Source: a virus. From it: a stretch of DNA of 64,000 bases. Below are positions 1 to 64,000 of the stretch, piece by piece. The translations under genes and the position numbers were made by a program. Where the stretch lies: the IMG/VR virus record IMGVR_UViG_3300024255_000006, positions 1 through 64,000 of that record; one strand, written 5' to 3'. Position 1 is the first letter of the stretch; each line of letters begins with the position of its first letter. Under the pieces are notes generated by a model. It saw nothing but the letters and a program-made list of their open reading frames with translations, searched no databases and was not told the DNA's origin.

Positions 1-57
1 GATCTTGCTGCTGCTGAGTCAACACCTGTTGCACTCACCGCACCTTCTATCGGTTAA
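1..57 (+). CDS. psbA: Photosystem II D1 protein, 3' end only
   Basis: Frame 1 reads DLAAAESTPVALTAPSIG*, the D1 C-terminus; psbD follows. Confidence 0.95.
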   Translation, partial: DLAAAESTPVALTAPSIG

Positions 58-78
58 TATGGAACCTGGTAGTTTTCC

Positions 79-109
79 CCCCATCACAACACATGTGGTG
101 GGGTTTTTT
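79..109 (+). terminator. Intrinsic terminator after psbA
   Basis: CCCCATCAC/GTGGTGGGG stem followed by T6. Confidence 0.75.
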
Positions 110-153
110 ATAGCGGTATTATCAATTGCCGTTCCAATCATTTGTGTTCTATT

Positions 154-372
154 ATGAATGTAAAAACTAACGATTGGTTCACTTGTACTTCAAAGGAACC
201 ATATGATAGGCATCATTACCGATTGAATTTTTCAGATGGTTCCTATAGAATTTTCGAGTCTTGGGATCTAGTTCAAGCAGAATGGTACCAAAGACTTCCA
301 ACATCACTATCACATATAGATGTGTTGGACATTAAACAAAACACGAAAAAAACAAGTGGAGGATTTAAATAG
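154..372 (+). CDS. Hypothetical protein between psbA and psbD
   Basis: ORF 142..372, first ATG at 154, abuts the psbD start. Confidence 0.55.
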
Positions 373-1427
373 TGGTAGCATCAACTTTACAACAACAAAG
401 GAGGGGATGGTTTGATATCCTTGATGACTGGCTTAAACGTGATCGCTTTGTCTTTGTGGGCTGGTCTGGACTTCTTCTTCTTCCCACTGCTTATCTTGCA
501 ATTGGTGGCTGGATTACAGGCACGACGTTTGTTACGTCTTGGTACACCCACGGACTTGCAAGTTCGTACCTCGAAGGTGCTAATTTCCTTACAGCAGCTG
601 TGTCAACGCCTGCTGACGCTATGGGTCATTCTCTTCTTCTACTTTGGGGTCCTGAGGCTCAGGGAGATTTCGTCCGCTGGTGCCAACTTGGGGGACTCTG
701 GGCTTTTGTGGCTCTCCACGGTGCCTTCGCCCTCATTGGTTTCATGCTTCGTCAATTCGAGTTGGCTAGGTTAATTGGAATTCGTCCGTACAATGCTATT
801 GCGTTCTCTGGGCCTATCGCTGTTTTTGTCAGTGTGTTTCTCATCTATCCTCTCGGACAGTCCAGTTGGTTCTTTGCACCGTCGTTTGGTGTGTCTGCGA
901 TATTCCGCTTTCTACTCTTCCTACAGGGTTTCCATAACTGGACGCTCAACCCTTTCCATATGATGGGGGTTGCTGGTATCCTAGGTGGAGCATTGTTATC
1001 TGCTATTCATGGCGTAACTGTGGAGAATACTCTCTATGAAGATGGGGATCAAGCAAATACCTTTAAGGCTTTTGACTCTACGCAAGAGGAGGAGACTTAC
1101 TCGATGGTTACTGCGAACCGTTTCTGGTCACAGATCTTCGGTATTGCTTTTAGTAATAAGCGTTGGTTGCATTTCTTTATGCTCTTCGTTCCCGTCATGG
1201 GTCTCTGGACAAGTTCTATCGGTATTATTGGACTCGCTCTTAATCTTCGTGCTTACGACTTTGTATCTCAAGAGATTCGTGCAGCAGAAGACCCTGAGTT
1301 TGAGACTTTCTATACAAAAAACATTCTTCTGAATGAAGGACTCCGTGCATGGTTAGCACCAGTTGATCAACCACATGAAAACTTCATCTTCCCAGAAGAA
1401 GTTCTACCTAGAGGTAACGCACTGTGA
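372..1427 (+). CDS. psbD: Photosystem II D2 protein
   Basis: [30 protein letters not shown] and C-terminal [11 protein letters not shown]; 351 aa, uninterrupted. Confidence 0.99.
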
Positions 1428-1684
1428 TCAAAGCATTCTTCAGTTTTATATTTGCTGCGGTGATGTGGGTTCAAGTCCCACAGTGGAGCGATGACTGGAG
1501 TAAGTGCGCTGTTGATGTACCAGACACAGCATGTCATTGGTACATCACAGCACCCGATAACACCTTTGGTGAAGGATTTAGTTGGGCAAATGCCCCTTGG
1601 TTTAGTGCTGAAGGTCTCCGAGACATTGGAGAACTTCACGACACCATGACATCCCTACAAATAAATAATACTACCGATAGCTAA
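1424..1684 (+). CDS. Small exported or membrane hypothetical protein
   Basis: Hydrophobic N-terminus, [19 protein letters not shown]; GTGA overlap with psbD stop. Confidence 0.7.
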
Positions 1685-1690
1685 CAGTAA

Positions 1691-1960
1691 ATGAACGTAG
1701 TAAAACTTTTAGGCGAAGCAACATTGCTTACAACTACGCCAGATAATATTGACTCTGGAGAAAGAATTCTCCTTCAACATAATCATGTTGGTGGTAACGC
1801 TCACCTAGTAACACTCAAGAATGTTGGCGGCGATGTAATCGGTAGTGTATATGTTGCTCCCCATAGACCACTATTAATTGACAAAGAAAAAACTGATACA
1901 CTTGAAGTCATAAATGGCGTCAGTGATTTATATGCTACATCTGTTGCACACATGGGATAA
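1691..1960 (+). CDS. Hypothetical protein
   Basis: 89-aa ORF in a tight operon. Confidence 0.7.
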   Translation: MNVVKLLGEATLLTTTPDNIDSGERILLQHNHVGGNAHLVTLKNVGGDVIGSVYVAPHRPLLIDKEKTDTLEVINGVSDLYATSVAHMG

Positions 1961-1964
1961 CTAA

Positions 1965-2174
1965 ATGAATAGTTTTGAAGTCTTTCTTTATTTCACATGC
2001 TTCGCTCTCATTGCTGGTGGTGCTTTTGCTATGATGTGGGCAAACATTCAATCTATTAACATAGAGATGAGGACTCCTCCCAAACCAAAGCATCCTGAAG
2101 CACCACAAGCAGGTGAAGAACTGATGTATGTAGATTTATCTAGAGAAAAACTAGAAAATCTCTACAAGGACTAA
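1965..2174 (+). CDS. Small membrane protein, DUF2973-like
   Basis: N-terminal TM segment then MMWANIQSIN..HPE..GEELMYVD, resembles the cyanobacterial DUF2973 family. Confidence 0.6.
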   Translation: MNSFEVFLYFTCFALIAGGAFAMMWANIQSINIEMRTPPKPKHPEAPQAGEELMYVDLSREKLENLYKD

Positions 2175-2191
2175 CCTACCTCCTAGACACA

Positions 2192-2198
2192 ATAAATA
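2192..2198 (+). promoter_or_regulatory. T4-type late promoter
   Basis: ATAAATA in an intergenic gap. Confidence 0.5.
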
Positions 2199-2212
2199 AT
2201 CTATGATATACT

Positions 2213-2235
2213 AGGGGTCTTCGGACCCCCTTTTT
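2213..2235 (+). terminator. Intrinsic terminator
   Basis: GGGGTC-TTCG-GACCCC followed by a T run. Confidence 0.85.
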
Positions 2236-2238
2236 ATT

Positions 2239-2781
2239 ATGGAAGACTACATCTTTCCTATCAAACTTGTGTCGGAAAGAGTAACTGAATCATTCGATCT
2301 TGATAAATTTAAAAATATTATTCAAGATTATCGACAGGAACATCCGAGTGTTCAGAAAAGTAATATTGGGGGATGGCAGTCACAATTATTTCCATCTGAC
2401 GAATCTATTTCTGATGTGGTGCGTTCTGTTGCAGAGACTTACAAACGTGGAACTAGAATTGCAGAACTTGGTTTAGATTTAGAACTTAGTACATACTGGT
2501 TTAATGTAAACCCACCTGGAACATATAACAGTCTTCATATTCATCCAGGTGCTATTTTATCTGGAGTCTTCTGGGTATCATGTCCAGAAAATTGTGGTAG
2601 ACTTATCGTAAGACATCCAAATGAAATGGTAAACTATTACCTAGGACCAGATGAATTATCAATTGATCCACATGAAGGTCTACTAGTTTTGTTCCCGTCT
2701 TACCTACCACATCTTGTAGAACCTAACCAAGGTTCAGAAGATAGAATTTCTATATCATTTAACTTGACTATTAAACAATGA
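2239..2781 (+). CDS. 2OG-Fe(II) oxygenase (TIGR02466-like)
   Basis: WFNVN, HIH, SGVFWV, LFPSYLPH and RISISFN motifs. Confidence 0.85.
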   Translation: MEDYIFPIKLVSERVTESFDLDKFKNIIQDYRQEHPSVQKSNIGGWQSQLFPSDESISDVVRSVAETYKRGTRIAELGLDLELSTYWFNVNPPGTYNSLHIHPGAILSGVFWVSCPENCGRLIVRHPNEMVNYYLGPDELSIDPHEGLLVLFPSYLPHLVEPNQGSEDRISISFNLTIKQ

Positions 2782-3017
2782 AAATTACTGCACATACTAT
2801 TGATGGTTGCTTTTATTGTAACCAGTTGAAAGAACTTCTCAGACGAGCAGACCTACCTGCAGAGTTTATTTTAGTGGAAGACAAAGAAGAGTTTGTTAGC
2901 AAGTATCCAAACGCCAAAGGATATCCTTGGGTAATTATTGATGATGAAGAGGTTGGTGGACTGGTAGAAGTTGCAACTTTTTTAGTTAAAAAGGGTCTTG
3001 TGTCTTCTAAAAAATGA
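2778..3017 (+). CDS. Glutaredoxin
   Basis: CFYC active site, YPWV, GG motif. Confidence 0.85.
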   Translation: MKITAHTIDGCFYCNQLKELLRRADLPAEFILVEDKEEFVSKYPNAKGYPWVIIDDEEVGGLVEVATFLVKKGLVSSKK

Positions 3018-3181
3018 CTATAAATAAAGGAACAGAGTTGATGCTTAGGAGGACACCCAGGGAACCTGAATCAGAGTCCCCAGTGCTCAGAAGACTGGGA
3101 ACGGAGATCGCATTCTCCCTTCTACGTAGAAAGTTTCTATTTAAACTAGAACTTAGTTGGGAAAAACTACTAGACAACTAA
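3014..3181 (+). CDS. Hypothetical protein, 55 aa (absent from ORF track)
   Basis: ATG 3014 to TAA 3181, MTINKGTELMLRR...; overlaps the grx stop; contains TATAAATA at 3019. Confidence 0.6.
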   Translation: MTINKGTELMLRRTPREPESESPVLRRLGTEIAFSLLRRKFLFKLELSWEKLLDN

Positions 3182-3191
3182 GGAGTACGAC

Positions 3192-3422
3192 ATGGAAACG
3201 GCAACAATCCTATTCTTCTCGGCAACAGCATCATTTCTCTTTCTATGTGTCGGGATTGTCGCAGGGTGGACAGCAAAGGATTTCATGCATGATTACTTCG
3301 TATACGAAGAAGAACAGTTAACACATCCTGAAATGTATGATCAAAATGGTCAATACATAAACGAAGAACTATTATTTGTGAGATTTTTAGAGGAAGACGA
3401 CGATGAGACTTTTGATGAATGA
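3192..3422 (+). CDS. Small membrane hypothetical protein
   Basis: GGAG SD, TM helix, HPEMYD motif, acidic tail. Confidence 0.75.
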   Translation: METATILFFSATASFLFLCVGIVAGWTAKDFMHDYFVYEEEQLTHPEMYDQNGQYINEELLFVRFLEEDDDETFDE

Positions 3423-3834
3423 GGTACTGCAAAAGGTATCAAACGCAAAGACCAAGAAAGAAAAGATCGTGTTGCTGCAGGAGTACAACACTCCTGCACT
3501 TCGTTCTCTTCTAATTATTAATTTTGATGAGAGTATCATCTCCCTACTTCCCCAGGGTGATGTACCATTCATTCCCAACGATGCCCCAGAGGGCACAGAA
3601 CACACCAAACTAGAGCACGAGCATAGAATTCTTTACCACTTCTTTAAGGGCGGTTCTAAGGTCGCACAACACAAGCGCGAGTCCATGTTCATTCGCCTTC
3701 TTGAGGGATTGTCTGAACCAGAAGCGCGTATTATGATTCTTACAAAGGACAAGAAACTTGGTAAGCGTTATAAGATTACCAAACAATGTGTTGTTGAAGC
3801 CTACCCATCAATTGTTTGGGGAAATCGATCTTGA
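3403..3834 (+). CDS. Conserved T4-like phage hypothetical protein
   Basis: LLPQGDVPF, RESMFIRLLEGL..EA pattern common in T4-like phages. Confidence 0.75.
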   Translation: MRLLMNEVLQKVSNAKTKKEKIVLLQEYNTPALRSLLIINFDESIISLLPQGDVPFIPNDAPEGTEHTKLEHEHRILYHFFKGGSKVAQHKRESMFIRLLEGLSEPEARIMILTKDKKLGKRYKITKQCVVEAYPSIVWGNRS

Positions 3835-4085
3835 GTAAAGTAAGAGTAATTCGTGAAGATTGTGATCCAGAATTGGCGCAAGACAGAACACTTCCTAACA
3901 CCACATTTCTAATAGAGTATGAGAAGGATGGGAAAACTTGTTACGATATTTCTATTCCAAGAAAGATAGTGGACATGTTTGATTACTACTGGGACAAATA
4001 TAAACATGGACTAAAGGGATGGACTCAAACTGAAGGAAGATCTAACCCAAAACTATGGGTAGATCCACAAGATAAGAAAAAATAG
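3816..4085 (+). CDS. Hypothetical protein
   Basis: 89-aa ORF with GRSNPKLW motif, in operon. Confidence 0.7.
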   Translation: MGKSILSKVRVIREDCDPELAQDRTLPNTTFLIEYEKDGKTCYDISIPRKIVDMFDYYWDKYKHGLKGWTQTEGRSNPKLWVDPQDKKK

Positions 4086-4705
4086 TGCTTTATCAAAAAG
4101 AATATACAAGTATCTTCCACGTTCACATACCAAGAACTGCTGGAAGATACATTAGAAATATCTTTCTTGATAATAAATTTGATGGTAAGTATCTATCTTA
4201 TGATGAATTCTATAGAGGTATAGAAGTTCCTCACTTACATTATCCATTGTATAACGACCTTTCATATGTTGAAAACTCCAATCACTTTGCTGTGGTAAGA
4301 GATCCATTTGAAAGATTCAAGTCGTCAATGCAATTGATGATTAGAGCAATGAATTATCCAGTCGAATTGTATGATAAGTTAAAGGACAAAGATTGGTTAT
4401 TTAATTTTCTGAATCACTCTCGTGATTACAAACAGTATCATCAAAATCATTTTAGAAAACAATCTGATTTTATATCTGCAAGAACACACGTCTATAAATT
4501 TGAAGATGGATTAGGTATAGAACTCATAGACTGGTTGAATGATAGACTAAACCTAGATCTAAATCGGACTGAATACAGGTATGAAATCTTCCATCCTCAT
4601 TCGATTAGTGGCGAGGAGTTACCAAACAAAAAAGATATTGATCCCATAGTTGAGAATTGTATTAGAGATTATTACTCAGATGATTATGAGAATCTTAAGT
4701 ATTAA
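4085..4705 (+). CDS. Sulfotransferase-family protein
   Basis: FHVHIPRTAG (5'-PSB-like) and VRDPFERFKS (3'-PB-like) motifs. Confidence 0.75.
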   Translation: MLYQKEYTSIFHVHIPRTAGRYIRNIFLDNKFDGKYLSYDEFYRGIEVPHLHYPLYNDLSYVENSNHFAVVRDPFERFKSSMQLMIRAMNYPVELYDKLKDKDWLFNFLNHSRDYKQYHQNHFRKQSDFISARTHVYKFEDGLGIELIDWLNDRLNLDLNRTEYRYEIFHPHSISGEELPNKKDIDPIVENCIRDYYSDDYENLKY

Positions 4706-4709
4706 CACG

Positions 4710-4723
4710 GTATTTAATGTTAC
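4710..4723. promoter_or_regulatory. NtcA-like box
   Basis: GTA-TTTAATGT-TAC (GTA-N8-TAC) 3 nt upstream of a -35 element. Confidence 0.45.
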
Positions 4724-4726
4724 TAT

Positions 4727-4755
4727 TTGCACACACTAAATAGATATGGTATAAT
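4727..4755 (+). promoter_or_regulatory. sigma70-like promoter
   Basis: TTGCAC-17 nt-TATAAT; predicted start near 4762. Confidence 0.75.
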
Positions 4756-4762
4756 TACCATA

Positions 4763-4805
4763 CGTTCATCCCCCGCAAGGAGGACGCAAGTAAGTCGCGG
4801 AACGG
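4763..4805 (+). ncRNA. Glutamine-riboswitch-like element, copy 1 (glnA / Downstream-peptide class)
   Basis: P1 CGTTC/GAACG, P2 TCCCCC-GCAA-GGAGGA, linker CGCAAGTAAG. Confidence 0.6.
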
Positions 4806-4808
4806 AGC

Positions 4809-4991
4809 CGTTCATCCTATGTTAGAACTATTATTCTATTCATCACTCACCTGCCAACAAGCTGATACAATCATGCTGAGGATGGAAGCAAATGAGAATA
4901 TCTCAAATGCTTTTAAGGTAGAGTTGATTGAGGTCATGAAGGAGTCAACTCCTGATTGCTATCCATGGGACGCACACGACTGAAGGAACGG
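4809..4991 (+). ncRNA. Glutamine-riboswitch-like element, copy 2, with a large P2 insert
   Basis: CGTTCATC...GACGCACACGACTGAAGGAACG; P2 TCCTATG/CATGGGA encloses an ORF. Confidence 0.55.
4819..4983 (+). CDS. 54-aa hypothetical protein nested in riboswitch-like copy 2
   Basis: MLELLFYSSLTCQQAD...CYPWDAHD*, ATG 4819, TGA 4981-4983. Confidence 0.6.
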   Translation: MLELLFYSSLTCQQADTIMLRMEANENISNAFKVELIEVMKESTPDCYPWDAHD

Positions 4992-5024
4992 GGATTAAAA
5001 ACCCTAACTTCAGGAGACTGACAA

Positions 5025-5192
5025 ATGAACACACTGCAAATGATCAAGAAGCAGATCAACAAAGCATCTGCACTTCACGACGCACAGATTACCCACACTT
5101 CATATCGTGGTGTTGAGTATACTACACGTTGTGTCGAATTAAAGGAACCCCACGGCACATTCTGTTATCGTGGTCGTACCTACAGTAAGTGA
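5025..5192 (+). CDS. YRG-motif peptide, DUF4278 / GifB(IF17)-like
   Basis: 55 aa with SYRGVEY and CYRGRTY; CAGGAG SD; downstream of riboswitch-like RNA. Confidence 0.75.
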   Translation: MNTLQMIKKQINKASALHDAQITHTSYRGVEYTTRCVELKEPHGTFCYRGRTYSK

Positions 5193-5213
5193 GTTACTTG
5201 TAAACTTGTAAAC

Positions 5214-5238
5214 GAAGGGTTAACACCCTTCTTTTTTT
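5214..5238 (+). terminator. Intrinsic terminator
   Basis: GAAGGGT-TAAC-ACCCTTC followed by a T run. Confidence 0.85.
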
Positions 5239-5379
5239 GTGCCTATTTATTTTTAAGCATATTTACGGATGCTAAAATGTTAGCAAACCCTTATAATTAG
5301 ATATAGAAATGAGGATTAGTGATGTAAAAAATAACTCTTAGTTATGATTTAGTTTTATTCTATACCAAGGAGGTTTATC

Positions 5380-5550
5380 ATGCATAATCTAATACCATTC
5401 AATCAACTACATGAGTGGAGAAATTTTGAATCATCTGTAAAACAATCACAAGAGGAACTAGAAACAATTAATGAATACTATGAATGCTTAATCGAATGTC
5501 GAGAAGGTCAGTCATTGTGTAAACGTATTTGTAGGAGAATCTTAGCATAA
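5380..5550 (+). CDS. 56-aa protein with twin Cx3C motif
   Basis: AAGGAGG SD; YYECLIEC..CKRIC; followed by its own terminator. Confidence 0.75.
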   Translation: MHNLIPFNQLHEWRNFESSVKQSQEELETINEYYECLIECREGQSLCKRICRRILA

Positions 5551-5559
5551 TATCATCAC

Positions 5560-5584
5560 GAGGGGTTGCGACCCCTCTTTTTTT
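5560..5584 (+). terminator. Intrinsic terminator
   Basis: GAGGGG-TTGCGA-CCCCTC followed by T7. Confidence 0.85.
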
Positions 5585-5591
5585 GTGCTAA

Positions 5592-5599
5592 TATAAATA
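5592..5599 (+). promoter_or_regulatory. T4-type late promoter
   Basis: TATAAATA. Confidence 0.7.
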
Positions 5600-5617
5600 T
5601 CAAAAAGAAGAGGTAGC

Positions 5618-5782
5618 ATGGAAAGAGAAAGACTCAAACTCATCTACAGAAACCTCAAGTCCCTGCTCAATGCTTTAGAAGCAGAGATTTATTCAGACCC
5701 TGAATCCTATAAGTCTCGCCAAAAAGATGCTATAATAGGGTTTAGTGTTTCTTCAGACGATGATGACGGATACCCAGACTAA
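5618..5782 (+). CDS. Hypothetical protein, 54 aa
   Basis: GAGG SD; MERERLKLIYRNLKSLLNALEAEIYSD...DDDDGYPD*. Confidence 0.7.
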   Translation: MERERLKLIYRNLKSLLNALEAEIYSDPESYKSRQKDAIIGFSVSSDDDDGYPD

Positions 5783-6055
5783 ATGACCAGACTCAAAGAC
5801 CAAATTAGATTAGCGAAGATGGCTTTAAAACAAGCCAAGAAACACCCAGAACTGTATAAGAAAGAAGAACTTTTGTATATGGCAGTTCAACTTAAACGTG
5901 CTAAAATAGCACTAAAAGCAAAACAACAACGTCGTAGACAGGAGAAAGGTTTTAGTAATGACGCAAGTGAATCTAGTATCAATCACTCCCGAAGCGGAGA
6001 AGATGATGGGGTACGTAGCGAGGGTATCCAATCCAGCAAACCAGGAGAATCCTAA
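5783..6055 (+). CDS. Basic hypothetical protein
   Basis: Coupled to the upstream stop; 3' end overlaps thyX by 98 nt. Confidence 0.6.
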   Translation: MTRLKDQIRLAKMALKQAKKHPELYKKEELLYMAVQLKRAKIALKAKQQRRRQEKGFSNDASESSINHSRSGEDDGVRSEGIQSSKPGES

Positions 6056-6596
6056 GGTTGCTGGTCTTCTAAAGTATTGCATTAAGCATCAACACTGGTC
6101 TGTCTTTGAGCAAGCATACATGACGCTTGAGATCAACACCACCAGGGGACTGGCGGCTCAAATATTACGTCATAGAAGTTTTACATATCAAGAGTTTTCT
6201 CAAAGGTATGCTGATAGTTCTATGTTAGCAGACAAGATTCCTCTACCTGAACTACGCAGACAAGACACTAAGAATCGTCAGAACTCTATTGATGATATCG
6301 ATCCTTTTGTACGCCAAGAATTCCAAATCAAAATGCAAAAACATTTTGAAGATGGAATGAAACTCTATCAAGAAATGCTTGATAGAGATATTGCAAAGGA
6401 GTGTGCTAGATTTGTGCTTCCACTCGCCGTACCAACAAAAATTTACATGACGGGATCGATCAGGTCATGGATTCATTACATCGATCTGAGATCTGCTAAC
6501 GGCACACAAAAAGAACACATGGATATTGCGGAGGGAGCACGTAATATCTTTGTGGAACAACTACCTATCGTATCCGAGGCATTAGAATGGCAATGA
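5958..6596 (+). CDS. thyX: Flavin-dependent thymidylate synthase
   Basis: HWSVFEQ, QILRHRSFTYQEFSQRY, ARFVLP motifs. Confidence 0.97.
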   Translation: MTQVNLVSITPEAEKMMGYVARVSNPANQENPKVAGLLKYCIKHQHWSVFEQAYMTLEINTTRGLAAQILRHRSFTYQEFSQRYADSSMLADKIPLPELRRQDTKNRQNSIDDIDPFVRQEFQIKMQKHFEDGMKLYQEMLDRDIAKECARFVLPLAVPTKIYMTGSIRSWIHYIDLRSANGTQKEHMDIAEGARNIFVEQLPIVSEALEWQ

Positions 6597-6814
6597 CTGA
6601 CCCAATTACAGTAGAAGATTACAAGTGCGTGAGTGACGAGTTCTTTCAGAAGTATAACTATGTTGTAGAACGCATGGGTTCTGTGCCCCCAAAGGCAGAG
6701 GATGTTCTGAAGATTATGGAAGCACTCAGCGCACAAGTTATTAAAGAGAGAGTCAAGAGTAAGATCGGACCTTTTGGTTTTAACAAATGCAAAAGTGAAG
6801 ATGCGAATCCATAA
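6587..6814 (+). CDS. Hypothetical protein
   Basis: 75-aa coupled ORF. Confidence 0.65.
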   Translation: MAMTDPITVEDYKCVSDEFFQKYNYVVERMGSVPPKAEDVLKIMEALSAQVIKERVKSKIGPFGFNKCKSEDANP

Positions 6815-6862
6815 ATCTGGATAAATTTTTCCCGCTAAAAAATGACCTAAAACCTTTTTCAT

Positions 6863-7105
6863 ATGCCTACCTATCCTATAAAACATAAAGAAACTGGAGA
6901 GAAAAAAGAACTCTCCATGACAATTGCTCAATACGAAGAGTGGAGAAAAGAAAACCCTGACTGGGATAAAGATTGGTCTGCAGGTGTCGCAGGCGTCGGT
7001 GAAGTCGGGGAGTGGCGTGATAAAATGTCGAAGACACATCCTGGATGGAAGGATGTGATGAAAAAAGTTCAACAAGTCCCAGGTTCTCAAATTAAAGGTT
7101 GGTAA
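6863..7105 (+). CDS. Conserved hypothetical protein, FmdB-like N-terminus
   Basis: MPTY start; precedes phoH as in other cyanomyoviruses. Confidence 0.7.
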   Translation: MPTYPIKHKETGEKKELSMTIAQYEEWRKENPDWDKDWSAGVAGVGEVGEWRDKMSKTHPGWKDVMKKVQQVPGSQIKGW

Positions 7106-7110
7106 ACAGT

Positions 7111-7866
7111 ATGCCTAGAAAGCAAAAGCAGTACACGATTCCCGTTCCTCCAGGTATGAGTAAGAAGCAGATGAAACGTCGTCGTCCTATCAACAGCGGG
7201 TATCTTCTCGACATCAATCCACTCACAGATAATCAAGAGATTATGTTCACTGAGTGGGAAGACAATAAGAACTTGTTTGTCTATGGTTGTGCTGGTACAG
7301 GTAAAACTTTCATCGCACTTTACTTAGCACTGAAGGAAGTTCTTGAAGAAGATTCTCCTTACGATAAGGTGTATATTGTCCGCTCACTAGTTGCTACTCG
7401 TGAGATTGGGTTTCTTCCTGGAGATCATGAAGACAAGTCATCTCTCTACCAGATTCCTTATAAGAATATGGTTAAGCATATGTTTGAGATGCCTGACGAC
7501 AATAGTTTTGAGATGCTGTATGCAAACCTCAAGAGTCAGGAAACTATTTCATTCTGGAGCACATCTTTCCTTCGCGGCACTACTCTAGACAATGCTATTG
7601 TCCTCGTAGATGAGTGCCAGAACCTGAACTTCCACGAACTTGATAGTCTTATCACTCGTATTGGTCAAGACTCCAAAGTTATTTTTGCAGGTGACGTTGC
7701 ACAGACTGACCTACAAAAGAGTGCAGAAAAAGATGGCATCCTTGATTTCCAGAGGATCCTCAGAGAGATGGATGAATTCTCTATGATTGAATTCGGTATT
7801 GAAGACATCGTTAGATCTGGTCTAGTGAAGTCTTATCTTGTGAACAAAATTAACCTCGGTCTATGA
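7111..7866 (+). CDS. phoH: PhoH family ATPase
   Basis: GCAGTGKT Walker A, EIGFLPGD, LRGTTL, DECQN, GDVAQTD. Confidence 0.96.
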   Translation: MPRKQKQYTIPVPPGMSKKQMKRRRPINSGYLLDINPLTDNQEIMFTEWEDNKNLFVYGCAGTGKTFIALYLALKEVLEEDSPYDKVYIVRSLVATREIGFLPGDHEDKSSLYQIPYKNMVKHMFEMPDDNSFEMLYANLKSQETISFWSTSFLRGTTLDNAIVLVDECQNLNFHELDSLITRIGQDSKVIFAGDVAQTDLQKSAEKDGILDFQRILREMDEFSMIEFGIEDIVRSGLVKSYLVNKINLGL

Positions 7867-8567
7867 ACATTTTCAATCACGTTGGTGACTATACTCCAAT
7901 TCATATGGAGGCGCAGACAGATAAAGAAACTGGTAAGCGCATCTACGTTACCCCTAGCGGCAACAGATATCCATCAGTCACCACTGTGATTGGTAGCAAT
8001 AAGAAAAAGATGCAGTCCATCATGCGGTGGAGAAAGCGGGTTGGTGCGGAAAAAGCAAACAACATTACCACTCGCTCCTGTAATCGTGGAACAAAGTATC
8101 ATAGTATTGTTGAGGATTACTTTAACAATGAACTAGATCTCAAGAAGTACAGCAAGTATCCGCTTCCTGTGCTGATGTTCAATCATTCTAGGGGTATACT
8201 TGATCGTATAAATAATATATACTTTCAAGAAGCGGCGCTCTACTCAGACAAATTAGAGTTAGCAGGGCGTGTTGATTGCATTGCAGAATTTGATGGAGTA
8301 TTGTCCATCATTGATTTTAAAACATCAGCATCTGAAAAAGCGGACAATAGACTCTACGATTACTTCGTTCAGGAAACAGCATACGCCTGCATGTTAATGG
8401 AGGTGCATGGTATTAGAGTCTCTCAGTTAGTTACAATCGTCGCTTGTGAATCGGGCGACACGCAGGTTGTTATTCGTCCACTTTTGAAAGAATATCTAGA
8501 TTCCTTACTTAAGTACATCGACGAATATAAAACTGCCCATGGACAAAAGCAAACTATTAGAGGATAA
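7863..8567 (+). CDS. PD-(D/E)XK exonuclease
   Basis: YPSVTT, AGRVDC..IIDFKTS. Confidence 0.9.
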   Translation: MNIFNHVGDYTPIHMEAQTDKETGKRIYVTPSGNRYPSVTTVIGSNKKKMQSIMRWRKRVGAEKANNITTRSCNRGTKYHSIVEDYFNNELDLKKYSKYPLPVLMFNHSRGILDRINNIYFQEAALYSDKLELAGRVDCIAEFDGVLSIIDFKTSASEKADNRLYDYFVQETAYACMLMEVHGIRVSQLVTIVACESGDTQVVIRPLLKEYLDSLLKYIDEYKTAHGQKQTIRG

Positions 8568-8793
8568 ATTTATGACTGCGGCTAGATTCTCGCAGGAAGT
8601 TGAAAAAATAGTTTTGAACAATAGAGACATGAACTATATTGATGCTATAATTCACTACTGTGATTTGAATGAGATTGAGTTGGAGACTGTTCCTAAACTC
8701 ATTTCTAAACCATTGAAAGAAAAACTCAAGTTCGACGCACAAAAGTTGAACTTTATCAAACGCACTTCTAGAGCAAAGTTAATGTTAGTATGA
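8539..8793 (+). CDS. gp33: Late transcription coactivator gp33
   Basis: YIDAIIHYC..EIE..KLISKPLKEKLKFDA..LNF; T4 synteny with gp32. Confidence 0.88.
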   Translation: MDKSKLLEDKFMTAARFSQEVEKIVLNNRDMNYIDAIIHYCDLNEIELETVPKLISKPLKEKLKFDAQKLNFIKRTSRAKLMLV

Positions 8794-9134
8794 CTGAATT
8801 CTTTAAATCGGAGATGGTCCGAGGTGACTTACAAGACATGATGGAACTTCAGCAGACCTGCTTCAGGTATGCATCTAGTTTCCCAATTCTAGATACTGAA
8901 AGGAGACTTGAGTATCTGGAAGCGTTGATTATTTTGCTGGAAAAGCAGAAGATCATGTATCATCGCATGAACTTAAGTGATGACGAAGAAGCGAAGTCCG
9001 TTGTTGAAAACATGCGGACTGCTGTTGAAATGCTGGGTGGAAATCCAGAATTAACTGTAGAAGATATGTTTGCTGACCTTGAGAGCAAGGTCAACATCAT
9101 GATAGACAAACTACAAAGCGGCACATGGGGTTGA
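8790..9134 (+). CDS. Conserved cyanophage protein, DUF1825-like
   Basis: FFKSEMVRGDL..LEKQKIMYHRMNLSDD. Confidence 0.7.
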   Translation: MTEFFKSEMVRGDLQDMMELQQTCFRYASSFPILDTERRLEYLEALIILLEKQKIMYHRMNLSDDEEAKSVVENMRTAVEMLGGNPELTVEDMFADLESKVNIMIDKLQSGTWG

Positions 9135-9159
9135 CGCCCCACTCTGTGTCTGATATTAT
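9131..9159 (+). promoter_or_regulatory. sigma70-like promoter for gp32
   Basis: TTGACG-17 nt-TATTAT. Confidence 0.7.
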
Positions 9160-9247
9160 ATCTTTGTTGGGCAGATGAGTCGGGGAGACCCGCCTGTACG
9201 TAAGACCCAACGCATAAACCAAATCCAATTATATCCAACTAAATCCA

Positions 9248-10159
9248 ATGGCATCTATCCACGATCTAAAGCGCAAGTCCCAGGCAAACTTCGCTTTCCT
9301 GCAGAAGGAAATCGAAAAGTCCACTACTCAAGGCAGTAGCGACGAGAGGTTCTGGAAGCCCGAACTTGACGCTAGCGGCAACGGTTACGCTGTTATCCGC
9401 TTCCTTCCTCCCCCTGACGGTGAGGATGTTCCTTGGGCAAAACTGTACTCCCATGCCTTCCAAGGTCCTGGTGGTTGGTTGATCGAAAACTGCCTCACTA
9501 CCAAGAACGAGAAGTGTCCTGTCTGTGCTCACAACAACGGATTGTGGAACAGCGGTGTGGAGTCAGATAAAGAAATCGCACGTAAGCAGAAACGTAAACT
9601 GACTTACTACACTAACATCTATGTTGTTCGCGATCCTAAGAACCCTGATAACGAGGGTAAAGTCTTCCTCTATAAGTTTGGTAAGAAGATCTTTGATAAG
9701 ATCATGGCTGCTATGCAACCTGAGTTCCAAGATGAGGAACCAGTGAATGTCTTTGACTTCTGGGAAGGTGCTAACTTCAAACTTAAGATCAAGACTGTTG
9801 CAGGTTACTGGAACTATGACTCCAGTGAGTTTGATCGCGTCTCTGCTCTCAGTGCAGACGATGAAGAACTGGAAACCATCTATGGTCAGCAGACCAGTCT
9901 AGAAGCGTTCACCGCTCCGTCTGAGTTCAAGACCTATGATGAACTGGAATCACGCAAGAACATCGTTCTAGGCGCTGCTCCTGCAGTCTCACGAGCACAG
10001 CGAGAGGAAGAGTATGAACCCGCTCCCATGAGTGGTGGATTCAACGACTCCGACATCACACCTAAGTCTTCTTTCCGTGAGAAGATTGAGAGCAGTTCTT
10101 CTACTGCAGACGAGGATGATGATGCACTGTCTTACTTCGCACGTCTGGCGGAAGACTGA
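9248..10159 (+). CDS. gp32: Single-stranded DNA-binding protein gp32
   Basis: GNGYAVIRFLP, ENCLTT..CPVC, acidic C-terminus ending YFARLAED. Confidence 0.97.
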   Translation: MASIHDLKRKSQANFAFLQKEIEKSTTQGSSDERFWKPELDASGNGYAVIRFLPPPDGEDVPWAKLYSHAFQGPGGWLIENCLTTKNEKCPVCAHNNGLWNSGVESDKEIARKQKRKLTYYTNIYVVRDPKNPDNEGKVFLYKFGKKIFDKIMAAMQPEFQDEEPVNVFDFWEGANFKLKIKTVAGYWNYDSSEFDRVSALSADDEELETIYGQQTSLEAFTAPSEFKTYDELESRKNIVLGAAPAVSRAQREEEYEPAPMSGGFNDSDITPKSSFREKIESSSSTADEDDDALSYFARLAED

Positions 10160-10162
10160 TCA

Positions 10163-10348
10163 GTGAACAAGATCATGCAAGTCCTAGGACATCCAGTCAC
10201 ACTACTTAATTTGGTGTTGGTTGGGTTCCTAGGAATGATTGAAGTAATCCACACCAGAGCACACCATACTATGGAGATGGATGTTCATGGTCACGTACAT
10301 CAGTTCTTGAGAAAAAACCCAGATATATGTAACAAAATGGAATATTGA
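10163..10348 (+). CDS. Small His-rich membrane protein
   Basis: TM segment then HTRAHH..HGHVH. Confidence 0.65.
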   Translation: MNKIMQVLGHPVTLLNLVLVGFLGMIEVIHTRAHHTMEMDVHGHVHQFLRKNPDICNKMEY

Positions 10349-10402
10349 ATTCCATAAAACAGGGAAAATTTTTCCCTCTAATTTTTGATCAAAAAAGTCG
10401 CG

Positions 10403-11080
10403 TCACTTTAGAGTAGACTTCAACTTTTTATTCACATAAGCAGAGCACTTCTTGTAGGTGCTCTGCTTTCTTAGTTCTGAGAGAAGTGGTTCTATGTATG
10501 GTTGCTTTAGAATGTAGATTTCTCTTCTTGCCTCATTTTTCCTCACTTCGTCTTCCCAGATAGTTACGGGCACAGAAATGGTTTGACCGCTAACTGTGAT
10601 TGTCGTATTGGAAATATCTCCATTATTATATTCGTGATTTGAGTTATAGAACTTCAAATCAACTTTTTGCCCTTTTTTGTAAATTGCGCCATTTTGAGAA
10701 TTTTTCACATCGCTTGAAATCTCGTAATATGCGATCTGACTGTAAACATCGCTTTCATAGGCAGATTCTGCCCATTCTTGCAATGCAGAATTAGACATCG
10801 GCCAATCTTCATACACATTAGTCATATTATTGACTAAAGCGACAATCCAGTCTAATTCTGGATCTCCATATGCATTTGATGCAACCCAGTCAATTCTTTC
10901 ACCGTCTTTTACGGCATATTTACCATAATATGTCGCATAATCGAAAATATCCTCACTGAGCGTATAACGCCTAAAGAAGTTATTGACCATAACGAAGTCT
11001 GCACTCGAAAATGGGAAACTTTGTGGTTTTAGGTCGTAATTGATGTTTGGTAAAATAGAAAAATACATTAGTAGGTCCAA
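10403..11080 (-). CDS. gp53: Baseplate wedge protein gp53
   Basis: MYFSILPNINY, ERIDWVASNAYGDPELDWIV..N, YEDWP. Confidence 0.85.
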   Translation of the reverse strand: MDLLMYFSILPNINYDLKPQSFPFSSADFVMVNNFFRRYTLSEDIFDYATYYGKYAVKDGERIDWVASNAYGDPELDWIVALVNNMTNVYEDWPMSNSALQEWAESAYESDVYSQIAYYEISSDVKNSQNGAIYKKGQKVDLKFYNSNHEYNNGDISNTTITVSGQTISVPVTIWEDEVRKNEARREIYILKQPYIEPLLSELRKQSTYKKCSAYVNKKLKSTLK

Positions 11081-12054
11081 CCGCTTTTATTGAGATCGTT
11101 TCTATATACGATTTTAGTTTCGACAAATGAGACTCTTAATTCCACGGCAGATGGAATACCATCAATCAGAGTAGAATAAGAACCATCAGGTGTGTAATTG
11201 ATATCGACGTTTGTAATTGCGAGTGCTTTATATTGAGACAAATATGGATGTTTTGCTCCACCTTTCATCAATTGCATCCTACAAAGATTTGGAACGGTTA
11301 GATATCCAGCTTGATAATCAGTTGCAGCTGCAGATGCAGGTGTTGATGCATTACCTTGTATATCCAGTGCGGAGTTCTGTGTTCCTTGTGCAAAATTACC
11401 AACGTCATTAATAAATCCAGCAACACCTTCGTCTAAAGTTGGGCTTCCGCCAAAACTAGCAAGTGATTGTTTTTTGAAAATATTGCATATATTGATCATG
11501 TCTACAGCTTCTTCTTTGTTTCGACCAAACATTTTGAATGCAAATCCAATATTACGAATTTGAGGTCCACCAAAGAATAATTCTACATTTGGGTTTAGGA
11601 TAACCCCTTGCGTGGTGCTCAAAATATCATTTAGAGTCAGATTAGTCTGCATTGTTTGCAGACCCATTCTTGCTAATTCGCCACCTAGAGCAGTTGGAAG
11701 TCTTACTAGACCTTGGACACCTTGGGCAGCATTGTCTGCTAAACCACCAAGATTTCCGTTAGTGATATTGGCGTATCCTGATAACGCTCCTGCACCAAAG
11801 TTGGATAATTCTTTACCACCCCATGATGTAGCGTATGATGTGCTAACATCTTGAGGCATGTAAATATTAATTGAGTCAAGAGGACCACTACCAAAATTAC
11901 CATCAATATCATTGCCCCCAGTTGAATTCGTCTGATTATAACCACTGAGACCAGATCCTCCTCTTTTTAGAGGTGGTTTATAGGTCCAAAAATCAAATTT
12001 GATATAGTCGGTTTGATCCGTAACGATCATATCTCTTGGATACTTTAGCGTCAT
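11068..12054 (-). CDS. gp48: Baseplate tail-tube cap gp48
   Basis: LKYP, YMPQDVSTSY..W, NPNVELFF.GP..R.F.F, NYTPDG, ELRVSFVE. Confidence 0.85.
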   Translation of the reverse strand: MTLKYPRDMIVTDQTDYIKFDFWTYKPPLKRGGSGLSGYNQTNSTGGNDIDGNFGSGPLDSINIYMPQDVSTSYATSWGGKELSNFGAGALSGYANITNGNLGGLADNAAQGVQGLVRLPTALGGELARMGLQTMQTNLTLNDILSTTQGVILNPNVELFFGGPQIRNIGFAFKMFGRNKEEAVDMINICNIFKKQSLASFGGSPTLDEGVAGFINDVGNFAQGTQNSALDIQGNASTPASAAATDYQAGYLTVPNLCRMQLMKGGAKHPYLSQYKALAITNVDINYTPDGSYSTLIDGIPSAVELRVSFVETKIVYRNDLNKSGWTY

Positions 12055-12674
12055 ATTTTGGTCTCGTTTGTGTAGCGTTCAAATATACGTTTTTCTTTGA
12101 AGATATCCATACGTTTTTTGTGGGTTTTATCCCAAACGTCATTCTTCTTGTAGGAGAAGGTCCGACCTCCCCTCCCATAGACAAAATTATCAATTGGTAA
12201 AAGTATAGCGGTATCCCACTCTTCCTTTCCTAGGTCAAGAAATCGACCTTTTACGTTATCATAGAGATATTTATGGACAATACTTGAAGGAACGAGAATT
12301 TGGTTGTTTTCTAGTAGATTTGTGATGATTTTGGCGCGGTGCTTTGGTTGCACATAGTGCAAATTTGCTCCTATAAAACCATCCTCCTCTCTTCCAATTA
12401 CGTAAACTAGAGGATTTGTGTCGTAGTAAGGTAATCGTTTTGTAGTCGCTTCATACTGGAAAATGAAGAGATGACCGCGTAAAACTTTAATTCTCATCTC
12501 GTTATCATCTTGAAACTCATCATTTAGAACAGTTTCAACTTTTTCGTCTTTAAACATCTTTTTGACTTTGTAATTTGCAGCAATAGTCTGCACCTTGCGA
12601 CGATACCAAGATGCTCCGTAGGATTTGCCCTGTGTTTCTTCTTTTATTTGCTCAAATATTGTTTTTCTAGACAT
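12051..12674 (-). CDS. gp2: DNA end protector gp2
   Basis: LPYYDTNPLV, GANLHY, HKYL, W..AILLP. Confidence 0.85.
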   Translation of the reverse strand: MSRKTIFEQIKEETQGKSYGASWYRRKVQTIAANYKVKKMFKDEKVETVLNDEFQDDNEMRIKVLRGHLFIFQYEATTKRLPYYDTNPLVYVIGREEDGFIGANLHYVQPKHRAKIITNLLENNQILVPSSIVHKYLYDNVKGRFLDLGKEEWDTAILLPIDNFVYGRGGRTFSYKKNDVWDKTHKKRMDIFKEKRIFERYTNETKI

Positions 12675-13104
12675 TAAGGTGATCCTCTGTGAGTATCATG
12701 AAATTCATTCTTCTATCATCACAATACTCTTCTGCTGCTTCCCATTTTGCTCTATTTTTTGCATAAGTCATAACTGATCTTTTCCATGCAGCAGTTTTCC
12801 TTTTGGGATTTTTTTCTGGACCAGCAACTTGTTTCTTTGGTTTTATTTCAACGATGTACTTTTTATATTTTTTTTGTTTATCAACAACTTTAACGTAAAA
12901 GTCAGGATAATACCTATGAACTCTTCCGTCAGTTGGGCAACGATATGGTATAATAACTTCTTCACTACCCCACTCCACGATTGATGAGGTATGGTCACAA
13001 AAGATCATAAACTTTTTCTCCCACATAGATCTATAAATGATTCTTGTGGGATTGCCTTTGTACTTCTTAGGATTCATGGGTTTATAGATTCCCGAATAAG
13101 CCAT
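12667..13104 (-). CDS. gp4: Head completion nuclease gp4
   Basis: YRSMWE, WGSEE, HRYYPDF, EIKP, N.AKWEAA. Confidence 0.93.
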   Translation of the reverse strand: MAYSGIYKPMNPKKYKGNPTRIIYRSMWEKKFMIFCDHTSSIVEWGSEEVIIPYRCPTDGRVHRYYPDFYVKVVDKQKKYKKYIVEIKPKKQVAGPEKNPKRKTAAWKRSVMTYAKNRAKWEAAEEYCDDRRMNFMILTEDHLNV

Positions 13105-13134
13105 AAATACAATTGCTCACTATAATTTATTTAG
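13102..13134. promoter_or_regulatory. Overlapping divergent late promoters
   Basis: CATAAATA on + at 13102 and CTAAATA on - at 13128-13134, between gp4 and the next gene. Confidence 0.65.
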
Positions 13135-13136
13135 AA

Positions 13137-13874
13137 GTGCCTTACAACTCGATTAATGATTATATCAATATGATCAGTAGCCAGGGTGGTATGGCGCTCT
13201 CTACTGGTTATATTGTTAGTTTTACATTTAACAGTCCAGACGGTGTAAAGACTGTAATTGATTCTCTTACGCCAAGTATCAGTAAATTATATGAAACTTT
13301 TTGTGATGAAGTAAGTCTTCCACCATCACAAGCAGCAACTGGTCAAGTTACTGGTGTAAATTTAGGTGAAGGGATGCGATCTTACGCACACACTAAAATG
13401 TATACTGATTTTAGCTTGGGGTGGATGTGTGATGCTAACATGGAACCATATAAGTTTGTCCAATCATGGTGGCAGTACATTTTTCAAGAATATGATGCGG
13501 CGGGGGAGATTGATACAACATCTGGATCTCAAATAGGTGCTAGTGAGGGAGCAATGCTGGGATCAGCACCTCTAGTATCAAATAGAACAACAAGACTCAG
13601 ATATCCCGACGATTATTACTGCACGATTAAGATTGCTAAAGCAGAGAAAGGACCTAGTGGAGCTGCATCTAGAGTATCTGCAGTACATATTCTTCAGGAT
13701 GTATATCCATATCAAATAGATGCTGTTCCTCTCTCATTTGGACAGTCACAACTTACAAAATGTACTGCTAATTTTTACTATTCTAAGCATAGAGTAGTGT
13801 ATAATGATAATAGAGGTCCTGGACTACTAGCATTAAACTTCTTGGATGGATTCGGATCCCAAACTATAACATAA
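13137..13874 (+). CDS. Tail-tube initiator / gp54-gp19-like protein
   Basis: Tube-fold pattern (CDEVSLP, W.QYIF, YP, DVYP..I); likely GTG start at 13137 (track start 13113). Confidence 0.7.
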   Translation: MPYNSINDYINMISSQGGMALSTGYIVSFTFNSPDGVKTVIDSLTPSISKLYETFCDEVSLPPSQAATGQVTGVNLGEGMRSYAHTKMYTDFSLGWMCDANMEPYKFVQSWWQYIFQEYDAAGEIDTTSGSQIGASEGAMLGSAPLVSNRTTRLRYPDDYYCTIKIAKAEKGPSGAASRVSAVHILQDVYPYQIDAVPLSFGQSQLTKCTANFYYSKHRVVYNDNRGPGLLALNFLDGFGSQTIT

Positions 13875-13877
13875 ATA
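13870..13877 (+). promoter_or_regulatory. T4-type late promoter
   Basis: CATAAATA upstream of gp26. Confidence 0.65.
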
Positions 13878-13896
13878 CTTAAAATCGGATTTTATT

Positions 13897-14607
13897 ATGG
13901 CATTACCAAAGGTTACTGCACCAACCTATGAGTTGGAACTGCCTTCTACAGGCAAAAAAGTTAAGTATCGCCCATTTCTTGTAAAAGAAGAAAAACTTCT
14001 CCTTATCGCTACAGACTCTGGAGATGAGAATCAAATCACTCAAGCAGTCATGGATGTTATGAGTGCTTGTATAATCACTCGTGGCGTAAAACCAGAGAAC
14101 CTAGCAAGTTTTGATCTTGAATATCTTTTCTTGAGAATTCGTGCCGCTTCAGTTGGTGAGGAGATTGTTCTCAATGTTCGTTGTTTAGATGATAACGAGA
14201 CTGAAATGAGTCATACCGTTAATATCAATACGATTCAAGTGTTCAAACCAGAAGGACACAGCGATAAGATTATGCTGAGTGATAAAGTTGGTGTAATCAT
14301 GAAGTATCCTAGTGTTTCTCAGTTTATTAGAACTGGGTTTGTTGCTGATCCAAATGCAGATCCTTTGGATATTGTTGTTGAATCTCTTGATCAAATCTTT
14401 GAAGATCAAGAGATCACAGAGGCATCCGATTGCACAAAGAAAGAACTTCTTTCCTTTATCGAGAGTATGACTCAAGAACAGTTCCAAAAACTTACTGTAT
14501 TCTTTGAGACGATGCCCAGACTTCAGCATTCATTTGAAGTCAAGAATCCTAATACAGGAAAGACATCTAATTATACTATCGAGGGCTTACAGAGTTTTTT
14601 CGCATAG
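13897..14607 (+). CDS. gp26: Baseplate hub assembly protein gp26
   Basis: MALPK..PTYEL.LPS, YRPFLVKEEK.LL, FDLEYLFLRIRAASVGE, C-terminal EGLQSFF. Confidence 0.9.
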   Translation: MALPKVTAPTYELELPSTGKKVKYRPFLVKEEKLLLIATDSGDENQITQAVMDVMSACIITRGVKPENLASFDLEYLFLRIRAASVGEEIVLNVRCLDDNETEMSHTVNINTIQVFKPEGHSDKIMLSDKVGVIMKYPSVSQFIRTGFVADPNADPLDIVVESLDQIFEDQEITEASDCTKKELLSFIESMTQEQFQKLTVFFETMPRLQHSFEVKNPNTGKTSNYTIEGLQSFFA

Positions 14608-14634
14608 CACTCTTCCATACATCTTTGGAGGAGT
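14595..14634 (+). other. Candidate -1 programmed ribosomal frameshift signal
   Basis: T TTT TTC heptamer in the gp26 frame, 7-nt spacer, 9-bp stem ACTCTTCCA/TGGAGGAGT. Confidence 0.55.
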
Positions 14635-14780
14635 ATTACCAGACTAATTTCGCCCTGATGCAGCATCATAAATACTCTTTGACCGAGCTAGATAATATGA
14701 TACCTTGGGAAAGAATCGTCTATTTGGCGTTACTTACCCAATTCATTGAAGAGCAAAAACAACAACAATCTAACTTCTAA
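14601..14780 (+). CDS. gp51: Baseplate hub assembly catalyst gp51-like reading frame (absent from ORF track)
   Basis: -1 frame relative to gp26 reads RIALFHTSLEEYYQTNFALMQHHKYSLTELDNMIPWER..; first ATG only at 14658. Confidence 0.8.
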   Translation, partial: RIALFHTSLEEYYQTNFALMQHHKYSLTELDNMIPWERIVYLALLTQFIEEQKQQQSNF

Positions 14781-17668
14781 TGCCTTCAGGAACTCAGGGT
14801 TATGAAATTACCTCTGGTAGCATAACCGAATCACTAATTGATAGATTTAGAAAACGAAAGGACAAAACCAAAGACGAAAAAAAGTCTGGTTCTGGGAAGG
14901 GTGGAGCCTTAGCGCCAACTGGTATGCCAACTGGTGGCGGAGGAGGGGGAGCGGTTCCTGCTAGCGTATCTGTTGTTACTCCAAATCAGAAGTTATTAGT
15001 TTCTGGACAAGCAAATGTATTAGGTGCTGGAAGTAGTGCGATTGTTCCTACAGATAATGGAGCAATCACAAAGAGTGATAATAAGTTAGTTGAAGTAAAC
15101 GTAAGGATATTAGAAGAACAAAAAAAGCAAACTAAGTTAATTGCTGCTCAAACTAGTTTACTAGCATCATCCCAAAAAGGTGGAGCACTTGCTAAATTTG
15201 CAAGTCAAGAATCTCAGTTAGAAGAAATTGAAGATCTCTCAGGAACTCAAGATTATTCTAGAGCGAAAAGACCTAAGTGGTTAGACTTTTTGATGGGTCT
15301 AATCAAGGGTGTATTAGCTGCTGTTAAAGCATTAGCGCCAGTTATTATGAAAGCGGCAGCATTAGTTGCTGCAGCAGTTGCTGCTGGAAAACTGGCGGGT
15401 GCTCTTGCTAATGCTCTTAGAACCATCCCAGTAAGAGTTACTGAGATACCTAGAGCAGCATTGCCGCCCGCGGCTGCTAGAGCAGCATTGCCGCCTGCAG
15501 CAGCTGTTAGACCATCTGCACTTCCTAGAGCAGCAGCAGTATCTCCTAATGCGAAATTATTACCATCAACAACAAGTGGAACTTCATTAAGTACACAAGC
15601 AGCATCGGGACAGAGAGCACTTCCTCCTGGTCAAGGTACAGCATTTAATCCTGAAATAAAACCACAGACTAGGGTTCTAGAACCAGTTGAGGTTGGAAGA
15701 GGAAACTTCAAAGGAAATGATAGAACATTTGAAGCACTTAGACAGCAGGCTCAGAGAGGAGTACCTGAAGAAGCAGAAAATGCTAGAAGAATCCTACAGA
15801 ACAAGGGTGCTAATGTAAATGTAAAACCAGTAACTCCTGCTATTCCAAAAGGTGCTGGTGCTGCTGACGATATAGTTGGTGCAGCGGGTGATATTGCTAA
15901 AACTGGTAAAAAATCTGGACTGAGATTTTTGATTCCTGGCGCAAGTGCTATTACAGCAGGACTGTCTATAATCTCTGGAGATTACGCTGGTGCTATTGTT
16001 GATTCTGCCGATGCTGCAGGTGATCTAGCAATCGCAACGGGTGCTACAGGCACTGCTGCTACAATCGGAACTGCTCTGAGCGCAGGTGCTGCAGTCATTG
16101 GTACTGGTATTACAGCATCTTACGTTGGTGAGTGGACTCGTGGTGTTGGTGATTGGGTTCGTGGAGATGGTAATAATGCTGCATTGAACGTTGTAAGTAG
16201 TATTACTGAAGGACTTTCTGCAGCACTTGAGACAATTGGTGCTCCATTCCGTGCAATCTTTGAGTTTATCAACTCTGGATTTAACATGGAGAAATCCAAT
16301 GATGTGATGGCGGAAGTTGATTCAAACATCCGTGAGTCCACCAGACAAGGACTCAATGCTATTGACTTCTTAAATATTATTCCAGATGATGCAGGATCGT
16401 TTGGTACACTAGGATTATATGGCGACTCTGCTAAGAGAGCAGACGCTAAGATGCGTGGTGAAGGTGATGTTAAGAACGCTAGTGGTGGTTCATACTTCTT
16501 AGACAATCCTTCTAGCTTTGGACCATTCCAAGGTGGAGAAGCAGGTAGTGAAGTTGTTACTTTTACTCCGTTTGGAGGAAGGAAACTTGTTAATGAGATG
16601 GGATCTCATATGACGACTGCATTAGAGCAACCATTTAAGTTCGCAATCGGTGGTATTGCTGTCGCTATTAATGAAGTCATCAAAATTCTTGGTCCCATTG
16701 GAAATCTCATGGGTCCTGCAATCAGACCAGTTCTTGATAAATTAATTAAAATTAGTGGAATAAGTAATCTTCAATTGACTGGAGTCAGTGGTGGAGCATT
16801 GAGTCAACTTGGTGGAATGATGAACAGTCCTGGTGGAGCGATGAATAATATGTTCCAAGGAATTAGTGGAAACTTCCAAAGAATGATGAGAATGATGGGA
16901 TTAAACACTATGCCTGGTGTAACTCCTGGTGCTCAACCTTTCACTGGTCAAACTACTGAGAGTGATTTCTCTGCAGTTCTACCACAAGGAGCTCCTCAAT
17001 TTACTAGTGGTTTTGGTAAAAGAGATCTTGGATATGGATCTAAAGATCATGGGGGAGTTGATATTGGTGTTGATAGAGGATCGCCAGTTACCGCAATGGA
17101 AAAAGGAACTGTTAGTTCGATTATTCCAGACTTTATGCATGGATCTGCTGTTGTTGTAACAAGTCCAGGTGGCGCTGCTACTTTGTATGGTCACGTTGAT
17201 CCAACAGTTGCTCAAGGAGATGAAGTAAATAAAGGTGATAAGATCGCTACAGTTAAATATTGGCCAGGCACTGGTAATATGGCTGCTGATAATACACACT
17301 TACATCTAGAAAGACATCCTGGTGGGTATAATGGAAGATCCTCTGCTGTAGATCCTCTGCAGTTTACAAAAAATGCATCTAAGGCAAAAAATACAGAACT
17401 TTCCGCTGCAGCAGCAACTCCACAAACTTCGGCACCACCGTCAACAGCATCCCTTATGCTCCCAACTATCAAAGCAGCAGCAAAAGATAATCCTCAAATG
17501 GCGGCATTGGCTAAGATCGTGGAATCCAATATGGCTGCTCAGCAAAGATCAGCACAACCTCAACAACAGCAATCTGCTGGTCTTGGTGCAAATCCATTCG
17601 TAATGCCTTTGGCTGATCCTAATGCTGCGAACCTAGCACCACTTACACTGTTTAAGTTATCGCAATGA
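14780..17668 (+). CDS. Tape-measure / hub-like virion protein with M23 peptidase domain
   Basis: Long Ala/Gly-rich helical region; HGGVDIG (HxxxD), YGHV and HLH motifs; follows gp26/51. Confidence 0.7.
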   Translation: MPSGTQGYEITSGSITESLIDRFRKRKDKTKDEKKSGSGKGGALAPTGMPTGGGGGGAVPASVSVVTPNQKLLVSGQANVLGAGSSAIVPTDNGAITKSDNKLVEVNVRILEEQKKQTKLIAAQTSLLASSQKGGALAKFASQESQLEEIEDLSGTQDYSRAKRPKWLDFLMGLIKGVLAAVKALAPVIMKAAALVAAAVAAGKLAGALANALRTIPVRVTEIPRAALPPAAARAALPPAAAVRPSALPRAAAVSPNAKLLPSTTSGTSLSTQAASGQRALPPGQGTAFNPEIKPQTRVLEPVEVGRGNFKGNDRTFEALRQQAQRGVPEEAENARRILQNKGANVNVKPVTPAIPKGAGAADDIVGAAGDIAKTGKKSGLRFLIPGASAITAGLSIISGDYAGAIVDSADAAGDLAIATGATGTAATIGTALSAGAAVIGTGITASYVGEWTRGVGDWVRGDGNNAALNVVSSITEGLSAALETIGAPFRAIFEFINSGFNMEKSNDVMAEVDSNIRESTRQGLNAIDFLNIIPDDAGSFGTLGLYGDSAKRADAKMRGEGDVKNASGGSYFLDNPSSFGPFQGGEAGSEVVTFTPFGGRKLVNEMGSHMTTALEQPFKFAIGGIAVAINEVIKILGPIGNLMGPAIRPVLDKLIKISGISNLQLTGVSGGALSQLGGMMNSPGGAMNNMFQGISGNFQRMMRMMGLNTMPGVTPGAQPFTGQTTESDFSAVLPQGAPQFTSGFGKRDLGYGSKDHGGVDIGVDRGSPVTAMEKGTVSSIIPDFMHGSAVVVTSPGGAATLYGHVDPTVAQGDEVNKGDKIATVKYWPGTGNMAADNTHLHLERHPGGYNGRSSAVDPLQFTKNASKAKNTELSAAAATPQTSAPPSTASLMLPTIKAAAKDNPQMAALAKIVESNMAAQQRSAQPQQQQSAGLGANPFVMPLADPNAANLAPLTLFKLSQ

Positions 17669-18996
17669 AGAATACTAACAACGCTGCCTCTTTCGTATTT
17701 GAAAGTATCACACTTACCACAAATACTGGTAAGGCGTATGGTATTGCTCCTTTGGTCATGGGATACAGTTACTATGAAGATATTTCAAAACCATTCATTA
17801 CTGCGAATTTAAACGTTATTGACTCTGGTATTAATATTATTGGATCTGAAGAAGATGGTGGTATCACTGGTGGTGAAAGTGTAGAGATTAAAGTAAAAGG
17901 ACCAGACGAAGAGACATATACTTACAACTTTATTGTTTATCGTGTTGGTGATCGATTTGTTTCAAACAAAATTCAGAGATATAATATTGGTTTGATTAGT
18001 GCTGAGGCACTTATTAATGAAGGGCGTAAGGTCAGTAACACACAAGAGGGATATCCTCATGAAATTGTTGAGAGTATAGTAACCGAGTTTATTGGTACGG
18101 AAAAGGAAGTTGTATCTGACCCATCACAGAATAGACTGAAAATTATTCCAAGTGGTAAGAGTCCATTCTCTGTAATTGCATCCATTCAGGATAAAACACT
18201 ACTAAGCAAGTCATCTACAGCAGAGCAATCTAGTCAGTCTGGAGAATTTCTATCTGGAAGTGCGGGATATTTCTTCTTTGAAAATCATAATGGATACAAC
18301 TTCAGATCTATTGATTCTTTATGTGATTTAAACGGTAAATTTGGTAATACACAAACTGAAGTAAAAACGTTTGTTAATGGGGTTTCAGAAGATTCATATA
18401 ACGATACTCTCTTATCAGTGCAGTTTCTTGGTGAGATCAATCTCATGGAAGGATTGAGACTGGGAGCATATGCATCTAAGGCAGCTTTCTATAACATGTC
18501 TACAGGAGAGTATGAGCAGAAAATTTTCTCTGCAAAAAAATCATTTGAAAACCAAGCACACCTAGGATCACAAGATAAACTAAATCCTGAACAAGAAAGA
18601 CTATCTAATTTTCCAACTCGACAGATCTCTGCTATAATTGATCATGAGACTTTTTATAGTGGTCAAGACTCTGCTTCTCCAAATGGAGATGGAGACAATC
18701 AATTACTAGACTGGAGTCGTGATGTTATATGTCAGTCTATCTCTAGAAATTATCTCCTAAATACTCAAGGATTGCGTATCGAGGTCCCAGGAAACCTTGA
18801 TTTAGTAGTGGGCGATAAGGTGCGCGTCCTGCTTCCTAATTCTAGTAATCAAGAGGACAGAAAAAATAATAGTGTTGATAGACTAAACAGTGGATATTAT
18901 TTAATTACTCAGATATCCAGAGCGTTTGCAGTTTCTAACATGCAGGTTAGAACATCATTAAGACTCCAGAGAGACTCTCTTGGAATGGTAGAATAG
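17665..18996 (+). CDS. Baseplate hub-like protein (gp27 / late-control-D-like)
   Basis: YYEDI, YFFFEN..GYNFRSIDSL, VPGNLDL.VGD, SGYYLI motifs; precedes gp5. Confidence 0.55.
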   Translation: MKNTNNAASFVFESITLTTNTGKAYGIAPLVMGYSYYEDISKPFITANLNVIDSGINIIGSEEDGGITGGESVEIKVKGPDEETYTYNFIVYRVGDRFVSNKIQRYNIGLISAEALINEGRKVSNTQEGYPHEIVESIVTEFIGTEKEVVSDPSQNRLKIIPSGKSPFSVIASIQDKTLLSKSSTAEQSSQSGEFLSGSAGYFFFENHNGYNFRSIDSLCDLNGKFGNTQTEVKTFVNGVSEDSYNDTLLSVQFLGEINLMEGLRLGAYASKAAFYNMSTGEYEQKIFSAKKSFENQAHLGSQDKLNPEQERLSNFPTRQISAIIDHETFYSGQDSASPNGDGDNQLLDWSRDVICQSISRNYLLNTQGLRIEVPGNLDLVVGDKVRVLLPNSSNQEDRKNNSVDRLNSGYYLITQISRAFAVSNMQVRTSLRLQRDSLGMVE

Positions 18997-19022
18997 GAAA
19001 TCACGTCACATACAAACAAACT

Positions 19023-19250
19023 ATGGAAAACATCGAAACCCATATTGAAAAGGATAAGGAGATTCTTGAGAATCCCATGACCTCTCCCCAACAGCGTCGT
19101 CACGTTGAAGGAGAACTGCATGATCTAGAAGAATACGTTGAGCATCACAAAGAAGAAATCGACGCAGGTGATCACCACGATCCCTCTCCATTAGAACTCT
19201 ATTGTGATCAAGAACCAGGCGCACCCGAGTGCAAAATCCATGATAACTGA
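19023..19250 (+). CDS. cp12: CP12 Calvin-cycle inhibitor, cyanophage type
   Basis: C-terminal HDPSPLELYCDQEPGAPECKIHD with the CP12 Cys pair. Confidence 0.85.
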   Translation: MENIETHIEKDKEILENPMTSPQQRRHVEGELHDLEEYVEHHKEEIDAGDHHDPSPLELYCDQEPGAPECKIHDN

Positions 19251-19255
19251 TTAGT

Positions 19256-22114
19256 ATGGATCCATCTATCCGATCTCTATTACCAACCAACCAATTAGGA
19301 TCTGACGGTGCTGAATGGTGGATTGGTCAAGTTGAAGAAATTGATCAACCAAAGAAATCTAACCGTTTCAGAGTTAGAATCGTTGGGGTACATGATGCTG
19401 ACTGCAAAAATGTAAAGACTGAGGACTTGCCTTGGGCACACACTGCTTTACCAGTTACTGTACCTTACAAAACTGGTGGATCTTCTGGTGCTTCTGCAAA
19501 CCTTGAAGAGGGAGATTGGGTATTTGGTTTTTGGTTAAATGTTGAGAAAACAAAACCACTTATTCTTGGATCTATTGGACATACTGCTAACTCAGCGGAT
19601 TCACCTCCTGAGGATGTTATATCTACTACTTCTGAAGATAAGTGCTTAAGTTTTAAGGTTGCTGTAAATCCAAAGACAAACCCTACTGCTGATAGTAGCG
19701 CAAATGCATCTACAAATAAGAACCTAGCATCTGGTCAACTTGCTGGTAACTCTCAAACAACTATGTCTTCAGCAGATGGAGCTCATTCTTCTGAGAATAG
19801 TGCAGCAAATCCATTTGGTACACAAGTTTGCGTATCCACTGCTCAAGCAGAATGTAATCCTGATACGAAAAAAGAACTTACCTATGTTCTTAGTGAGTTG
19901 TTTAAAATGGTTCAGGATAGTGGTGGAAACATCGGAGATTATCTTGTCGGTAAAGTAAATGGTGAAATCTTCAGCTATACTTCAAAAGCACAGGGGTACA
20001 TCAATAAAGTTCTGAGGATTGTTAAATCTTCTCTTGCTCGCGTTAGAGGCGAGATTATCGCTAAGTTGAAAGAAGGTATTGAATACCTAGTAAAACTAAT
20101 TTTAACCCCCTTTGAGGGCATTCTAGAGGGCGTTCAGGAGTATCTGGAAACAGTATTAGAGAAAATAGGTTGTAGCATTGAAGATATCTACGAGAGATTG
20201 GTTGACTTTATCACTGCTCTCATCTTCGACTATCTGCTTAAAGTATTCAGAGCAGCAACATGTCAAGTTGATATCTTCGTTAACGCAATTATTAATAAGA
20301 TTACTGGATTTGTAAGTCAACTTCTAGATGTTGTTTTAGGTCCATTGCAGGCAATTTTAGGCATTGCTGGTGGTGCTCTAAACCTTGTCGGTGGAGCGAT
20401 GTTTAAGATTATGTCTATCTTAGGTATTTCTTGTGGTGGTATTGACTCCGCTTGTGGTGGTGAAGATAGTCGCTGCAATAAGAAAAAGAAAGATGAAGTC
20501 GATGATTTCTTGGATGGTTTACTTGCTGGACTTGAAAACGGTCCACTAGATTATGGACAGAGTGTATGTGATGATGCAAGATCTTATGCTCCACCAGAAT
20601 TAGCAGGTGGTATTATTTTTGGTGGTCTTCCTGATGTTCCTACTGGTGGTGGCAATAGTCCTATCTATCCTGGTCCTGGAGATCAAAATCCCCCAGGCGG
20701 ATCTACCTTACCCCCAGGAGAAACTACTCTAACAGGTCCTCCTGTAGAAGCAATTACTTATGAAATTAAAGATACCAATGTCTTTGAGGGTAATATAGCG
20801 CAGGTAAAAGTAATAAGATCTGGAAATGTTCAGGCATCTAGTTCTGTTACTTTCCAAACTTATGAACTAAGTGCAACCAAAGATGTTGACTATCAAGATG
20901 TTAGTGGTATTTTAGGATTTGGACCTAATCAAACTGAAAGAGTAATTTCTATCCAGACATATCAAGATAGTGAAAATGATACTCCTGAAGAGTTTGAAGT
21001 AGCAATCACATATTCTACAGGGACACAAGATGTATCTTTCATTCAATCTACTGCTGTCGTTACTATTGGATTAAAACCTTCTGTTGACCCGAATAATAAA
21101 ACTCCAACAACACCACCAAACATTATCGTTGGTCCTACACCCCCACCACCACCAGGAGGAGATGGAGGAACTGGTGAACCAGAATCTAATGATCCAGATC
21201 CAGATGCATTAATTCCTGAGATTCTTATAGCTGAAGAAGTAACTGTAATTGTTAAGAGTGATAAGACTCAAGTCAAAGAAGGAGAGTTTATCACGTACAC
21301 TATTACAACAAATGGTATTCCAAACGATACTGTGTTGAGCTATAGTTTGTTTGGTGTGAACATTAATCAGGATGATATTATTGGTGGAAACCTATATGGA
21401 ACCTTCACAATTGTGAATAACCAATCAACAGTTGTTGTTGGTGTTAGAAAGGATGCTGAGATTGAAGGAACTGAAACACTTGTATTTACTGTAAATGGAA
21501 CTGGTGCTAAAACTTCAGTCGATATTAGCGGACAATCTGAGTCACCAGTAAAACCACTAGTACCATCATCACCTGAAGATCATAAACCACCTACCATTGG
21601 TGATATTATTGTTGATATTGATGGTAAGATTCTTGATATTACGATTGATGATCCTGGAGATCCATACTTGCTACCACCACATATAGCAATCACTGGTCAA
21701 GGATGGGGAGCACTTGCAGTTCCTCTTCTTGATTCCAATGGATATGTTACGGAGATTCGCGTTACTCAGAGAGGAAGAAACTTTGTACCAAATAGACCAG
21801 ATGATATCAATTGTGTGCTAGACTCACTAACACTAACTAGACCTGGAACTAACTATACTTCAGTACCAACTGTTTATATCAATGGAGATTCATCTTTAGT
21901 TGTCGCTAGAGTTAATGCTAGTGGATTTGTGATTGGTTTTGATGTCTTAAATAGAACAAAAATCTTTGATACTGCTCCTACGGTAGAAATTGTTGGTGGT
22001 GGTGGACTAGGTGCTAAGGCACTTGCTAGCCTATCATGTCTAGATAGTGATACTCGCGATCTACTTGGATATGCGAAGATTGGAACTGGTCGTTACGTTG
22101 ATTGCCCATCATGA
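19256..22114 (+). CDS. gp5: gp5 N-terminal (OB-fold) protein with Calx-beta-like and Pro-rich inserts
   Basis: WWIGQVE, RFRVRIVGVH, DLPWA, GDWVFGFWL, PLILGSI; no lysozyme motif seen. Confidence 0.8.
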   Translation: MDPSIRSLLPTNQLGSDGAEWWIGQVEEIDQPKKSNRFRVRIVGVHDADCKNVKTEDLPWAHTALPVTVPYKTGGSSGASANLEEGDWVFGFWLNVEKTKPLILGSIGHTANSADSPPEDVISTTSEDKCLSFKVAVNPKTNPTADSSANASTNKNLASGQLAGNSQTTMSSADGAHSSENSAANPFGTQVCVSTAQAECNPDTKKELTYVLSELFKMVQDSGGNIGDYLVGKVNGEIFSYTSKAQGYINKVLRIVKSSLARVRGEIIAKLKEGIEYLVKLILTPFEGILEGVQEYLETVLEKIGCSIEDIYERLVDFITALIFDYLLKVFRAATCQVDIFVNAIINKITGFVSQLLDVVLGPLQAILGIAGGALNLVGGAMFKIMSILGISCGGIDSACGGEDSRCNKKKKDEVDDFLDGLLAGLENGPLDYGQSVCDDARSYAPPELAGGIIFGGLPDVPTGGGNSPIYPGPGDQNPPGGSTLPPGETTLTGPPVEAITYEIKDTNVFEGNIAQVKVIRSGNVQASSSVTFQTYELSATKDVDYQDVSGILGFGPNQTERVISIQTYQDSENDTPEEFEVAITYSTGTQDVSFIQSTAVVTIGLKPSVDPNNKTPTTPPNIIVGPTPPPPPGGDGGTGEPESNDPDPDALIPEILIAEEVTVIVKSDKTQVKEGEFITYTITTNGIPNDTVLSYSLFGVNINQDDIIGGNLYGTFTIVNNQSTVVVGVRKDAEIEGTETLVFTVNGTGAKTSVDISGQSESPVKPLVPSSPEDHKPPTIGDIIVDIDGKILDITIDDPGDPYLLPPHIAITGQGWGALAVPLLDSNGYVTEIRVTQRGRNFVPNRPDDINCVLDSLTLTRPGTNYTSVPTVYINGDSSLVVARVNASGFVIGFDVLNRTKIFDTAPTVEIVGGGGLGAKALASLSCLDSDTRDLLGYAKIGTGRYVDCPS

Positions 22115-23313
22115 GCCTTACAAAAGAAGCACTAAAAAATTATCTAACAAGTTTATCCAACTTTATTTCTGATCTTCCTGATGGTGGTGATATAAACGAA
22201 GCAGTTGTAACACCACCACACTCAGCAGATCAGAGATCGACATCTGTTGATAAGATCAATGGTGTAAAGATTACAAAAGCACAGAATGAAGAAGGGAGAG
22301 TTACCCTAATCATATGTACTGATAATGGACAGTCCATTCACATGGATGATACTGGAAACATTTTCTTTGGATGTGGAAAGATTGGTGAAGATGAGACTGG
22401 TGGTCAAATTACTATGAGACCACAAGGTGATATGACTGTGAAGGTTGGCGGTAGATTCGCCATGGAAGTTGAAAACATGCTCGACGAAGAGAAACCACTC
22501 TCCGTTGTGTCTTATGGTGATATTAACGTAGAATCTAAGGGTGGAGATGTATTTCTCAAAGGAGATAATGTAACTATTCGTGCTCTAAAAGATCTAAACT
22601 TATCAGGAAGCACTGTCAACATTCAAGGTGGAGATGGTGCTGGTGGAGCAGTCTCTCTCGTAGCAAATACTTTCAAGACAGATACAGTCTTCATTAATCA
22701 GACAGTTACTGGTGGTATCACACAGAATGTTCTTGGTGAAGCAACAATACGACAGATTCTAGATCCTAGAGCATGTCATACTATCTCAAGTGCTGGACAT
22801 TTGAAACTTACTGCAGCTGGTGATTTTTCCATTGATGTCGGTGGAAAAATGGAGGTAAATGTTGCTGGTACACCACCAAAACCAATTCCGACAGTTAAAA
22901 ATCCCAGTACATTCTCTCTTAGTGTTGCTCAGGGAAATGTTACGCATACTATCGTTGCTGGAAATCTAACCGAGAAGTACACTGGTAATGTTACTACTGC
23001 AATTGAGGGAAATGTTACTGAACAAATTACTGGTAACTTGACTGAGAGTGCTACTGGAAACTATTCAAACACAGTTGAAGGTAACTTTCTTGAAGCTATT
23101 ACTGGTAATGTTACAGAGACTATTACTGGAAATAATACTGTAGCAATTACTGGAAACTATACTGGTACAGTGACTGGTAACACTACAGAAACGTTTACTG
23201 GTTCTTATGCAGGAACTTACTCTGGTAATATGACTGAGACAGTCGCTGGTCTGATGACCACCACAGTCGCAGGTCTCGTCAATATTACTGGTGCTCAGAT
23301 CAATCTCAACTGA
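22111..23313 (+). CDS. gp5 C-terminal beta-helix spike protein
   Basis: About 13 octapeptide repeats of type TExITGNx, ends INLN; ATGA coupling at 22111. Confidence 0.75.
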   Translation: MSLTKEALKNYLTSLSNFISDLPDGGDINEAVVTPPHSADQRSTSVDKINGVKITKAQNEEGRVTLIICTDNGQSIHMDDTGNIFFGCGKIGEDETGGQITMRPQGDMTVKVGGRFAMEVENMLDEEKPLSVVSYGDINVESKGGDVFLKGDNVTIRALKDLNLSGSTVNIQGGDGAGGAVSLVANTFKTDTVFINQTVTGGITQNVLGEATIRQILDPRACHTISSAGHLKLTAAGDFSIDVGGKMEVNVAGTPPKPIPTVKNPSTFSLSVAQGNVTHTIVAGNLTEKYTGNVTTAIEGNVTEQITGNLTESATGNYSNTVEGNFLEAITGNVTETITGNNTVAITGNYTGTVTGNTTETFTGSYAGTYSGNMTETVAGLMTTTVAGLVNITGAQINLN

Positions 23314-23322
23314 TTATGAAAT

Positions 23323-23381
23323 GTGACCGATAACAAACTGGCACAAGGGGGCTTGCATTGTCCCCTTTTTGATGATAAATT
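23323..23381 (+). promoter_or_regulatory. Early-type promoter with upstream palindrome
   Basis: TGTGACCG-N8-CTGGCACA, then TTGCAT-17-TAAATT with the -35 flanked by GGGG/CCCC. Confidence 0.65.
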
Positions 23382-23463
23382 GTATTCATGCGGTCGGGAG
23401 TCGAACCGATCCATCATCTGCGGGTATTCATTCCGCAAGTAAACACAAAGGTAATTAAACAAA

Positions 23464-23835
23464 ATGATCAAATCTGTATTCGCAGCAACTGCTGCTCTGT
23501 CTGTCTCTGCTGGTGCTGCTTTCGCAGGACCCTACGTTAACGTCGAAACCAACGCTGGTTGGACTGGATCCGAGTATAATGGTGCTGGAACAGACCTGCA
23601 CGTAGGGTACGAAGGTGCTCTTGGCGAAAATGGTTCTTACTACGTTCAGGGTGGCGCTACCGTGCTGACTCCTGATGGTGGTGACGCCGACACTGTTCCT
23701 TCTGGTAAGGCAGGTCTGGGTCTAGGACTTACCGAGCGCCTTGGTGCTTATGGTGAAGTATCCTTCGTAGGTTCAGGTGACGAAGATCTTGACCGTGGCT
23801 ATGGAGCTAAGTTGGGTGTGAAGTACTCCTTCTGA
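23464..23835 (+). CDS. Small exported beta-barrel / outer-membrane-like protein
   Basis: Signal peptide ending AFA, alternating beta pattern, terminal KYSF. Confidence 0.75.
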   Translation: MIKSVFAATAALSVSAGAAFAGPYVNVETNAGWTGSEYNGAGTDLHVGYEGALGENGSYYVQGGATVLTPDGGDADTVPSGKAGLGLGLTERLGAYGEVSFVGSGDEDLDRGYGAKLGVKYSF

Positions 23836-23900
23836 TATAAATAGGTTATATCGTCGCCGCAGGGAGAGTCTGGTCAGAATCAGACTTCTCCCTTTTTTTT
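23836..23900 (+). ncRNA. Late promoter followed by candidate small RNA and terminator
   Basis: TATAAATA at 23836, ATCGTCGCCGC, long stem AGGGAGA-GTCTG/CAGAC-TCTCCCT and T8. Confidence 0.45.
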
Positions 23901-23938
23901 ATGCGTTAAATAGTGGTGTAGAAAGCATAACATCTGTT

Positions 23939-24217
23939 ATGGAATTTAAGGGATATGAGGTTAAGTCGTCACACTGTTGGGTTGACTCAAGACCAGTCAA
24001 AGTATATTTTATCGAGAACGTCCCTTTTACATTTGATGCACTTGAAAAAGAAGACGAAGAAAACAAATGGATATTAGCAGAATGTTCTCTAAATCCTGAG
24101 TTTACAATGGAACAAATTTTTAAATACTCTGACTACTTAATTGAAGAAGAGGTGCATCCACTGCTATTTGAAATACCTCTCGTGAATCCTGAGTTGATGC
24201 CTGATGAAAGCGTTTGA
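23939..24217 (+). CDS. Conserved hypothetical protein
   Basis: Acidic 92-aa ORF, YSDYLIEEE.HPLLFE. Confidence 0.75.
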   Translation: MEFKGYEVKSSHCWVDSRPVKVYFIENVPFTFDALEKEDEENKWILAECSLNPEFTMEQIFKYSDYLIEEEVHPLLFEIPLVNPELMPDESV

Positions 24218-24731
24218 AGATTGTCTGGAAGGACGTTTTAGTAATAAGTATCAAGCGATGAAGCAACCTACTAGGTATGCACACATCAACATCGCACACA
24301 TTAGACTAGGTGATCACTTGTTTTATGGTGAGCAAGCATATGATTACAATCCTAGGCAACCATATCGTCAGTTCATTCTAAAAATACTCCCCATTGGGGA
24401 TGACTACATAGTACAGAACTACGAAGTTCAGGATCCTGAACAGCACGTTGGTTGTAAGAATATAGATATTCTTCGCGAAAAACCCTTGCAAAGACGACTG
24501 GGTTGTGATATACTTTTTAAGGCGGACAGCGAGATGTACAAAGGTTCTCTCGCAGGCAAAGAATGCACAGTTCAGTGGAGAGGTAAGAAGACTTATCTCA
24601 AGAACCAAATTGAACTTGGTGATGATTATTACTGGGTTCTAGATCAGGGATTCGACTGTGAAACCGATCGACAAGTTTGGGGAAGTGAGTGGGGATTCTT
24701 GAAATTCTACCGAGAACGTGGTATACTTTGA
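24204..24731 (+). CDS. cpeT: CpeT/CpcT-family phycobilin lyase
   Basis: EQAY, PYRQ, GCDI, CTV, DQGFD, QVWGSEWG. Confidence 0.88.
   Translation: MKAFEDCLEGRFSNKYQAMKQPTRYAHINIAHIRLGDHLFYGEQAYDYNPRQPYRQFILKILPIGDDYIVQNYEVQDPEQHVGCKNIDILREKPLQRRLGCDILFKADSEMYKGSLAGKECTVQWRGKKTYLKNQIELGDDYYWVLDQGFDCETDRQVWGSEWGFLKFYRERGIL
24699..24727 (+). promoter_or_regulatory. sigma70-like promoter for the tmRNA/tRNA operon
   Basis: TTGAAA-17 nt-TATACT inside the cpeT 3' end. Confidence 0.7.
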
Positions 24732-24733
24732 AA

Positions 24734-25020
24734 GTAGTCCTGATGGATGACTCTAAAAGCCATGTAGGTGACGCCATCGACATTTCGGACAGGAGTTCGA
24801 TTCTCCTCGCTTCCACTCATGGGGGCGCACTGGTTTCGACGGGGTACACGGAGCGTGACTGAAACCTGCTTGGATAAGCAACCAATAGATGCAAAAACAT
24901 CTGATGTCGCTGCGAACAACATCGTAGCATTCTCCCGCAGCACCGTTGCTGCCTGAATGGGAGATCGGGGTTAGACTAGCCTTGTTACCCAAATAGTCCT
25001 CTGGGGGTGTAACGCCCCCT
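24734..25020 (+). ncRNA. ssrA: Circularly permuted two-piece tmRNA
   Basis: T-arm AGGAG-TTCGATT-CTCCT and acceptor 3' strand CGCTTCCA (24808-24815) precede the 5' end GGGGGCG..TGGTTTCGAC (24821); tag ANNIVAFSRSTVAA* at 24912-24956. Outer ends approximate. Confidence 0.9.
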
Positions 25021-25025
25021 CCTAC

Positions 25026-25097
25026 GCCCCTGTAGCTCAGTGGTAGAGCAGGGCTTTTGTAAAGCTCAGGTCGTCTGTTCAAATCAGATCGGGGGCT
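25026..25097 (+). tRNA. tRNA-Thr(UGU)
   Basis: Cloverleaf, anticodon loop TT-TGT-AA; CCA not encoded. Confidence 0.92.
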
Positions 25098-25100
25098 TGT

Positions 25101-25173
25101 GGGGAATTAGCTCAGATGGTAGAGCGCCTGCTTTGCAAGCAGGATGTCAGGAGTTCGAGTCTCCTATTCTCCA
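25101..25173 (+). tRNA. tRNA-Ala(UGC)
   Basis: Cloverleaf, G3-U70 pair, anticodon TGC. Confidence 0.95.
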
Positions 25174-25178
25174 CTCGA

Positions 25179-25251
25179 TCCTCTATAGCTCAGTTGGTAG
25201 AGCACGGAACTGTTAATTCTGTTGTCCCTGGTTCGAGTCCAGGTGGAGGAG
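25179..25251 (+). tRNA. tRNA-Asn(GUU)
   Basis: Cloverleaf, anticodon loop CT-GTT-AA. Confidence 0.93.
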
Positions 25252-25253
25252 TT

Positions 25254-25691
25254 ATGCAACTAATCAGAAATCACGTAAAATATAGAGTCACCTGGGATGA
25301 TGTGATTGAAAAGATTGAGTTGGATTCGACTGCGAATTCTTCAGAACCAATTGTTATGTTGATTCGTAATCCAGATAATGCTATGCTACCATCATATCAA
25401 TTAAAACATGGGGAAGCATCTAGTTTTCCTGGTGGTTTTAAGGATGTGATGGAAGAATTAAATCCGAAAAGCATGGATGTTTATATCTCACTCTCAAAGA
25501 TTTCTGAGTTATTTCCTATGCATACGGACAAATTTGATGTTACAATATCTCAAATGCTAGGAGATATCTCTTATGCATTCGCTGATGGGTCTCTACATAC
25601 ATTATGTCCAGGAGATTCTATTATGATTCCGAAAGGTGTACCACATAAAGCAATCTTACATGGACCTAGAATTACACTAAGTTGTACTTAA
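25254..25691 (+). CDS. Cupin / JmjC-like protein
   Basis: HTD..LCPGDSIMIPKGVPH..RITLS; ATG 25254 (the track extension runs through tRNAs). Confidence 0.75.
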   Translation: MQLIRNHVKYRVTWDDVIEKIELDSTANSSEPIVMLIRNPDNAMLPSYQLKHGEASSFPGGFKDVMEELNPKSMDVYISLSKISELFPMHTDKFDVTISQMLGDISYAFADGSLHTLCPGDSIMIPKGVPHKAILHGPRITLSCT

Positions 25692-25697
25692 TTTATT

Positions 25698-25901
25698 ATG
25701 AATTACAAACCTTATAGTCAAGAGTGGCATCGTAAAAGATACCTGAAAGAAGCACTAGATAAATACCTTGATGACTACGTTCTTAATAACGAGATTATTG
25801 ATGATATCTTAGATATTCTCCATGATCGTTCGGAATCCGCTCATGCTGAATTTGTAAGAGTAACCGAACTTGAGCATTGGATTAATAAAGCAAAGGATTG
25901 A
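25698..25901 (+). CDS. Hypothetical protein
   Basis: MNYKPYSQEWHRKRYLKEA, 67 aa. Confidence 0.7.
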   Translation: MNYKPYSQEWHRKRYLKEALDKYLDDYVLNNEIIDDILDILHDRSESAHAEFVRVTELEHWINKAKD

Positions 25902-25904
25902 CAT

Positions 25905-26219
25905 ATGCTATCTACTCAATACAGACTACGACTGGAATTTATCTGTAAGAAGATCGCTAACAAAGAGGAAGTCAAATTAGATGACATGATTTGGGCAGAG
26001 AAACTTGCAAAAGCACATACCACTGCTAGAGATTGGTTAAAGCAAGCAAGAAGACAAGCTGCTCAAGATATTGAGGAAGGTAGTACCGACGATTTTCTGA
26101 ATAGGATGGGTTTAGGTGATCCCGATCCATCCAACCATAAGAAGGGATTCACTGATGCTGATGATATCAAAAATTGGTTTCAGCAAGACAAACCTGATGA
26201 CTGGAGACAACGTGACTGA
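25905..26219 (+). CDS. Conserved hypothetical protein
   Basis: MLSTQYRLRLEFIC..DDMIWAEKLAK..GLGDPDP. Confidence 0.8.
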   Translation: MLSTQYRLRLEFICKKIANKEEVKLDDMIWAEKLAKAHTTARDWLKQARRQAAQDIEEGSTDDFLNRMGLGDPDPSNHKKGFTDADDIKNWFQQDKPDDWRQRD

Positions 26220-26343
26220 TTATGTTTGTGTCGCAACATGGGATCCTATCTTTGAGATGATGCGGTATCATTGGGTACATAAGTCAGAAAAAGATCCTGT
26301 ACAATTTGTGAAAAACCTCAACCCAGAGCAAGAAGTGCTATGA
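26212..26343 (+). CDS. Small hypothetical protein
   Basis: GTG start with GGAG SD; WDP..RYHWVHKSEKDP. Confidence 0.6.
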   Translation: MTDYVCVATWDPIFEMMRYHWVHKSEKDPVQFVKNLNPEQEVL

Positions 26344-26546
26344 CAATTAAGATCACTCCTCAAACATATATTGATATGAATAAGGAATTTGAAGATGATA
26401 ATATACCTTTTAGAATTGCTATTCCCACACAACAAGTAATTGATGAGTGGGCATCTACAACAACGCCACATTATCAGGCACCACCAGCAGTAGATATGGT
26501 TCAAGAAATGTGGGATGCTATTGGAGGACGCCCTGATGAAAAATGA
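26340..26546 (+). CDS. Hypothetical protein
   Basis: 68-aa coupled ORF. Confidence 0.7.
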   Translation: MTIKITPQTYIDMNKEFEDDNIPFRIAIPTQQVIDEWASTTTPHYQAPPAVDMVQEMWDAIGGRPDEK

Positions 26547-26700
26547 CAATGACGAAAAGTTTGCACTTGAAATACAATTAGATAATATATGCAGAATATT
26601 AGGTGGTGAGGCAAAGTATTATTTCTGTTCTAGTAAAACTACAACTCATAGAAAACTGGTAATCGAATATGACCACAGCAGTAATCTACACGAACGGTAG
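26536..26700 (+). CDS. Hypothetical protein
   Basis: GGAGG SD before ATG 26536. Confidence 0.6.
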   Translation: MKNDNDEKFALEIQLDNICRILGGEAKYYFCSSKTTTHRKLVIEYDHSSNLHER

Positions 26701-26905
26701 TCAAGAGTGTGAGCGTATCGCAGCACTACTTAAGTCAATGGGTGGGGAGTTTCATGAGTATAACCTCAACGAACACTTTACTCAAAGGGCATTTGAAGCA
26801 GAGTTTGGATCTGAGGCTACATACCCTCAGGTAGCTATTGGTGCTAAGCATCTTGGTAGCATGAAAGAAACACTAAAATACATGAATGAAAGAGGAATGT
26901 TTTAA
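26669..26905 (+). CDS. Glutaredoxin-like protein with SxxC site
   Basis: YTNGSQEC, TYPQV..HLG. Confidence 0.75.
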   Translation: MTTAVIYTNGSQECERIAALLKSMGGEFHEYNLNEHFTQRAFEAEFGSEATYPQVAIGAKHLGSMKETLKYMNERGMF

Positions 26906-27051
26906 TGACTAAAAATCAAAAAAAAGTTAAATCTGGTGATACCTGGGAATGGGAAGAGACTGAAGAAACTCGTAAAGCAGTAGAAAAACTGAATCAAACG
27001 ATTCAGTCTAATCTAGAATCAACTGCATCCGACTATGGAGTCGGTAAATAA
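26905..27051 (+). CDS. Hypothetical protein, 48 aa
   Basis: TAATG coupling; MTKNQKKVKSGDTWEWEE. Confidence 0.55.
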   Translation: MTKNQKKVKSGDTWEWEETEETRKAVEKLNQTIQSNLESTASDYGVGK

Positions 27052-27055
27052 CTCT

Positions 27056-27063
27056 GATAAATA
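27056..27063 (+). promoter_or_regulatory. T4-type late promoter
   Basis: GATAAATA upstream of the giant structural gene. Confidence 0.65.
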
Positions 27064-27103
27064 ATCCGAGGACTAACAACACCAGTATTGGTAACACTGA
27101 ATT

Positions 27104-30100
27104 ATGCCGCTAACTAGACTAGATAACCTGATTTCCAGTAAGACAGGTCGTTATCTTTATGTATCTCCTGATGACTTCAATGCTAGTGATGAACTAGACA
27201 ATAGAGGTAACTCTCCAAATCGTCCATTCAAGACAATTCAGAGAGCATTTGTTGAGGTAGCACGTTACTCGTACCTGCCTGGTATCGATAACGATAGATT
27301 CGATGAGTTCACCATCATGCTGATGCCTGGTGATCACTACATCGACAACCGTCCTGGTCCAGCGAATAATTCGACAACACCAGTATTCAGTTTTGACCAG
27401 TCAAACAATGCTTGGACAGATTCTTCTCTCCTAGATCTATCCAATCCTAACAACGTTCTCTATCAGTTTAACGGCACTGAAGGTGGTTGTGTAGTTCCTC
27501 GTGGTTGTTCACTGATTGGTTACGACCTTCGTCGTACAATCATTCGTCCTCTATATGTTCCTGATCCTGCAGATACAGAGCAGGCAAGAACATCGATGTT
27601 CAATGTAACTGGTGGCGCATACATCTGGCAGTTCACAATCAAGGATGGAGATCTCACTACCAAGTCTCCTCTGTATGATTCAAACAATGGTGTTGGTAAG
27701 GTCTACTATCGCAAAGATGATACTGCTAACCTAGCAATTCCTGAGTTCTCTCACCACAAGATCACTGTATTTGAGTATGCTCAAAAGACTGAACTTGAGA
27801 TTTATTATGAGAAGATTGCTAAAGCATTTGCTGAGTATCAACCAACAATTGATGATGCAAATGAGTTTGGTGCAAAGATTCAAGAGACCAGAATTGTTGG
27901 TCCTTTGTCTGACCTTAGAACAATTGATTCGATCAGAGTTACGGATTCCTCACCAGCAGGAACTGTTACTGTTCAGGTAACGACCAAGATCGCTCATGGT
28001 TATATTGTAGGACAGTACGTTGCTATTCAAGAGAATGGTCTAGATGATGCACTGAATGGTACGTTTGACGTTACTGCTCTCGACACCACTAACCGTAGAG
28101 TCTTTGAGTTTGAATTAACAGGAACTGTTGCTGGTCTGGGTCTACAAAATAACCAGACATATACCACAGGCAATGGTCTATCGACTAATGCATATGTTCA
28201 GGCAGAGGTTGACTCTGTTGAGTCTGCATCTCCTTACATGTTTAACCTGTCGATTCGTTCGACTTGGGGTATTTGTGGTCTGTGGGCAAATGGTGCGAAA
28301 GCATCTGGATTTAAGTCCATGGTTTGCGCTCAGTACACGGGTGTTTCGTTGCAGAAAGACGACAGAGCATTCATTCGTTATGATAGATTCACTAACACAT
28401 GGAACCAGGCATCGCTAAGTGATGCTTTCGCAACCACACCTTATCACACTAAAGGTGATGCATATTGGAAGGATGACTGGAGAAACTTCCACATCCGTGC
28501 ATCGAATGACTCATTTGTTCAGTGTGTTTCGATCTTCGCTGTTGGTTTTGCTGATCACTTCCTGATGGAGTCAGGTGGTGACATGTCTATCACCAACTCA
28601 AACTCTAACTTCGGTAACACATCACTTCATGCTATCGGACATAAGGGTTACTCCTTTAATCAGGATAAGGGTGGATACATTTCAGATATTATTCCACCAG
28701 AAAGACTAATCGAATCTTCTGCGAACGAAGAAGAAGTCGATTACTATACTTGGGATGTTCAAGCATCTCGTGGTACAAATACCAAACTATATTTTGCAGG
28801 AACAGGAATCGCTGATCCTAAGAAGCGTCCTGCTGCTACTATTAATGGGTATAGAATTGGTGCAAAATCAAATGATAAGATCTATGTTGAACTAGATCCT
28901 TACGCGACAGGTTCTGGTAGAACTACACCAACTGATTCTGTCTTCAATGCAACTCTGAAACCATCAGGTTTCATTTCATATCCATCTTCAATTCAGATCC
29001 TCAACCCCACTACGGTGGTTGTTGATAACAAGAACCAAGATTCTGCTAACAGAATTGAAGATAACAAAGAACTGATTGCAGGAGAAGCATATGGATACAT
29101 CACTACAAAGTATCCTGCACTTTTAAACAAGAACATTATTATCACTAAGTGTAAGAGAGATATTGGATATCTTCTCGATGCTATCATTAGTGACTTGAGA
29201 CTTGGTGGTAACATCAATAGTGTTCAAGCTGCTGAGTCATACTTTAGTGGTGGAACACTTAACTATATTGATGGTGAGAAGTTTGAAACCATTGAAGGTT
29301 TTGAATATGCTCGTGACCTAGCAATCGCATCAATGCGTAACTGGGACTTCCTACAAACAGGATGTACAGTTACTAATGGTTCTGCATATGTTACTGTTCC
29401 ATCTACTGTCGGTCTATTCATCGGCATGAAGGTTGAGGAATACACTGTAGTCAACTCTAACAACACAACTGTTGATACTAACAGTCTGACTACATCAAAC
29501 ATTCCTGCTAATACTTACATCAGAAACGTTGTTAACTCAACAACTATCGAACTCGGTAGTGTTGTAAATGGTGTGAGAGCATATTTGGCTAATGGTCAAG
29601 CAGTTAATGCGGTTGGAACCAATAGCAATGCGAAAATTTTCTTCAAGTTAGAAGATGATAATGGCGACCGTAAGGGTATTTGGTCAAGCGAAGAAGGTAC
29701 AGTAGATACAACCATCACTCAAGATACTGTTTATCCTGAGTGTGCTACTGCTGCATCTGCAATTCAATCTTTGTTTGGTCAGATTAAGACCATCCTTAAT
29801 AATGGTATTAGTCCTGTTGGTGATCGTTTTGCTGACGCACATGATCTGTTGCTTTCTAACAAGAACTGGATTGCTGATGTAGCAGTCAAGGACATGCAGA
29901 TTCAGTTCCCTACATTCCAAGTTCCTGGTGGTGCTGTTAATTGTTTTGACGATGTTGTAGATGTTGTTGAAGCAATCGCATATAACGTCAAGTATGGTTC
30001 AAACAACCAAGTATATGATGCTGCTAATTTCTATGTTGTAGGTGCTCACGTTTCTGGTGAAGAAGAGCAGTCTGTATATGTCTTCGATATTGCTAAGGCA

Positions 30101-33100
30101 ATGGCGGAGAAAGTAATCCAGAACGTTACTTATACTCCTCGCGCTGGTGTAACCACAACTTACTCTCAGATCAAAGATCTAACTATCACTGTTGATCCTG
30201 CTCCTGTTGGTGGTAACTATTGTGCTGATGTTATCTCTGCACAGAATACTCTATTCGATATCATCGAAGCAGGTATTGATAATGCTGGTACTGTTAACAA
30301 TGCAAACGCTGGTGTATTTGCTGCTCTAACTAAGACTTCTCCACAGCAGACAGTAGTTTCTCGTCAGAATCCATCAACAGATACATCACAGTTTGCTAAC
30401 CGTGCAACACTATTCACTGTTAATGCTGGTGGTACTAATCCTCACAAATTTGAAACTGGAACCCCAATTCGTTTGGTTGCTAGAGAAAAATCAGGAACAA
30501 CTCCCGATGAAAGAGACGTTCGTCTACCAGTTGGATTTGAACCAAACAGAACTTACTTTGTAATTGCTCCTGGTAGAGATACTCAACCATTCAACTACAA
30601 CCAAGCAAGTGTTTACAGTGGTATCTTTGATGGTGGCGATCAGACCAAACTGATGCTCGCTAACACCAAAGAGAATGCTGCAGCAGGTATCTACATTTAC
30701 TCACCTGAAACTGAGGCGATTGATGATGATGTTGAGATCTTAGTTCAACAGTATGTTTTAGATGAAACATATAATCTTCACGAGTATCGTGTTACTTTCG
30801 ATGGTAGCAGCGGTACAGTATTGAAGACGGATGTTGCACATATCTTCGACAAACCAACAACAGGACTGGGTGCAGATTATATCCAGAAGATATTCTTCAG
30901 AGCAGAAGGTTCTGATGGTCAGGTAGGAACTCTACCCACACTATCGGGTATTGGTGGTACACAAATCTCTAATACTCGCGAGTATTTTGTACGCTACAAT
31001 AGCGATGATACCTTTAAGATCTTTGCTACGGCACAGGATGCAATTACTGGTGCGCCAGAAGTAACACTAGTCAACAGTACGACTCAGTTCTGGTATGTCT
31101 TCGCTAACAAGCGTGTATCTCCAATGAGATTCGACCCAACGTTTGTTGATACAAGTGCATCTAGAACACCTGCAATTACTGATGGTCTCTGGTATCTAAA
31201 TCTCAAAGATGAGACCACTAATGATGATAACATTCTAGGAAGATTTAGTGAGACTGACTATGATTCTGCATCTGGTCAGGTTCAGACAACTGACTCCTAC
31301 TATACACGTCTTGAAGATAATCGTGATAAAGATGATAGAATCTATCGTTTGCGTTATGTCCAACCAAAAGACTTTCCTGGTGCTGTAAGAAAACCAAACA
31401 ACGGTTTTGTTATCAAGATTCGTACTGATACGAAGAGAAATCTTCTACCTCAGAGAATCGTACTTGAACCTATTGGTGGTGCTCCTGCATTAGCAGAGTT
31501 CCGCAACCCAGATACAACCAATGCCGCTGAGGTTATTGGTATGTCTGTAAGTCAGTTTGATTCTGCAGTTCAGGCTGGTACTTTAGATAAGGACAATATC
31601 TATGATCCAGATAACAATCCAGTTGTTGTTAACACAGATAACTTCCTACGTTTCAGCGTCCGTTCTGCTAGAACGGTCACTATTAACTCTCAACCACTGC
31701 TAGAAGTTACCGCGTTTGATCATACTGTTGATGATACAAATGCACCACAACTTAAGAACACAGTCTTCCATACTGTAGAGATCAATGCACCTCAAGCAGG
31801 TACATTTACTGTAAGTAAGACAGCATCTACAGTATCAAATAGAGTTGAGTGGACTGGTGGATCCAGTGGTTTTGGTTACATTCATGCTTACTTTAACGTC
31901 GGTGCTAAGCATTACATCATTCTGAAAGATGTTAGTGCTCGTCCAACATATGATCCACTGGTCAACACAAGATTTGATCAAAATGGTGTCTATGCGGATC
32001 AACAGGCAGATGTAAATAGTGGTAGAGATCTAACTTCTAAGTACCTCTATGTTGTACAGGGTGCTAATGTATTCACTCTAACTCCTGGTGATACAGTAGA
32101 TGACTCTGTTGGTAATACGTATAAGGTTCTTTCTGTTGAAGATGAGAATGATATCGATGATACTTTCTACATCTTTGATGCTGAAGAAATTCAAGAGCGT
32201 GTATCTGGTCAGCAAAATGGTATTTACTATCTAACTGCTGTTCGTGGTAACATCACTCCACTACCTCGTGGTGCTGGTGTTGCTAACAACTTCCAGAACT
32301 TTAAGTTCTCTCAGCCTATTTCCTCACTGTATCCTCTAGACTATAAGAACGATCCAACTTGGTATCAGGTTATCGACAATGATGGTACTAAGGACACTCT
32401 AATCAAGGATCCACAGGCATCTAGTTCTTTCGCTAATAACTATACTCACGGTCTAGTTTACGTCAACGACTACAAGCGTTCGATGACGAAAGAAGCAGTT
32501 GTTGATCTAACTGAAAGTGCATACTTTGAAGATTACACCTACACTAGTGCTAACTCAATTGCTGCACAAGATGGTAATGCAACATCTGGTTCTGAGCAAA
32601 GAAAGATTCCTATTGCTGGTGATACTGCATCTGTTCATGATCAGAAGGTTTATGTTGAACTTAGAAGACCATCTATTGCTAGATCTGGTAACCATACATT
32701 TGAATATCTTGGTTTCGGTCCTGGTAACTACTCCACAGGTCTCCCAGCACGTCAGGAAGTCATTCTAACTGAGTTCCAAGACTACTATGCTCAAGCGAAG
32801 CGCCAAGACGGTGGTATCGTCTTCTACACGGGTCTAAACTCTAACGGTGACCTCTATATTGGTAACCGTAAGATTGACGCCATTACAGGCGAAGAGGAGT
32901 TCCTTGAGAGAGCAGTTCTAACAGCATCTGAAGATGATTCTGATCCTATCGAGTCACTGGTTACATCATTTGATACTCCAGTTACATTTAAGGATAAGAT
33001 TACTGTTGAAGGTATTTCTTACCTCAACAACAGAGTCATCATCAATACTCAACCACCTGCAGAATCACCAGCACTGGTCATTCAATCAAACCCAAGAAAT

Positions 33101-36100
33101 GATGGTGGTAACGAGGATAATACTTTAACAAGAGGTAGCTTCGCTAACCGAAGTGACGGCGACATTACTATTGATCGCAATAAAATTTCCGCGGCTATTT
33201 TTGAGACAAAAGGTCGCGGTACAGTTTCCTTCCCTGGACAAACATATAGTCAGAGAACTCACTATTCATACTCTGAGCAGATCCCAACCAACAGAACTCC
33301 TGATCAAAGTTCGACATTCTCATCTGATCAGTTTGTAAGATATTATCAATCTACAGATGTAGATGCGAATCCACAACCAGGAGATATGCTGCTGAAGGGC
33401 AATTCTGTCCAGAATTCAGGTTCTCTCGGATGGGTTTATTCAAACTATTATCAAGAAATTCCTGCTGGTAGTATTCTTGATCTTGTAACTAACGGTTCTT
33501 CGACTGTTAGAATCAACTGGAGTGGTGTTCTAACGAACGCAGACACTAGCATTAAGATGAGTGTTGGTAAGACAATCCGTATTCAAGGATTCTCTCAATC
33601 ATTGATTAACGGTCTATGGACAGTTACAAGAGCAGATCAGACAGGTGCTGATAATGACTTTATTGAATTTATTGTTGCTAATGCGATCACTGGTCAAACT
33701 TACAACTGGGATCCAGCAAGTCAACCAACCGCAGTTCTAGAGCGTTCTGAAGAATCGTGGAAAGAATTTGGTGTTCTCGGTTCTGAAGCACTTAGAACTG
33801 ATACTGATGCTATCGGTGAGTATAAGTTGGGTGTTAACACACTTGCTCGTACTGCACATGCTGCACATGAATTTGGATTCTTAACATATTCTGCTGGTGG
33901 AACAACATATGATCAGCAAGAACCAAGAGCAAACTTAGATGTTGTTGGTAATGCATTTATTAGCGGTAGAACAATCAGCAATGCTCAGTACATGGCTGGT
34001 ACTGGAACCGCGAAGGTTGAGTCAAACGTTCATGAAGCATTCTTGGTTGGTGGTAACTCTGCTTCACCACAATCTACAGCACTGTTTAGAGTTGATACAA
34101 CCAACAATCGTATTGGTATTAACCTATCCAGAAGTGATCTAAGTGATACTCTAACAATCAATGGTACACTTAAACTACTTGGCCCATCATCTAATGTAGA
34201 TATTGATGGTGATCTCAATGTTGATGGTGGAGACATCACAACTAACGTTGCTACATTCAATCTACTGAATGATAATGCACTTACAATCAATGCATTTGGT
34301 GATGCTACTACACTCACCATTGCTGATGATGCAACATCAGATCAAACTATCAATATCGGTACATCTGCTGCAGGACTTGGTACTCTCAATATTCATACCA
34401 GTCTAGACAGATCGGTTATTAACATTGGTACAACACCAAATAATAATCCTACATCAACGTCTGTTATTACAATTGGTGGTGGATTCCAGAATACTGCTAA
34501 TTCCACACTGACTGTTAAGAATGCTCAGACAATTCTTGATGGTGATCTAGATGTTAATGGTGGTGATATTCAGTCCAATTCTTCTACCATTAATCTCTTT
34601 ACGAGATCTGGATTTGGTAACATCGTCAACTTTGCAACGAGAGCGTCACAGTTCACCATTGGTGGTGTTGCTGGATCAACAACAATTAGAAACTCTCTGA
34701 TTGTTAACGGCGACACAGACATGATGGGTGATGTCACCATGAATGGTGGATCAAACAGCGGTACTGTTACTGTTACTAGAGCATCACTGAATACTGCAAA
34801 GATTACTCACACTGCTGGTTCACTTTCAAATCTGAATGTTGACTTCTATGAGTTCATCGCTGATATTGATGGTGCTGAAATTCTTACTAGTGTAAATGGT
34901 AGCAATGGTCAAATCGCTGTTGCAGATAACTATTTCCTCGATGGTAATACAGTTAGATTCAGTGATACTACTGGTCTTTCTAACAATGTAAACACCACTA
35001 CAACATATTTTGTCGTTAATAGTTCTGCTGCTAATGGAACACTTCAAATTGCTGCTACTGAAGGTGGTACTCCTATTGTTTTCTCTGGTACTCCTGGTAC
35101 TTCAACTGGCATCACACTTCAGAACACGTTGGTTGATACTGGATCAGGCACTAACGCTTGGACTGGTAATTCTTCTGATGCTGAGTATACTAGACTTCCT
35201 GTTAATAACGTTGAGGGTATTGAGATCGGTGATATTCTAATCATCGGTAGTGAACTGGTTGAGGTTATCTCTCCTGGTCCAGATTCTAATACTAGAATCG
35301 TTCCTGTTAATAGAGGTGTTGACTGTACAACTATTCCAACCAATACAGCAGACAACACAGTTATCAACAAACTTGCTAAGTCTCCTGGTGCAACATATAC
35401 TGTTGGTAGAGTTCCACAGAACTCATCAACTCCTACAGTATCTAATCTAAATGCAGTTGCAGATACACTTGAAGTTCCCATTGGCGCACTACAAGAAGGT
35501 GATGCAGTCTCCTTCAGTTCAATCGGAAGCATTCAAGGTGCTATCGTACAAGGTCCAACATACTTTGTAGCGAATGTTATTAATGATACTGCTAATAGCG
35601 TCACTAGATTTAACCTAGCAGGTGATCCTGGTGGTGGTGCTTTAGATATCACTGGTGGATCTACAACTGGTGCAGTTCTTAACTTCAGTGATACTCTGAT
35701 TGCTCTTGCTGAGTTTGGTGGTCAGATTAAGGTTGGTGACTACTTGAGAATCAGTCCAAGTACCACTTGCCCATCAGGTGAATTTGTAGAGGTTATCAAT
35801 GTTAACACTACAAACGCTGAGAAGTTTACTGTTAATAACGGTGCAAATCAGGATAGATTCGTAATTGATTCTGTCTTTGGTGGTGTTAATTCAACTATTC
35901 TTGGTGAGCAAGACTTCAGCATTAACCTCACTGCTGTTGCATCAACTAATGCAGATGATAACAAGTTCAGAGTTGTTAATGGAACTGGTCTCAGTCCAGC
36001 AGAGAGATTTACAATTAATTCTGCTGGTACTGTTGACTTTGTTGGTGATGGAACCACGGCAGATCCTAATGCTAGACTCAAGTCTGATGGTATGTTCTGG

Positions 36101-36907
36101 TTGTCTAATGACTTCAGAGTTACCAATGGAAATGGTTCTAACATTGATAGTGATGTTAATGACCTATCTCTATTATTTGATAGCAGTGATGGTGACCTAG
36201 ATGTTCAGGGTCATATCAGACTTGGTGATAATCTCTCTGTATTCAAAGACCATGGTACTGGTGTTGGATTTAGTGGCGCTGATCGTGTCTTCCATGTTGC
36301 AAATGCCGATGGTGATACAATAATTGGTGAAACTGGTGGTGCATATGGTGCAGGTGATCTAACTGTTAACGGTGGTCACCTCCAATTGGTTGGTGCATCA
36401 ACTACAACTCCAAGTAGTACTGATTATCCACTAAGCATCACAAACATGGGTGTAAGTGGTAATAGAAACTATAGAATCCGTCGTGATGCTGCTATTGATG
36501 CATTTGGTGTTACTCAGTTCTATAACAAGAACGGTGGTCGTAGATGGGATTACATCAACGCCGACACAACACTTGAAACTGGTAAGAACTACATCGTCGC
36601 AGTTTCTGCAGATATGGTTCTAACTTTACCATCTAATGCAGAGACAGGTGATATGATTAGATTCATCGAAGTTACTGGTTCAATCTCATATGCACAATCT
36701 ATAATTCTTCGTGCTCCAAACGGTGGTTCTATTCAAGGTGATAACCAAGGTACAAACGCTGGTGGTCTTCCCTCCGCTTATCAAGGTGGTGAGTTGATCG
36801 TCCAAACTAGAAATGCTGGTTTTGGACTAGTCTATATGGGATCACAAGATGGTGGTGGTCAGTCAATCCCGACTACATATAGGGGATGGTGGTTAACTGA
36901 AATTTGA
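27104..36907 (+). CDS. Very large virion structural / tail-fibre-like protein, 3267 aa
   Basis: MPLTRLDNL..LYVSP..PFKTIQRA N-terminus typical of cyanomyovirus giant structural proteins; Gly/Thr/Asn-rich beta segments. Confidence 0.85.
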   Translation: MPLTRLDNLISSKTGRYLYVSPDDFNASDELDNRGNSPNRPFKTIQRAFVEVARYSYLPGIDNDRFDEFTIMLMPGDHYIDNRPGPANNSTTPVFSFDQSNNAWTDSSLLDLSNPNNVLYQFNGTEGGCVVPRGCSLIGYDLRRTIIRPLYVPDPADTEQARTSMFNVTGGAYIWQFTIKDGDLTTKSPLYDSNNGVGKVYYRKDDTANLAIPEFSHHKITVFEYAQKTELEIYYEKIAKAFAEYQPTIDDANEFGAKIQETRIVGPLSDLRTIDSIRVTDSSPAGTVTVQVTTKIAHGYIVGQYVAIQENGLDDALNGTFDVTALDTTNRRVFEFELTGTVAGLGLQNNQTYTTGNGLSTNAYVQAEVDSVESASPYMFNLSIRSTWGICGLWANGAKASGFKSMVCAQYTGVSLQKDDRAFIRYDRFTNTWNQASLSDAFATTPYHTKGDAYWKDDWRNFHIRASNDSFVQCVSIFAVGFADHFLMESGGDMSITNSNSNFGNTSLHAIGHKGYSFNQDKGGYISDIIPPERLIESSANEEEVDYYTWDVQASRGTNTKLYFAGTGIADPKKRPAATINGYRIGAKSNDKIYVELDPYATGSGRTTPTDSVFNATLKPSGFISYPSSIQILNPTTVVVDNKNQDSANRIEDNKELIAGEAYGYITTKYPALLNKNIIITKCKRDIGYLLDAIISDLRLGGNINSVQAAESYFSGGTLNYIDGEKFETIEGFEYARDLAIASMRNWDFLQTGCTVTNGSAYVTVPSTVGLFIGMKVEEYTVVNSNNTTVDTNSLTTSNIPANTYIRNVVNSTTIELGSVVNGVRAYLANGQAVNAVGTNSNAKIFFKLEDDNGDRKGIWSSEEGTVDTTITQDTVYPECATAASAIQSLFGQIKTILNNGISPVGDRFADAHDLLLSNKNWIADVAVKDMQIQFPTFQVPGGAVNCFDDVVDVVEAIAYNVKYGSNNQVYDAANFYVVGAHVSGEEEQSVYVFDIAKAMAEKVIQNVTYTPRAGVTTTYSQIKDLTITVDPAPVGGNYCADVISAQNTLFDIIEAGIDNAGTVNNANAGVFAALTKTSPQQTVVSRQNPSTDTSQFANRATLFTVNAGGTNPHKFETGTPIRLVAREKSGTTPDERDVRLPVGFEPNRTYFVIAPGRDTQPFNYNQASVYSGIFDGGDQTKLMLANTKENAAAGIYIYSPETEAIDDDVEILVQQYVLDETYNLHEYRVTFDGSSGTVLKTDVAHIFDKPTTGLGADYIQKIFFRAEGSDGQVGTLPTLSGIGGTQISNTREYFVRYNSDDTFKIFATAQDAITGAPEVTLVNSTTQFWYVFANKRVSPMRFDPTFVDTSASRTPAITDGLWYLNLKDETTNDDNILGRFSETDYDSASGQVQTTDSYYTRLEDNRDKDDRIYRLRYVQPKDFPGAVRKPNNGFVIKIRTDTKRNLLPQRIVLEPIGGAPALAEFRNPDTTNAAEVIGMSVSQFDSAVQAGTLDKDNIYDPDNNPVVVNTDNFLRFSVRSARTVTINSQPLLEVTAFDHTVDDTNAPQLKNTVFHTVEINAPQAGTFTVSKTASTVSNRVEWTGGSSGFGYIHAYFNVGAKHYIILKDVSARPTYDPLVNTRFDQNGVYADQQADVNSGRDLTSKYLYVVQGANVFTLTPGDTVDDSVGNTYKVLSVEDENDIDDTFYIFDAEEIQERVSGQQNGIYYLTAVRGNITPLPRGAGVANNFQNFKFSQPISSLYPLDYKNDPTWYQVIDNDGTKDTLIKDPQASSSFANNYTHGLVYVNDYKRSMTKEAVVDLTESAYFEDYTYTSANSIAAQDGNATSGSEQRKIPIAGDTASVHDQKVYVELRRPSIARSGNHTFEYLGFGPGNYSTGLPARQEVILTEFQDYYAQAKRQDGGIVFYTGLNSNGDLYIGNRKIDAITGEEEFLERAVLTASEDDSDPIESLVTSFDTPVTFKDKITVEGISYLNNRVIINTQPPAESPALVIQSNPRNDGGNEDNTLTRGSFANRSDGDITIDRNKISAAIFETKGRGTVSFPGQTYSQRTHYSYSEQIPTNRTPDQSSTFSSDQFVRYYQSTDVDANPQPGDMLLKGNSVQNSGSLGWVYSNYYQEIPAGSILDLVTNGSSTVRINWSGVLTNADTSIKMSVGKTIRIQGFSQSLINGLWTVTRADQTGADNDFIEFIVANAITGQTYNWDPASQPTAVLERSEESWKEFGVLGSEALRTDTDAIGEYKLGVNTLARTAHAAHEFGFLTYSAGGTTYDQQEPRANLDVVGNAFISGRTISNAQYMAGTGTAKVESNVHEAFLVGGNSASPQSTALFRVDTTNNRIGINLSRSDLSDTLTINGTLKLLGPSSNVDIDGDLNVDGGDITTNVATFNLLNDNALTINAFGDATTLTIADDATSDQTINIGTSAAGLGTLNIHTSLDRSVINIGTTPNNNPTSTSVITIGGGFQNTANSTLTVKNAQTILDGDLDVNGGDIQSNSSTINLFTRSGFGNIVNFATRASQFTIGGVAGSTTIRNSLIVNGDTDMMGDVTMNGGSNSGTVTVTRASLNTAKITHTAGSLSNLNVDFYEFIADIDGAEILTSVNGSNGQIAVADNYFLDGNTVRFSDTTGLSNNVNTTTTYFVVNSSAANGTLQIAATEGGTPIVFSGTPGTSTGITLQNTLVDTGSGTNAWTGNSSDAEYTRLPVNNVEGIEIGDILIIGSELVEVISPGPDSNTRIVPVNRGVDCTTIPTNTADNTVINKLAKSPGATYTVGRVPQNSSTPTVSNLNAVADTLEVPIGALQEGDAVSFSSIGSIQGAIVQGPTYFVANVINDTANSVTRFNLAGDPGGGALDITGGSTTGAVLNFSDTLIALAEFGGQIKVGDYLRISPSTTCPSGEFVEVINVNTTNAEKFTVNNGANQDRFVIDSVFGGVNSTILGEQDFSINLTAVASTNADDNKFRVVNGTGLSPAERFTINSAGTVDFVGDGTTADPNARLKSDGMFWLSNDFRVTNGNGSNIDSDVNDLSLLFDSSDGDLDVQGHIRLGDNLSVFKDHGTGVGFSGADRVFHVANADGDTIIGETGGAYGAGDLTVNGGHLQLVGASTTTPSSTDYPLSITNMGVSGNRNYRIRRDAAIDAFGVTQFYNKNGGRRWDYINADTTLETGKNYIVAVSADMVLTLPSNAETGDMIRFIEVTGSISYAQSIILRAPNGGSIQGDNQGTNAGGLPSAYQGGELIVQTRNAGFGLVYMGSQDGGGQSIPTTYRGWWLTEI

Positions 36908-36916
36908 TAACTAAAA

Positions 36917-38455
36917 ATGTCTAAAAGTTACGAAACAGAAAGGAGAATGCGTGCTGCTACAATCGGCACCATTCTTCCTTGGACAGGAAGTGCAGGAGAT
37001 AAGCCAGATGGTTGGATCGAATGCAATGGACAAACACTAGAAGCAATTGACTTTCCAGTTCTTGCTTCAGTTATTGGTAACACCTATGGTCCTACTAATG
37101 GACTGAATAGTAGAACTTATGGTGCATACATTCTTGGTGATCAGTTTAGACTGCCTACATTGAATGGTAGAGTCCTTGTTGATTATGAAGCAGACTATTT
37201 GTCTATAACTGCATTACAGATGGGACAAAATTACTCATCTGGTGCTGTTGGTGGTATCAATATTATTCAGGGTGAAGTTGACTTACTTAGAAGTGCTACT
37301 AACCCTCAAACAATTGCTAATGGAACTGGAAACTTAGCAAATGGTCCTGGAGTTTCTGGTACTGGACTACAACTTAGCGTAAGTTGCAACTCTGCTGGTA
37401 GAGTTGGTATCGATAACATTATTGCAACTGGGTCTGGATTTGCAGCAGGAAATCAATTTATAATTCCTGCATCTTTGTTTGGTGCAAATTCTCAAGAAGA
37501 TGTTATTCTCGAAGTTCAGTGGGTTCTACCATCAGTTGCTGATGTTCTAACACCGTCTGGAGCAGGAACTACACAACTTATTACTGGTAATGGAGATGCA
37601 ACTACTCCACCAACATCAGCAAATGCTACGGCAGACATCAACTTTGTTGTTTCTGATTCTAGCAATCTAACCGCACAGATTAGAAATTTTAGTATTAACC
37701 CACCAGCATATTTCAAATCATTCTATACAGTTCCTAGAAGACTTTCTAAGGATCATATGCCTTCTCATAGACATGCTAATCCTTCAGGTGAATCTGGATA
37801 TAGTCGTGCTGACCCTGATGCTGGTTTTGTTGAAGGATTCCAATGTCCCTCTTTCGGATCTTCTGTAGAAGGAAATCAAAAACAAAAATCGCTACAATCT
37901 CCACGAGATTCTGTTCTTCCTGGAGTTGGATTTGTTACTACATTTGAGGAAGGAAGAACAATTGTTTCTACATCTGGACCTGCAAAATTAAACGTTAATA
38001 CTATTGGTGGTGGTCTTGGTGTTGATCAACCTGTTTGGTCTGGTCCTCATCCTAGACCTTTAAGTGGTAACTCTGGTGCTAGTGGAAACTGTAATTACAG
38101 AGAAGCAGCAGCAAGTGGATTGTTTACCAATAGAAAAAACTGGTATGGTAATCAGTCTGCAAACCAAATTGCTAATGCTGGTGGTCCATCTTTAACATAT
38201 CCAACAACTCTAAACCATAATGGTGAAGATCATACAGGAATTAGATCTCATAATCATTATAGTTTTGAGGTTGCTATGAATGCTGGATTCTTGAGACCAC
38301 CAACAATTGTTCCTGTTAACAATTTGCAAATTGATAGCAGTTTGACTGGTGTAGCAACCAATATTGCTGCTCAAAACCTTCCATCAGCACTAAATATCAA
38401 TGTGGATGTTAAAACTCCATCATTAACCATGATTTATCTCATCCGAGCTTTCTAA
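36917..38455 (+). CDS. Tail-collar domain protein
   Basis: IGTILPW..PDGWIECNG..FPVLASVIGNTYG..FRLP. Confidence 0.85.
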   Translation: MSKSYETERRMRAATIGTILPWTGSAGDKPDGWIECNGQTLEAIDFPVLASVIGNTYGPTNGLNSRTYGAYILGDQFRLPTLNGRVLVDYEADYLSITALQMGQNYSSGAVGGINIIQGEVDLLRSATNPQTIANGTGNLANGPGVSGTGLQLSVSCNSAGRVGIDNIIATGSGFAAGNQFIIPASLFGANSQEDVILEVQWVLPSVADVLTPSGAGTTQLITGNGDATTPPTSANATADINFVVSDSSNLTAQIRNFSINPPAYFKSFYTVPRRLSKDHMPSHRHANPSGESGYSRADPDAGFVEGFQCPSFGSSVEGNQKQKSLQSPRDSVLPGVGFVTTFEEGRTIVSTSGPAKLNVNTIGGGLGVDQPVWSGPHPRPLSGNSGASGNCNYREAAASGLFTNRKNWYGNQSANQIANAGGPSLTYPTTLNHNGEDHTGIRSHNHYSFEVAMNAGFLRPPTIVPVNNLQIDSSLTGVATNIAAQNLPSALNINVDVKTPSLTMIYLIRAF

Positions 38456-39579
38456 TGAAGTTTTTACAAAAAGAAAGAGCAAAATTAGGATCTGCTCCTG
38501 GTACGATTATCCAGTGGTCTACTCCTATTTTAGATAATGATCCAGATGCATCAAATAACGTAGTTGATTTACCAGCTGGTTATTTGAAGTGTGATGGATC
38601 AATCTATAGCAGCAGGCAATATCCATACCTAGCAAAAATTCTAGGTACTGGTGGTGGTAGTCTCTATAAAAAAGATGATCAAACCTTAGATGATGATCAG
38701 TTTCAAGTTCCAGATTTAGGATCTAAACATATTGAAGCATCTGTTGGTGCAAACATTGGTTCATATAGAAATGATACCAAAGTAACTGGAACAGATACCG
38801 TAGTACAGAAAGCAGGTGTTGGTGTAGATATTTTCTCTAATATCGGTGATACAGCACAGGTGGGATTCAATGGTGTTTTTACTGTACCATCACAAAATTT
38901 TGCCCTGAATGGTAATATTGGTTGGACTTTCCCAACATCATCTGAAACTGAAAGTGTTAGTGATAGAGCGATCGGTCCTCATATGCACTATTCTTCTACT
39001 GGTAGAGTTGCAGTTAAAGAGGCACCTGGATTTGGTAATACTTCTAGACCATATTATTTGCGTCCAGAAGATACTTCAACGGCATCTCCTGATTGTAATT
39101 CAGTTGGTGAAGCATATCACAGTCGCGAAGGTCAAGGTCCTAATTTCTGTAATAATACCTGTGAGAACTTTCAGGAGGCATTTATTGGTAATGTTGAAGG
39201 ATCTTCTTCTCAGTGGACAACTTCTAAGACAATCTCTACTATCACTGCAGCAAACTGGCCAAACACTGCTACAGTTAATGTAGGTAATTTGAGACCATTT
39301 GATACAGTACCACAAGGTGCTCAGATTGCATATGCAACTGCTAGAAATACTGAGCAGGTAGTTGAGTCTCCACCTGGAACAGATACTACTGACCTTACGT
39401 CACATTCTCACAGACTTGATAGAGATTTTAGTGAAACTAGTTATGAAGCGACAACTGATGTCGGAACTATCAGACCTGATGGATTGAGTGCTGCTGTTAA
39501 CGTTAGAACGTCAACATCGACTAAATTTGATGATGTTGTCTCTCCATACATTGTTATTGAATTTCTAATCAAATACTAA
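38455..39579 (+). CDS. Tail-collar domain protein
   Basis: PGTIIQW, PAGYLKCDG..YPYLA, FQVPDL, C-terminal FLIKY. Confidence 0.85.
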   Translation: MKFLQKERAKLGSAPGTIIQWSTPILDNDPDASNNVVDLPAGYLKCDGSIYSSRQYPYLAKILGTGGGSLYKKDDQTLDDDQFQVPDLGSKHIEASVGANIGSYRNDTKVTGTDTVVQKAGVGVDIFSNIGDTAQVGFNGVFTVPSQNFALNGNIGWTFPTSSETESVSDRAIGPHMHYSSTGRVAVKEAPGFGNTSRPYYLRPEDTSTASPDCNSVGEAYHSREGQGPNFCNNTCENFQEAFIGNVEGSSSQWTTSKTISTITAANWPNTATVNVGNLRPFDTVPQGAQIAYATARNTEQVVESPPGTDTTDLTSHSHRLDRDFSETSYEATTDVGTIRPDGLSAAVNVRTSTSTKFDDVVSPYIVIEFLIKY

Positions 39580-39580
39580 A

Positions 39581-40654
39581 ATGGCTGTACGATCAAAAGG
39601 TAGTTATACACATCATTATTCGGATCAGATAGGAGACTCTGGAGCTCCAATCGGTTCAATTTGTTGTGTCTTTGTAGATGATGCTAGTTCTGCATCTGCT
39701 ACAACTGATGCTGTTGCAGATAATTATCCTGGTTGGTTGTACTGTGATGGTTCTTTAGTCAGTGTAGAGAATTATCCTCTGTTATTTGAAGTTCTTGGTA
39801 ATAAGTATGGTGGAACAAATCCACAATCAGTGAATTTGCGTGACTGGGGAAGCACTGCGGGCAGTACAGTTAGTGCTACATTTAACCTACCTGATCTCAG
39901 AATGAAGAGATTAAATGGTCCTGGTGGTGTCGATGGTCCTGGTTCTATTACTCCTGATAATTCTCAGATGCAGGTTGGTGATACTGGCGGTGAGTGGTAT
40001 ATCTCTAGATCAAGACAATTAGATGAATATACTATTGGAACTGTTAGAGTGCAAGGATATGATACATGTATTGACTTCATCGATGGATCTTTGAGTGGTA
40101 ACACACAAATTACTGTTGGACCACTACAATCTAGACCTCTAACTGGTCCACCACCACACACTCACTTGCTACTTAATAGTGAGGGAGACCAAAGACAGGG
40201 CATGAAAAATGGTGATGCTCATAATGGTAATACATTTTCACCAAACTACATCACAAACAAAGCAGCAGTTTCTCAGTTTGACCCAGCAGAAGGCATTCAA
40301 GCTGAGCACAGTCACTATCTTGCTGAATTTAATCCAATTAGAATTGGAAGTAACGAGCAGTATTCATTTGATACAACTGTAACTTACACTAATAGTCCAA
40401 CTGCGTATTCAAATGTATATGGTGCGAGTAAAGTAAATGATGGTTCGACTAATAGTCAGGGACAAACAGTTGATATGGAGGAACAGTTTATTATTAACAT
40501 TAACCCAGCACAGGCAGGTATTACTCTAAACTCTGGTACAATAACAATGACTGCTGCAGAACAAATTAGTGTTGTTGCATCAATCATACCTACTACTCCT
40601 GTCCCACTTGTGCTAAAATACTTTAGGGTCAAATATTTAATTAAAGCTTGGTGA
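39581..40654 (+). CDS. Tail-collar domain protein
   Basis: PIGSI, PGWLYCDG..YPLLFEVLGNKYG, FNLPDLR, C-terminal YLIKA. Confidence 0.85.
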   Translation: MAVRSKGSYTHHYSDQIGDSGAPIGSICCVFVDDASSASATTDAVADNYPGWLYCDGSLVSVENYPLLFEVLGNKYGGTNPQSVNLRDWGSTAGSTVSATFNLPDLRMKRLNGPGGVDGPGSITPDNSQMQVGDTGGEWYISRSRQLDEYTIGTVRVQGYDTCIDFIDGSLSGNTQITVGPLQSRPLTGPPPHTHLLLNSEGDQRQGMKNGDAHNGNTFSPNYITNKAAVSQFDPAEGIQAEHSHYLAEFNPIRIGSNEQYSFDTTVTYTNSPTAYSNVYGASKVNDGSTNSQGQTVDMEEQFIININPAQAGITLNSGTITMTAAEQISVVASIIPTTPVPLVLKYFRVKYLIKAW

Positions 40655-40662
40655 AATAAATT

Positions 40663-41364
40663 ATGCCTATTACAACTCCTGGGTCATCTAACTTTAACGA
40701 GATGTTGAACCCAATCATTCCCGTCAACCTGATGGGTGGAAAGGGAAAGTTTGATGATTTTGTTGGCGTTTGGGAAAACTTTGTTCCTGAATCAGTTTGT
40801 ACAGAACTCATTGACTTCTTTAAATGCTGGAAAGAAAATGCAACTATTGTGAACGAAGAGCGTGACCTACAGTTATTAGATATTGCAGATGCATCGACTG
40901 AAGCTTGTAGTGGTCAAACACAATTTGCTTCTGGTCATCTTGGAAGAAGCGATCTTGCTCTCATGATTGATAACATGAGTATCCCGCTTTCAAATACTGT
41001 TAATCAGTATTTGCAATCTTGTGTTAATCATTACTGTAGAGAATATCATGCACTTGGATCATCGCCTATTACATCTTGGTCGATTAAGATGCAAGAAACT
41101 CCTGCAGGTGGTGGATATCACGTTTATCACTATGAGCGTGGATCTTTTAACGAATCAGCACGAGAACTAGTGTGGATGATTTACTTGAATGACGAATTTG
41201 ATGGTGGTGAAACTGAATTCTTTTATCAGAGAAGACGCATCAAACCTTCTATTGGAACTGTAGTCATTTGGCCATCTGGATTCACACATACACATCGAGG
41301 CAACTTAGTGCTGGAAGGTACTAAATATATTGTAACAGGATGGTATTATCAGCAACCCGTTTAA
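40663..41364 (+). CDS. 2OG-Fe(II) oxygenase, prolyl-4-hydroxylase-like
   Basis: YHVYHYE, WMIYLND..GGETEF, HTHRG, KYIVTGW. Confidence 0.9.
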   Translation: MPITTPGSSNFNEMLNPIIPVNLMGGKGKFDDFVGVWENFVPESVCTELIDFFKCWKENATIVNEERDLQLLDIADASTEACSGQTQFASGHLGRSDLALMIDNMSIPLSNTVNQYLQSCVNHYCREYHALGSSPITSWSIKMQETPAGGGYHVYHYERGSFNESARELVWMIYLNDEFDGGETEFFYQRRRIKPSIGTVVIWPSGFTHTHRGNLVLEGTKYIVTGWYYQQPV

Positions 41365-41365
41365 C

Positions 41366-42241
41366 ATGAATATCACAAATAAAACCGTTATGATTAGCGG
41401 TCCTAGCAGGACCGTACAGAGAGGAACATTGACCGTTACGGTTAATGAGTCTGACTGGAATAGATATATCCTTCCGCTTATCTATCCTTTGTGGGATTCA
41501 GACAAGGATGTTCTGATGTCTTTTACATATCGTGATCTACCAGAAGAACAATTCTTCTGTGAGAAGAAAAAGTATGTTCGTAATCACACAACTGGAGAAT
41601 ATTTCTGGAAGGATTACATCTTCAGTGAAATTGAACTTGAAGTTGCACGTCAGTTAGCGACAGATCTCAGTGAAGCAATTGACGCTATCGCATCAACAAC
41701 AAAGAGAGATGTTGATGAGATGTTTAACACCATCATGAAAAGAGAGAAAGGTCTTTCTCTTGCACGAATTAAAGCATGGAGAAACTTCTTCTTGTTCTCT
41801 TCTGATTGGACTATGTTGGAAGATGCTCCAGTTTCAGCAGAAGAAAAAGAACAGTGGAGACTGTATCGTCAGAAGATTCGCGCATTGCCTGATCTATTTG
41901 ACTCTAATACTAAAGTTCTTGCTGAGGTCCATATTCCTATTGACCCAATTGTTTACAGAAAGAACTATTTGCCTTATAATGAGGGAGCAACTTATCTTGG
42001 AAGTGATGATCAGTTTATCTGGTTCCCAGGTAAAGAAGGACTTCCTGGTGGAGCACTAGACAGAGCAATGCATGAGTATATGCATCTTGCTGTTAAGATG
42101 TCTAGACCATCTCCAATGTTTAATGTTCCTAATATCTCCCATCTCACCGATCCAATCGATGCATTGGTAGCAGAGATTGAACGTGAACAAGCACTACTTG
42201 ATGAATTAAGAGAACAACAAAATGCAGCTTCGTCGGATTAA
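41366..42241 (+). CDS. Tail-fibre assembly-like protein
   Basis: WRNFFLFSSDWTMLEDAP..W..YRQKIRALP chaperone-like motif. Confidence 0.65.
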   Translation: MNITNKTVMISGPSRTVQRGTLTVTVNESDWNRYILPLIYPLWDSDKDVLMSFTYRDLPEEQFFCEKKKYVRNHTTGEYFWKDYIFSEIELEVARQLATDLSEAIDAIASTTKRDVDEMFNTIMKREKGLSLARIKAWRNFFLFSSDWTMLEDAPVSAEEKEQWRLYRQKIRALPDLFDSNTKVLAEVHIPIDPIVYRKNYLPYNEGATYLGSDDQFIWFPGKEGLPGGALDRAMHEYMHLAVKMSRPSPMFNVPNISHLTDPIDALVAEIEREQALLDELREQQNAASSD

Positions 42242-42956
42242 ATGGTTAGATGATGTGGTATGCAGTCACATCAATAACTTCTATGATTTTTGTGAATTTC
42301 AAGATGGTTCTAATACTGGACCAAGGAATCGATCGGTTAAAAGAAATGTAGAAATGATCGACAAAGACATGAAAGCATCGTCTTTGTTAATGGATCAATT
42401 CCATAAACACCCATTCATGCAAGCACTAACACTACGTCATGTAAGTGTTCCTTTGTTTGCAGAGTATAGATCTGAAGAGAATGGTCATTATTCATTTCAT
42501 AATGATGCTCCTCTCATGCATGACTTGAGAACGGATCATTTGTTTATTACTGCTATCAATGATGAGAGTGAGTATGAAGGTGGTGACTTAATCATTCGTT
42601 GGGGAACTGAAAATATTTCTTTCAGACTTCAAAAAGGTGAAGGCATTCTGATTGATCCCAATTTATGGCATACGGTAACTCCAGTCACAAAAGGCAAACG
42701 AAGAGTTGCTATCATGTGGTTTGAGAGTTTGATTCGTGATACTACAATACGAGAAATATATTTTGATTATGTTGATCTCTGTCATAGAGCAATTCAATGT
42801 ATTGATCCAGAGAAATGGGATGAAGTAAGTGATATCGATATACCTACATATTTCAACGGCATCAAATATAAAATTCTAAGAGAATATGGTGATGCATATC
42901 CAGGAAAACACTCTCCTGATTTCTCTGTACCATTAGACGAAAAATCCTATGAATAA
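42222..42956 (+). CDS. PKHD-type Fe(II)/2OG hydroxylase
   Basis: DGSNTG, HND, YEGGDL, WHTVTPVTKGKR. Confidence 0.85.
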   Translation: MQLRRIKWLDDVVCSHINNFYDFCEFQDGSNTGPRNRSVKRNVEMIDKDMKASSLLMDQFHKHPFMQALTLRHVSVPLFAEYRSEENGHYSFHNDAPLMHDLRTDHLFITAINDESEYEGGDLIIRWGTENISFRLQKGEGILIDPNLWHTVTPVTKGKRRVAIMWFESLIRDTTIREIYFDYVDLCHRAIQCIDPEKWDEVSDIDIPTYFNGIKYKILREYGDAYPGKHSPDFSVPLDEKSYE

Positions 42957-43320
42957 CTTTCTTACATTACAAGAACTCATCTCTGACTACGCTGTAGCAA
43001 GAGAAAAGGTTTTAATTTGGTTTGATGCTAGAGGCATTCGTAAACTGGAGGATGCTGGAAATGTAGATAAATTGAATCAAGTCTACACTTTCTATCGTGA
43101 ATTCCTACCTGATGATATTTACGCAGAGTTCTTTAACTCTTCCTTTGGAACATTTGAGCGTCAAGATCCTATCGTTGCACAAGATATAGTTGAAGATTGG
43201 TTTCCACCTGTAGAAACTCTTCCTGACTCAGATTATTATGTTTATTCATGTGTCTTCGCTAAAAATGGTGTAATTGCATATGAAAATGTTACGCCAACTC
43301 GTCAGGAAGATACTGACTGA
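42949..43320 (+). CDS. Hypothetical protein
   Basis: 123-aa coupled ORF. Confidence 0.75.
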   Translation: MNNFLTLQELISDYAVAREKVLIWFDARGIRKLEDAGNVDKLNQVYTFYREFLPDDIYAEFFNSSFGTFERQDPIVAQDIVEDWFPPVETLPDSDYYVYSCVFAKNGVIAYENVTPTRQEDTD

Positions 43321-44065
43321 CGAACCATGATGCTCCCTGTTCATTCATACCATGATATTGAACAGAGTGATCAATACCTTCTAGTTTTACACCAAACCAT
43401 CCTTGCGGTTCTTTCGTGAGTAAATCTTTATCTCTTTGAGGGGTCAGTGTTACTGATCCCTTTTTAATTTCATACGGTAGATTATATTCAACACATGCTG
43501 GTTCATATGGTTTGGTCCTCCATATGTTGTACATCAATGTGATTCTTTTTTCGCCAGGATACATCTCACCATAGTTTGAAGGAACTCCATGGAAATAAGG
43601 CATTGCCCAAGTTATATGTTTACCTGCCTTAGGTGAACTCCAAAATGACCATGAGTCTTCTCCTGTAACGTAAACACCATCAGTTTTACCCCAGTCATGA
43701 TATTGATCCAATAGAATTGTGGGTTGACCTGAGTTAGTTAAATACGTTACAGTGCAGAATGGAGCAGGATAATACACACCATCTTTGTTAAACCTATCCA
43801 GATCTCCATCTACATGGAAATACCAATAGGAACTTAGGTCATCGTGCGATCTTATCCACCATTCTGCACCAACATAACTGTGATACATGTTATGTTTTCT
43901 AGCAGACTCAAAAATATATTGCTCGATAATATTCTCTGGGTGTCTATCAAATCCATACCACCACGTTAGTTTTTGATCTTCATCGTGTGCTAGAATGTTA
44001 TCAGCTTCCTCTTTGATGCGAGCAGTGCTCTCTTCACTGATATAGGTATTATATGATTCAATCAT
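43289..44065 (-). CDS. Probable 2OG-Fe(II) oxygenase, inverted orientation
   Basis: EWW, FHVD.D, TVTYL, FHG, RITLMYNIW. Confidence 0.7.
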   Translation of the reverse strand: MIESYNTYISEESTARIKEEADNILAHDEDQKLTWWYGFDRHPENIIEQYIFESARKHNMYHSYVGAEWWIRSHDDLSSYWYFHVDGDLDRFNKDGVYYPAPFCTVTYLTNSGQPTILLDQYHDWGKTDGVYVTGEDSWSFWSSPKAGKHITWAMPYFHGVPSNYGEMYPGEKRITLMYNIWRTKPYEPACVEYNLPYEIKKGSVTLTPQRDKDLLTKEPQGWFGVKLEGIDHSVQYHGMNEQGASWFVSQYLPDELA

Positions 44066-44756
44066 GACTAATCAAATTTTTCCACTTTTTCCTACTGTTA
44101 TTTACCAATGCAAATTAGATGGGTTTGAAGAGTGGCGTGACCTTCTTCTCTCCAAGAAAGAATACCAGTTTGATCCTAACGATGGTGATCCTCATCTGAC
44201 TGGTGAGTTTAGAGACAAGTGTCTCATGCATAAAGATGAAGATCTGATGTCTTTTTTTGCTGAGGTAACTGATGGTATCTACGGATGCTTAGAAGCAGCA
44301 GGAGTCAAGAAAGACATGCATATTCCATACATCATGAAGTCTTGGTTTACAATCAAGGACAAATCTGATATGCTTGGTGAACATCGTCATGCATGTTCGG
44401 ATCTTTCGTTTGTATATTATTTGACTGGTGGTCAACTGTGCTTCAAACAAGAGTGGAATGCTAACCAATACTTTGGTGGGATGCTCGATGCTAAACCACC
44501 TGAGCGTAGTCACATTAATAATGAAACCTTCTTTACTACTAAAGTTACTGCAACCACCGTTGCTCCTGGGGATCTACTCATCTTCCCTAGTAATCTGCTA
44601 CATTTTGTTATGCCTGAAGAAGGAACAGACACAGTAGTAAGATCTGTTGCTGGTGATATTAAACTCATGCTTACTGATGAGTATACTGATCTTGAAACTG
44701 GACTGATTCATTACAGTCATTGGAGAAAGTTTAACACTAAAGGACTACATAAATGA
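44064..44756 (+). CDS. 2OG-Fe(II) oxygenase (TIGR02466-like)
   Basis: LFPT, SWF, HRH, SFVYY, GDLLIFPS.L.H. Confidence 0.85.
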   Translation: MTNQIFPLFPTVIYQCKLDGFEEWRDLLLSKKEYQFDPNDGDPHLTGEFRDKCLMHKDEDLMSFFAEVTDGIYGCLEAAGVKKDMHIPYIMKSWFTIKDKSDMLGEHRHACSDLSFVYYLTGGQLCFKQEWNANQYFGGMLDAKPPERSHINNETFFTTKVTATTVAPGDLLIFPSNLLHFVMPEEGTDTVVRSVAGDIKLMLTDEYTDLETGLIHYSHWRKFNTKGLHK

Positions 44757-45355
44757 ATTTTGCATTCATACAACCAATTGTACAATTCGAGTCTCCCAGT
44801 GTAGACATTAAGAAAATTGTTGATCGTGTCTATGACTTTTGGGACAAAAATATTAATAACACAACTATGCAAGGTGGGTATCAACTACGTCTTGTAAATC
44901 ACGAGAGTGGTAAAGTGAATGAACTTTTTGTCCCAGAGATCAATGCACTCTTGCAAGAAGGTATTACAACTGGTGTTGAGAACTATATTGCAACATTGAA
45001 TGTCGATCAGAAAGAAGAGTTCTCTACTAAAATTTGGGTTACCAATGTGTGGATCAACATCGCTACTCCTGGCGCATATCATCGAACACATATTCATGGA
45101 AACTCACACCTGAATGGTATATTCTATTTGCAAGTACCAGAAAATAGTGGTGAGACCTTTGTAGTTAATCCATATCCTACTGGTGTTGAGAGTATAGTGA
45201 AAACACCAAACTCATCTATCTCATTAAGTGCTCAACAAGGTGTTGGATACATATTCTCCTCATCTCTAGCGCACTACACAGATCCAAATCATTCTGAATC
45301 TGATAGAATCTCACTAGCATTTGAAGTTAAACTCGACACCATATTAAAGTCATGA
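44753..45355 (+). CDS. 2OG-Fe(II) oxygenase (TIGR02466-like)
   Basis: WINI, HIH, GIFY, FSS.L.H, RISLAF. Confidence 0.85.
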   Translation: MNFAFIQPIVQFESPSVDIKKIVDRVYDFWDKNINNTTMQGGYQLRLVNHESGKVNELFVPEINALLQEGITTGVENYIATLNVDQKEEFSTKIWVTNVWINIATPGAYHRTHIHGNSHLNGIFYLQVPENSGETFVVNPYPTGVESIVKTPNSSISLSAQQGVGYIFSSSLAHYTDPNHSESDRISLAFEVKLDTILKS

Positions 45356-45969
45356 GACATAATATACAAATTCCTATCTTTCAGTATTCTGTAGAAAACT
45401 GGGAGACTGTGAAACCTGAAATTTTGAATGTTCTTCAAAAATTTAAAGGATCTAGAAATAATCGAGTTAAAAGTAAGGAGACTTACTATCTCAGTGGAAC
45501 AGATGTAGAGACAGATTTCTTTCTATATCGGGGAGCATCTGATCCTCCACCATATGCTCTTGATATAATGAAATATATCAAACCATGCATTCAACAATTC
45601 AAGGAAGATGCTGGTGTTGCTGATATCCCATACGAACTTGATGGGTTTTGGTATGAACTAGCAGCAAAAGGTGAGTGGCATGGTTTACACGATCATGGTA
45701 CAAAAGGCATGTCCGCAGTATTTTTTATCGAGATGGATGATGGACAGTATCCAACAGAATTTGGTGGAGAATTTGGTGAGGAATTATTCAGTCCACCTGC
45801 AAAAGAAGGAGATATGTTATTTTTTCCCTCATGGATGAAGCATTGTGGAGGTCAAAATACTATCGATAAAGGTAGAACTATCATTTCATTCAACATGAAG
45901 AGAAAGCCTACGCAAAAAGATATTGACGATCCGAACAGTTTTTATCATGTTGCATCAGTTCACATATAG
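45352..45969 (+). CDS. 2OG-Fe(II) oxygenase (TIGR02466-like)
   Basis: HDHG, SAVFF, EGDMLFFPSWMKH, RTIISFN. Confidence 0.8.
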   Translation: MRHNIQIPIFQYSVENWETVKPEILNVLQKFKGSRNNRVKSKETYYLSGTDVETDFFLYRGASDPPPYALDIMKYIKPCIQQFKEDAGVADIPYELDGFWYELAAKGEWHGLHDHGTKGMSAVFFIEMDDGQYPTEFGGEFGEELFSPPAKEGDMLFFPSWMKHCGGQNTIDKGRTIISFNMKRKPTQKDIDDPNSFYHVASVHI

Positions 45970-46051
45970 ACAGTCAGAAAAGCGTCACACGGGGGTCACA
46001 CGACCCCCTTTCTGCTGTATAATTGATTCATCGACGGAGACACCACACCAC

Positions 46052-47299
46052 ATGACCCTGACCCTGCGTCCACACCAGACCCGAGCACTTCGTGCCCTGT
46101 CTACTTCTCCCCGTGGTCGCGTGACCATCCCTACTGGTGGTGGTAAAACCCTTGTTATGATTGAGGACGTGAAGCGCACCCTTCAGGTGTCTGATCGCCC
46201 TCGCACTGTGGTTGTGGTTGCTCCTCGGATTCTTCTCGCCAACCAACTGTGTGACGAGTTCTTCTCTGCTCTCAACGGCAATGTCGATGTTGCAGTGATG
46301 CACGTTCACAGTGGTGAGACTTCTTTCAACAGCAGCACCAAAGTTGATAACATTCGTTGTCATGATGCTGTCTGCCGTACTGCTGGTGTTAATCAACTGA
46401 TCTTCACCACTTACATTTCCCTGCGTCGTATCAATGAGTCAGGCATTGATATCGACCACATTTACTTTGACGAGGCACACAACAGCACTCGTCGCGATCA
46501 CTTCAAGGAGACTGCGATTGCATCTCTGACTGCTAAGACTGCATATTTTTTCACGGCGACACCTAAGTATCGTCACAATGCTCATAACAGCATGAACAAT
46601 GTTGCAGTCTATGGTCCTGAACTTATCAGCATTCCTGCTCCTGAACTGATCGACAATGGTAGCATCATTCCTCCTACTATCAAATCTCACATTGTTGAGG
46701 TTGAGCGTCAGAAGTCTATGTACGCTGCTGAGAACGACCGTGAGGTGCTTCTGGACATTGTGAGCAACCTTGATGCTGACTCTGCTCAGAAGATCCTTGT
46801 CGCCGCTCCTAGCACCCGTGTGCTGTGGCGTCTGCTCTCCAATACTGATGTGATGCAGCAGTTTGCTGAGCGTGGTTATGATGTGATGCATATTACTAGT
46901 AAGCATGGTGCATATGTCAACAAAACTAAAGTCAACCGTGAAGAGTTCTTCAACACGCTGACTGCCTGGGGCAAAGATCCTTCCCGTAAGTTTGTGCTGT
47001 TTCACTACAGCATTCTGTCTGAAGGTATGAATGTCCCTGGTTTGACTCACTGCATTCTTCTTCGCAACCTGCCCATCATTGAGATGGCGCAGACTATCGG
47101 TCGCGTGATTCGACTTGATCGTGATGACGCTGCTGATATTGCTGCTGGTAACATCACTCCTGGTCGCCTTGATATGTATCGCAAGTCCACTGGTTATGTG
47201 ACTGTGCCTGTCTTTACCAACTATGGTAAGCAGACTGCGAAGCGTCTCCAGCACGTTGTTGATGCTATCTTCACCAAAGGCATCGCTGCAACTGAATAA
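46052..47299 (+). CDS. Superfamily 2 DExH helicase
   Basis: PTGGGKT, DEAH, TATP, ILSEG, QTIGRVIR; ATG 46052 follows the promoter. Confidence 0.9.
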   Translation: MTLTLRPHQTRALRALSTSPRGRVTIPTGGGKTLVMIEDVKRTLQVSDRPRTVVVVAPRILLANQLCDEFFSALNGNVDVAVMHVHSGETSFNSSTKVDNIRCHDAVCRTAGVNQLIFTTYISLRRINESGIDIDHIYFDEAHNSTRRDHFKETAIASLTAKTAYFFTATPKYRHNAHNSMNNVAVYGPELISIPAPELIDNGSIIPPTIKSHIVEVERQKSMYAAENDREVLLDIVSNLDADSAQKILVAAPSTRVLWRLLSNTDVMQQFAERGYDVMHITSKHGAYVNKTKVNREEFFNTLTAWGKDPSRKFVLFHYSILSEGMNVPGLTHCILLRNLPIIEMAQTIGRVIRLDRDDAADIAAGNITPGRLDMYRKSTGYVTVPVFTNYGKQTAKRLQHVVDAIFTKGIAATE

Positions 47300-47372
47300 T
47301 AAAGAAATGCTGAAAACATCAGCGTTTTCACACATAATAATCTAAAATACTTCTATACCACAAAACTATCTT

Positions 47373-47579
47373 ATGGAAGAGTACCAATCCTGCATTGATG
47401 ACGAAAAACATCAGAAACGACGTGATGCTTTCAATCTTTTCTATGAGAGTGTCTTGAAACCAGATCCTGAACTTAGGCGGGATTCACACGAACAACTATG
47501 CTATCATGAACTGATGGAATGGCGAGGAGATATTCTCGCTTATCTTGACCTCCGACGTATTGAAGAGTTTCACAAATGA
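47373..47579 (+). CDS. Hypothetical protein
   Basis: FYESVLKPD..CYHELMEWR. Confidence 0.7.
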   Translation: MEEYQSCIDDEKHQKRRDAFNLFYESVLKPDPELRRDSHEQLCYHELMEWRGDILAYLDLRRIEEFHK

Positions 47580-47854
47580 CTATTGACGGAAAACCCAACA
47601 TTCAACATGACTGGAACAAAGAGTATGCGAAACAACGCAAAGATCGTATGCAAGATGCTATCGATGATTACCTCCAAGATGGTAAAGTACCAGCACGACA
47701 AACTTATGAAGAGATGTTATCTTGCGTCAATGACGTGATTGATTATCATCGTACGAGTATGAACCGAGCAGTGAAACTTAAGGAGTTAATGCTTGGACAT
47801 CGTGATATTGAACTGCTAGATCCAGATGAGATTAGTTTGTTAGATACTCTGTGA
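47576..47854 (+). CDS. Hypothetical protein
   Basis: 92-aa coupled ORF. Confidence 0.7.
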   Translation: MTIDGKPNIQHDWNKEYAKQRKDRMQDAIDDYLQDGKVPARQTYEEMLSCVNDVIDYHRTSMNRAVKLKELMLGHRDIELLDPDEISLLDTL

Positions 47855-48471
47855 CCTATAATCTTATCAATATTTTACCGACCTGGGTTATGGAGATTGA
47901 GTTTCCTGACTCAGGTTCTTTTATACCACACTTCGATGATCTTACTTATCGTGATCTAAACTCGTTTGTATCACACGAGACTGATGTTTTAGATCGTGAT
48001 CCATTCACTAAGATCAGAGAATTGATCCTAAAACATCTACAGATCATCATTGATGAGTGTGGTTATGAAGGTGATATTGGTTCAAGAATCACTCAGTCAT
48101 GGGCAATCAAGGCAACAGGAGGAAACAATACACCACCACATTCTCATCCTAACAGTCAGTTCAGTGGTGTTTGCTACTTCAATGATAGTCCACACGCACT
48201 AGTTCTCTGTCGCAAAGACATGTGGTATGATGATAAGATGCCTATCCGCGTCTTTGATTGCATAAATGAGCATCGGTTCTTTCAGAATACTCATAACCAG
48301 TTCAGATATGAACCAAAAGCGGGTAAGATCCTCATTTTTCCGTCTACTATGAAGCATTATGTCGAAATGATTCCGCATGAAGTCACGGAGACACGATACT
48401 CGCTAGCATTTAATACGTTCCTGACTGGTAAAGTCTTGACCGATTCCACTCTTGCCTCTATTATACTATGA
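47851..48471 (+). CDS. 2OG-Fe(II) oxygenase (TIGR02466-like)
   Basis: QSW, HSHPNS..SGVCY, LIFPS..H, RYSLAFN. Confidence 0.88.
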   Translation: MTYNLINILPTWVMEIEFPDSGSFIPHFDDLTYRDLNSFVSHETDVLDRDPFTKIRELILKHLQIIIDECGYEGDIGSRITQSWAIKATGGNNTPPHSHPNSQFSGVCYFNDSPHALVLCRKDMWYDDKMPIRVFDCINEHRFFQNTHNQFRYEPKAGKILIFPSTMKHYVEMIPHEVTETRYSLAFNTFLTGKVLTDSTLASIIL

Positions 48472-48767
48472 TGGAAACATTCCCTGCCGCTTTTACTCAT
48501 GAACCACCAACAGGATATCGATACGAGATCGTTCGCTTTAAAGCTACTATTCTTGCAATTTGGATTGTTCATATCAGTGGGTTTAATTACAGTGATCACG
48601 ATCCTGTTCGTTGTATCTGGGGATTCTACAACACAAAAAAAGAATCATTCTTTGAACCAAAAAACTCAAAGTCAGTTGGTGCAGCAGTAGATTTTACAGA
48701 CACCACACAGTATTCAGCAATGACGTTTAAGCGTCCGTTCACTCCAACCATTGCTAATTTCCTCTAA
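48468..48767 (+). CDS. Hypothetical protein
   Basis: FTHEPPTGYRYE..CIWGFY..TTQYSAM. Confidence 0.7.
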   Translation: MMETFPAAFTHEPPTGYRYEIVRFKATILAIWIVHISGFNYSDHDPVRCIWGFYNTKKESFFEPKNSKSVGAAVDFTDTTQYSAMTFKRPFTPTIANFL

Positions 48768-48792
48768 ATACTATCGTCAATCAAATGTAACT

Positions 48793-48954
48793 ATGAAAGC
48801 AAAACCAGAAGTACATAGAGTGGAATTCAAGGACGATAGTCGTCCTGCTCTGCTATTTCATGGGGATACGAAGAGCTTGAAACGATATATTTCAGAGAAT
48901 ATGGATTGCATTGAAGCAGTCTATCAGTTAGAATGGAGATCAATTCGCTTCTAA
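48793..48954 (+). CDS. Hypothetical protein
   Basis: ATG 48793 within track ORF 48751. Confidence 0.55.
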   Translation: MKAKPEVHRVEFKDDSRPALLFHGDTKSLKRYISENMDCIEAVYQLEWRSIRF

Positions 48955-48996
48955 GACACCCCTAGAAGCGTCTGTAACGCCCTCGAACCCTTTATC

Positions 48997-49203
48997 ATGA
49001 CCAATTCATCTACTGTGGTTACTGAAGTGACTCTAGACACCCACCAGATCCAATTTATCATGGATCTGATGATGGGATGTAATTCAGGCACCACCAAAAT
49101 CCACTCACGTAAGAATCAAATCAACGATTCTAGTCTCTATAATCACCTTGATAAGTGTCTAACTGATGCTCTATGGTTTGAATCCCAATCGGAGGGACTA
49201 TGA
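48997..49203 (+). CDS. Hypothetical protein
   Basis: 68-aa ORF. Confidence 0.6.
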   Translation: MTNSSTVVTEVTLDTHQIQFIMDLMMGCNSGTTKIHSRKNQINDSSLYNHLDKCLTDALWFESQSEGL

Positions 49204-49415
49204 AATTAGATAGTAAAGCAAGAGTATTAGGTAGTGTTGGAGTCATCACTGCCTATTTTATTGTCTTGCATGTAAATGTATTACTTGGTGTGATCATTCA
49301 TTTTGTGGCTGATCTAATCAGTGTACCGTATTTCATTCGTACTAAAGCATGGGATGTGGTGATCATGTTAGCGTTCCTCTTGTTCATCGGCATGTCTAAG
49401 CTGACCACTTTGTGA
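49200..49415 (+). CDS. Small multi-pass membrane protein
   Basis: Three hydrophobic segments. Confidence 0.65.
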   Translation: MKLDSKARVLGSVGVITAYFIVLHVNVLLGVIIHFVADLISVPYFIRTKAWDVVIMLAFLLFIGMSKLTTL

Positions 49416-49419
49416 TCTG

Positions 49420-49611
49420 ATGCTATCAACTAAACTCATCACATCTGCCTCAACTGCTATAAAGATTGCTAATCCAGACTGGGAGTTGAGACAAATACTT
49501 TCAGTCCTTAATCTATCCAATCAAGTATATGATCAATGGCATCCTGCTGCTCTAGGTGTTATGAATGCAAATAGAGTTATAGGCACAAAAGGTGGATTCA
49601 AACGGTTCTGA
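49420..49611 (+). CDS. Hypothetical protein
   Basis: 63-aa ORF. Confidence 0.5.
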   Translation: MLSTKLITSASTAIKIANPDWELRQILSVLNLSNQVYDQWHPAALGVMNANRVIGTKGGFKRF

Positions 49612-49695
49612 TGCGCCAGTTGCTGAACTGCCCACTGACTGACCACAGGGCACTCAAATGCCTTATACTATATTCATCAGCAAGGGACACACCAC

Positions 49696-49935
49696 ATGAC
49701 CACCACAGTCGTCAAGCACTCTCACTACAAGATCCAGGTTGATTTCGTTGAGTCTCCTGGTCATCCTATCGTATACTTCCGCAAGGAAGGCAAGTGCAAG
49801 ACGTTCAATGGCGGCATGAGGCAGATGGATCGCGTCACCAATGAGTCCTGTGATGCATGGAGAGATTATAACTTCCGCCGTCTCACCGTGTCTGTTGTAC
49901 CAGCTGAGGAAGTGACTCCTTTGGTGGTCAACTGA
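49696..49935 (+). CDS. Early hypothetical protein
   Basis: Follows promoter at 49664; AAGGGA SD. Confidence 0.7.
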   Translation: MTTTVVKHSHYKIQVDFVESPGHPIVYFRKEGKCKTFNGGMRQMDRVTNESCDAWRDYNFRRLTVSVVPAEEVTPLVVN

Positions 49936-49985
49936 CCCCGTACCTGTTATACTTAATTCATCAGTAAACCACACTCTCCAGACCA

Positions 49986-50162
49986 ATGTTTTCTAAAGAC
50001 GACCACGATTTCCTTGACTTTCTCTTCGGCAAACTCACTGCATTTGTAGACAATGAAGAACTTGATCTGTCCGAGAATGATGATACTGTCTGCACTAGTC
50101 TTGAATTCAGAGCAGCAGAACTTGAGATGACTGTGGATGAGATGCTTCATGCTGATCTATAA
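49986..50162 (+). CDS. Acidic hypothetical protein, 58 aa
   Basis: MFSKDDHDFLDFLFGKL..; follows promoter at 49948. Confidence 0.65.
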   Translation: MFSKDDHDFLDFLFGKLTAFVDNEELDLSENDDTVCTSLEFRAAELEMTVDEMLHADL

Positions 50163-50704
50163 TGTATCGAGACTTTTTTCCAACGCCACTCATAGCAGAA
50201 AGATGTGATATTGATAATGATAGACTGCTTGAGAAGGTATTGAGATATGCTCGTCGATCAGAGTCAGTATATTATTCTAATATTGGTGGTGAGCAGTATC
50301 ATGAGTTTCGTGATGAACAATTGTTCGATGCAATTGGTAAAGCAATTCCACAACGTGTAGATGTAGCACAAGATATTTTTAGTATCTACGCATGGATCAA
50401 CATCAATCCTCCTGGTGCATATAACAAAAGACACCATCACATTGATCCACACATTATCTTTTCAGGTGCTTACTATGTTGTAGCACCAAAGGATAGTGGA
50501 GAACTTAAGTTCCATGATCCACGCGGATCAATGATTGCTGAAGATGCTGCCCTAGGGTATTTCTATCAGCAACCTACGGAATCTATCGCACCTGAAACAG
50601 GTATGCTATGGATATTTCCGTCTTGGTTAGAGCATGAGGTTACACCAAACAACTCTAACGAAACTCGTATCTCTATTTCATTTAACATTTCAATCCCAAT
50701 CTGA
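50162..50704 (+). CDS. 2OG-Fe(II) oxygenase (TIGR02466-like)
   Basis: SNIGG, WININ, HHH, SGAYY, FPSWLEH, RISISFN. Confidence 0.88.
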   Translation: MYRDFFPTPLIAERCDIDNDRLLEKVLRYARRSESVYYSNIGGEQYHEFRDEQLFDAIGKAIPQRVDVAQDIFSIYAWININPPGAYNKRHHHIDPHIIFSGAYYVVAPKDSGELKFHDPRGSMIAEDAALGYFYQQPTESIAPETGMLWIFPSWLEHEVTPNNSNETRISISFNISIPI

Positions 50705-50856
50705 TGAACACTTTTGACGACGTGATGCTTGACCGTGCTCTGCTGTCTCTCCTGGAAGACGTAGAAGTAGATTGGACCGATGACGTGCCTGATGTAAACC
50801 AGGAGTGGGCAGTTGAGGAACTGACCCCTGAGGCACTCAAGGCGATGAATTGGTAG
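50704..50856 (+). CDS. Acidic hypothetical protein, 50 aa
   Basis: TGATG coupling; MNTFDDVMLD.. Confidence 0.55.
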   Translation: MNTFDDVMLDRALLSLLEDVEVDWTDDVPDVNQEWAVEELTPEALKAMNW

Positions 50857-50885
50857 TATGATTACTAGGTAATCGAGAGACAGGC

Positions 50886-51257
50886 ATGACCACTCAATCG
50901 TTCGCTGACTTCGCTACCCAGCAAGACGCTCGTCACACCATCGAGTTGAACATCCGCAAGTATACTCTCATGCTCTGTGATGCTTTGGTCCTGGACTTCG
51001 AGACTCATCATCCTGAGTCTGATCCATACAAATTCGACATTGAATCTGGTCGCAAGTATCACAAACTGATCATGGAGACCAATGCTGGTTCCCGTAGTGT
51101 TCATGCTTTCGTTGATAAGAAGACGGGTGAGGTTTACAAACCTGCCTCATTCAAAGCACCTGCTAAGCACGTTCGCTTCAACCTACTGCTGATCAACGAT
51201 CGTGAGTGGTTGCTAGAGAACGCTGACTGGGCAGGTGGTTATCTTTACAAGCGTTGA
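50886..51257 (+). CDS. Conserved phage hypothetical protein
   Basis: GRKYHKLI..SVHAFVDKKTGEVYKPASFKAPAK. Confidence 0.8.
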   Translation: MTTQSFADFATQQDARHTIELNIRKYTLMLCDALVLDFETHHPESDPYKFDIESGRKYHKLIMETNAGSRSVHAFVDKKTGEVYKPASFKAPAKHVRFNLLLINDREWLLENADWAGGYLYKR

Positions 51258-51282
51258 CGCGCTGCCCATTTTCTGCTAAATT
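51254..51282 (+). promoter_or_regulatory. sigma70-like promoter
   Basis: TTGACG-17 nt-TAAATT. Confidence 0.65.
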
Positions 51283-51306
51283 ACTCTAGTTCTTTCTTTT
51301 ACCACA

Positions 51307-51543
51307 ATGTTCTATCTTGTTGCTGCTGGTAACGGTTACGCCATGGATCACGCTGGTGATACCATGTATGGTATGACTGTGTTTGAAGATAACACGGTCG
51401 ATATTGACGATTCTTATGACATCGCTTATGATGAAGTTGATGAGGGCGAGCAGGAGTATCTTGCTCACGTCGCTTATCACATGCAGCAAATCGCCAAATT
51501 GACCGAGGAGCACCGTAAACTTAACGAGGTATTCATCAAATGA
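51307..51543 (+). CDS. Acidic hypothetical protein
   Basis: 78-aa ORF after a promoter. Confidence 0.7.
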   Translation: MFYLVAAGNGYAMDHAGDTMYGMTVFEDNTVDIDDSYDIAYDEVDEGEQEYLAHVAYHMQQIAKLTEEHRKLNEVFIK

Positions 51544-51809
51544 GTATTGTGACGGATGACCTGGTGGAGAATCTTATTCAACCACCCTTTGTAAATCCTT
51601 TCTATGGTACACATACTACGTCTGTTGTACCACGCACAGATCTTTCAGAAGAAGATCTCACACGCTATTGGCGCTATTTCAAACGATTCCCAAATGAATT
51701 TGCGTCGGCAGTCAACAAACTGCTTCCAAATTCATGCATCTTTGTTACCTTCGATCACCTCAACAACGTCCTTACCTATGAACAACGAACTCGCTCTTCA
51801 AATCTCTGA
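51540..51809 (+). CDS. Hypothetical protein
   Basis: 89-aa coupled ORF. Confidence 0.6.
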   Translation: MSIVTDDLVENLIQPPFVNPFYGTHTTSVVPRTDLSEEDLTRYWRYFKRFPNEFASAVNKLLPNSCIFVTFDHLNNVLTYEQRTRSSNL

Positions 51810-52011
51810 ACAACGTGACGATATCTGTGAATGGATGATGACTCGCTTTCGTGAGTTGATGTCTGAGGAACGTATTGATGATGCACTGCATTTCGCAGAT
51901 GAGTGGTTTGAGTGGATGGATCCTGAGGGCTACATAAACGAGTCCACACACTTCTACAACGAAGATGAGCTCCTCCAACTCTACCTCAGCCTACCAGAAA
52001 CAGATCGCTGA
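51778..52011 (+). CDS. Hypothetical protein
   Basis: ATG 51778 in track ORF 51604; DEWFEWMDP. Confidence 0.65.
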   Translation: MNNELALQISEQRDDICEWMMTRFRELMSEERIDDALHFADEWFEWMDPEGYINESTHFYNEDELLQLYLSLPETDR

Positions 52012-52034
52012 TCTACTGGTAGACATATGTTATG

Positions 52035-52078
52035 AGCGAGATCCTAAGCAATTAGAAGTGCTTAGTGAGAGACTCGCT
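52035..52078. other. Intergenic stem-loop, GCAATTAGAAG family copy 1
   Basis: AGCGAG/CTCGCT outer stem, CTAAGCA/TGCTTAG inner stem. Confidence 0.6.
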
Positions 52079-52109
52079 ATGATTCGTAAACTTTGCCCCG
52101 ACTGTACTA

Positions 52110-52436
52110 ATGAGAATCAAAGACAGCAACACATCTGAAGTTGTTGACATCGCAGCAGAGAATGCTGGTACTGCTACAACTTATGTCTCTACTAATTCAG
52201 ATCCCGAAGCAGCACAAATGGAAGAATATCTTCACAATGTTGCTGTTCCTGAGCATCAACAAAAGATGGCATCACTGCTAGAGACTGATGGTTATGAAAT
52301 TAAACGAACACCAGCAACCTTTCGCCGTATTCAAACTCTTGGTTTGTCCGATGCAAATCTTACAGAGATGCTGAAAACCCACCAAGGTCGAATTAAATTC
52401 GGTTATAATTACATTGAGCGAGTACAACTGAGCTAA
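52110..52436 (+). CDS. Hypothetical protein
   Basis: 108-aa ORF. Confidence 0.65.
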   Translation: MRIKDSNTSEVVDIAAENAGTATTYVSTNSDPEAAQMEEYLHNVAVPEHQQKMASLLETDGYEIKRTPATFRRIQTLGLSDANLTEMLKTHQGRIKFGYNYIERVQLS

Positions 52437-52438
52437 CT

Positions 52439-52714
52439 ATGAAAAACTGTATGGCAATGAACTGTTTAGTTCATGACGATCTATATGAATTGGGTGCAGA
52501 ACTGCCTGATTCACCAATGCGTCGATTCAAAATTGTTGACACATTGACCAATAAGGAGTATGATATTATTTCATCGATGGGCCACCTTAATGGTTCTCCC
52601 GCATTCTTCAAAGTGAAACTCGATGATGTTCCTGTAGAAAATCAAGATGGTGATCTCTACGTGAGCGAAAACGATTACAATGATCTGAATGAGCGTGGGG
52701 CAGTTGAAATCTAA
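52439..52714 (+). CDS. Hypothetical protein
   Basis: 91-aa ORF. Confidence 0.6.
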   Translation: MKNCMAMNCLVHDDLYELGAELPDSPMRRFKIVDTLTNKEYDIISSMGHLNGSPAFFKVKLDDVPVENQDGDLYVSENDYNDLNERGAVEI

Positions 52715-52868
52715 AAAGATTGAGATTGCATTGGGTGAAGATCTCCAACATGAATATGAATCATGGTTAGCGTGTAAAGAATCGCTAGGCATTGAACGTA
52801 GCATCAACAGTTTTTTAAATTACATCTATCATTATGGGACTTTTCAATATCCGCAACTACCTGAGTAA
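52704..52868 (+). CDS. Hypothetical protein, 54 aa
   Basis: TTG start; fills the gap between neighbours. Confidence 0.5.
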   Translation: MKSKKIEIALGEDLQHEYESWLACKESLGIERSINSFLNYIYHYGTFQYPQLPE

Positions 52869-53538
52869 TGTTATCATTGCTGGTGCAATGCTCGGCATGG
52901 CGCAAGGTATGAGTGTGCAGGCAGGAGAAGATAGGATCACTAAAGGTTACAACTCTATGGATTCCATGGGGTGCATGTTAGTACGTGAGTGTACTAAAGA
53001 CGTGAATGAAGTTCATTCATTGTTAGACATTAGTTCACAGTATCCTAACACTGATCAGTTCACATCAGTCGCACTAGAGTTCAACACTCTACTGATGACG
53101 TTGAATCAAATTGGTACGAAAGTGTACCTTGCTGATGAACGTTACTTCCCTACAGGTCATCGTGGTGTGTATCACACTGTGAGCAATAATTTCTATCTTA
53201 ATAAGAAATATATGAATCGCCCTGGTGTGATGATGAGCGTAATGAGGCACGAGGGTTGGCATGCTGCACAAGATTGTATGGCTGGAACTATCAAGAATAG
53301 TCTGATTGCTATCATCTTGCCTGAGGAAAACGTGCCGATGATCTGGCGCACTCTAGCAGAACGCACCTATCCCTCCTCTGCGGTCCCCTGGGAGGCAGAA
53401 GCAGGTTGGGCAGGTAGAACTGAAGGAATGACTCAGAAGGCGCTTTCTGCTTGCGCTAGCGGGCAAATGTGGTTAGAATATGAACCAACCCCACTTACTC
53501 GACAATGGTTGACTGAAAATGGATACATCAAAGACTAG
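52834..53538 (+). CDS. Exported protein with HExxH metallopeptidase-like motif
   Basis: Signal-like N-terminus; RHEGWHAAQDC, WEAEA. Confidence 0.75.
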   Translation: MGLFNIRNYLSNVIIAGAMLGMAQGMSVQAGEDRITKGYNSMDSMGCMLVRECTKDVNEVHSLLDISSQYPNTDQFTSVALEFNTLLMTLNQIGTKVYLADERYFPTGHRGVYHTVSNNFYLNKKYMNRPGVMMSVMRHEGWHAAQDCMAGTIKNSLIAIILPEENVPMIWRTLAERTYPSSAVPWEAEAGWAGRTEGMTQKALSACASGQMWLEYEPTPLTRQWLTENGYIKD

Positions 53539-53830
53539 TTTCACCACTGAAGTTCAACAGTATGCCGACACGCAAGACCTCTGCATCGAAATCCCGCAAT
53601 ACGTCCTCCAAAACCTTAACTGGGAAGAAGGTGACGAACTCGCGTGGAGTATCGAAAACAACCAAATCATCCTCACCAAAGTCAAAGACAGCGGAAGCGA
53701 TGAAGAAGAATGTAGAGAAGTTGACTTCGACACCATCTACGACAACCACATCAACCCGATCTACGAAGCAACAGAAGCAGACTGGAAAGGTTTCTGGTAC
53801 TCGCCAGAAGAAAACGACGCCTGGAGTTAA
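53519..53830 (+). CDS. AbrB/MazE-like DNA-binding protein
   Basis: IEIP..L..L.W.EGD.L.W......IIL.K swapped-hairpin pattern. Confidence 0.7.
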   Translation: MDTSKTSFTTEVQQYADTQDLCIEIPQYVLQNLNWEEGDELAWSIENNQIILTKVKDSGSDEEECREVDFDTIYDNHINPIYEATEADWKGFWYSPEENDAWS

Positions 53831-54023
53831 ACATACAAGGAGCAGAGATTTAAAACTCTTCCCACATAGTATGTTTCCATGGAGATTTCAACCACGAGGT
53901 AAATGTAATCATAATCTCGCATGGTTTGAATGTCTAGAGCATGTCGAAAAGCATGTCGCACGTTATCATCTTAAACCCACACAATACAAGGTAATTTGTA
54001 ATGCATATGTTGTCTCATCATGA
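53700..54023 (+). CDS. Basic Thr/Lys-rich hypothetical protein
   Basis: C-terminal FPHSMFPWRF..AWFECLEH; start uncertain (53562 or 53700). Confidence 0.55.
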   Translation: MKKNVEKLTSTPSTTTTSTRSTKQQKQTGKVSGTRQKKTTPGVKHTRSRDLKLFPHSMFPWRFQPRGKCNHNLAWFECLEHVEKHVARYHLKPTQYKVICNAYVVSS

Positions 54024-54309
54024 GTGGAAACTAGTCTACACCGCAGTGCGTAAAGCACAGAAACAATTAAACTATGAAGATCTCTCATATGCTGGTGAGT
54101 ATGAAGAGTATCATCATATTTTAAACAAACTGTATACACTAGCATATAGTGAGGGTTATGATCAGAGCACTTCCATCCCTGGTAAACAAGTTTCTGCAGA
54201 TGTTCTTCAGCAGAAAAACCCGTTTGATGGGTTTATCAACCCAATCTCAGGTAATCGACCGCTCAATGAAGCAGAACTCACACGACTCTATGAAGGTGGA
54301 TTCCTATAA
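54001..54309 (+). CDS. Hypothetical protein
   Basis: 102-aa ORF. Confidence 0.6.
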   Translation: MHMLSHHEWKLVYTAVRKAQKQLNYEDLSYAGEYEEYHHILNKLYTLAYSEGYDQSTSIPGKQVSADVLQQKNPFDGFINPISGNRPLNEAELTRLYEGGFL

Positions 54310-54526
54310 ACCAAAACTGAATGATTACGTCAAGTGGTGTACGCCATGGCGTAATGTCGAAGGTTGGGTGTATTTTGTTGATGTAGATTACATTACAATC
54401 GAGATCTCTGTGCGGGACAAAGATCCTGCTGATCTAGAGCATTCTTCATTTCATAGGAAACATCATGTATTACTTCTATGTCATCAAATATATTGGAATG
54501 AACTCATTTATGTGAGGTCACGATGA
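54290..54526 (+). CDS. Hypothetical protein
   Basis: YKPKLNDYVKW..EGWVYF..YITIE; ATG 54290. Confidence 0.7.
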   Translation: MKVDSYKPKLNDYVKWCTPWRNVEGWVYFVDVDYITIEISVRDKDPADLEHSSFHRKHHVLLLCHQIYWNELIYVRSR

Positions 54527-55068
54527 CTATTTGCACAGTTATTGATGATCTCTTTGATGAACTTTATGTTCAGGAGATGAGTGCTAAAGTTATGGATATT
54601 CCTGTCTCTCCCAATAACATTGCGGGGAGGCAGACTTTTCCATATGGATTGAAAGGTAATCATCGATTTTTTGGTACAACGTTGTTTCGTCGTGATTCAA
54701 TTAATAAGATTACAAAACTCGAACCATCAGCACAGTTATTCTTCCCAATCCTAGAACAGATTGAGCATGTGATGAATACTGCATTATATTGTAGTGAGAT
54801 CGCATTGAATGTACAATGTTATGGTCAGGATGGTACTGAACATATTGATTCATCAGATTCAAATGATTTAACCATACTACAATTCACGACAGCGAGCTGG
54901 AAGTCAAGCTATGGTGGACAGTTTGAACTCTGCACACCTCATGAGGTGCATGAGTATGTGTCTGGTAGACTTGTAATCTTACCATCAAATATACCGCATC
55001 GTGGTCTTGGTCCTACTGAACCGAATCAAATTCGTACTAGCATTGTTTATCGCGTGAGACCATTATGA
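54523..55068 (+). CDS. 2OG-Fe(II) oxygenase
   Basis: GQDGTEHID, YGGQF, LPSNIPHRG, RTSIVY. Confidence 0.85.
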   Translation: MTICTVIDDLFDELYVQEMSAKVMDIPVSPNNIAGRQTFPYGLKGNHRFFGTTLFRRDSINKITKLEPSAQLFFPILEQIEHVMNTALYCSEIALNVQCYGQDGTEHIDSSDSNDLTILQFTTASWKSSYGGQFELCTPHEVHEYVSGRLVILPSNIPHRGLGPTEPNQIRTSIVYRVRPL

Positions 55069-55259
55069 AAGAAATGGAACAATTTAAGTTCATGTTAACA
55101 ATGGAGGATTATACGATTCTCCTGAATGCATTACATTATTACAAGAAGGTAGACAAATATCCTAATTTTAAACAATATGATGAACAACGTATTAACCAAT
55201 TAAGAGATAAACTTGCATACCAACTCATACCGTCGAAAGACTCGAAGAATCCCACCTAA
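55065..55259 (+). CDS. Hypothetical protein
   Basis: ILLNALHYYKK..LRDKLAYQL. Confidence 0.65.
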   Translation: MKEMEQFKFMLTMEDYTILLNALHYYKKVDKYPNFKQYDEQRINQLRDKLAYQLIPSKDSKNPT

Positions 55260-55422
55260 AAGATATTACACAGTAGAGTATGAACATATTCCTTATGGAC
55301 ACACTCAAAGTAGAATCGAAAAGGCAACTTACTTTCAACTTGAATCGGCACAAGAAGCAATGATGAAAATGATTAGACGTGGTAATGTCGTTACTGGATT
55401 AAATGAACAACAATTATTTTAA
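55213..55422 (+). CDS. Hypothetical protein
   Basis: 69-aa ORF overlapping both neighbours. Confidence 0.45.
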   Translation: MHTNSYRRKTRRIPPKRYYTVEYEHIPYGHTQSRIEKATYFQLESAQEAMMKMIRRGNVVTGLNEQQLF

Positions 55423-55993
55423 ACATTTCATCTATACTACACAAGCATTTACTCAGGAACAGTGTGAGCATCAAATTCAAAGGTTTGAAGAAGATACTAC
55501 TCATCAAACAGTAGATCACTCACATCATAACAATACTCAATGGAAGAACTATACGAGTGTTTATATCACTAAGCATAAGCATTGGTGGGACATAGACAAA
55601 CTCTATGCGAATACTATTGATAAACTACTACAAGAGTATATCAATCATTGTGAACTAGTATTAGATGATTGTAATCCAAGACCAGTGATGTTTAAATCTA
55701 ATACTTACAATGATACTGGATTTAAACTGAGACGTTATGATCCTGGAGATTATTTTCATTGGCATCATGATTTAACCAATAAAGATGAACTTGGATGGAG
55801 ACATGTAGGATGCATATTTTATTTGAATGATGTAGCACAGGGAGGAGAGACTGAGTTCTTAGATGGTACACTGATTAAACCAACACAAGGTACAGTATTG
55901 ATGTTTCCATCCTCTTGGACTTACATTCATAGAGGGTTATCACCAGTGAATCAACCCAAATATGCTACAACAACTTTTATATGTGCTAACTAG
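55403..55993 (+). CDS. 2OG-Fe(II) oxygenase, prolyl-4-hydroxylase-like
   Basis: WHHD, FYLND..GGETEF, FPSSWTYIHRG, KY. Confidence 0.9.
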   Translation: MNNNYFKHFIYTTQAFTQEQCEHQIQRFEEDTTHQTVDHSHHNNTQWKNYTSVYITKHKHWWDIDKLYANTIDKLLQEYINHCELVLDDCNPRPVMFKSNTYNDTGFKLRRYDPGDYFHWHHDLTNKDELGWRHVGCIFYLNDVAQGGETEFLDGTLIKPTQGTVLMFPSSWTYIHRGLSPVNQPKYATTTFICAN

Positions 55994-56180
55994 TGTTCAC
56001 CGAGGGGAGTGAACTGTTCTCCGCGTAAGTCATAGCAAGGGTTCTCAATAAGTTAACCCAGTTGAGAACAAACAATAATTAATCATTAAAAAAATATAGT
56101 ATAGTAGCTCGGTAGTTACTGTGAGGTTACTGTAAAGGTACTCTGGAGACGTTGGCTTAGCACGTAACCTATCGAAAGAC

Positions 56181-56329
56181 AACTCAAAGTGGTCAGAACT
56201 CAAAGTGGCACACAGGACCGCCCAGAACTCGCAGAATGCCGTATATTAGATTCATGGAAAACAACGGATTCTTAAAAATCTCAAAGTCTCACTTTTTGAC
56301 TTTTTTGACTTTTTGAGATTTTTAAGAAT
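56181..56329. repeat. Direct and inverted repeat cluster in a non-coding region
   Basis: AACTCAAAGTGG twice; 18-bp perfect inverted repeat 56268-56285/56312-56329 around TTTTGAC repeats. Confidence 0.8.
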
Positions 56330-56364
56330 TTAACCTTTTTCATTTTTTAAGTTTTAACAATTAA

Positions 56365-56604
56365 ATGGATTCATTAGTCTTTGAAAACCTAAACTCTAGT
56401 GCTATTTTTAGTATTAAAGTAACTAATATAGAGGTAAACATAGCTTATCAGAGTAAAAAAGAGAAGATTTACACATATAACTGTGATAATCTTCAAGAAT
56501 TTGCAAATAATCTCCAAATAGTAGTAAAAGACCCAGAAAAGTCCGTTGGTAGTTGGGTTAACCGACAAATCAAAGAGAAAAGTCTCATTCTAAATACTAT
56601 TTGA
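56365..56604 (+). CDS. KTSC-like small protein
   Basis: NSSAI..V.I.Y....Y.Y..SVGSWVN.QIK. Confidence 0.55.
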   Translation: MDSLVFENLNSSAIFSIKVTNIEVNIAYQSKKEKIYTYNCDNLQEFANNLQIVVKDPEKSVGSWVNRQIKEKSLILNTI

Positions 56605-56619
56605 AGATATCACTTACTG

Positions 56620-56763
56620 ATGGCCAAAACTAACAAGAACTACGACAAGTTCACCGACAACAACTACGACAAAGAACTTTATGGTTATGAAGTAAAGAAC
56701 ATTCGTCGCCAAAGTAAGAAGAAAGTCAGGAAATTCAAAGACTATGACGAATATGAATCATGA
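56620..56763 (+). CDS. Hypothetical protein, 47 aa
   Basis: MAKTNKNYDKF..KKVRKFKDYDEYES*; CTAAATA upstream at 56590. Confidence 0.55.
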   Translation: MAKTNKNYDKFTDNNYDKELYGYEVKNIRRQSKKKVRKFKDYDEYES

Positions 56764-57247
56764 TCAAAATGCCTGGGTTAATGCATTAGAATTAGCCCAG
56801 GATTCAACCAATGAAAAGAGAAAACAACTCGTCAATGATTATGGTGGACGTAACCTCAACTCGTTAGAAGTTAACGCCGATGAGAGATACGTAATCGTTT
56901 CATTTAAAGACAGTCCAGAGATAACGACCATCTTTAAATATCCAAACGATGAACTCACTGTGATGGAAATCGAAGGTGAGTTACATAAAGTGATGCATGA
57001 ATTAACAGAAGAGAATGAAGAATCAATTCTTTCTGCAGTGTTTACACTTTGGTTGATGAATGATAGACTATCATACTTTGCACAGTTTACTGATGCATTA
57101 GTGGACGCTTCCGAGACTGTCCACTCTGATCTAGATGACGAAGGCAATGTCATGGTGGATTCTTATCGTGAGGAAGGTTGGACTCAACACGACAAAAACA
57201 AACCAGTTGACGAAGTGGCACCTGAGAGCGGGACAGGGTTCGGATAA
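56744..57247 (+). CDS. Acidic hypothetical protein
   Basis: 167-aa ORF. Confidence 0.6.
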   Translation: MTNMNHDQNAWVNALELAQDSTNEKRKQLVNDYGGRNLNSLEVNADERYVIVSFKDSPEITTIFKYPNDELTVMEIEGELHKVMHELTEENEESILSAVFTLWLMNDRLSYFAQFTDALVDASETVHSDLDDEGNVMVDSYREEGWTQHDKNKPVDEVAPESGTGFG

Positions 57248-57284
57248 GGTGTATTGTTAGGAAGTCAAACACACAGGACCAATT

Positions 57285-57611
57285 TTGCGTAAGATCGAAA
57301 CCCAGATGAACGCTGCTATCAAAGGCAACCTCAACTGGACCAATGCTAACACGTCTGTCACCACGACCGATGGAGTTTCAGAGGTTCGTCTACATGGCAA
57401 CAAGATTGCTGAGGTTGGTGATGATTTCGTTCGCATCTTTGATGGTGGGTGGCAATCAACCACGACTAAATCACGTTTGAACGCTATCATCAACGAGTTC
57501 TGTTGTGCATTCACTGACGGTGTCTTTCAGAAGGATTTTCAGTGGTTCGTTCGTGATAACAAGGTGACCAAAGATTTCGTTAACGGTTACACCTTCGCTG
57601 AGTTTGCCTGA
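57285..57611 (+). CDS. Conserved early hypothetical protein
   Basis: RKIE.QM..AI, VRLHGNKIA, DGGWQSTTTKSRLNAI. Confidence 0.8.
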   Translation: MRKIETQMNAAIKGNLNWTNANTSVTTTDGVSEVRLHGNKIAEVGDDFVRIFDGGWQSTTTKSRLNAIINEFCCAFTDGVFQKDFQWFVRDNKVTKDFVNGYTFAEFA

Positions 57612-57617
57612 TAACAT

Positions 57618-57659
57618 TGGGGGAGTACAAAAGATCTGCAATTAGAAGCAGCGCCCCCA
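57618..57659. other. Intergenic stem-loop, GCAATTAGAAG family copy 2
   Basis: TGGGGG/CCCCCA outer stem, CTGC/GCAG inner stem. Confidence 0.55.
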
Positions 57660-57686
57660 CACTAATTAACACCCACTCACTTCATC

Positions 57687-57977
57687 ATGAACTACACACT
57701 CAAACAACTTCAAGACAAAGTATCACGAATGATTGAAGAACAAGGCGAGGATGCAGAATGTGGAGCATGGATTTATACCAAGAATGATTGTCATCTAAAG
57801 GATGAAGATGGTAACACTGATTATAATAACAATGTAGAAGATCCTGCACTGATTGCACGTATCTTTGATGATGTAGGCAACGTTGATTACATCTACACTG
57901 TGATTCAAGATGCAGTAGATGAAGCAACAGAGGAGCAACTTGTGCAGTACCAACAAGAATTAGTAGAGGTAAAATGA
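57687..57977 (+). CDS. Acidic hypothetical protein
   Basis: QGEDAECGAWIYTK. Confidence 0.7.
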   Translation: MNYTLKQLQDKVSRMIEEQGEDAECGAWIYTKNDCHLKDEDGNTDYNNNVEDPALIARIFDDVGNVDYIYTVIQDAVDEATEEQLVQYQQELVEVK

Positions 57978-58108
57978 GAATGACGCAATACGTACTCAGC
58001 GGCATTTGTGTCTTTATGGGTATGACTTGCTATCTGCTATTCTTAGCAGAACGTGATAGTAAGATGATGAATTACTATGATTCAACAATTCAAAAATCGA
58101 ACTACTAA
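57974..58108 (+). CDS. Small membrane protein, 44 aa
   Basis: GAGG SD, TM helix, LAERD. Confidence 0.55.
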   Translation: MRMTQYVLSGICVFMGMTCYLLFLAERDSKMMNYYDSTIQKSNY

Positions 58109-58195
58109 ATGTTACCTAGGTCAGCCGCGAGTGGACGATCTGCAAAGTGGTTCACCAAGGGGGGCAATCGGTTCAAAATGTCCTATACTAACAGC

Positions 58196-58387
58196 ATGAG
58201 AAACGAAACACCAAGCAACAACCCATACGTCAACAACCTCGTTGAGATGGGATACGATCGGGCAGACTGTGAGATGGTCGCCTCTGCTGGTCTTGATGCC
58301 ACCTATCCTAGGGTGATCCACGGTCGGACCTTTGACACCAAGGAACAGTATGACGAGGAACTGGCAGACTACATCGCTGGTCTGTGA
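58196..58387 (+). CDS. Early hypothetical protein, possibly leaderless
   Basis: ATG 6 nt after TATACT. Confidence 0.65.
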   Translation: MRNETPSNNPYVNNLVEMGYDRADCEMVASAGLDATYPRVIHGRTFDTKEQYDEELADYIAGL

Positions 58388-58446
58388 CACTTCGCAAACT
58401 GCTCCACAAAATAGACACAGCACTCAAAACCGTCTATTGTAGACTC

Positions 58447-58623
58447 ATGAACAAAACACTAACCGATCTCACCCCTTCCATTCGTTCCTTTTGCCTGACC
58501 AATCCAGAGGCAGACTTTGAAATGGTCATGGACTTTGTAGACTCGCAGATCATGCCCTTTGAGGCAGACGATGACCTCGTAGACCTTGCCATGGAAATCA
58601 TGCTGGAGTGCGACTCTAAGTAA
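58447..58623 (+). CDS. Early hypothetical protein, possibly leaderless
   Basis: TAGACA-17-TATTGT, ATG 6 nt later. Confidence 0.65.
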   Translation: MNKTLTDLTPSIRSFCLTNPEADFEMVMDFVDSQIMPFEADDDLVDLAMEIMLECDSK

Positions 58624-58733
58624 CACTAACTGTGGTATCACTAAATGATACCCAGGTTCGGCCGACCGTGGACGATCGACCTAGTGTCCACTCAGGGGGG
58701 CGAAACGTCCTCCCCTGTGTCTATAATAGATTC

Positions 58734-58943
58734 ATGATCAAAACCGCTCCTCAAATGCTCTCCAACACCTATTGGGTTTCCTGCCCTGCTCTCGGTGAGT
58801 CTGAAGTCTGTAACAGCATGGAACTTGCAAACGACCTGTGCTTCGCTCTTCACGATGACGCTAATGGCGCTTATGCGTTCGTTGAAGACTACCTCGGACA
58901 CACCGTGATGGAGTATGGGACACCCGACGAACTGGTTGCCTAG
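58734..58943 (+). CDS. Early hypothetical protein, possibly leaderless
   Basis: ATG 6 nt after TATAAT. Confidence 0.65.
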   Translation: MIKTAPQMLSNTYWVSCPALGESEVCNSMELANDLCFALHDDANGAYAFVEDYLGHTVMEYGTPDELVA

Positions 58944-58995
58944 GGGTTGAATCCCCCCCTTGCTCCTCTATACTAACAACAGTTCAACCAATCAC

Positions 58996-59247
58996 ATGAC
59001 CGCTTCAATGACTCAGGACACGACCTACAACGGTTGGGCAAACTATGAAACCTGGAACGTTGCCCTGTGGATCGGTAACGATGAGATGATCTACCGCCAT
59101 GCCAAGGAGAATCAGAACCTAGGTTATCGCAAGTGGGCGAAGCGTTACATCGATGAGTTTGGCGAGTACATCACGGGCGATGGCATCTCCTGGTTGTCCG
59201 ATGACGTGGATCAAGACGAGATGGACGCCATGCTTGCCGAACTCTAA
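58996..59247 (+). CDS. Conserved phage hypothetical protein
   Basis: YNGWANYETWNVALWI..T.DGISW. Confidence 0.8.
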   Translation: MTASMTQDTTYNGWANYETWNVALWIGNDEMIYRHAKENQNLGYRKWAKRYIDEFGEYITGDGISWLSDDVDQDEMDAMLAEL

Positions 59248-59297
59248 ACTGTCACAGGGGGGCGAGATCTGCCCCTCTAAGGGTCTATACTAACAGC

Positions 59298-59486
59298 ATG
59301 GAAAACAAAGCAATGACTAGAACAGGTTTCTTTCTTCACAACGAGAACCCCTCCCCTCTGATGACTAAGGTCATGGAGAAGATCCAACGCCAACACATGG
59401 CAGAGCAGGAGTACAGGCAGGCAGTGAGAGCAGGTCGTATCGAACCTGTCCAGTCTACGAACTGGGACATCTCAGATCGCCACTAG
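59298..59486 (+). CDS. Early hypothetical protein, possibly leaderless
   Basis: ATG 6 nt after TATACT. Confidence 0.65.
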   Translation: MENKAMTRTGFFLHNENPSPLMTKVMEKIQRQHMAEQEYRQAVRAGRIEPVQSTNWDISDRH

Positions 59487-59544
59487 GCGCTGACCCGCTA
59501 CAATTAATTCATCAACCAACAGCGTGTCGATCACGCATCAAACT

Positions 59545-60306
59545 ATGTTCAAAACCAACGGCAGCACCCATCACCAAGGCGTCTCTAACGAGCACGCCAC
59601 GATTGACCTGCTCAACGAATTTTCAGTCTACCCCGACAGCGTAACTCACCTAGGTGGGACGAAGCACAAAGCAGACGCCATGGCGGGAGAGAAGGGGATC
59701 AGTATCAAGCACAAAGCAGGTCTAAAGAACGGGTCTTTCGATTGGGTCAACACCTCCGACATCTTTGGCGTCATCGACAGAACCATTTTTGCCGACTTCT
59801 TCGCCTTCGTTACTGAGGCGCGTGGTTGGTCTGTTGCTAAGCGTGAAGCGATCGTAGAGGAGACTCGCGACCTCTTCAACGAGTGCTGTGAGAAGGCGCT
59901 AGACAGCATCCACCCCTATGATCTGCTCTGCTTTCTTAAGTCAAACGTTACTGAGAAGCAGTATGGCATGGGGATCGTCATCAACGACACCAAGCACGAG
60001 ACCCTCCACATCATGGAGGCAGACCGTCTCCTGATGACTCGCTGCATCAATTCAAACTATTCGTGCGAGTTGATCAAGGGCAAGGGCAAGAGTTCACGTC
60101 GTCTCGTCTTCAACTCCATGGCGGTCCCTCACGGTTTCGATTGCGGTCTACGTGTGAGAGTCACCAGCAACAATGGCATCCGTGCCTTCCTTGGACTAAG
60201 CAAGGCAAACAAGTCTAGTCAGGTTGTGATCAAGGTGCAACAGGACAACGTTCGGGATTTCGTCACCCACGACCCCGACCGTCAGATCCTCACCTATGCC
60301 AACTGA
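59545..60306 (+). CDS. Putative PD-(D/E)XK endonuclease
   Basis: E..(GG..KAD)..ISIK pattern; own early promoter. Confidence 0.5.
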   Translation: MFKTNGSTHHQGVSNEHATIDLLNEFSVYPDSVTHLGGTKHKADAMAGEKGISIKHKAGLKNGSFDWVNTSDIFGVIDRTIFADFFAFVTEARGWSVAKREAIVEETRDLFNECCEKALDSIHPYDLLCFLKSNVTEKQYGMGIVINDTKHETLHIMEADRLLMTRCINSNYSCELIKGKGKSSRRLVFNSMAVPHGFDCGLRVRVTSNNGIRAFLGLSKANKSSQVVIKVQQDNVRDFVTHDPDRQILTYAN

Positions 60307-60376
60307 GGCACTGTCCTCCTAGGGGTAGGCAGACCTGCCCCTGCTGCTACAATTAGTTCAACAAACAAACAAAGAC

Positions 60377-60604
60377 ATGTTCGCAGTTCAACCCACTTCA
60401 TTCGGCACCTTTGACGAGTACGGTGCAGACTACACGCCAACGATCGCTGGTGCTTACCGTATCGCAGCGATCAGGCAGCAGGAGCAAGAGGGCGATCAGA
60501 TGATCTGGCGTCTCACCTCTGGTCAACCTATCCCATGGGTTCGGGTCTATGAAGACGAGGACATCTCTAGTGTGACGACTCAGGAGCTGGCGTTGCTGGT
60601 CTGA
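60377..60604 (+). CDS. Early hypothetical protein
   Basis: MFAVQPTSFGTFDEYGADY..GDQMIW. Confidence 0.7.
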   Translation: MFAVQPTSFGTFDEYGADYTPTIAGAYRIAAIRQQEQEGDQMIWRLTSGQPIPWVRVYEDEDISSVTTQELALLV

Positions 60605-60649
60605 TCCTGACCCCTGACCCTGTAGACTATTCAAAGAAACAACCGACTC

Positions 60650-60859
60650 ATGTCCATGATTAATCCAGTCATCGTCCTCGACACCGACAGCACAGCAACC
60701 GAGCAGATCAGACTCTACCCGATGACCCGTCAGTGCATGGTCTTCTGGCACTCACGTCACTACAGCACCCACACCGTTCGCCGTCGCGACATGCTGCGAC
60801 TGCTCCTGAATCTGAAGCAGAGCGCAGGGCAGTGGGTGAACCGCTACGCCCTCGGGTGA
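60650..60859 (+). CDS. KTSC-like small protein
   Basis: DSTA..SAGQWVN, similar ending to ORF 56365. Confidence 0.5.
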   Translation: MSMINPVIVLDTDSTATEQIRLYPMTRQCMVFWHSRHYSTHTVRRRDMLRLLLNLKQSAGQWVNRYALG

Positions 60860-61045
60860 GGGACAGAGGCAGAAAACAGGTAAATCCGACAGGGGGCAGT
60901 AATATGCCCCCCCTTAGGGGTATACCCCCCGCGCCAAGCGGGTTTGGGACTCCTACCCCTACCCTAACCTACAAAAGTATCCAGACGACCGATAAATATT
61001 ATTGCAAAGTCTTTTTATAAAACCTTCGTATATAAAAAAATTCCC

Positions 61046-61237
61046 GTGGAAAAAAATGACCCAAAAACCTGGAGCTACGCCGACGCTCTCAACAATTTTG
61101 AAGCATTCTGCAACTACTTCGACGCGGCAGCTGCTTCAAGTTATCGTTCAACAAAATCGCAAGATCGCCCAGCTGGAGATCGAGATAATGCAATTGAAAG
61201 CGATGAAACTGATGTACCGCCCACCAGGGGCGAATGA
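61046..61237 (+). CDS. Hypothetical protein
   Basis: GTG start downstream of late promoter GATAAATA (60991); NNFEAFCNYFD. Confidence 0.5.
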   Translation: MEKNDPKTWSYADALNNFEAFCNYFDAAAASSYRSTKSQDRPAGDRDNAIESDETDVPPTRGE

Positions 61238-61301
61238 GCATATGAATGTCGTCGAATATTTGGATACCATCGAGGAGAGACTAAGATGCCTGGAAAAGTA
61301 G
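61056..61301 (+). CDS. Coiled-coil hypothetical protein
   Basis: LMYRPPG..EH..EYLD..RL; start uncertain. Confidence 0.6.
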   Translation: MTQKPGATPTLSTILKHSATTSTRQLLQVIVQQNRKIAQLEIEIMQLKAMKLMYRPPGANEHMNVVEYLDTIEERLRCLEK

Positions 61302-61615
61302 CAGGATTTAACGGAGCAGTCGATAGTGGTGGTACAGGTATCTGTAATACGCCCCCATGCGTAATTGGACCCGTGACCCCACGTACTGTGACTGTAGGAG
61401 GATTGTTTCCGATCTTAGAGGGTGATGTATTAACACCAGCACCAGGAACAACACCAGGAGGCAATCCCTGTACCACTCCTCGTGTTGCGATTAGCACGAC
61501 AGCAAAGGTGAGAATAAATGGGAGACGCCCCTGTTGTCCTGGAGACTTGCTAGCACCGACTACAGGAATCATGATCACTGCGTTGTCGGCAAACCCAAAA
61601 GTCAACGTGATATGA
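61286..61615 (+). CDS. PAAR-repeat spike-tip protein (gp5.4-like)
   Basis: TVTVGG.FP..EGD, KVRINGRR...GD, Cys/Pro-rich. Confidence 0.75.
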   Translation: MPGKVAGFNGAVDSGGTGICNTPPCVIGPVTPRTVTVGGLFPILEGDVLTPAPGTTPGGNPCTTPRVAISTTAKVRINGRRPCCPGDLLAPTTGIMITALSANPKVNVI

Positions 61616-61647
61616 TATAATAACAAAGTACATTGAGGTAATCAGAC

Positions 61648-61791
61648 ATGGCAAAACGCCCTTCACTGACTGGATCAGATACAATTGAACCCAAGGAGAA
61701 GATGAGTCGCCAAGGAAGTGGTAGAAATACTAAATATAGTGCGACTAGTCGCAACAAAGCAAAAAAACGCTACAGAGGACAAGGACGATGA
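61648..61791 (+). CDS. Small basic protein ending YRGQG
   Basis: GAGG SD; SRQGSG..TKYSATSRNKAKKRYRGQGR. Confidence 0.75.
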   Translation: MAKRPSLTGSDTIEPKEKMSRQGSGRNTKYSATSRNKAKKRYRGQGR

Positions 61792-61946
61792 CTGAATTCA
61801 ATTATATTGTAGGACGCCCATCCACACTGCAGTATCGTAGTGACGCTGATACTGATGGTGATGGTACGCTTTCTAAAGAAGAATTGCAGGCAGCAGGTAT
61901 TAAAGACGGCATTGAAACAGCAGAGTCAGTAGAATTTGAAGAATGA
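61788..61946 (+). CDS. 52-aa acidic microprotein with an EF-hand loop
   Basis: DTDGDGTLSKEE; ATGA-coupled at both ends. Confidence 0.65.
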   Translation: MTEFNYIVGRPSTLQYRSDADTDGDGTLSKEELQAAGIKDGIETAESVEFEE

Positions 61947-62608
61947 ATCTAATTTGTAATCTCCCTGCCGAGAAAGTATGGGTTCGTAAGGAATATCTTA
62001 CTGATCATCAAAGTGGGCATGGAGAATTTGTTGAGGGCGTCTGGGTATCGGCAAAATCGATACCAGGGCGTGCTTTTTATTTTGAGACTTATCTCCCACA
62101 ATACGGGGCAATGTATGATAAGTTACCAATTAGTGCGTTTCTCCGAACGCCGAAAACTCCGACAATTGATATGGGACTGGAGAATCTGCAATTTTGGAAT
62201 TGCATGGACTATGGCGTCGTATGCATGAATAAGGGATTTGTGTCGAGCATGACTGCCGAAGTTAGAACTCGTAACTTTGGATACATGAAAGGTCAATATC
62301 TGTTAACATTGGATAACTACCATGCAAACATCGATGTTATAGATAACAACGTAAGTGAAACTCCTGCAGAGCACAAGTCTCACAACTGTATAGAATTAGA
62401 GAATGGTCAGTTTGGATTATATCCTAATAACAGGATGCGTCTATATGACCTCTCTATCACGCCTGAAGTACCTTTAACTCCAGATTTCAAGGTATCTACC
62501 ATAAAATACCAAGTTGAGAATACTGAGGGTTGGGGACGTTTAGGAGACACTGATGAATATTTCTGGGAAACACAACAGGAGAAAGAAAATGGGCAACAGC
62601 AGAGTTGA
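61943..62608 (+). CDS. Conserved cyanomyovirus hypothetical protein
   Basis: NLP..VWVRKEYL, GRAFYFE, HKSHN, YPNNR. Confidence 0.85.
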   Translation: MNLICNLPAEKVWVRKEYLTDHQSGHGEFVEGVWVSAKSIPGRAFYFETYLPQYGAMYDKLPISAFLRTPKTPTIDMGLENLQFWNCMDYGVVCMNKGFVSSMTAEVRTRNFGYMKGQYLLTLDNYHANIDVIDNNVSETPAEHKSHNCIELENGQFGLYPNNRMRLYDLSITPEVPLTPDFKVSTIKYQVENTEGWGRLGDTDEYFWETQQEKENGQQQS

Positions 62609-62792
62609 TAAAGGTCAAAACTTCATCGATGAGGGAAAGACTTTAATTACTGAGACTGACTCTGATCGGTATCTAGATCAAGCAGCACGTCAACGTAGAT
62701 CAAAGAAAAAAGAAGAACTCTATCCAATGCCTGAAGAACGTCGCAGCAGTGCTGGTGGATATGACGATTTTATAGAGCGTTGGACTGAGTGA
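62589..62792 (+). CDS. Hypothetical protein
   Basis: MGNSRVDKG..LITETDSD.YL; ATG 62589. Confidence 0.65.
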   Translation: MGNSRVDKGQNFIDEGKTLITETDSDRYLDQAARQRRSKKKEELYPMPEERRSSAGGYDDFIERWTE

Positions 62793-62822
62793 CTAAATAA
62801 AAAGACGGTCATATAGTGTGTA

Positions 62823-63218
62823 GTGCCTACAGTAAACCCATTTAAGGATTTATCATTATCTTTTGGAAGAAATAAGGTTACAGATGACCTTCTTCTGAAG
62901 AAAGATGATGCTGCTGTAAAACAGGCAGTGCAAAACATTATTTTGACGAATAAAGGAGAACGTCTATATGATGATCAGTATGGATCTAACGTTAGATCTT
63001 ACTTGTTTGAACCATTAGACTTAGCGACATCCAGTTCAATCTCTGATGAAATCAGGGGTGCATTAAGCAGGTATGAGCCAAGAATTATAATTACTCAGCT
63101 GTTAGTAGAACCAGATTTTGCTAACAATGGGTTTGAAGTTATTTTGGAATTTGTGATTCAAGGACGTTCCGATATCCCACCACGTTCCATTGAGTTCTTT
63201 CTCAACCGTACTCGATAA
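62823..63218 (+). CDS. gp25: Baseplate wedge subunit gp25
   Basis: FKDLSLSF, AVKQAVQNIILT.KGER, YGS, YEPRI; CTAAATA at 62793. Confidence 0.93.
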   Translation: MPTVNPFKDLSLSFGRNKVTDDLLLKKDDAAVKQAVQNIILTNKGERLYDDQYGSNVRSYLFEPLDLATSSSISDEIRGALSRYEPRIIITQLLVEPDFANNGFEVILEFVIQGRSDIPPRSIEFFLNRTR

Positions 63219-64000
63219 TGCCTTATACTCAAGTAGCAAATTTAGACTTTGCAGACATTAAAACGTCCCTGATTGATTACATGAGGGGGAACTCGGATTT
63301 CACTGACTATGATTTCCAAGGATCTGCAATATCTACATTATTAGATGTGTTAGCATATAACACGTACTATACAGCATTCAACACTAACATGGTGGTGAAT
63401 GAACTGTTCTTAGATTCTGCTACGTTAAGAGATAACGTTATCTCCCTAGCAAAGCAAATTGGATATCGTCCTAGATCCTCAACTGCACCAAAAGCAACAG
63501 TCAACTTTCAAGTTAACTACACTGGATCAGGAACAGCACCTGATGGTGTGAAATTAAAGAAAGGAACTGGATTTCTAACTAACTTTGACGATACCCTCTA
63601 TCAATTCGTCACTATCGATGACCAGGAGTCACCTCTAAACGGTGGTATTGCTGACTTTGGTGATATTGATGTCTATGAAGGAACATTAATCACACAGTCG
63701 TTTACGATCAACACAGGACTTAAGAACCAAAGATTCATTTTACAAAATAGTGGATTAGATACATCATCAATTCGTGTAAGAGTATACCCACAAGAGAACG
63801 ACACCACCTACGTCACATACAACGCAGCAGATAACATTCTAGATCTCAACGGTTCATCTCAAGTCTTCTTTGTTGAGGAGATTGAAGATGAGCAGTATGA
63901 GGTCTTTTTTGGTGATGGAGTATATGGTAAGAAACTTACTAATGGTAACTTCATTGAGGTTTCATATCTGGTAACGTCAGCAGCTGCTACAAATGGCGCT
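63218..64000 (+). CDS. gp6: Baseplate wedge gp6, 5' part (runs off the window)
   Basis: LDFADIK, FTDYDFQGS, LLDVLAYNTYY, FLDSATLR.NVISLAK.IGY.P. Confidence 0.95.
   Translation, partial: MPYTQVANLDFADIKTSLIDYMRGNSDFTDYDFQGSAISTLLDVLAYNTYYTAFNTNMVVNELFLDSATLRDNVISLAKQIGYRPRSSTAPKATVNFQVNYTGSGTAPDGVKLKKGTGFLTNFDDTLYQFVTIDDQESPLNGGIADFGDIDVYEGTLITQSFTINTGLKNQRFILQNSGLDTSSIRVRVYPQENDTTYVTYNAADNILDLNGSSQVFFVEEIEDEQYEVFFGDGVYGKKLTNGNFIEVSYLVTSAAATNGA

Follow-up and report, generated by a model that had tools for sequence, protein, structure and literature searches.

A glutamine-I riboswitch aptamer that is predicted to assemble across a complete protein-coding gene is located in an early leader of a T4-like cyanomyovirus (Kyanoviridae). 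It was detected in a stretch of 64 kb, here called the window, whose nearest relatives are ACG-2014e/i/j and S-CAM4; the record to which the window belongs is a 135-kb viral contig that is ~70% complete and contains the element as one copy. The 5′ half of the first and the 3′ half of the second of two repeat copies very probably form one canonical glutamine-I aptamer, and the ORF lying between these halves (4819–4983) is, with the same high joint confidence, a real protein-coding gene. As the sensor core is predicted to form only by joining the 5′ and 3′ sides of this ORF, the start and stop codons of the gene would be built into the sensor. For the explanation as a whole, comprising the split aptamer, the nested gene, an ON switch for the downstream gene and a coupling of translation to sensing, a probability of roughly 0.7 is estimated.

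All features described in the following are located on the plus strand. A short early transcript of the phage probably extends from the promoter end at 4755 to a terminator at ~5231, with the riboswitch-bearing segment as its leader. A sigma-70-like early promoter was found by a consensus scan (4726..4755; −35 TTTGCA/TGCACA and a TG-extended TATAAT −10), and its 3′ end is located 7 nt upstream of CGTTCA, with a predicted transcription start at ~4761–4763. A TATAAT-like box is present 7–8 nt upstream of CGTTCA in all relatives inspected. The transcription unit of ~475 nt is closed by an intrinsic terminator (5214..5238) and contains two small ORFs, 4819–4983 and 5025–5192. The second one encodes a DUF4278/IF17-like YRG peptide of 55 aa (5025..5192; phrog_545, E 6.8e-36; T4-GC 937), homologous to Syn9 gp198, and its Shine-Dalgarno sequence AGGAG (5012..5016) has an 8-nt spacing to the ATG at 5025. 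The match to Pfam DUF4278 is sub-threshold (21.4 bits, cut-off 25.3), the homologue in S-SSM5 carries the DUF4278 annotation, and a comparison of the peptide with PDB sequences gave no meaningful match. This DUF4278/IF17-like ORF is the likely gene under riboswitch control.

Across the 64 kb, CGTTCATCC occurs at 4763 and 4809 only (0.34 expected), and GACGCA-N10-GGAACGG occurs twice, at 4783–4805 and 4969–4991 (0.00 expected). The first-pass annotation had reported these two repeat copies as starting at the predicted transcription start, together with long-range arms enclosing a complete 54-aa ORF with its ATG in the 5′ arm, and both were recovered with the sequences and positions it gave. The arms TCCTATG (4815–4821) and CATGGGA (4964–4970) are complementary and are paired in the unconstrained minimum free energy (MFE) structure. 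The stop codon TGA (4981–4983) falls within GACTGAAGGAACG (in the RNA, UGA within GACUGAAGGAACG) and is placed in the aptamer core. The tandem reading, in which the two aptamers are independent and the P2 of copy 2 holds the ORF, is not supported, as covariation favours a strand-swapped, nested fold.

The two arrangements are referred to as fold A and fold B. Fold A is the tandem, with copy 1 at 4763–4804 and copy 2 formed by a P1 (4809–13/4986–90) and a P2 that encloses the ORF. In fold B, the outer P1, P2, E-loop and P3 are combined with an inner hairpin and the long-range helix that encloses the ORF. Unconstrained folding of 4761–4994 gives fold B as the MFE structure (−63.8 kcal/mol), and fold A is 1.4 kcal/mol less stable; since this gap is so small, both of them may occur in marine phages.

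In fold B, the P1 5′ strand CGUUC of the outer aptamer (4763..4767), which is invariant and paired in 40 of 40 sequences, pairs with the GAACG at 4986–4990. The P2 hairpin UCCCCCGCAAGGAGGA (4769..4784) lies directly 3′ of CGUUCA and shows many compensatory variants among relatives, including CCC/GGG, CAGAG/CUCUG, CAAAGG/CCUUUG and CUCAC/GUGAG. It is followed by the invariant junction core CGC and the E-loop 5′ half AAGUA (together 4785..4792, AAGUA at 4788–92), both mapped onto 5DDP, and by the P3 5′ strand AGUCG (4793..4797), which pairs with the P3 3′ strand CGACU (4977..4981) in 100% of these 40 sequences. The E-loop 3′ half GAAG (4982..4985) has the same register as the UGAAG of the crystallised 5DDP RNA and takes up the GA of the stop codon UGA (4981–4983); it is followed by the P1 3′ strand GAACG with the linchpin G4991 (4986..4991), which pairs with C4787. 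AGUA and GAA are brought together by fold B only. Furthermore, AAGUA-AGUCG (4788–97) and CGACU-GAAG-GAACG (4977–90) match the register of the crystallised glutamine-I RNA, CGGAAGUA-AGGCCC...GGGCCU-GAAG-CAACG, for which sequence and contacts were taken from the literature (5DDP; PMC5393176). The ligand-contacting P1 pairs C1:G59 and G2:C58 are present (4763–67/4986–90), and the ligand-contacting positions C1, G2, G22, C58 and G59 are all retained in the phage RNA. Mapped onto 5DDP and the contacts published in PMC6698751 and PMC5393176, G4786 would be the ligand-contacting G22 and C4787 the linchpin position 23.

Between the two P3 strands, fold B contains the inner P1-like hairpin GAACG-GAGC-CGUUC (4800..4813), the 5′ arm UCCUAUG of the long-range helix, i.e., the inner P2 (4815..4821, with the start codon at 4819–4821 inside), its 3′ arm CAUGGGA (4964..4970) and an inner core ACGCA(CA) (4970..4976). 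The latter is a copy of the junction core; it encodes Asp-Ala-His codons and has zero entropy even at synonymous sites. The pairing of GAACG (4800) with CGTTC (4809) had been regarded as one of two mutually exclusive folds; the pair itself is real, and it turned out to be a conserved part of the favoured fold rather than merely a competing alternative. In this reading, the ORF 4819–4983 belongs to the P3 domain, where it is enclosed by the P2-like helix of an inner module that resembles an aptamer. This module (CGUUCA, helix, ACGCA, GGAACGG) is a copy of the core with circularly permuted topology, in which P1 is capped by a 3–4-nt loop. The conservation of the module extends to synonymous sites and argues for a role of some kind.

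Covariation was evaluated in an alignment of 40 sequences (A1), in which the three helices specific to fold B are paired throughout and show compensatory changes. In P3, one pair is GC in 37, GU in two and AU in one sequence, and another is CG in 39 and UA in one; other lineages add the variants AAUCG/CGAUU, AGUUG/CAACU and GUCAA/UUGAC, and the class AGCCGAC/GYYGACU has two recurrent C.A mismatches. The inner hairpin is paired in 100% of the sequences, with a compensatory change from GC (37 sequences) to CG in the three sequences of the S-PRM1 lineage. One pair of the long-range helix is CG in 30, UA in five and UG in five sequences. The covariation observed for the fold-B helices in A1 was reached by no shuffle. 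The arm pairing that the earlier annotation had expected to be conserved in related phages amounts to at least 5 bp in 139 of 139 unique marine sequences, and the freshwater arms are UCUAUG/CAUAGA. The E-loop 3′ half is AAAG, with a UAA stop codon, in 47 of 146 relatives.

The nested ORF (4819..4983, 54 aa) belongs to phrog_504 (E 1.1e-28) and to T4-GC 430, an annotation that is also carried by its homologues in Syn1, S-SSM5 and S-SM1; in Syn9 the homologue is gp197. Its body shows a dN/dS of 0.19, and both alternative frames are interrupted by stop codons in 61 of 61 unique sequences. The diversity at third positions drops from 0.273 in codons 2–49 to 0.019 in the last five, and the final stretch TGG GAC GCA xAC GAC T(G/A)A AGGAACGG has zero entropy except at two sites. 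These five codons and the stop codon coincide with the inner core, with the 3′ strand of P3 and with a portion of the E-loop, and the synonymous sites, which are frozen over this overlap only, carry the signature of an overlapping RNA constraint. An AlphaFold (AF2) model of the protein is a two-helix hairpin (pLDDT 84), and two cysteines are invariant in the family. The nested proteins with this two-Cys helical hairpin have hydrophobic N-termini, suggesting that they are exported or associate with membranes. In total, 88 homologous clusters were found, all of them unnamed, and the ESM Atlas likewise returned unnamed clusters only; there was no Pfam match, the PHROG carries no function, and Foldseek gave no PDB match at E <3. 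A regulatory leader peptide of the attenuation type was considered and rejected due to the length of 53–58 aa, the conserved residues, the dN/dS of 0.19, the PHROG family and the confident helical model.

The initiation region of the nested gene is also part of the fold. A Shine-Dalgarno-like GGAG is formed by the loop and the last stem G of the inner hairpin (4800–4813); it is not conserved in the freshwater lineage. Pairing involves all three bases of the nested AUG in about half of the marine sequences and at least the A in every one.

The expression platform is predicted to be a stem-loop (4980..5013) that represents the OFF state and is contained in the MFE structure. CUGAAG (4980–4985) pairs with CUUCAG (5008–5013), and GGGG (4991–94) with CCCU (5002–05) in the apical part. 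CUGAAG runs from the end of P3 through the stop codon into the E-loop, and CUUCAG overlaps the Shine-Dalgarno sequence AGGAG (5012–16), the first two bases of which are in the helix. In the general form of this helix, CU[G/A]AAG/CUU[C/U]AG, the covarying pair is made up of the second base of the stop codon and its partner. Among 146 unique marine-type sequences this pair is GC in 71, GU in 28, AU in 47 and AC in none, and its states changed many times on a tree calculated from coding sequence in the flanks. Of 14 phylogenetically independent contrasts, ~11 show the partner following and none shows it opposing (sign test p ~0.001). The OFF helix cannot coexist with P3, the E-loop or P1. When fold B is enforced, the unpaired probability increases from 0.19 to 0.93 for the downstream AUG and from 0.41 to 0.60 for the Shine-Dalgarno sequence, so that the opening predicted for the latter is modest. 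The freshwater lineage has a different predicted platform, an invariant anti-Shine-Dalgarno pairing CUCUUU/AAGGAG that starts at the linchpin C. A further possible pairing in the MFE structure, GUUCAU (4764–69) with AUGAAC (5025–30), is constrained on both sides.

As the OFF helix excludes P3 and the E-loop, a glutamine ON switch is implied, and such a switch for the IF17-like gene is considered probable. Glutamine riboswitches typically act on DUF4278 genes, and the ON direction was shown experimentally for the host gene gifB (PMC6212724). The proposed mechanism starts from a type-I aptamer interrupted by a very long insert, with P1, the E-loop, P3 and the linchpin being joined across the ORF 4819–4983. 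Without ligand, CUGAAG (4980–85) would pair with CUUCAG (5008–13) and cover the start of the Shine-Dalgarno sequence of the DUF4278 gene. Folding of P3, the E-loop and P1, stabilised by glutamine, would withdraw CUGAAG and set the Shine-Dalgarno sequence free. The folded aptamer would at the same time hold the nested AUG in a helix and the GGAG in the inner hairpin.

The stop codon is part of the switching sequence, and the five codons before it belong to the aptamer core. To complete the nested gene, a ribosome would therefore have to melt both the aptamer and the OFF helix. A coupling of translation and folding had already been suggested in the first-pass annotation; the mutual exclusion follows from the geometry and stands, and the architecture differs, the ORF being located in the P3 domain of the outer aptamer instead of the P2 of copy 2. 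By this geometry, translation of the nested gene and sensing would be physically coupled, and the coupling may be used for regulation by reciprocal expression, resetting or translational coupling. The analysis itself shows the fold (by covariation), the coding status of the ORF, the alternative helix and the geometry of the overlaps; such regulatory use, glutamine binding and the ON direction are inferred.

A more elaborate version of this reading is a two-site, strand-swapped glutamine sensor that is repeatedly unfolded and reset by ribosomes on the genes in P2 and P3; it is put forward tentatively and is rather doubtful. In it, the hairpin 4800–13 would be a loop-capped P1, 4815–21/4964–70 the P2 and ACGCA (4970–74) the core, with G4805 as the linchpin partner of C4973, giving a circularly permuted second aptamer that shares P3 with the outer one. 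A single leader would then respond to both the glutamine level and the activity of translation, with reciprocal control of two or three small phage proteins: the nested genes would be favoured at low and the IF17-like protein at high glutamine.

At the other end, the nested ORF could be passive cargo in a tolerant peripheral loop of a compact genome, in which case the fold and the ON switch would stand with no regulatory interplay and the overlaps of codons and helices would be due to crowding. The compact, ORF-free versions of the element show that the aptamer needs no ORF, group I introns similarly tolerate ORFs in their loops, and the complete helix pairing of the nested AUG in just about half of the marine sequences fits as well. 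However, the placement of the AUG in the 5′ arm and of the stop codon in the 3′ arm or core is kept in two different helices, in marine and freshwater phages and with homologous ORFs, and the stop codon lies within a covarying, switching helix, so that a terminating ribosome unavoidably perturbs the switch. The cargo explanation is for these reasons regarded as unlikely, and the coupled arrangement is preferred.

Two independent tandem glutamine aptamers, i.e., fold A, are far less probable still. Both copies carry CGUUCAUCC, GACGCA and GGAACGG, the energy of fold A is close to the MFE, and tandem glnA RNAs are on record (PMC2864571). However, neither copy of fold A has a complete E-loop or P3, the E-loop halves being split between the copies, and the P3 covariation is left unexplained. 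In A1, the three S-PRM1-type sequences have a mismatch in both P1s of fold A. No pair that discriminates fold A covaries.

The clearest distinction is provided by the linchpin, the long-range pair closing P1, which would correspond to positions 23:60 in glutamine-I and C19:G41 in glutamine-II (PMC6698751). It is C:G in 152 unique marine sequences and G:C in 78 unique freshwater-type sequences. The marine sequences have ACGC...GAACGG in both copies and are uninformative between the folds (152 unique). In the freshwater type, copy 1 has ACGG and GAACGC follows copy 2, whereas copy 2 has ACGC and GAACGG follows copy 1. Fold B fits 78 of these 78 sequences, whereas fold A would give G.G and C.C at its two linchpins in all 78. 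The swap between marine and freshwater phages is probably a single ancient event, though a double compensatory one.

Membership in the known families was evaluated with Rfam, in which the glutamine riboswitch (RF01739) has a gathering score of 35 bits. At the gathering threshold, no glutamine match was found in the whole window. A permissive search detected copy 1 only (20.8 and 20.4 bits) and no match for the split aptamer, and the copy-1 scores of ORF-bearing relatives were 18–29 bits, all sub-threshold. The element is missed by covariance models because the insert of ~180 nt is penalised and the scores fall below the threshold. Above-threshold scores were obtained in compact relatives: RF01739 matched the compact ACG-2014f (L215) with 41.1 bits, joining the 5′ part of copy 1 to the 3′ part of copy 2 in the outer register, and it matched L245 with 40.3 bits and L232 with 36.4 bits by accepting the second copy alone. 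For this reason, Rfam cannot separate folds A and B. The Infernal search proposed in the first-pass annotation was in this way above threshold in compact relatives only and sub-threshold for copy 1 of the window itself; its assignment of a glutamine-riboswitch RNA 5′ of a YRG/DUF4278 peptide is supported. That the conserved RNA is no metabolite sensor at all, e.g., a protein-binding or processing site resembling a glutamine aptamer, would agree with the sub-threshold copy-1 scores in ORF-bearing phages and with a position 23 that departs from the type-I consensus but is hardly credible, as compact relatives exceed the curated threshold, the ligand-contacting positions are all kept, the 23:60 change is compensatory and matches glutamine-II, and the DUF4278 context is canonical.

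The whole arrangement was found in 414–415 cyanophage GenBank records and in hundreds of IMG/VR viral contigs with >200 unique sequences, including a freshwater lineage. This recurrence across cyanophage records, viral contigs and the freshwater lineage argues that the gene-in-aptamer layout is not due to chance. In 132 of 139 unique marine-type sequences there is an ORF of 53–58 codons, with GACGCA starting exactly 12 nt before the stop codon. In the freshwater lineage, a homologous nested ORF of ~50 aa ends with GAC GCA AAA GCC GAC UGA. Prochlorococcus myovirus-like contigs also bear the element. A host origin was considered as well: a pattern scan of genome contigs gave 36 matches, most of them without the other aptamer parts, and the element was not found in a host chromosome among them. 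The picocyanobacterial SAG and MAG matches are on phage-sized contigs, and L256 is P-HM2-like phage DNA.

Several variants separate the RNA from the ORF. In S-CAM1 and S-CAM3 the ORF ends 16 nt early and the 3′ half of the RNA continues as non-coding sequence, in L132 the ORF is broken and the RNA halves are intact, and in ACG-2014f the ORF is absent and replaced by a GAAA-capped hairpin. These exceptions show that selection acts on the RNA motif regardless of what is encoded and that the ORF is dispensable for the RNA. Compact, ORF-free versions were found in ACG-2014f, L228, L245 and 26 unique freshwater sequences.

The true P2 encloses an ORF of 59–68 aa in Syn9 (gp196), S-CAM1, S-CAM3 and S-IOM18 as well as in many contigs of metagenomic and freshwater origin. 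Its AUG is located in the 5′ arm and its stop codon 4–16 nt before ACGCA, and the arms around it covary (UCUUAUG/CAUAAGA vs. UCUCAC/GUGAGA). The P2-nested and P3-nested proteins are homologous over a Cys-helix-loop-helix-Cys core (hhalign probability 92.8%, E 4e-7), which suggests that an aptamer and its gene were duplicated as one unit.

Glutamine riboswitches are already known, as is their link to DUF4278/IF17 genes; the nested, strand-swapped aptamer that encloses a gene appears to be new. Tandem glnA RNAs were mentioned in 2010 (PMC2864571), and a survey from 2017 listed just two glutamine aptamers in cyanophage genomes (PMC5473149), compared to which the presence of the element in >400 cyanomyovirus records extends the riboswitch use of phages. 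No ORF inside a glutamine aptamer, no nested or strand-swapped fold and no genes in aptamer helices were found in the literature searched, and an earlier mention is possible. The ligand-binding core would be assembled across a complete selected gene and, in Syn9-like phages, across two genes, so that, if confirmed, translation and metabolite sensing would act on the same nucleotides in a natural system. The expression of two small protein families (phrog_504 and gp196-like) would be tied to predicted glutamine sensing, and the IF17-like protein provides a handle on how cyanophages may tune the nitrogen metabolism of the host. Syn9 is a cultured model phage with the full two-gene version.

Riboswitch aptamers are normally compact, non-coding and contiguous. 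The phage RNA shares with glutamine-I (glnA RNA, RF01739; 5DDO/5DDP) the P1 CGUUC/GAACG, P2, the junction CG(N)AAGUA, the AGUA/GAAG E-loop flanking P3, the long-range pair closing P1, the location upstream of a DUF4278/IF17-like gene and, probably, the translational ON switch. Unlike glutamine-I, its P3 is not a short hairpin but a domain of ~180 nt that includes a P1-like hairpin, repeats the core and accommodates an entire protein-coding gene, some phages hold a second gene in P2, the linchpin of marine phages is C:G as in type II, and only with a small insert do the scores reach the Rfam threshold. With glutamine-II (Downstream-peptide motif, RF01704), which precedes YRG peptides in marine picocyanobacteria and matches the phage RNAs with 20–32 bits, it has CGUUCA, a hairpin, CGCA, GGAACGG and a C:G long-range pair in common; unlike glutamine-II, it lacks the pseudoknot hairpin enclosing GGAACG and has the type-I E-loop and P3.

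The two core copies per leader, and a possible second ligand site, resemble the two-aptamer glycine riboswitch, but the phage copies are nested and strand-swapped, not side by side, the leftover strands form a capped hairpin, and a gene lies inside. In the Mg2+ leader of mgtA in Salmonella, translation of the leader ORF mgtL changes which helices form. Unlike such short regulatory peptides, which are encoded in the expression platform, the phage ORFs encode conserved proteins of 50–68 aa that are under purifying selection (dN/dS 0.19) and are located inside the aptamer helices. Group I and II introns assemble a structured or catalytic core across an ORF in a peripheral helix. Their ORFs encode mobility or maturase proteins, whereas the phage RNA is predicted to be an mRNA leader sensor; if confirmed, the peripheral helices of an aptamer can host genes in the way intron loops do.

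The 5' strand of the glutamine-I-type aptamer contains the hexamer GUUCAU (4764-4769), which is complementary to AUGAAC at 5025-5030, i.e., to the start codon and the following Asn codon of the downstream DUF4278 gene. In the unconstrained minimum free energy structure these two segments are paired, and the pairing may provide a second layer of start codon masking when the ligand is absent. On its upstream side, the riboswitch promoter is adjoined by an ORF (4085-4705) with a match to phrog_3347 (galactose-3-O-sulfotransferase, E 4e-15) and a Pfam Sulfotransfer_2 score of 19.6 bits, which is under the Pfam cut-off. This ORF resembles a sulfotransferase gene and is a candidate auxiliary gene of an unusual kind.

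Many of the gene calls for the nested ORF in metagenomes (e.g., the protein clusters P0013, P0017, P0022, and P0028, among others) have a length of 75-91 aa instead of 53-55 aa. Such calls probably begin at an alternative start codon further upstream and continue across the aptamer, and the long versions would likely be a systematic annotation artefact of this family. In two rare contigs (L132 and L331), the nested ORF is interrupted, resulting in products of 21 aa and 20 aa, respectively, with intact RNA halves on both sides; this could be explained by gene decay or by assembly errors. In the freshwater lineage, the ORFs nested in P2 carry an N-terminal hydrophobic, signal-peptide-like segment (MTKALLLLAWVPLL... 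in the contigs L264, L267, L270, L280, and L282), which hints at export or membrane anchoring of the small two-Cys protein family.

Elsewhere in the window, a permuted tmRNA of the cyanobacterial type (RF01851, 135 bits; RF04321, 89 bits) is directly followed by three tRNA genes (25026-25097, 25101-25173, and 25179-25251), the whole group spanning 24735-25251.

The full version of the element is present in the model phage Syn9 (DQ149023), at positions 488-1134 of its locus L219, where gp196 is located within P2, gp197 within the P3-domain helix and gp198 (DUF4278) downstream. A TATAAT box is found 8 nt 5' of CGUUCA, ahead of all three genes. Syn9 is thus a ready system for experiments.

What the first reader, a model, noticed from the sequence alone, without database searches (positions are those of the whole stretch)
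14595..14780. Candidate -1 programmed frameshift fusing gp26 to gp51, upstream of the tape-measure-like gene
Seen: gp26 ends AGT TTT TTC GCA TAG. T TTT TTC (14595-14601) is a perfect X XXY YYZ slippery heptamer in frame. After a 7-nt spacer comes a 9-bp stem, ACTCTTCCA (14609-14617) / TGGAGGAGT (14626-14634), with one G-U pair. The -1 frame reads RIALFHTSLEEYYQTNFALMQHHKYSL..PWER to TAA 14780; this is gp51-like, but its first ATG (14658) is 19 codons into the frame. A slip would give a fusion of about 294 aa besides the 236-aa gp26. Known: lambda gpG/gpGT-type tail chaperones use a -1 shift immediately upstream of the tape measure gene, and T4 gp26 and gp51 act in hub assembly. Inference: T4-like cyanophages may use the same two-chaperone frameshift strategy; I am not aware of this being described for them.
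Basis: partly seen in the sequence, partly recalled or inferred. Interest (0 to 1): 0.8.

Follow-up and report, generated by a model that had tools for sequence, protein, structure and literature searches.

The report
Frameshift joins cyanophage gp26 to gp51
This T4-like cyanophage very probably makes a short and a long tail-assembly chaperone from one gene because some ribosomes slip back one base on a strictly conserved TTTTTTC; the signal is real, but it appears to have been published for T4-like phages in 2022.

Summary
gp26 (13897..14607) ends AGT TTT TTC GCA TAG. T TTT TTC is in frame, a 9-bp hairpin follows after 7 nt, and the -1 frame is open to TAA 14780.

It is far more than chance. 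All 90 related loci carry T TTT TTY in the same frame. They have 48-97% gp26 identity and include KVP40, phiN3, Cr30, Milchi, Melnitz and OLIVR5. The conserved peptide starts at the heptamer, and no start codon is conserved.

Three further features fit a dnaX-like ribosomal signal:
- an SD-like GAGGG 9 nt upstream, held at the nucleotide level;
- a downstream hairpin that recurs in shifting registers;
- a 0-frame stop usually one codon after the heptamer.

T4 gp51 is the in-frame equivalent of the predicted 294-aa fusion. The N-terminal 90 residues of gp26 best match the solved tail assembly chaperones.

Two papers cite Vladimirov, Gautam and Davidson (Virology 2022) as identifying the T4-like chaperone genes and poly-T -1 signals in them. 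I could not read that paper.

This scan has also reported the same site in several other genomes.

The parts
13113..13874 (+). Tail-tube-like gene directly upstream (253 aa)
   Evidence: Pfam Phage_TTP_2 PF23849, E 6e-44; phrog_45 tail tube. It occupies the position that the tube gene V holds before G/GT in lambda.
13897..14607 (+). gp26 = short chaperone form (TAC-N), 236 aa, 0 frame, stop TAG 14605-14607
   Evidence: Pfam T4_baseplate PF12322, E 5e-65; phrog_150. AF2 model has pLDDT 88.9. Residues 1-90 best match HK97 TAC 2ob9 (Z 6.8), YqbN 3klu (Z 6.5) and 3fgx (Z 6.5).
14581..14585 (+). SD-like GAGGG, 9 nt upstream of the heptamer (candidate upstream stimulator, as in dnaX)
   Evidence: GAGGG sits at the same offset in 27/35 non-redundant relatives. 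The Glu codon there is GAG 27: GAA 1, against 257: 559 elsewhere in gp26.
14595..14601 (+). Slippery heptamer T TTT TTC (X XXY YYZ in the gp26 frame)
   Evidence: present and frame-locked in 90/90 loci, with nucleotide-level conservation beyond what coding requires. U_UU.U_UU.Y belongs to the efficient class of E. coli heptamers (PMC4066793).
14609..14634 (+). 9-bp hairpin with an 8-nt loop, 7 nt after the heptamer (candidate downstream stimulator)
   Evidence: Across 35 relatives the 45 nt after the heptamer fold to a mean of -11.0 kcal/mol, against -5.6 for control windows, and 19/35 are in the top 5% of their locus. The pairing register differs between clades.
14601..14780 (+). -1 frame extension ('gp51', 59 codons plus TAA) = C-terminal domain of the long form (TAC-NC, 294 aa)
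   Evidence: phrog_634 positions 58-113 of 121, and also phrog_150 positions 237-277 of 282. Collinear with the C-terminus of T4 gp51. Conserved from the heptamer onward with codon periodicity in the -1 frame. Predicted helical.
14780..17668 (+). Tape-measure-like gene (962 aa) with a C-terminal M23 peptidase domain; its ATG overlaps the TAA of the -1 ORF
   Evidence: The positional equivalent in Cr30 is annotated as tail tape measure protein.

Best explanation
Gene 26 of this T4-like cyanophage is a tail assembly chaperone gene decoded in two ways. Most ribosomes read through T TTT TTC and stop at TAG 14605, giving the 236-aa short form. A minority slip back one base on the heptamer and continue in the -1 frame to TAA 14780. 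During the slip both tRNA-Phe re-pair on UUU. The result is a 294-aa long form whose last 59 residues are what databases annotate as a separate 'gp51'. Three features probably raise the slip rate: an SD-like GAGGG 9 nt upstream, a hairpin 7 nt downstream, and possibly the nearby 0-frame stop. By analogy with lambda G/GT, both forms would coat the tape-measure protein encoded next, and the extra helical C-terminal domain would recruit tube or hub subunits. Shown here: the signal, its conservation, the homology and the fold. Inferred: that the long form is actually made, its ratio to the short form, and its binding partners.
For: 1. The heptamer is in frame in 90/90 loci, at 48-97% gp26 identity in cyanophages and also in KVP40, phiN3, Cr30, Milchi, Melnitz and OLIVR5.
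2. Synonymous sites are frozen: wobble T in 35/35 across six codons, TTT in 35/35 and TTC in 32/35.
3. The -1 frame opens only 7-61 nt before the 0-frame stop, and in 4 loci at or within 3 nt of the heptamer.
4. The -1 peptide is conserved from the heptamer onward, with third-position entropy 1.28 against 0.83 and 0.75 for positions 1 and 2. No start codon is conserved, and 5 of 29 sequences have none in the first 18 codons.
5. T4 gp51 consists of PF12322 at residues 1-201 plus a C-terminal extension, and it aligns collinearly across the junction with a fused homologue. The -1 peptide also matches the C-terminal end of the phrog_150 gp26 profile.
6. SD-like GAGGG: the Glu codon is GAG 27: GAA 1, against 257: 559 elsewhere.
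7. The downstream hairpin is enriched (Mann-Whitney p about 1e-12; the sequences are not independent).
8. U_UU.C outranks U_UU.U, and H_HH.U_UU.Y heptamers are among the most efficient in E. coli (PMC4066793).
9. The N-terminal 90 residues best match three solved TAC-family structures, and the gene order is tube-like, gp26, TMP-like.
10. No DNA-level T7 fusion turned up: none of 14 T7-pattern hits is a gp26 junction, whereas nearly all of 120 T6 hits are.
Against: There is no direct evidence of the fusion protein, since no proteomic, reporter or ribosome-profiling data could be consulted. The hairpin has no single conserved register; only 56-60% of cells pair in either register. It is weak or absent in about 6 of 35 lineages. 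Marine picocyanobacteria use SD-led initiation sparingly (my own knowledge), so an SD-like stimulator is less certain than in E. coli. The fold match to TACs is modest (Z 6.5-6.8), and Foldseek found nothing significant. About half of the cyanophage sequences have an ATG at codon 6 of the -1 frame, so some independent initiation cannot be excluded in them.
Confidence: 0.8

Rival explanations
1. Transcriptional slippage: RNA polymerase adds one extra U on the T6 run, so a fraction of the mRNAs encode the fusion in a single frame and ribosomes do not shift.
For: The site is a homopolymer run of T6, and of T7 in phiN3, Cr30 and Melnitz. One inserted U gives the same fusion. The title of Vladimirov et al. 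[quoted passage not shown]
Against: The run is locked to the X XXY YYZ frame in 90/90 loci, which polymerase slippage does not require. TTC is preferred over TTT in 32/35, although TTT would lengthen the run. An SD-like element at dnaX-like spacing and a downstream hairpin are conserved or enriched, and both act on ribosomes. Six T is short for efficient slippage (my own knowledge). PMC10885494 describes the 'other mechanism' as separate short and fused genes, which is the T4 arrangement.
Confidence: 0.08
2. Two separate proteins, as in current GenBank annotation: gp26 and a 51-57-aa 'gp51' that starts at its own ATG, TTG or other codon. On this view the heptamer is conserved only because gp26 ends in Phe-Phe.
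For: S-PM2, S-SM2, KVP40 and others annotate a separate small CDS. About half of the cyanophage sequences have an ATG at codon 6 of the -1 frame. The window has a TTG at 14625.
Against: No start codon is conserved in position. In the window the first ATG lies after the conserved LEEYYQTNFAL block, and some relatives have their first Met 35 codons in. A Phe-Phe constraint does not explain the invariant wobble T of the preceding codon or the fixed TTT TTC choice. T4 gp51 and the phrog_150 profile show this domain as a C-terminal extension of a gp26-type domain. No promoter-like site separates the ORFs.
Confidence: 0.07
3. Chance or relic: the -1 ORF is the remnant of a once-fused gene and is no longer expressed.
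For: None, beyond the lack of direct expression data.
Against: The -1 frame is open with a conserved 60-66-aa peptide in all loci where it is not cut off by the contig end (5 are), across several phage families, and shows coding periodicity.
Confidence: 0.02

Closest known systems
TAC genes of T4-like phages as described by Vladimirov, Gautam and Davidson, Virology 2022;566:9-15 (known to me only through citing papers)
   Same: The family is the same (gp26/gp51), as is its position before the tape measure. According to PMC12846349 the paper reports poly-T -1 frameshift signals in TAC-N genes of T4-like phages. According to PMC10885494 some T4-like phages instead carry a short gene plus a fused long gene, which I confirmed for T4.
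   Different: I could not read the paper, so I do not know whether it covers cyanophages, the SD-like GAGGG, the shifting-register hairpin or the fixed stop position.
Phage T4 gp26 (208 aa) and gp51 (249 aa)
   Same: Both carry PF12322 (E 9e-64 and 4e-52). The last ~48 residues of gp51 align with the window-type -1 peptide, including the YSL..MIP.ER motif.
   Different: In T4 the two forms are separate, divergently transcribed genes with no frameshift. Here one gene plus a -1 shift gives both.
Lambda gpG/gpGT and the conserved -1 frameshift of tail assembly chaperone genes (Levin 1993; Xu, Hendrix and Duda 2004, as cited)
   Same: The gene order is tube gene, chaperone, frameshifted extension, tape measure. 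The short and long products share an N-terminus, and the site is an X XXY YYZ heptamer.
   Different: The heptamer differs (lambda uses G GGA AAG, from my own knowledge). gp26 is about twice as long as a typical TAC-N, and only its first ~90 residues match the TAC fold. Sequence searches show no similarity to solved TACs.
E. coli dnaX -1 frameshift signal
   Same: The layout is tripartite: an SD-like element about 10 nt upstream, a heptamer, and a downstream stem-loop (from my own knowledge, compared).
   Different: The heptamer is U UUU UUC rather than A AAA AAG. The shift extends the protein here, whereas in dnaX it truncates it.

Membership tests
-1 programmed ribosomal frameshift site (heptamer type) | X XXY YYZ slippery heptamer in the 0 frame | tested here: met
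   T TTT TTC at 14595-14601 is in frame and frame-locked in 90/90 relatives.
-1 programmed ribosomal frameshift site (heptamer type) | -1 frame open from the heptamer and encoding a conserved polypeptide | tested here: met
-1 programmed ribosomal frameshift site (heptamer type) | Stimulatory RNA structure 5-9 nt downstream | tested here: inconclusive
   Present in the window and enriched across relatives. No single register is conserved, and it is weak in about 6 of 35 lineages.
-1 programmed ribosomal frameshift site (heptamer type) | Frameshift product detected | not testable with these tools
   Needs mass spectrometry, a reporter assay or ribosome profiling.
Tail assembly chaperone (lambda G/GT type) | Located between the tube gene and the tape measure gene | tested here: met
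   The order is Phage_TTP_2 gene, gp26, -1 ORF, 962-aa TMP-like gene. The same order is seen in KVP40, phiN3, Milchi and OLIVR5, although in phiN3 and OLIVR5 one small ORF sits between the -1 ORF and the next large gene.
Tail assembly chaperone (lambda G/GT type) | TAC fold | tested here: inconclusive
   The top three of 48,161 chains are TAC-family structures: 2ob9 (Z 6.8, 85 aligned, rmsd 4.0), 3klu (Z 6.5) and 3fgx (Z 6.5). They stand above the next hit at Z 4.2. However, Z is below 8 and Foldseek was not significant.
Tail assembly chaperone (lambda G/GT type) | Binds the tape measure, is required for tail assembly, and is absent from the virion | not testable with these tools
   Biochemical and genetic tests are needed.
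T4 gp26/gp51 family (Pfam PF12322 T4_baseplate) | Match to PF12322 above the gathering score | tested here: met
   219.7 bits against a cut-off of 24.5.
T4 gp26/gp51 family (Pfam PF12322 T4_baseplate) | Long form carries the gp51-type C-terminal extension | tested here: met
   phrog_634 E 3e-26 and the C-terminal end of phrog_150. Collinear alignment of T4 gp51 with a fused homologue across the junction. Precomputed PF28602 on homologues.

The most novel reading that the evidence does not exclude
The 2022 paper may have covered only the gene identification and the T-run. If so, the full dnaX-like tripartite signal would be undescribed. That signal comprises an SD-like GAGGG fixed at the nucleotide level, U UUU UUC, a hairpin rebuilt in different registers in different clades, and a stop one codon after the heptamer. 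It spans Kyanoviridae and several other T4-like lineages. It would also show anti-SD pairing being used during elongation in hosts that rarely use SD for initiation.
Probability: 0.25. Interest if true: 0.45.

Novelty: already known. Interest (0 to 1): 0.3.

Why it matters
Public records still annotate gp26 and 'gp51, baseplate hub assembly catalyst' as two independent genes, or omit the second altogether, as S-CAM1 does. Reading them as one recoded chaperone gene corrects hundreds of cyanophage annotations. It also removes an apparent exception to the rule that long-tailed phages make their tail chaperone in two forms, and it explains T4 genes 26 and 51 as the two-gene version of the same pair. 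As a discovery it adds little, because the core point appears to be published. What may be new here is the detailed anatomy of the signal.

Tried and rejected
- **Prior-art paper.** I tried to read Vladimirov et al. 2022 by PubMed id, but it is not held. Five citing papers were read; two describe its content and three only cite it.
- **Fused ORFs.** I therefore could not inspect the DNA behind the rare 295-300-aa fused proteins (P0008, P0010, P0012, P0013, P0017). They may be real fusions or homopolymer errors.
- **T7 variants.** A pattern scan for a T7 version of the window's junction gave 14 hits, none of them a gp26 junction.
- **Single conserved hairpin.** This was rejected. Neither register pairs in more than 60% of cells, and the slid controls score about the same.
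- **Database searches with no useful result.** Rfam gave only a sub-threshold miRNA chance hit. NCBIfam found no family. The local Pfam copy has no model for the -1 peptide. A profile search of PDB sequences found nothing, and Foldseek against PDB was not significant.
- **T4 gp51 versus KVP40.** BLASTP against the KVP40 -1 peptide alone showed no significant match. The relation shows only through the longer fused homologue.
- **Closest named phage.** Megablast found none; the best hit was 83% identity over 140 nt to S-H9-1.

Full report
**Observation.**
- The gp26 ORF runs 13897..14607 (236 aa) and ends AGT TTT TTC GCA TAG.
- T TTT TTC (14595-14601) is an X XXY YYZ heptamer in the gp26 frame.
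- After 7 nt comes a 9-bp stem (14609-14617 with 14626-14634, one G-U pair). It appears in both the minimum-energy and the centroid folds.
- The -1 frame is open from 14571 and runs to TAA 14778-14780, whose last A begins the ATG of the next gene.
- A slip would give 235 + 59 = 294 aa.
- No other slippery heptamer lies in the 34-nt overlap of the two frames.

**Identity of the genes.**
- gp26 matches Pfam T4_baseplate PF12322 (E 5e-65) and phrog_150.
- The gene before it is tail-tube-like (Phage_TTP_2, E 6e-44).
- The gene after it encodes a 962-aa tape-measure-like protein with a C-terminal M23 peptidase domain.
- The 59-aa -1 peptide matches phrog_634 'baseplate hub assembly catalyst'. It matches only positions 58-113 of that 121-position profile.
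- The same peptide also matches positions 237-277 of the gp26 profile phrog_150. Some family members therefore carry this segment as a C-terminal extension of gp26.

**Is it more than chance?** TTTTTTY itself is not enriched in the window (38 found, 38 expected). Its conservation is what stands out.
- I collected 80 IMG/VR loci (gp26 identity 48-97%), three named cyanophages (S-PM2, S-SM2, S-CAM1) and six distant T4-like phages. The distant six are KVP40, Sinorhizobium phiN3, Caulobacter Cr30, Pseudomonas Milchi, Methylophilales Melnitz and Agrobacterium OLIVR5.
- All 90 loci, counting the window, have T TTT TTY in the gp26 frame. In 85 of them the heptamer begins 10 nt before the stop.
- In every locus where the -1 ORF is not cut off by the contig end (5 are), the -1 frame encodes a conserved 60-72-aa peptide that starts at the heptamer.
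- The -1 frame opens only 7-61 nt before the 0-frame stop. In four loci it opens at or within 3 nt of the heptamer, which pins the shift site.
- I reduced the set to 35 sequences below 85% aa identity. The codon before the heptamer takes six forms (AGT, TCT, GCT, AAT, GGT, GAT) and always ends in T. The next codon is TTT in 35/35 and the one after is TTC in 32/35.
- Background Phe usage is TTT 305: TTC 166, and T makes up 40% of third positions. Apart from the start codon, these are the only 2 of 236 columns with an invariant third position.
- The sequences are related, so naive probabilities overstate the case. Even so, six different codons sharing a wobble T is not a protein-level constraint.

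**Independent start versus shift.**
- In 29 aligned cyanophage junctions no in-frame start codon is conserved. An ATG occurs at codon 6 in about half, a TTG at codon 11 in some, and nothing within 18 codons in five.
- The conserved block (H/Y..LE.YY.TNFALMQHHKYSL) begins before these candidate starts.
- Column entropy after the 0-frame stop shows coding periodicity in the -1 frame: 0.83, 0.75 and 1.28 bits for codon positions 1, 2 and 3.
- No promoter-like site separates the two ORFs.

**T4 comparison.**
- In T4, genes 26 and 51 are divergently transcribed.
- Both products carry PF12322: gp26 over residues 1-206 and gp51 over residues 1-201.
- gp51 has about 48 further residues. These align collinearly, across the junction, with a 299-aa fused metagenomic homologue. 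The alignment includes the YSL..MIP.ER motif of the window-type -1 peptide.
- T4 gp51 is thus the in-frame equivalent of the product predicted here, and T4 gp26 is the equivalent of the short form.
- The KVP40 record already notes that its small ORF resembles the C-terminus of T4 gp51.

**Anatomy of the signal.**
- *Upstream element.* GAGGG lies 9 nt before the heptamer (14581-14585) and is present at that offset in 27/35 sequences. The Glu codon there is GAG 27: GAA 1, against GAG 257: GAA 559 elsewhere in gp26. This is an SD-like element at dnaX-like spacing, fixed at the nucleotide level.
- *Downstream hairpin.* Almost every lineage has a hairpin starting 0-10 nt after the heptamer. The 45 nt starting 3 nt after the heptamer fold to a mean of -11.0 kcal/mol, against -5.6 (sd 3.3) for control windows from the same loci. 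In 19 of 35 loci this window is in the top 5% of its own locus.
- *Register of the hairpin.* The pairs are not homologous. The window's clade, the MAHEDLES clade and the S-PM2 clade use different registers, and neither of the two registers tested pairs in more than 60% of cells. The structure looks maintained, but it has been rebuilt repeatedly.
- *Published efficiencies.* Measurements in E. coli rank U_UU.C above U_UU.U and place H_HH.U_UU.Y among the most efficient heptamers (PMC4066793). This fits the preference for TTC.

**Ribosomal frameshift or polymerase slippage?** Four features favour ribosomal frameshifting over addition of an extra U by RNA polymerase:
- the frame-locking of the run;
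- the preference for TTC over a longer T-run;
- the SD-like element;
- the downstream hairpin.

Slippage cannot be excluded without RNA data.

At the DNA level I found no T7 fusion of this junction in IMG/VR. None of the 14 pattern hits is a gp26 junction, while nearly all of the 120 T6 hits are. A few singleton fused proteins of 295-300 aa exist in the metagenome protein collection, and four of the five read exactly as the predicted product (..FFRIAL....FFLIAL..).

**Chaperone identity.**
- An AlphaFold2 model of gp26 is confident (pLDDT 88.9). Foldseek found no significant PDB match.
- An exhaustive structural alignment against 48,161 chains ranked three structures at the top. They are the HK97 tail assembly chaperone 2ob9 (Z 6.8, 85 residues aligned, rmsd 4.0), YqbN 3klu (Z 6.5) and 3fgx (Z 6.5).
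- All three align on residues 1-90 and stand clear of the next hit at Z 4.2. This is modest but coherent support for a TAC-type N-terminal domain.
- A model of a fused homologue predicts the extension as four helices at lower confidence, pLDDT 57-80.

**Prior knowledge.**
[quoted passage not shown] Ten held papers cite it, but it is not itself held.
- PMC12846349 cites it for poly-T -1 frameshift signals in TAC-N genes of T4-like phages.
- PMC10885494 cites it for T4-like phages that carry a short gene plus a fused long gene instead of frameshifting.
- Together these cover the essence of the present finding, so I rate it as already known. The caveat is that I could not verify whether cyanophages, or the accessory signals, are treated there.
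- This scan has also reported the same gp26-gp51 frameshift in other genomes. One of those notes said no publication was found, and the citations above correct that.

**Verdict.** Its function is most likely a G/GT-type pair of tail or hub assembly chaperones acting on the adjacent tape-measure protein. Novelty is low. The practical value lies in correcting annotation and in the detailed description of the signal.

Noticed in passing
window 14778-14782: The TAA stop of the -1 ORF overlaps the ATG of the 962-aa tape-measure-like gene (TAATG). Ribosomes in the -1 frame would therefore terminate exactly at the next start, which could couple TMP translation partly to the frameshifted fraction.
   Followed up: no
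window 14780-17668: The tape-measure-like protein carries a C-terminal M23 peptidase domain at residues 756-847 (E 8e-15). This suggests a tape measure with its own cell-wall-cutting domain.
   Followed up: partly
proteins P0008, P0010, P0012, P0017: These singleton metagenomic ORFs of 295-300 aa read straight through the junction, exactly as the predicted frameshift product. They may be real in-frame fusions or homopolymer sequencing errors.
   Followed up: partly
protein P0013: This fused 299-aa homologue has an aberrant junction (..GLSFFSRKYGHEDL..) in place of the usual FFRVSMAHEDL. The pattern looks like two compensating indels around the heptamer.
   Followed up: no
Pfam column: Homologues of the -1 peptide carry a precomputed family PF28602 that is absent from the local Pfam copy. 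As a result the window's peptide gets no Pfam hit locally.
   Followed up: no
L003 (S-CAM1, NC_020837) 2215-2398: S-CAM1 and several ACG-2014 and S-CAM4 records annotate no gene at all over the conserved -1 ORF. This leaves an apparent 180-nt gap between gp26 and the next gene.
   Followed up: yes
L052:1501-2313: One IMG/VR relative has a gp26 about 35 residues longer than the rest (271 aa), yet it keeps the same heptamer and an especially long downstream hairpin (-22 kcal/mol).
   Followed up: no
L085, L086, L088, L089 (phiN3, Cr30, Melnitz, OLIVR5): In these distant T4-like phages a further small ORF of 80-140 aa sits between the -1 ORF and the tape-measure-like gene. The cyanophages have no such ORF.
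   Followed up: no
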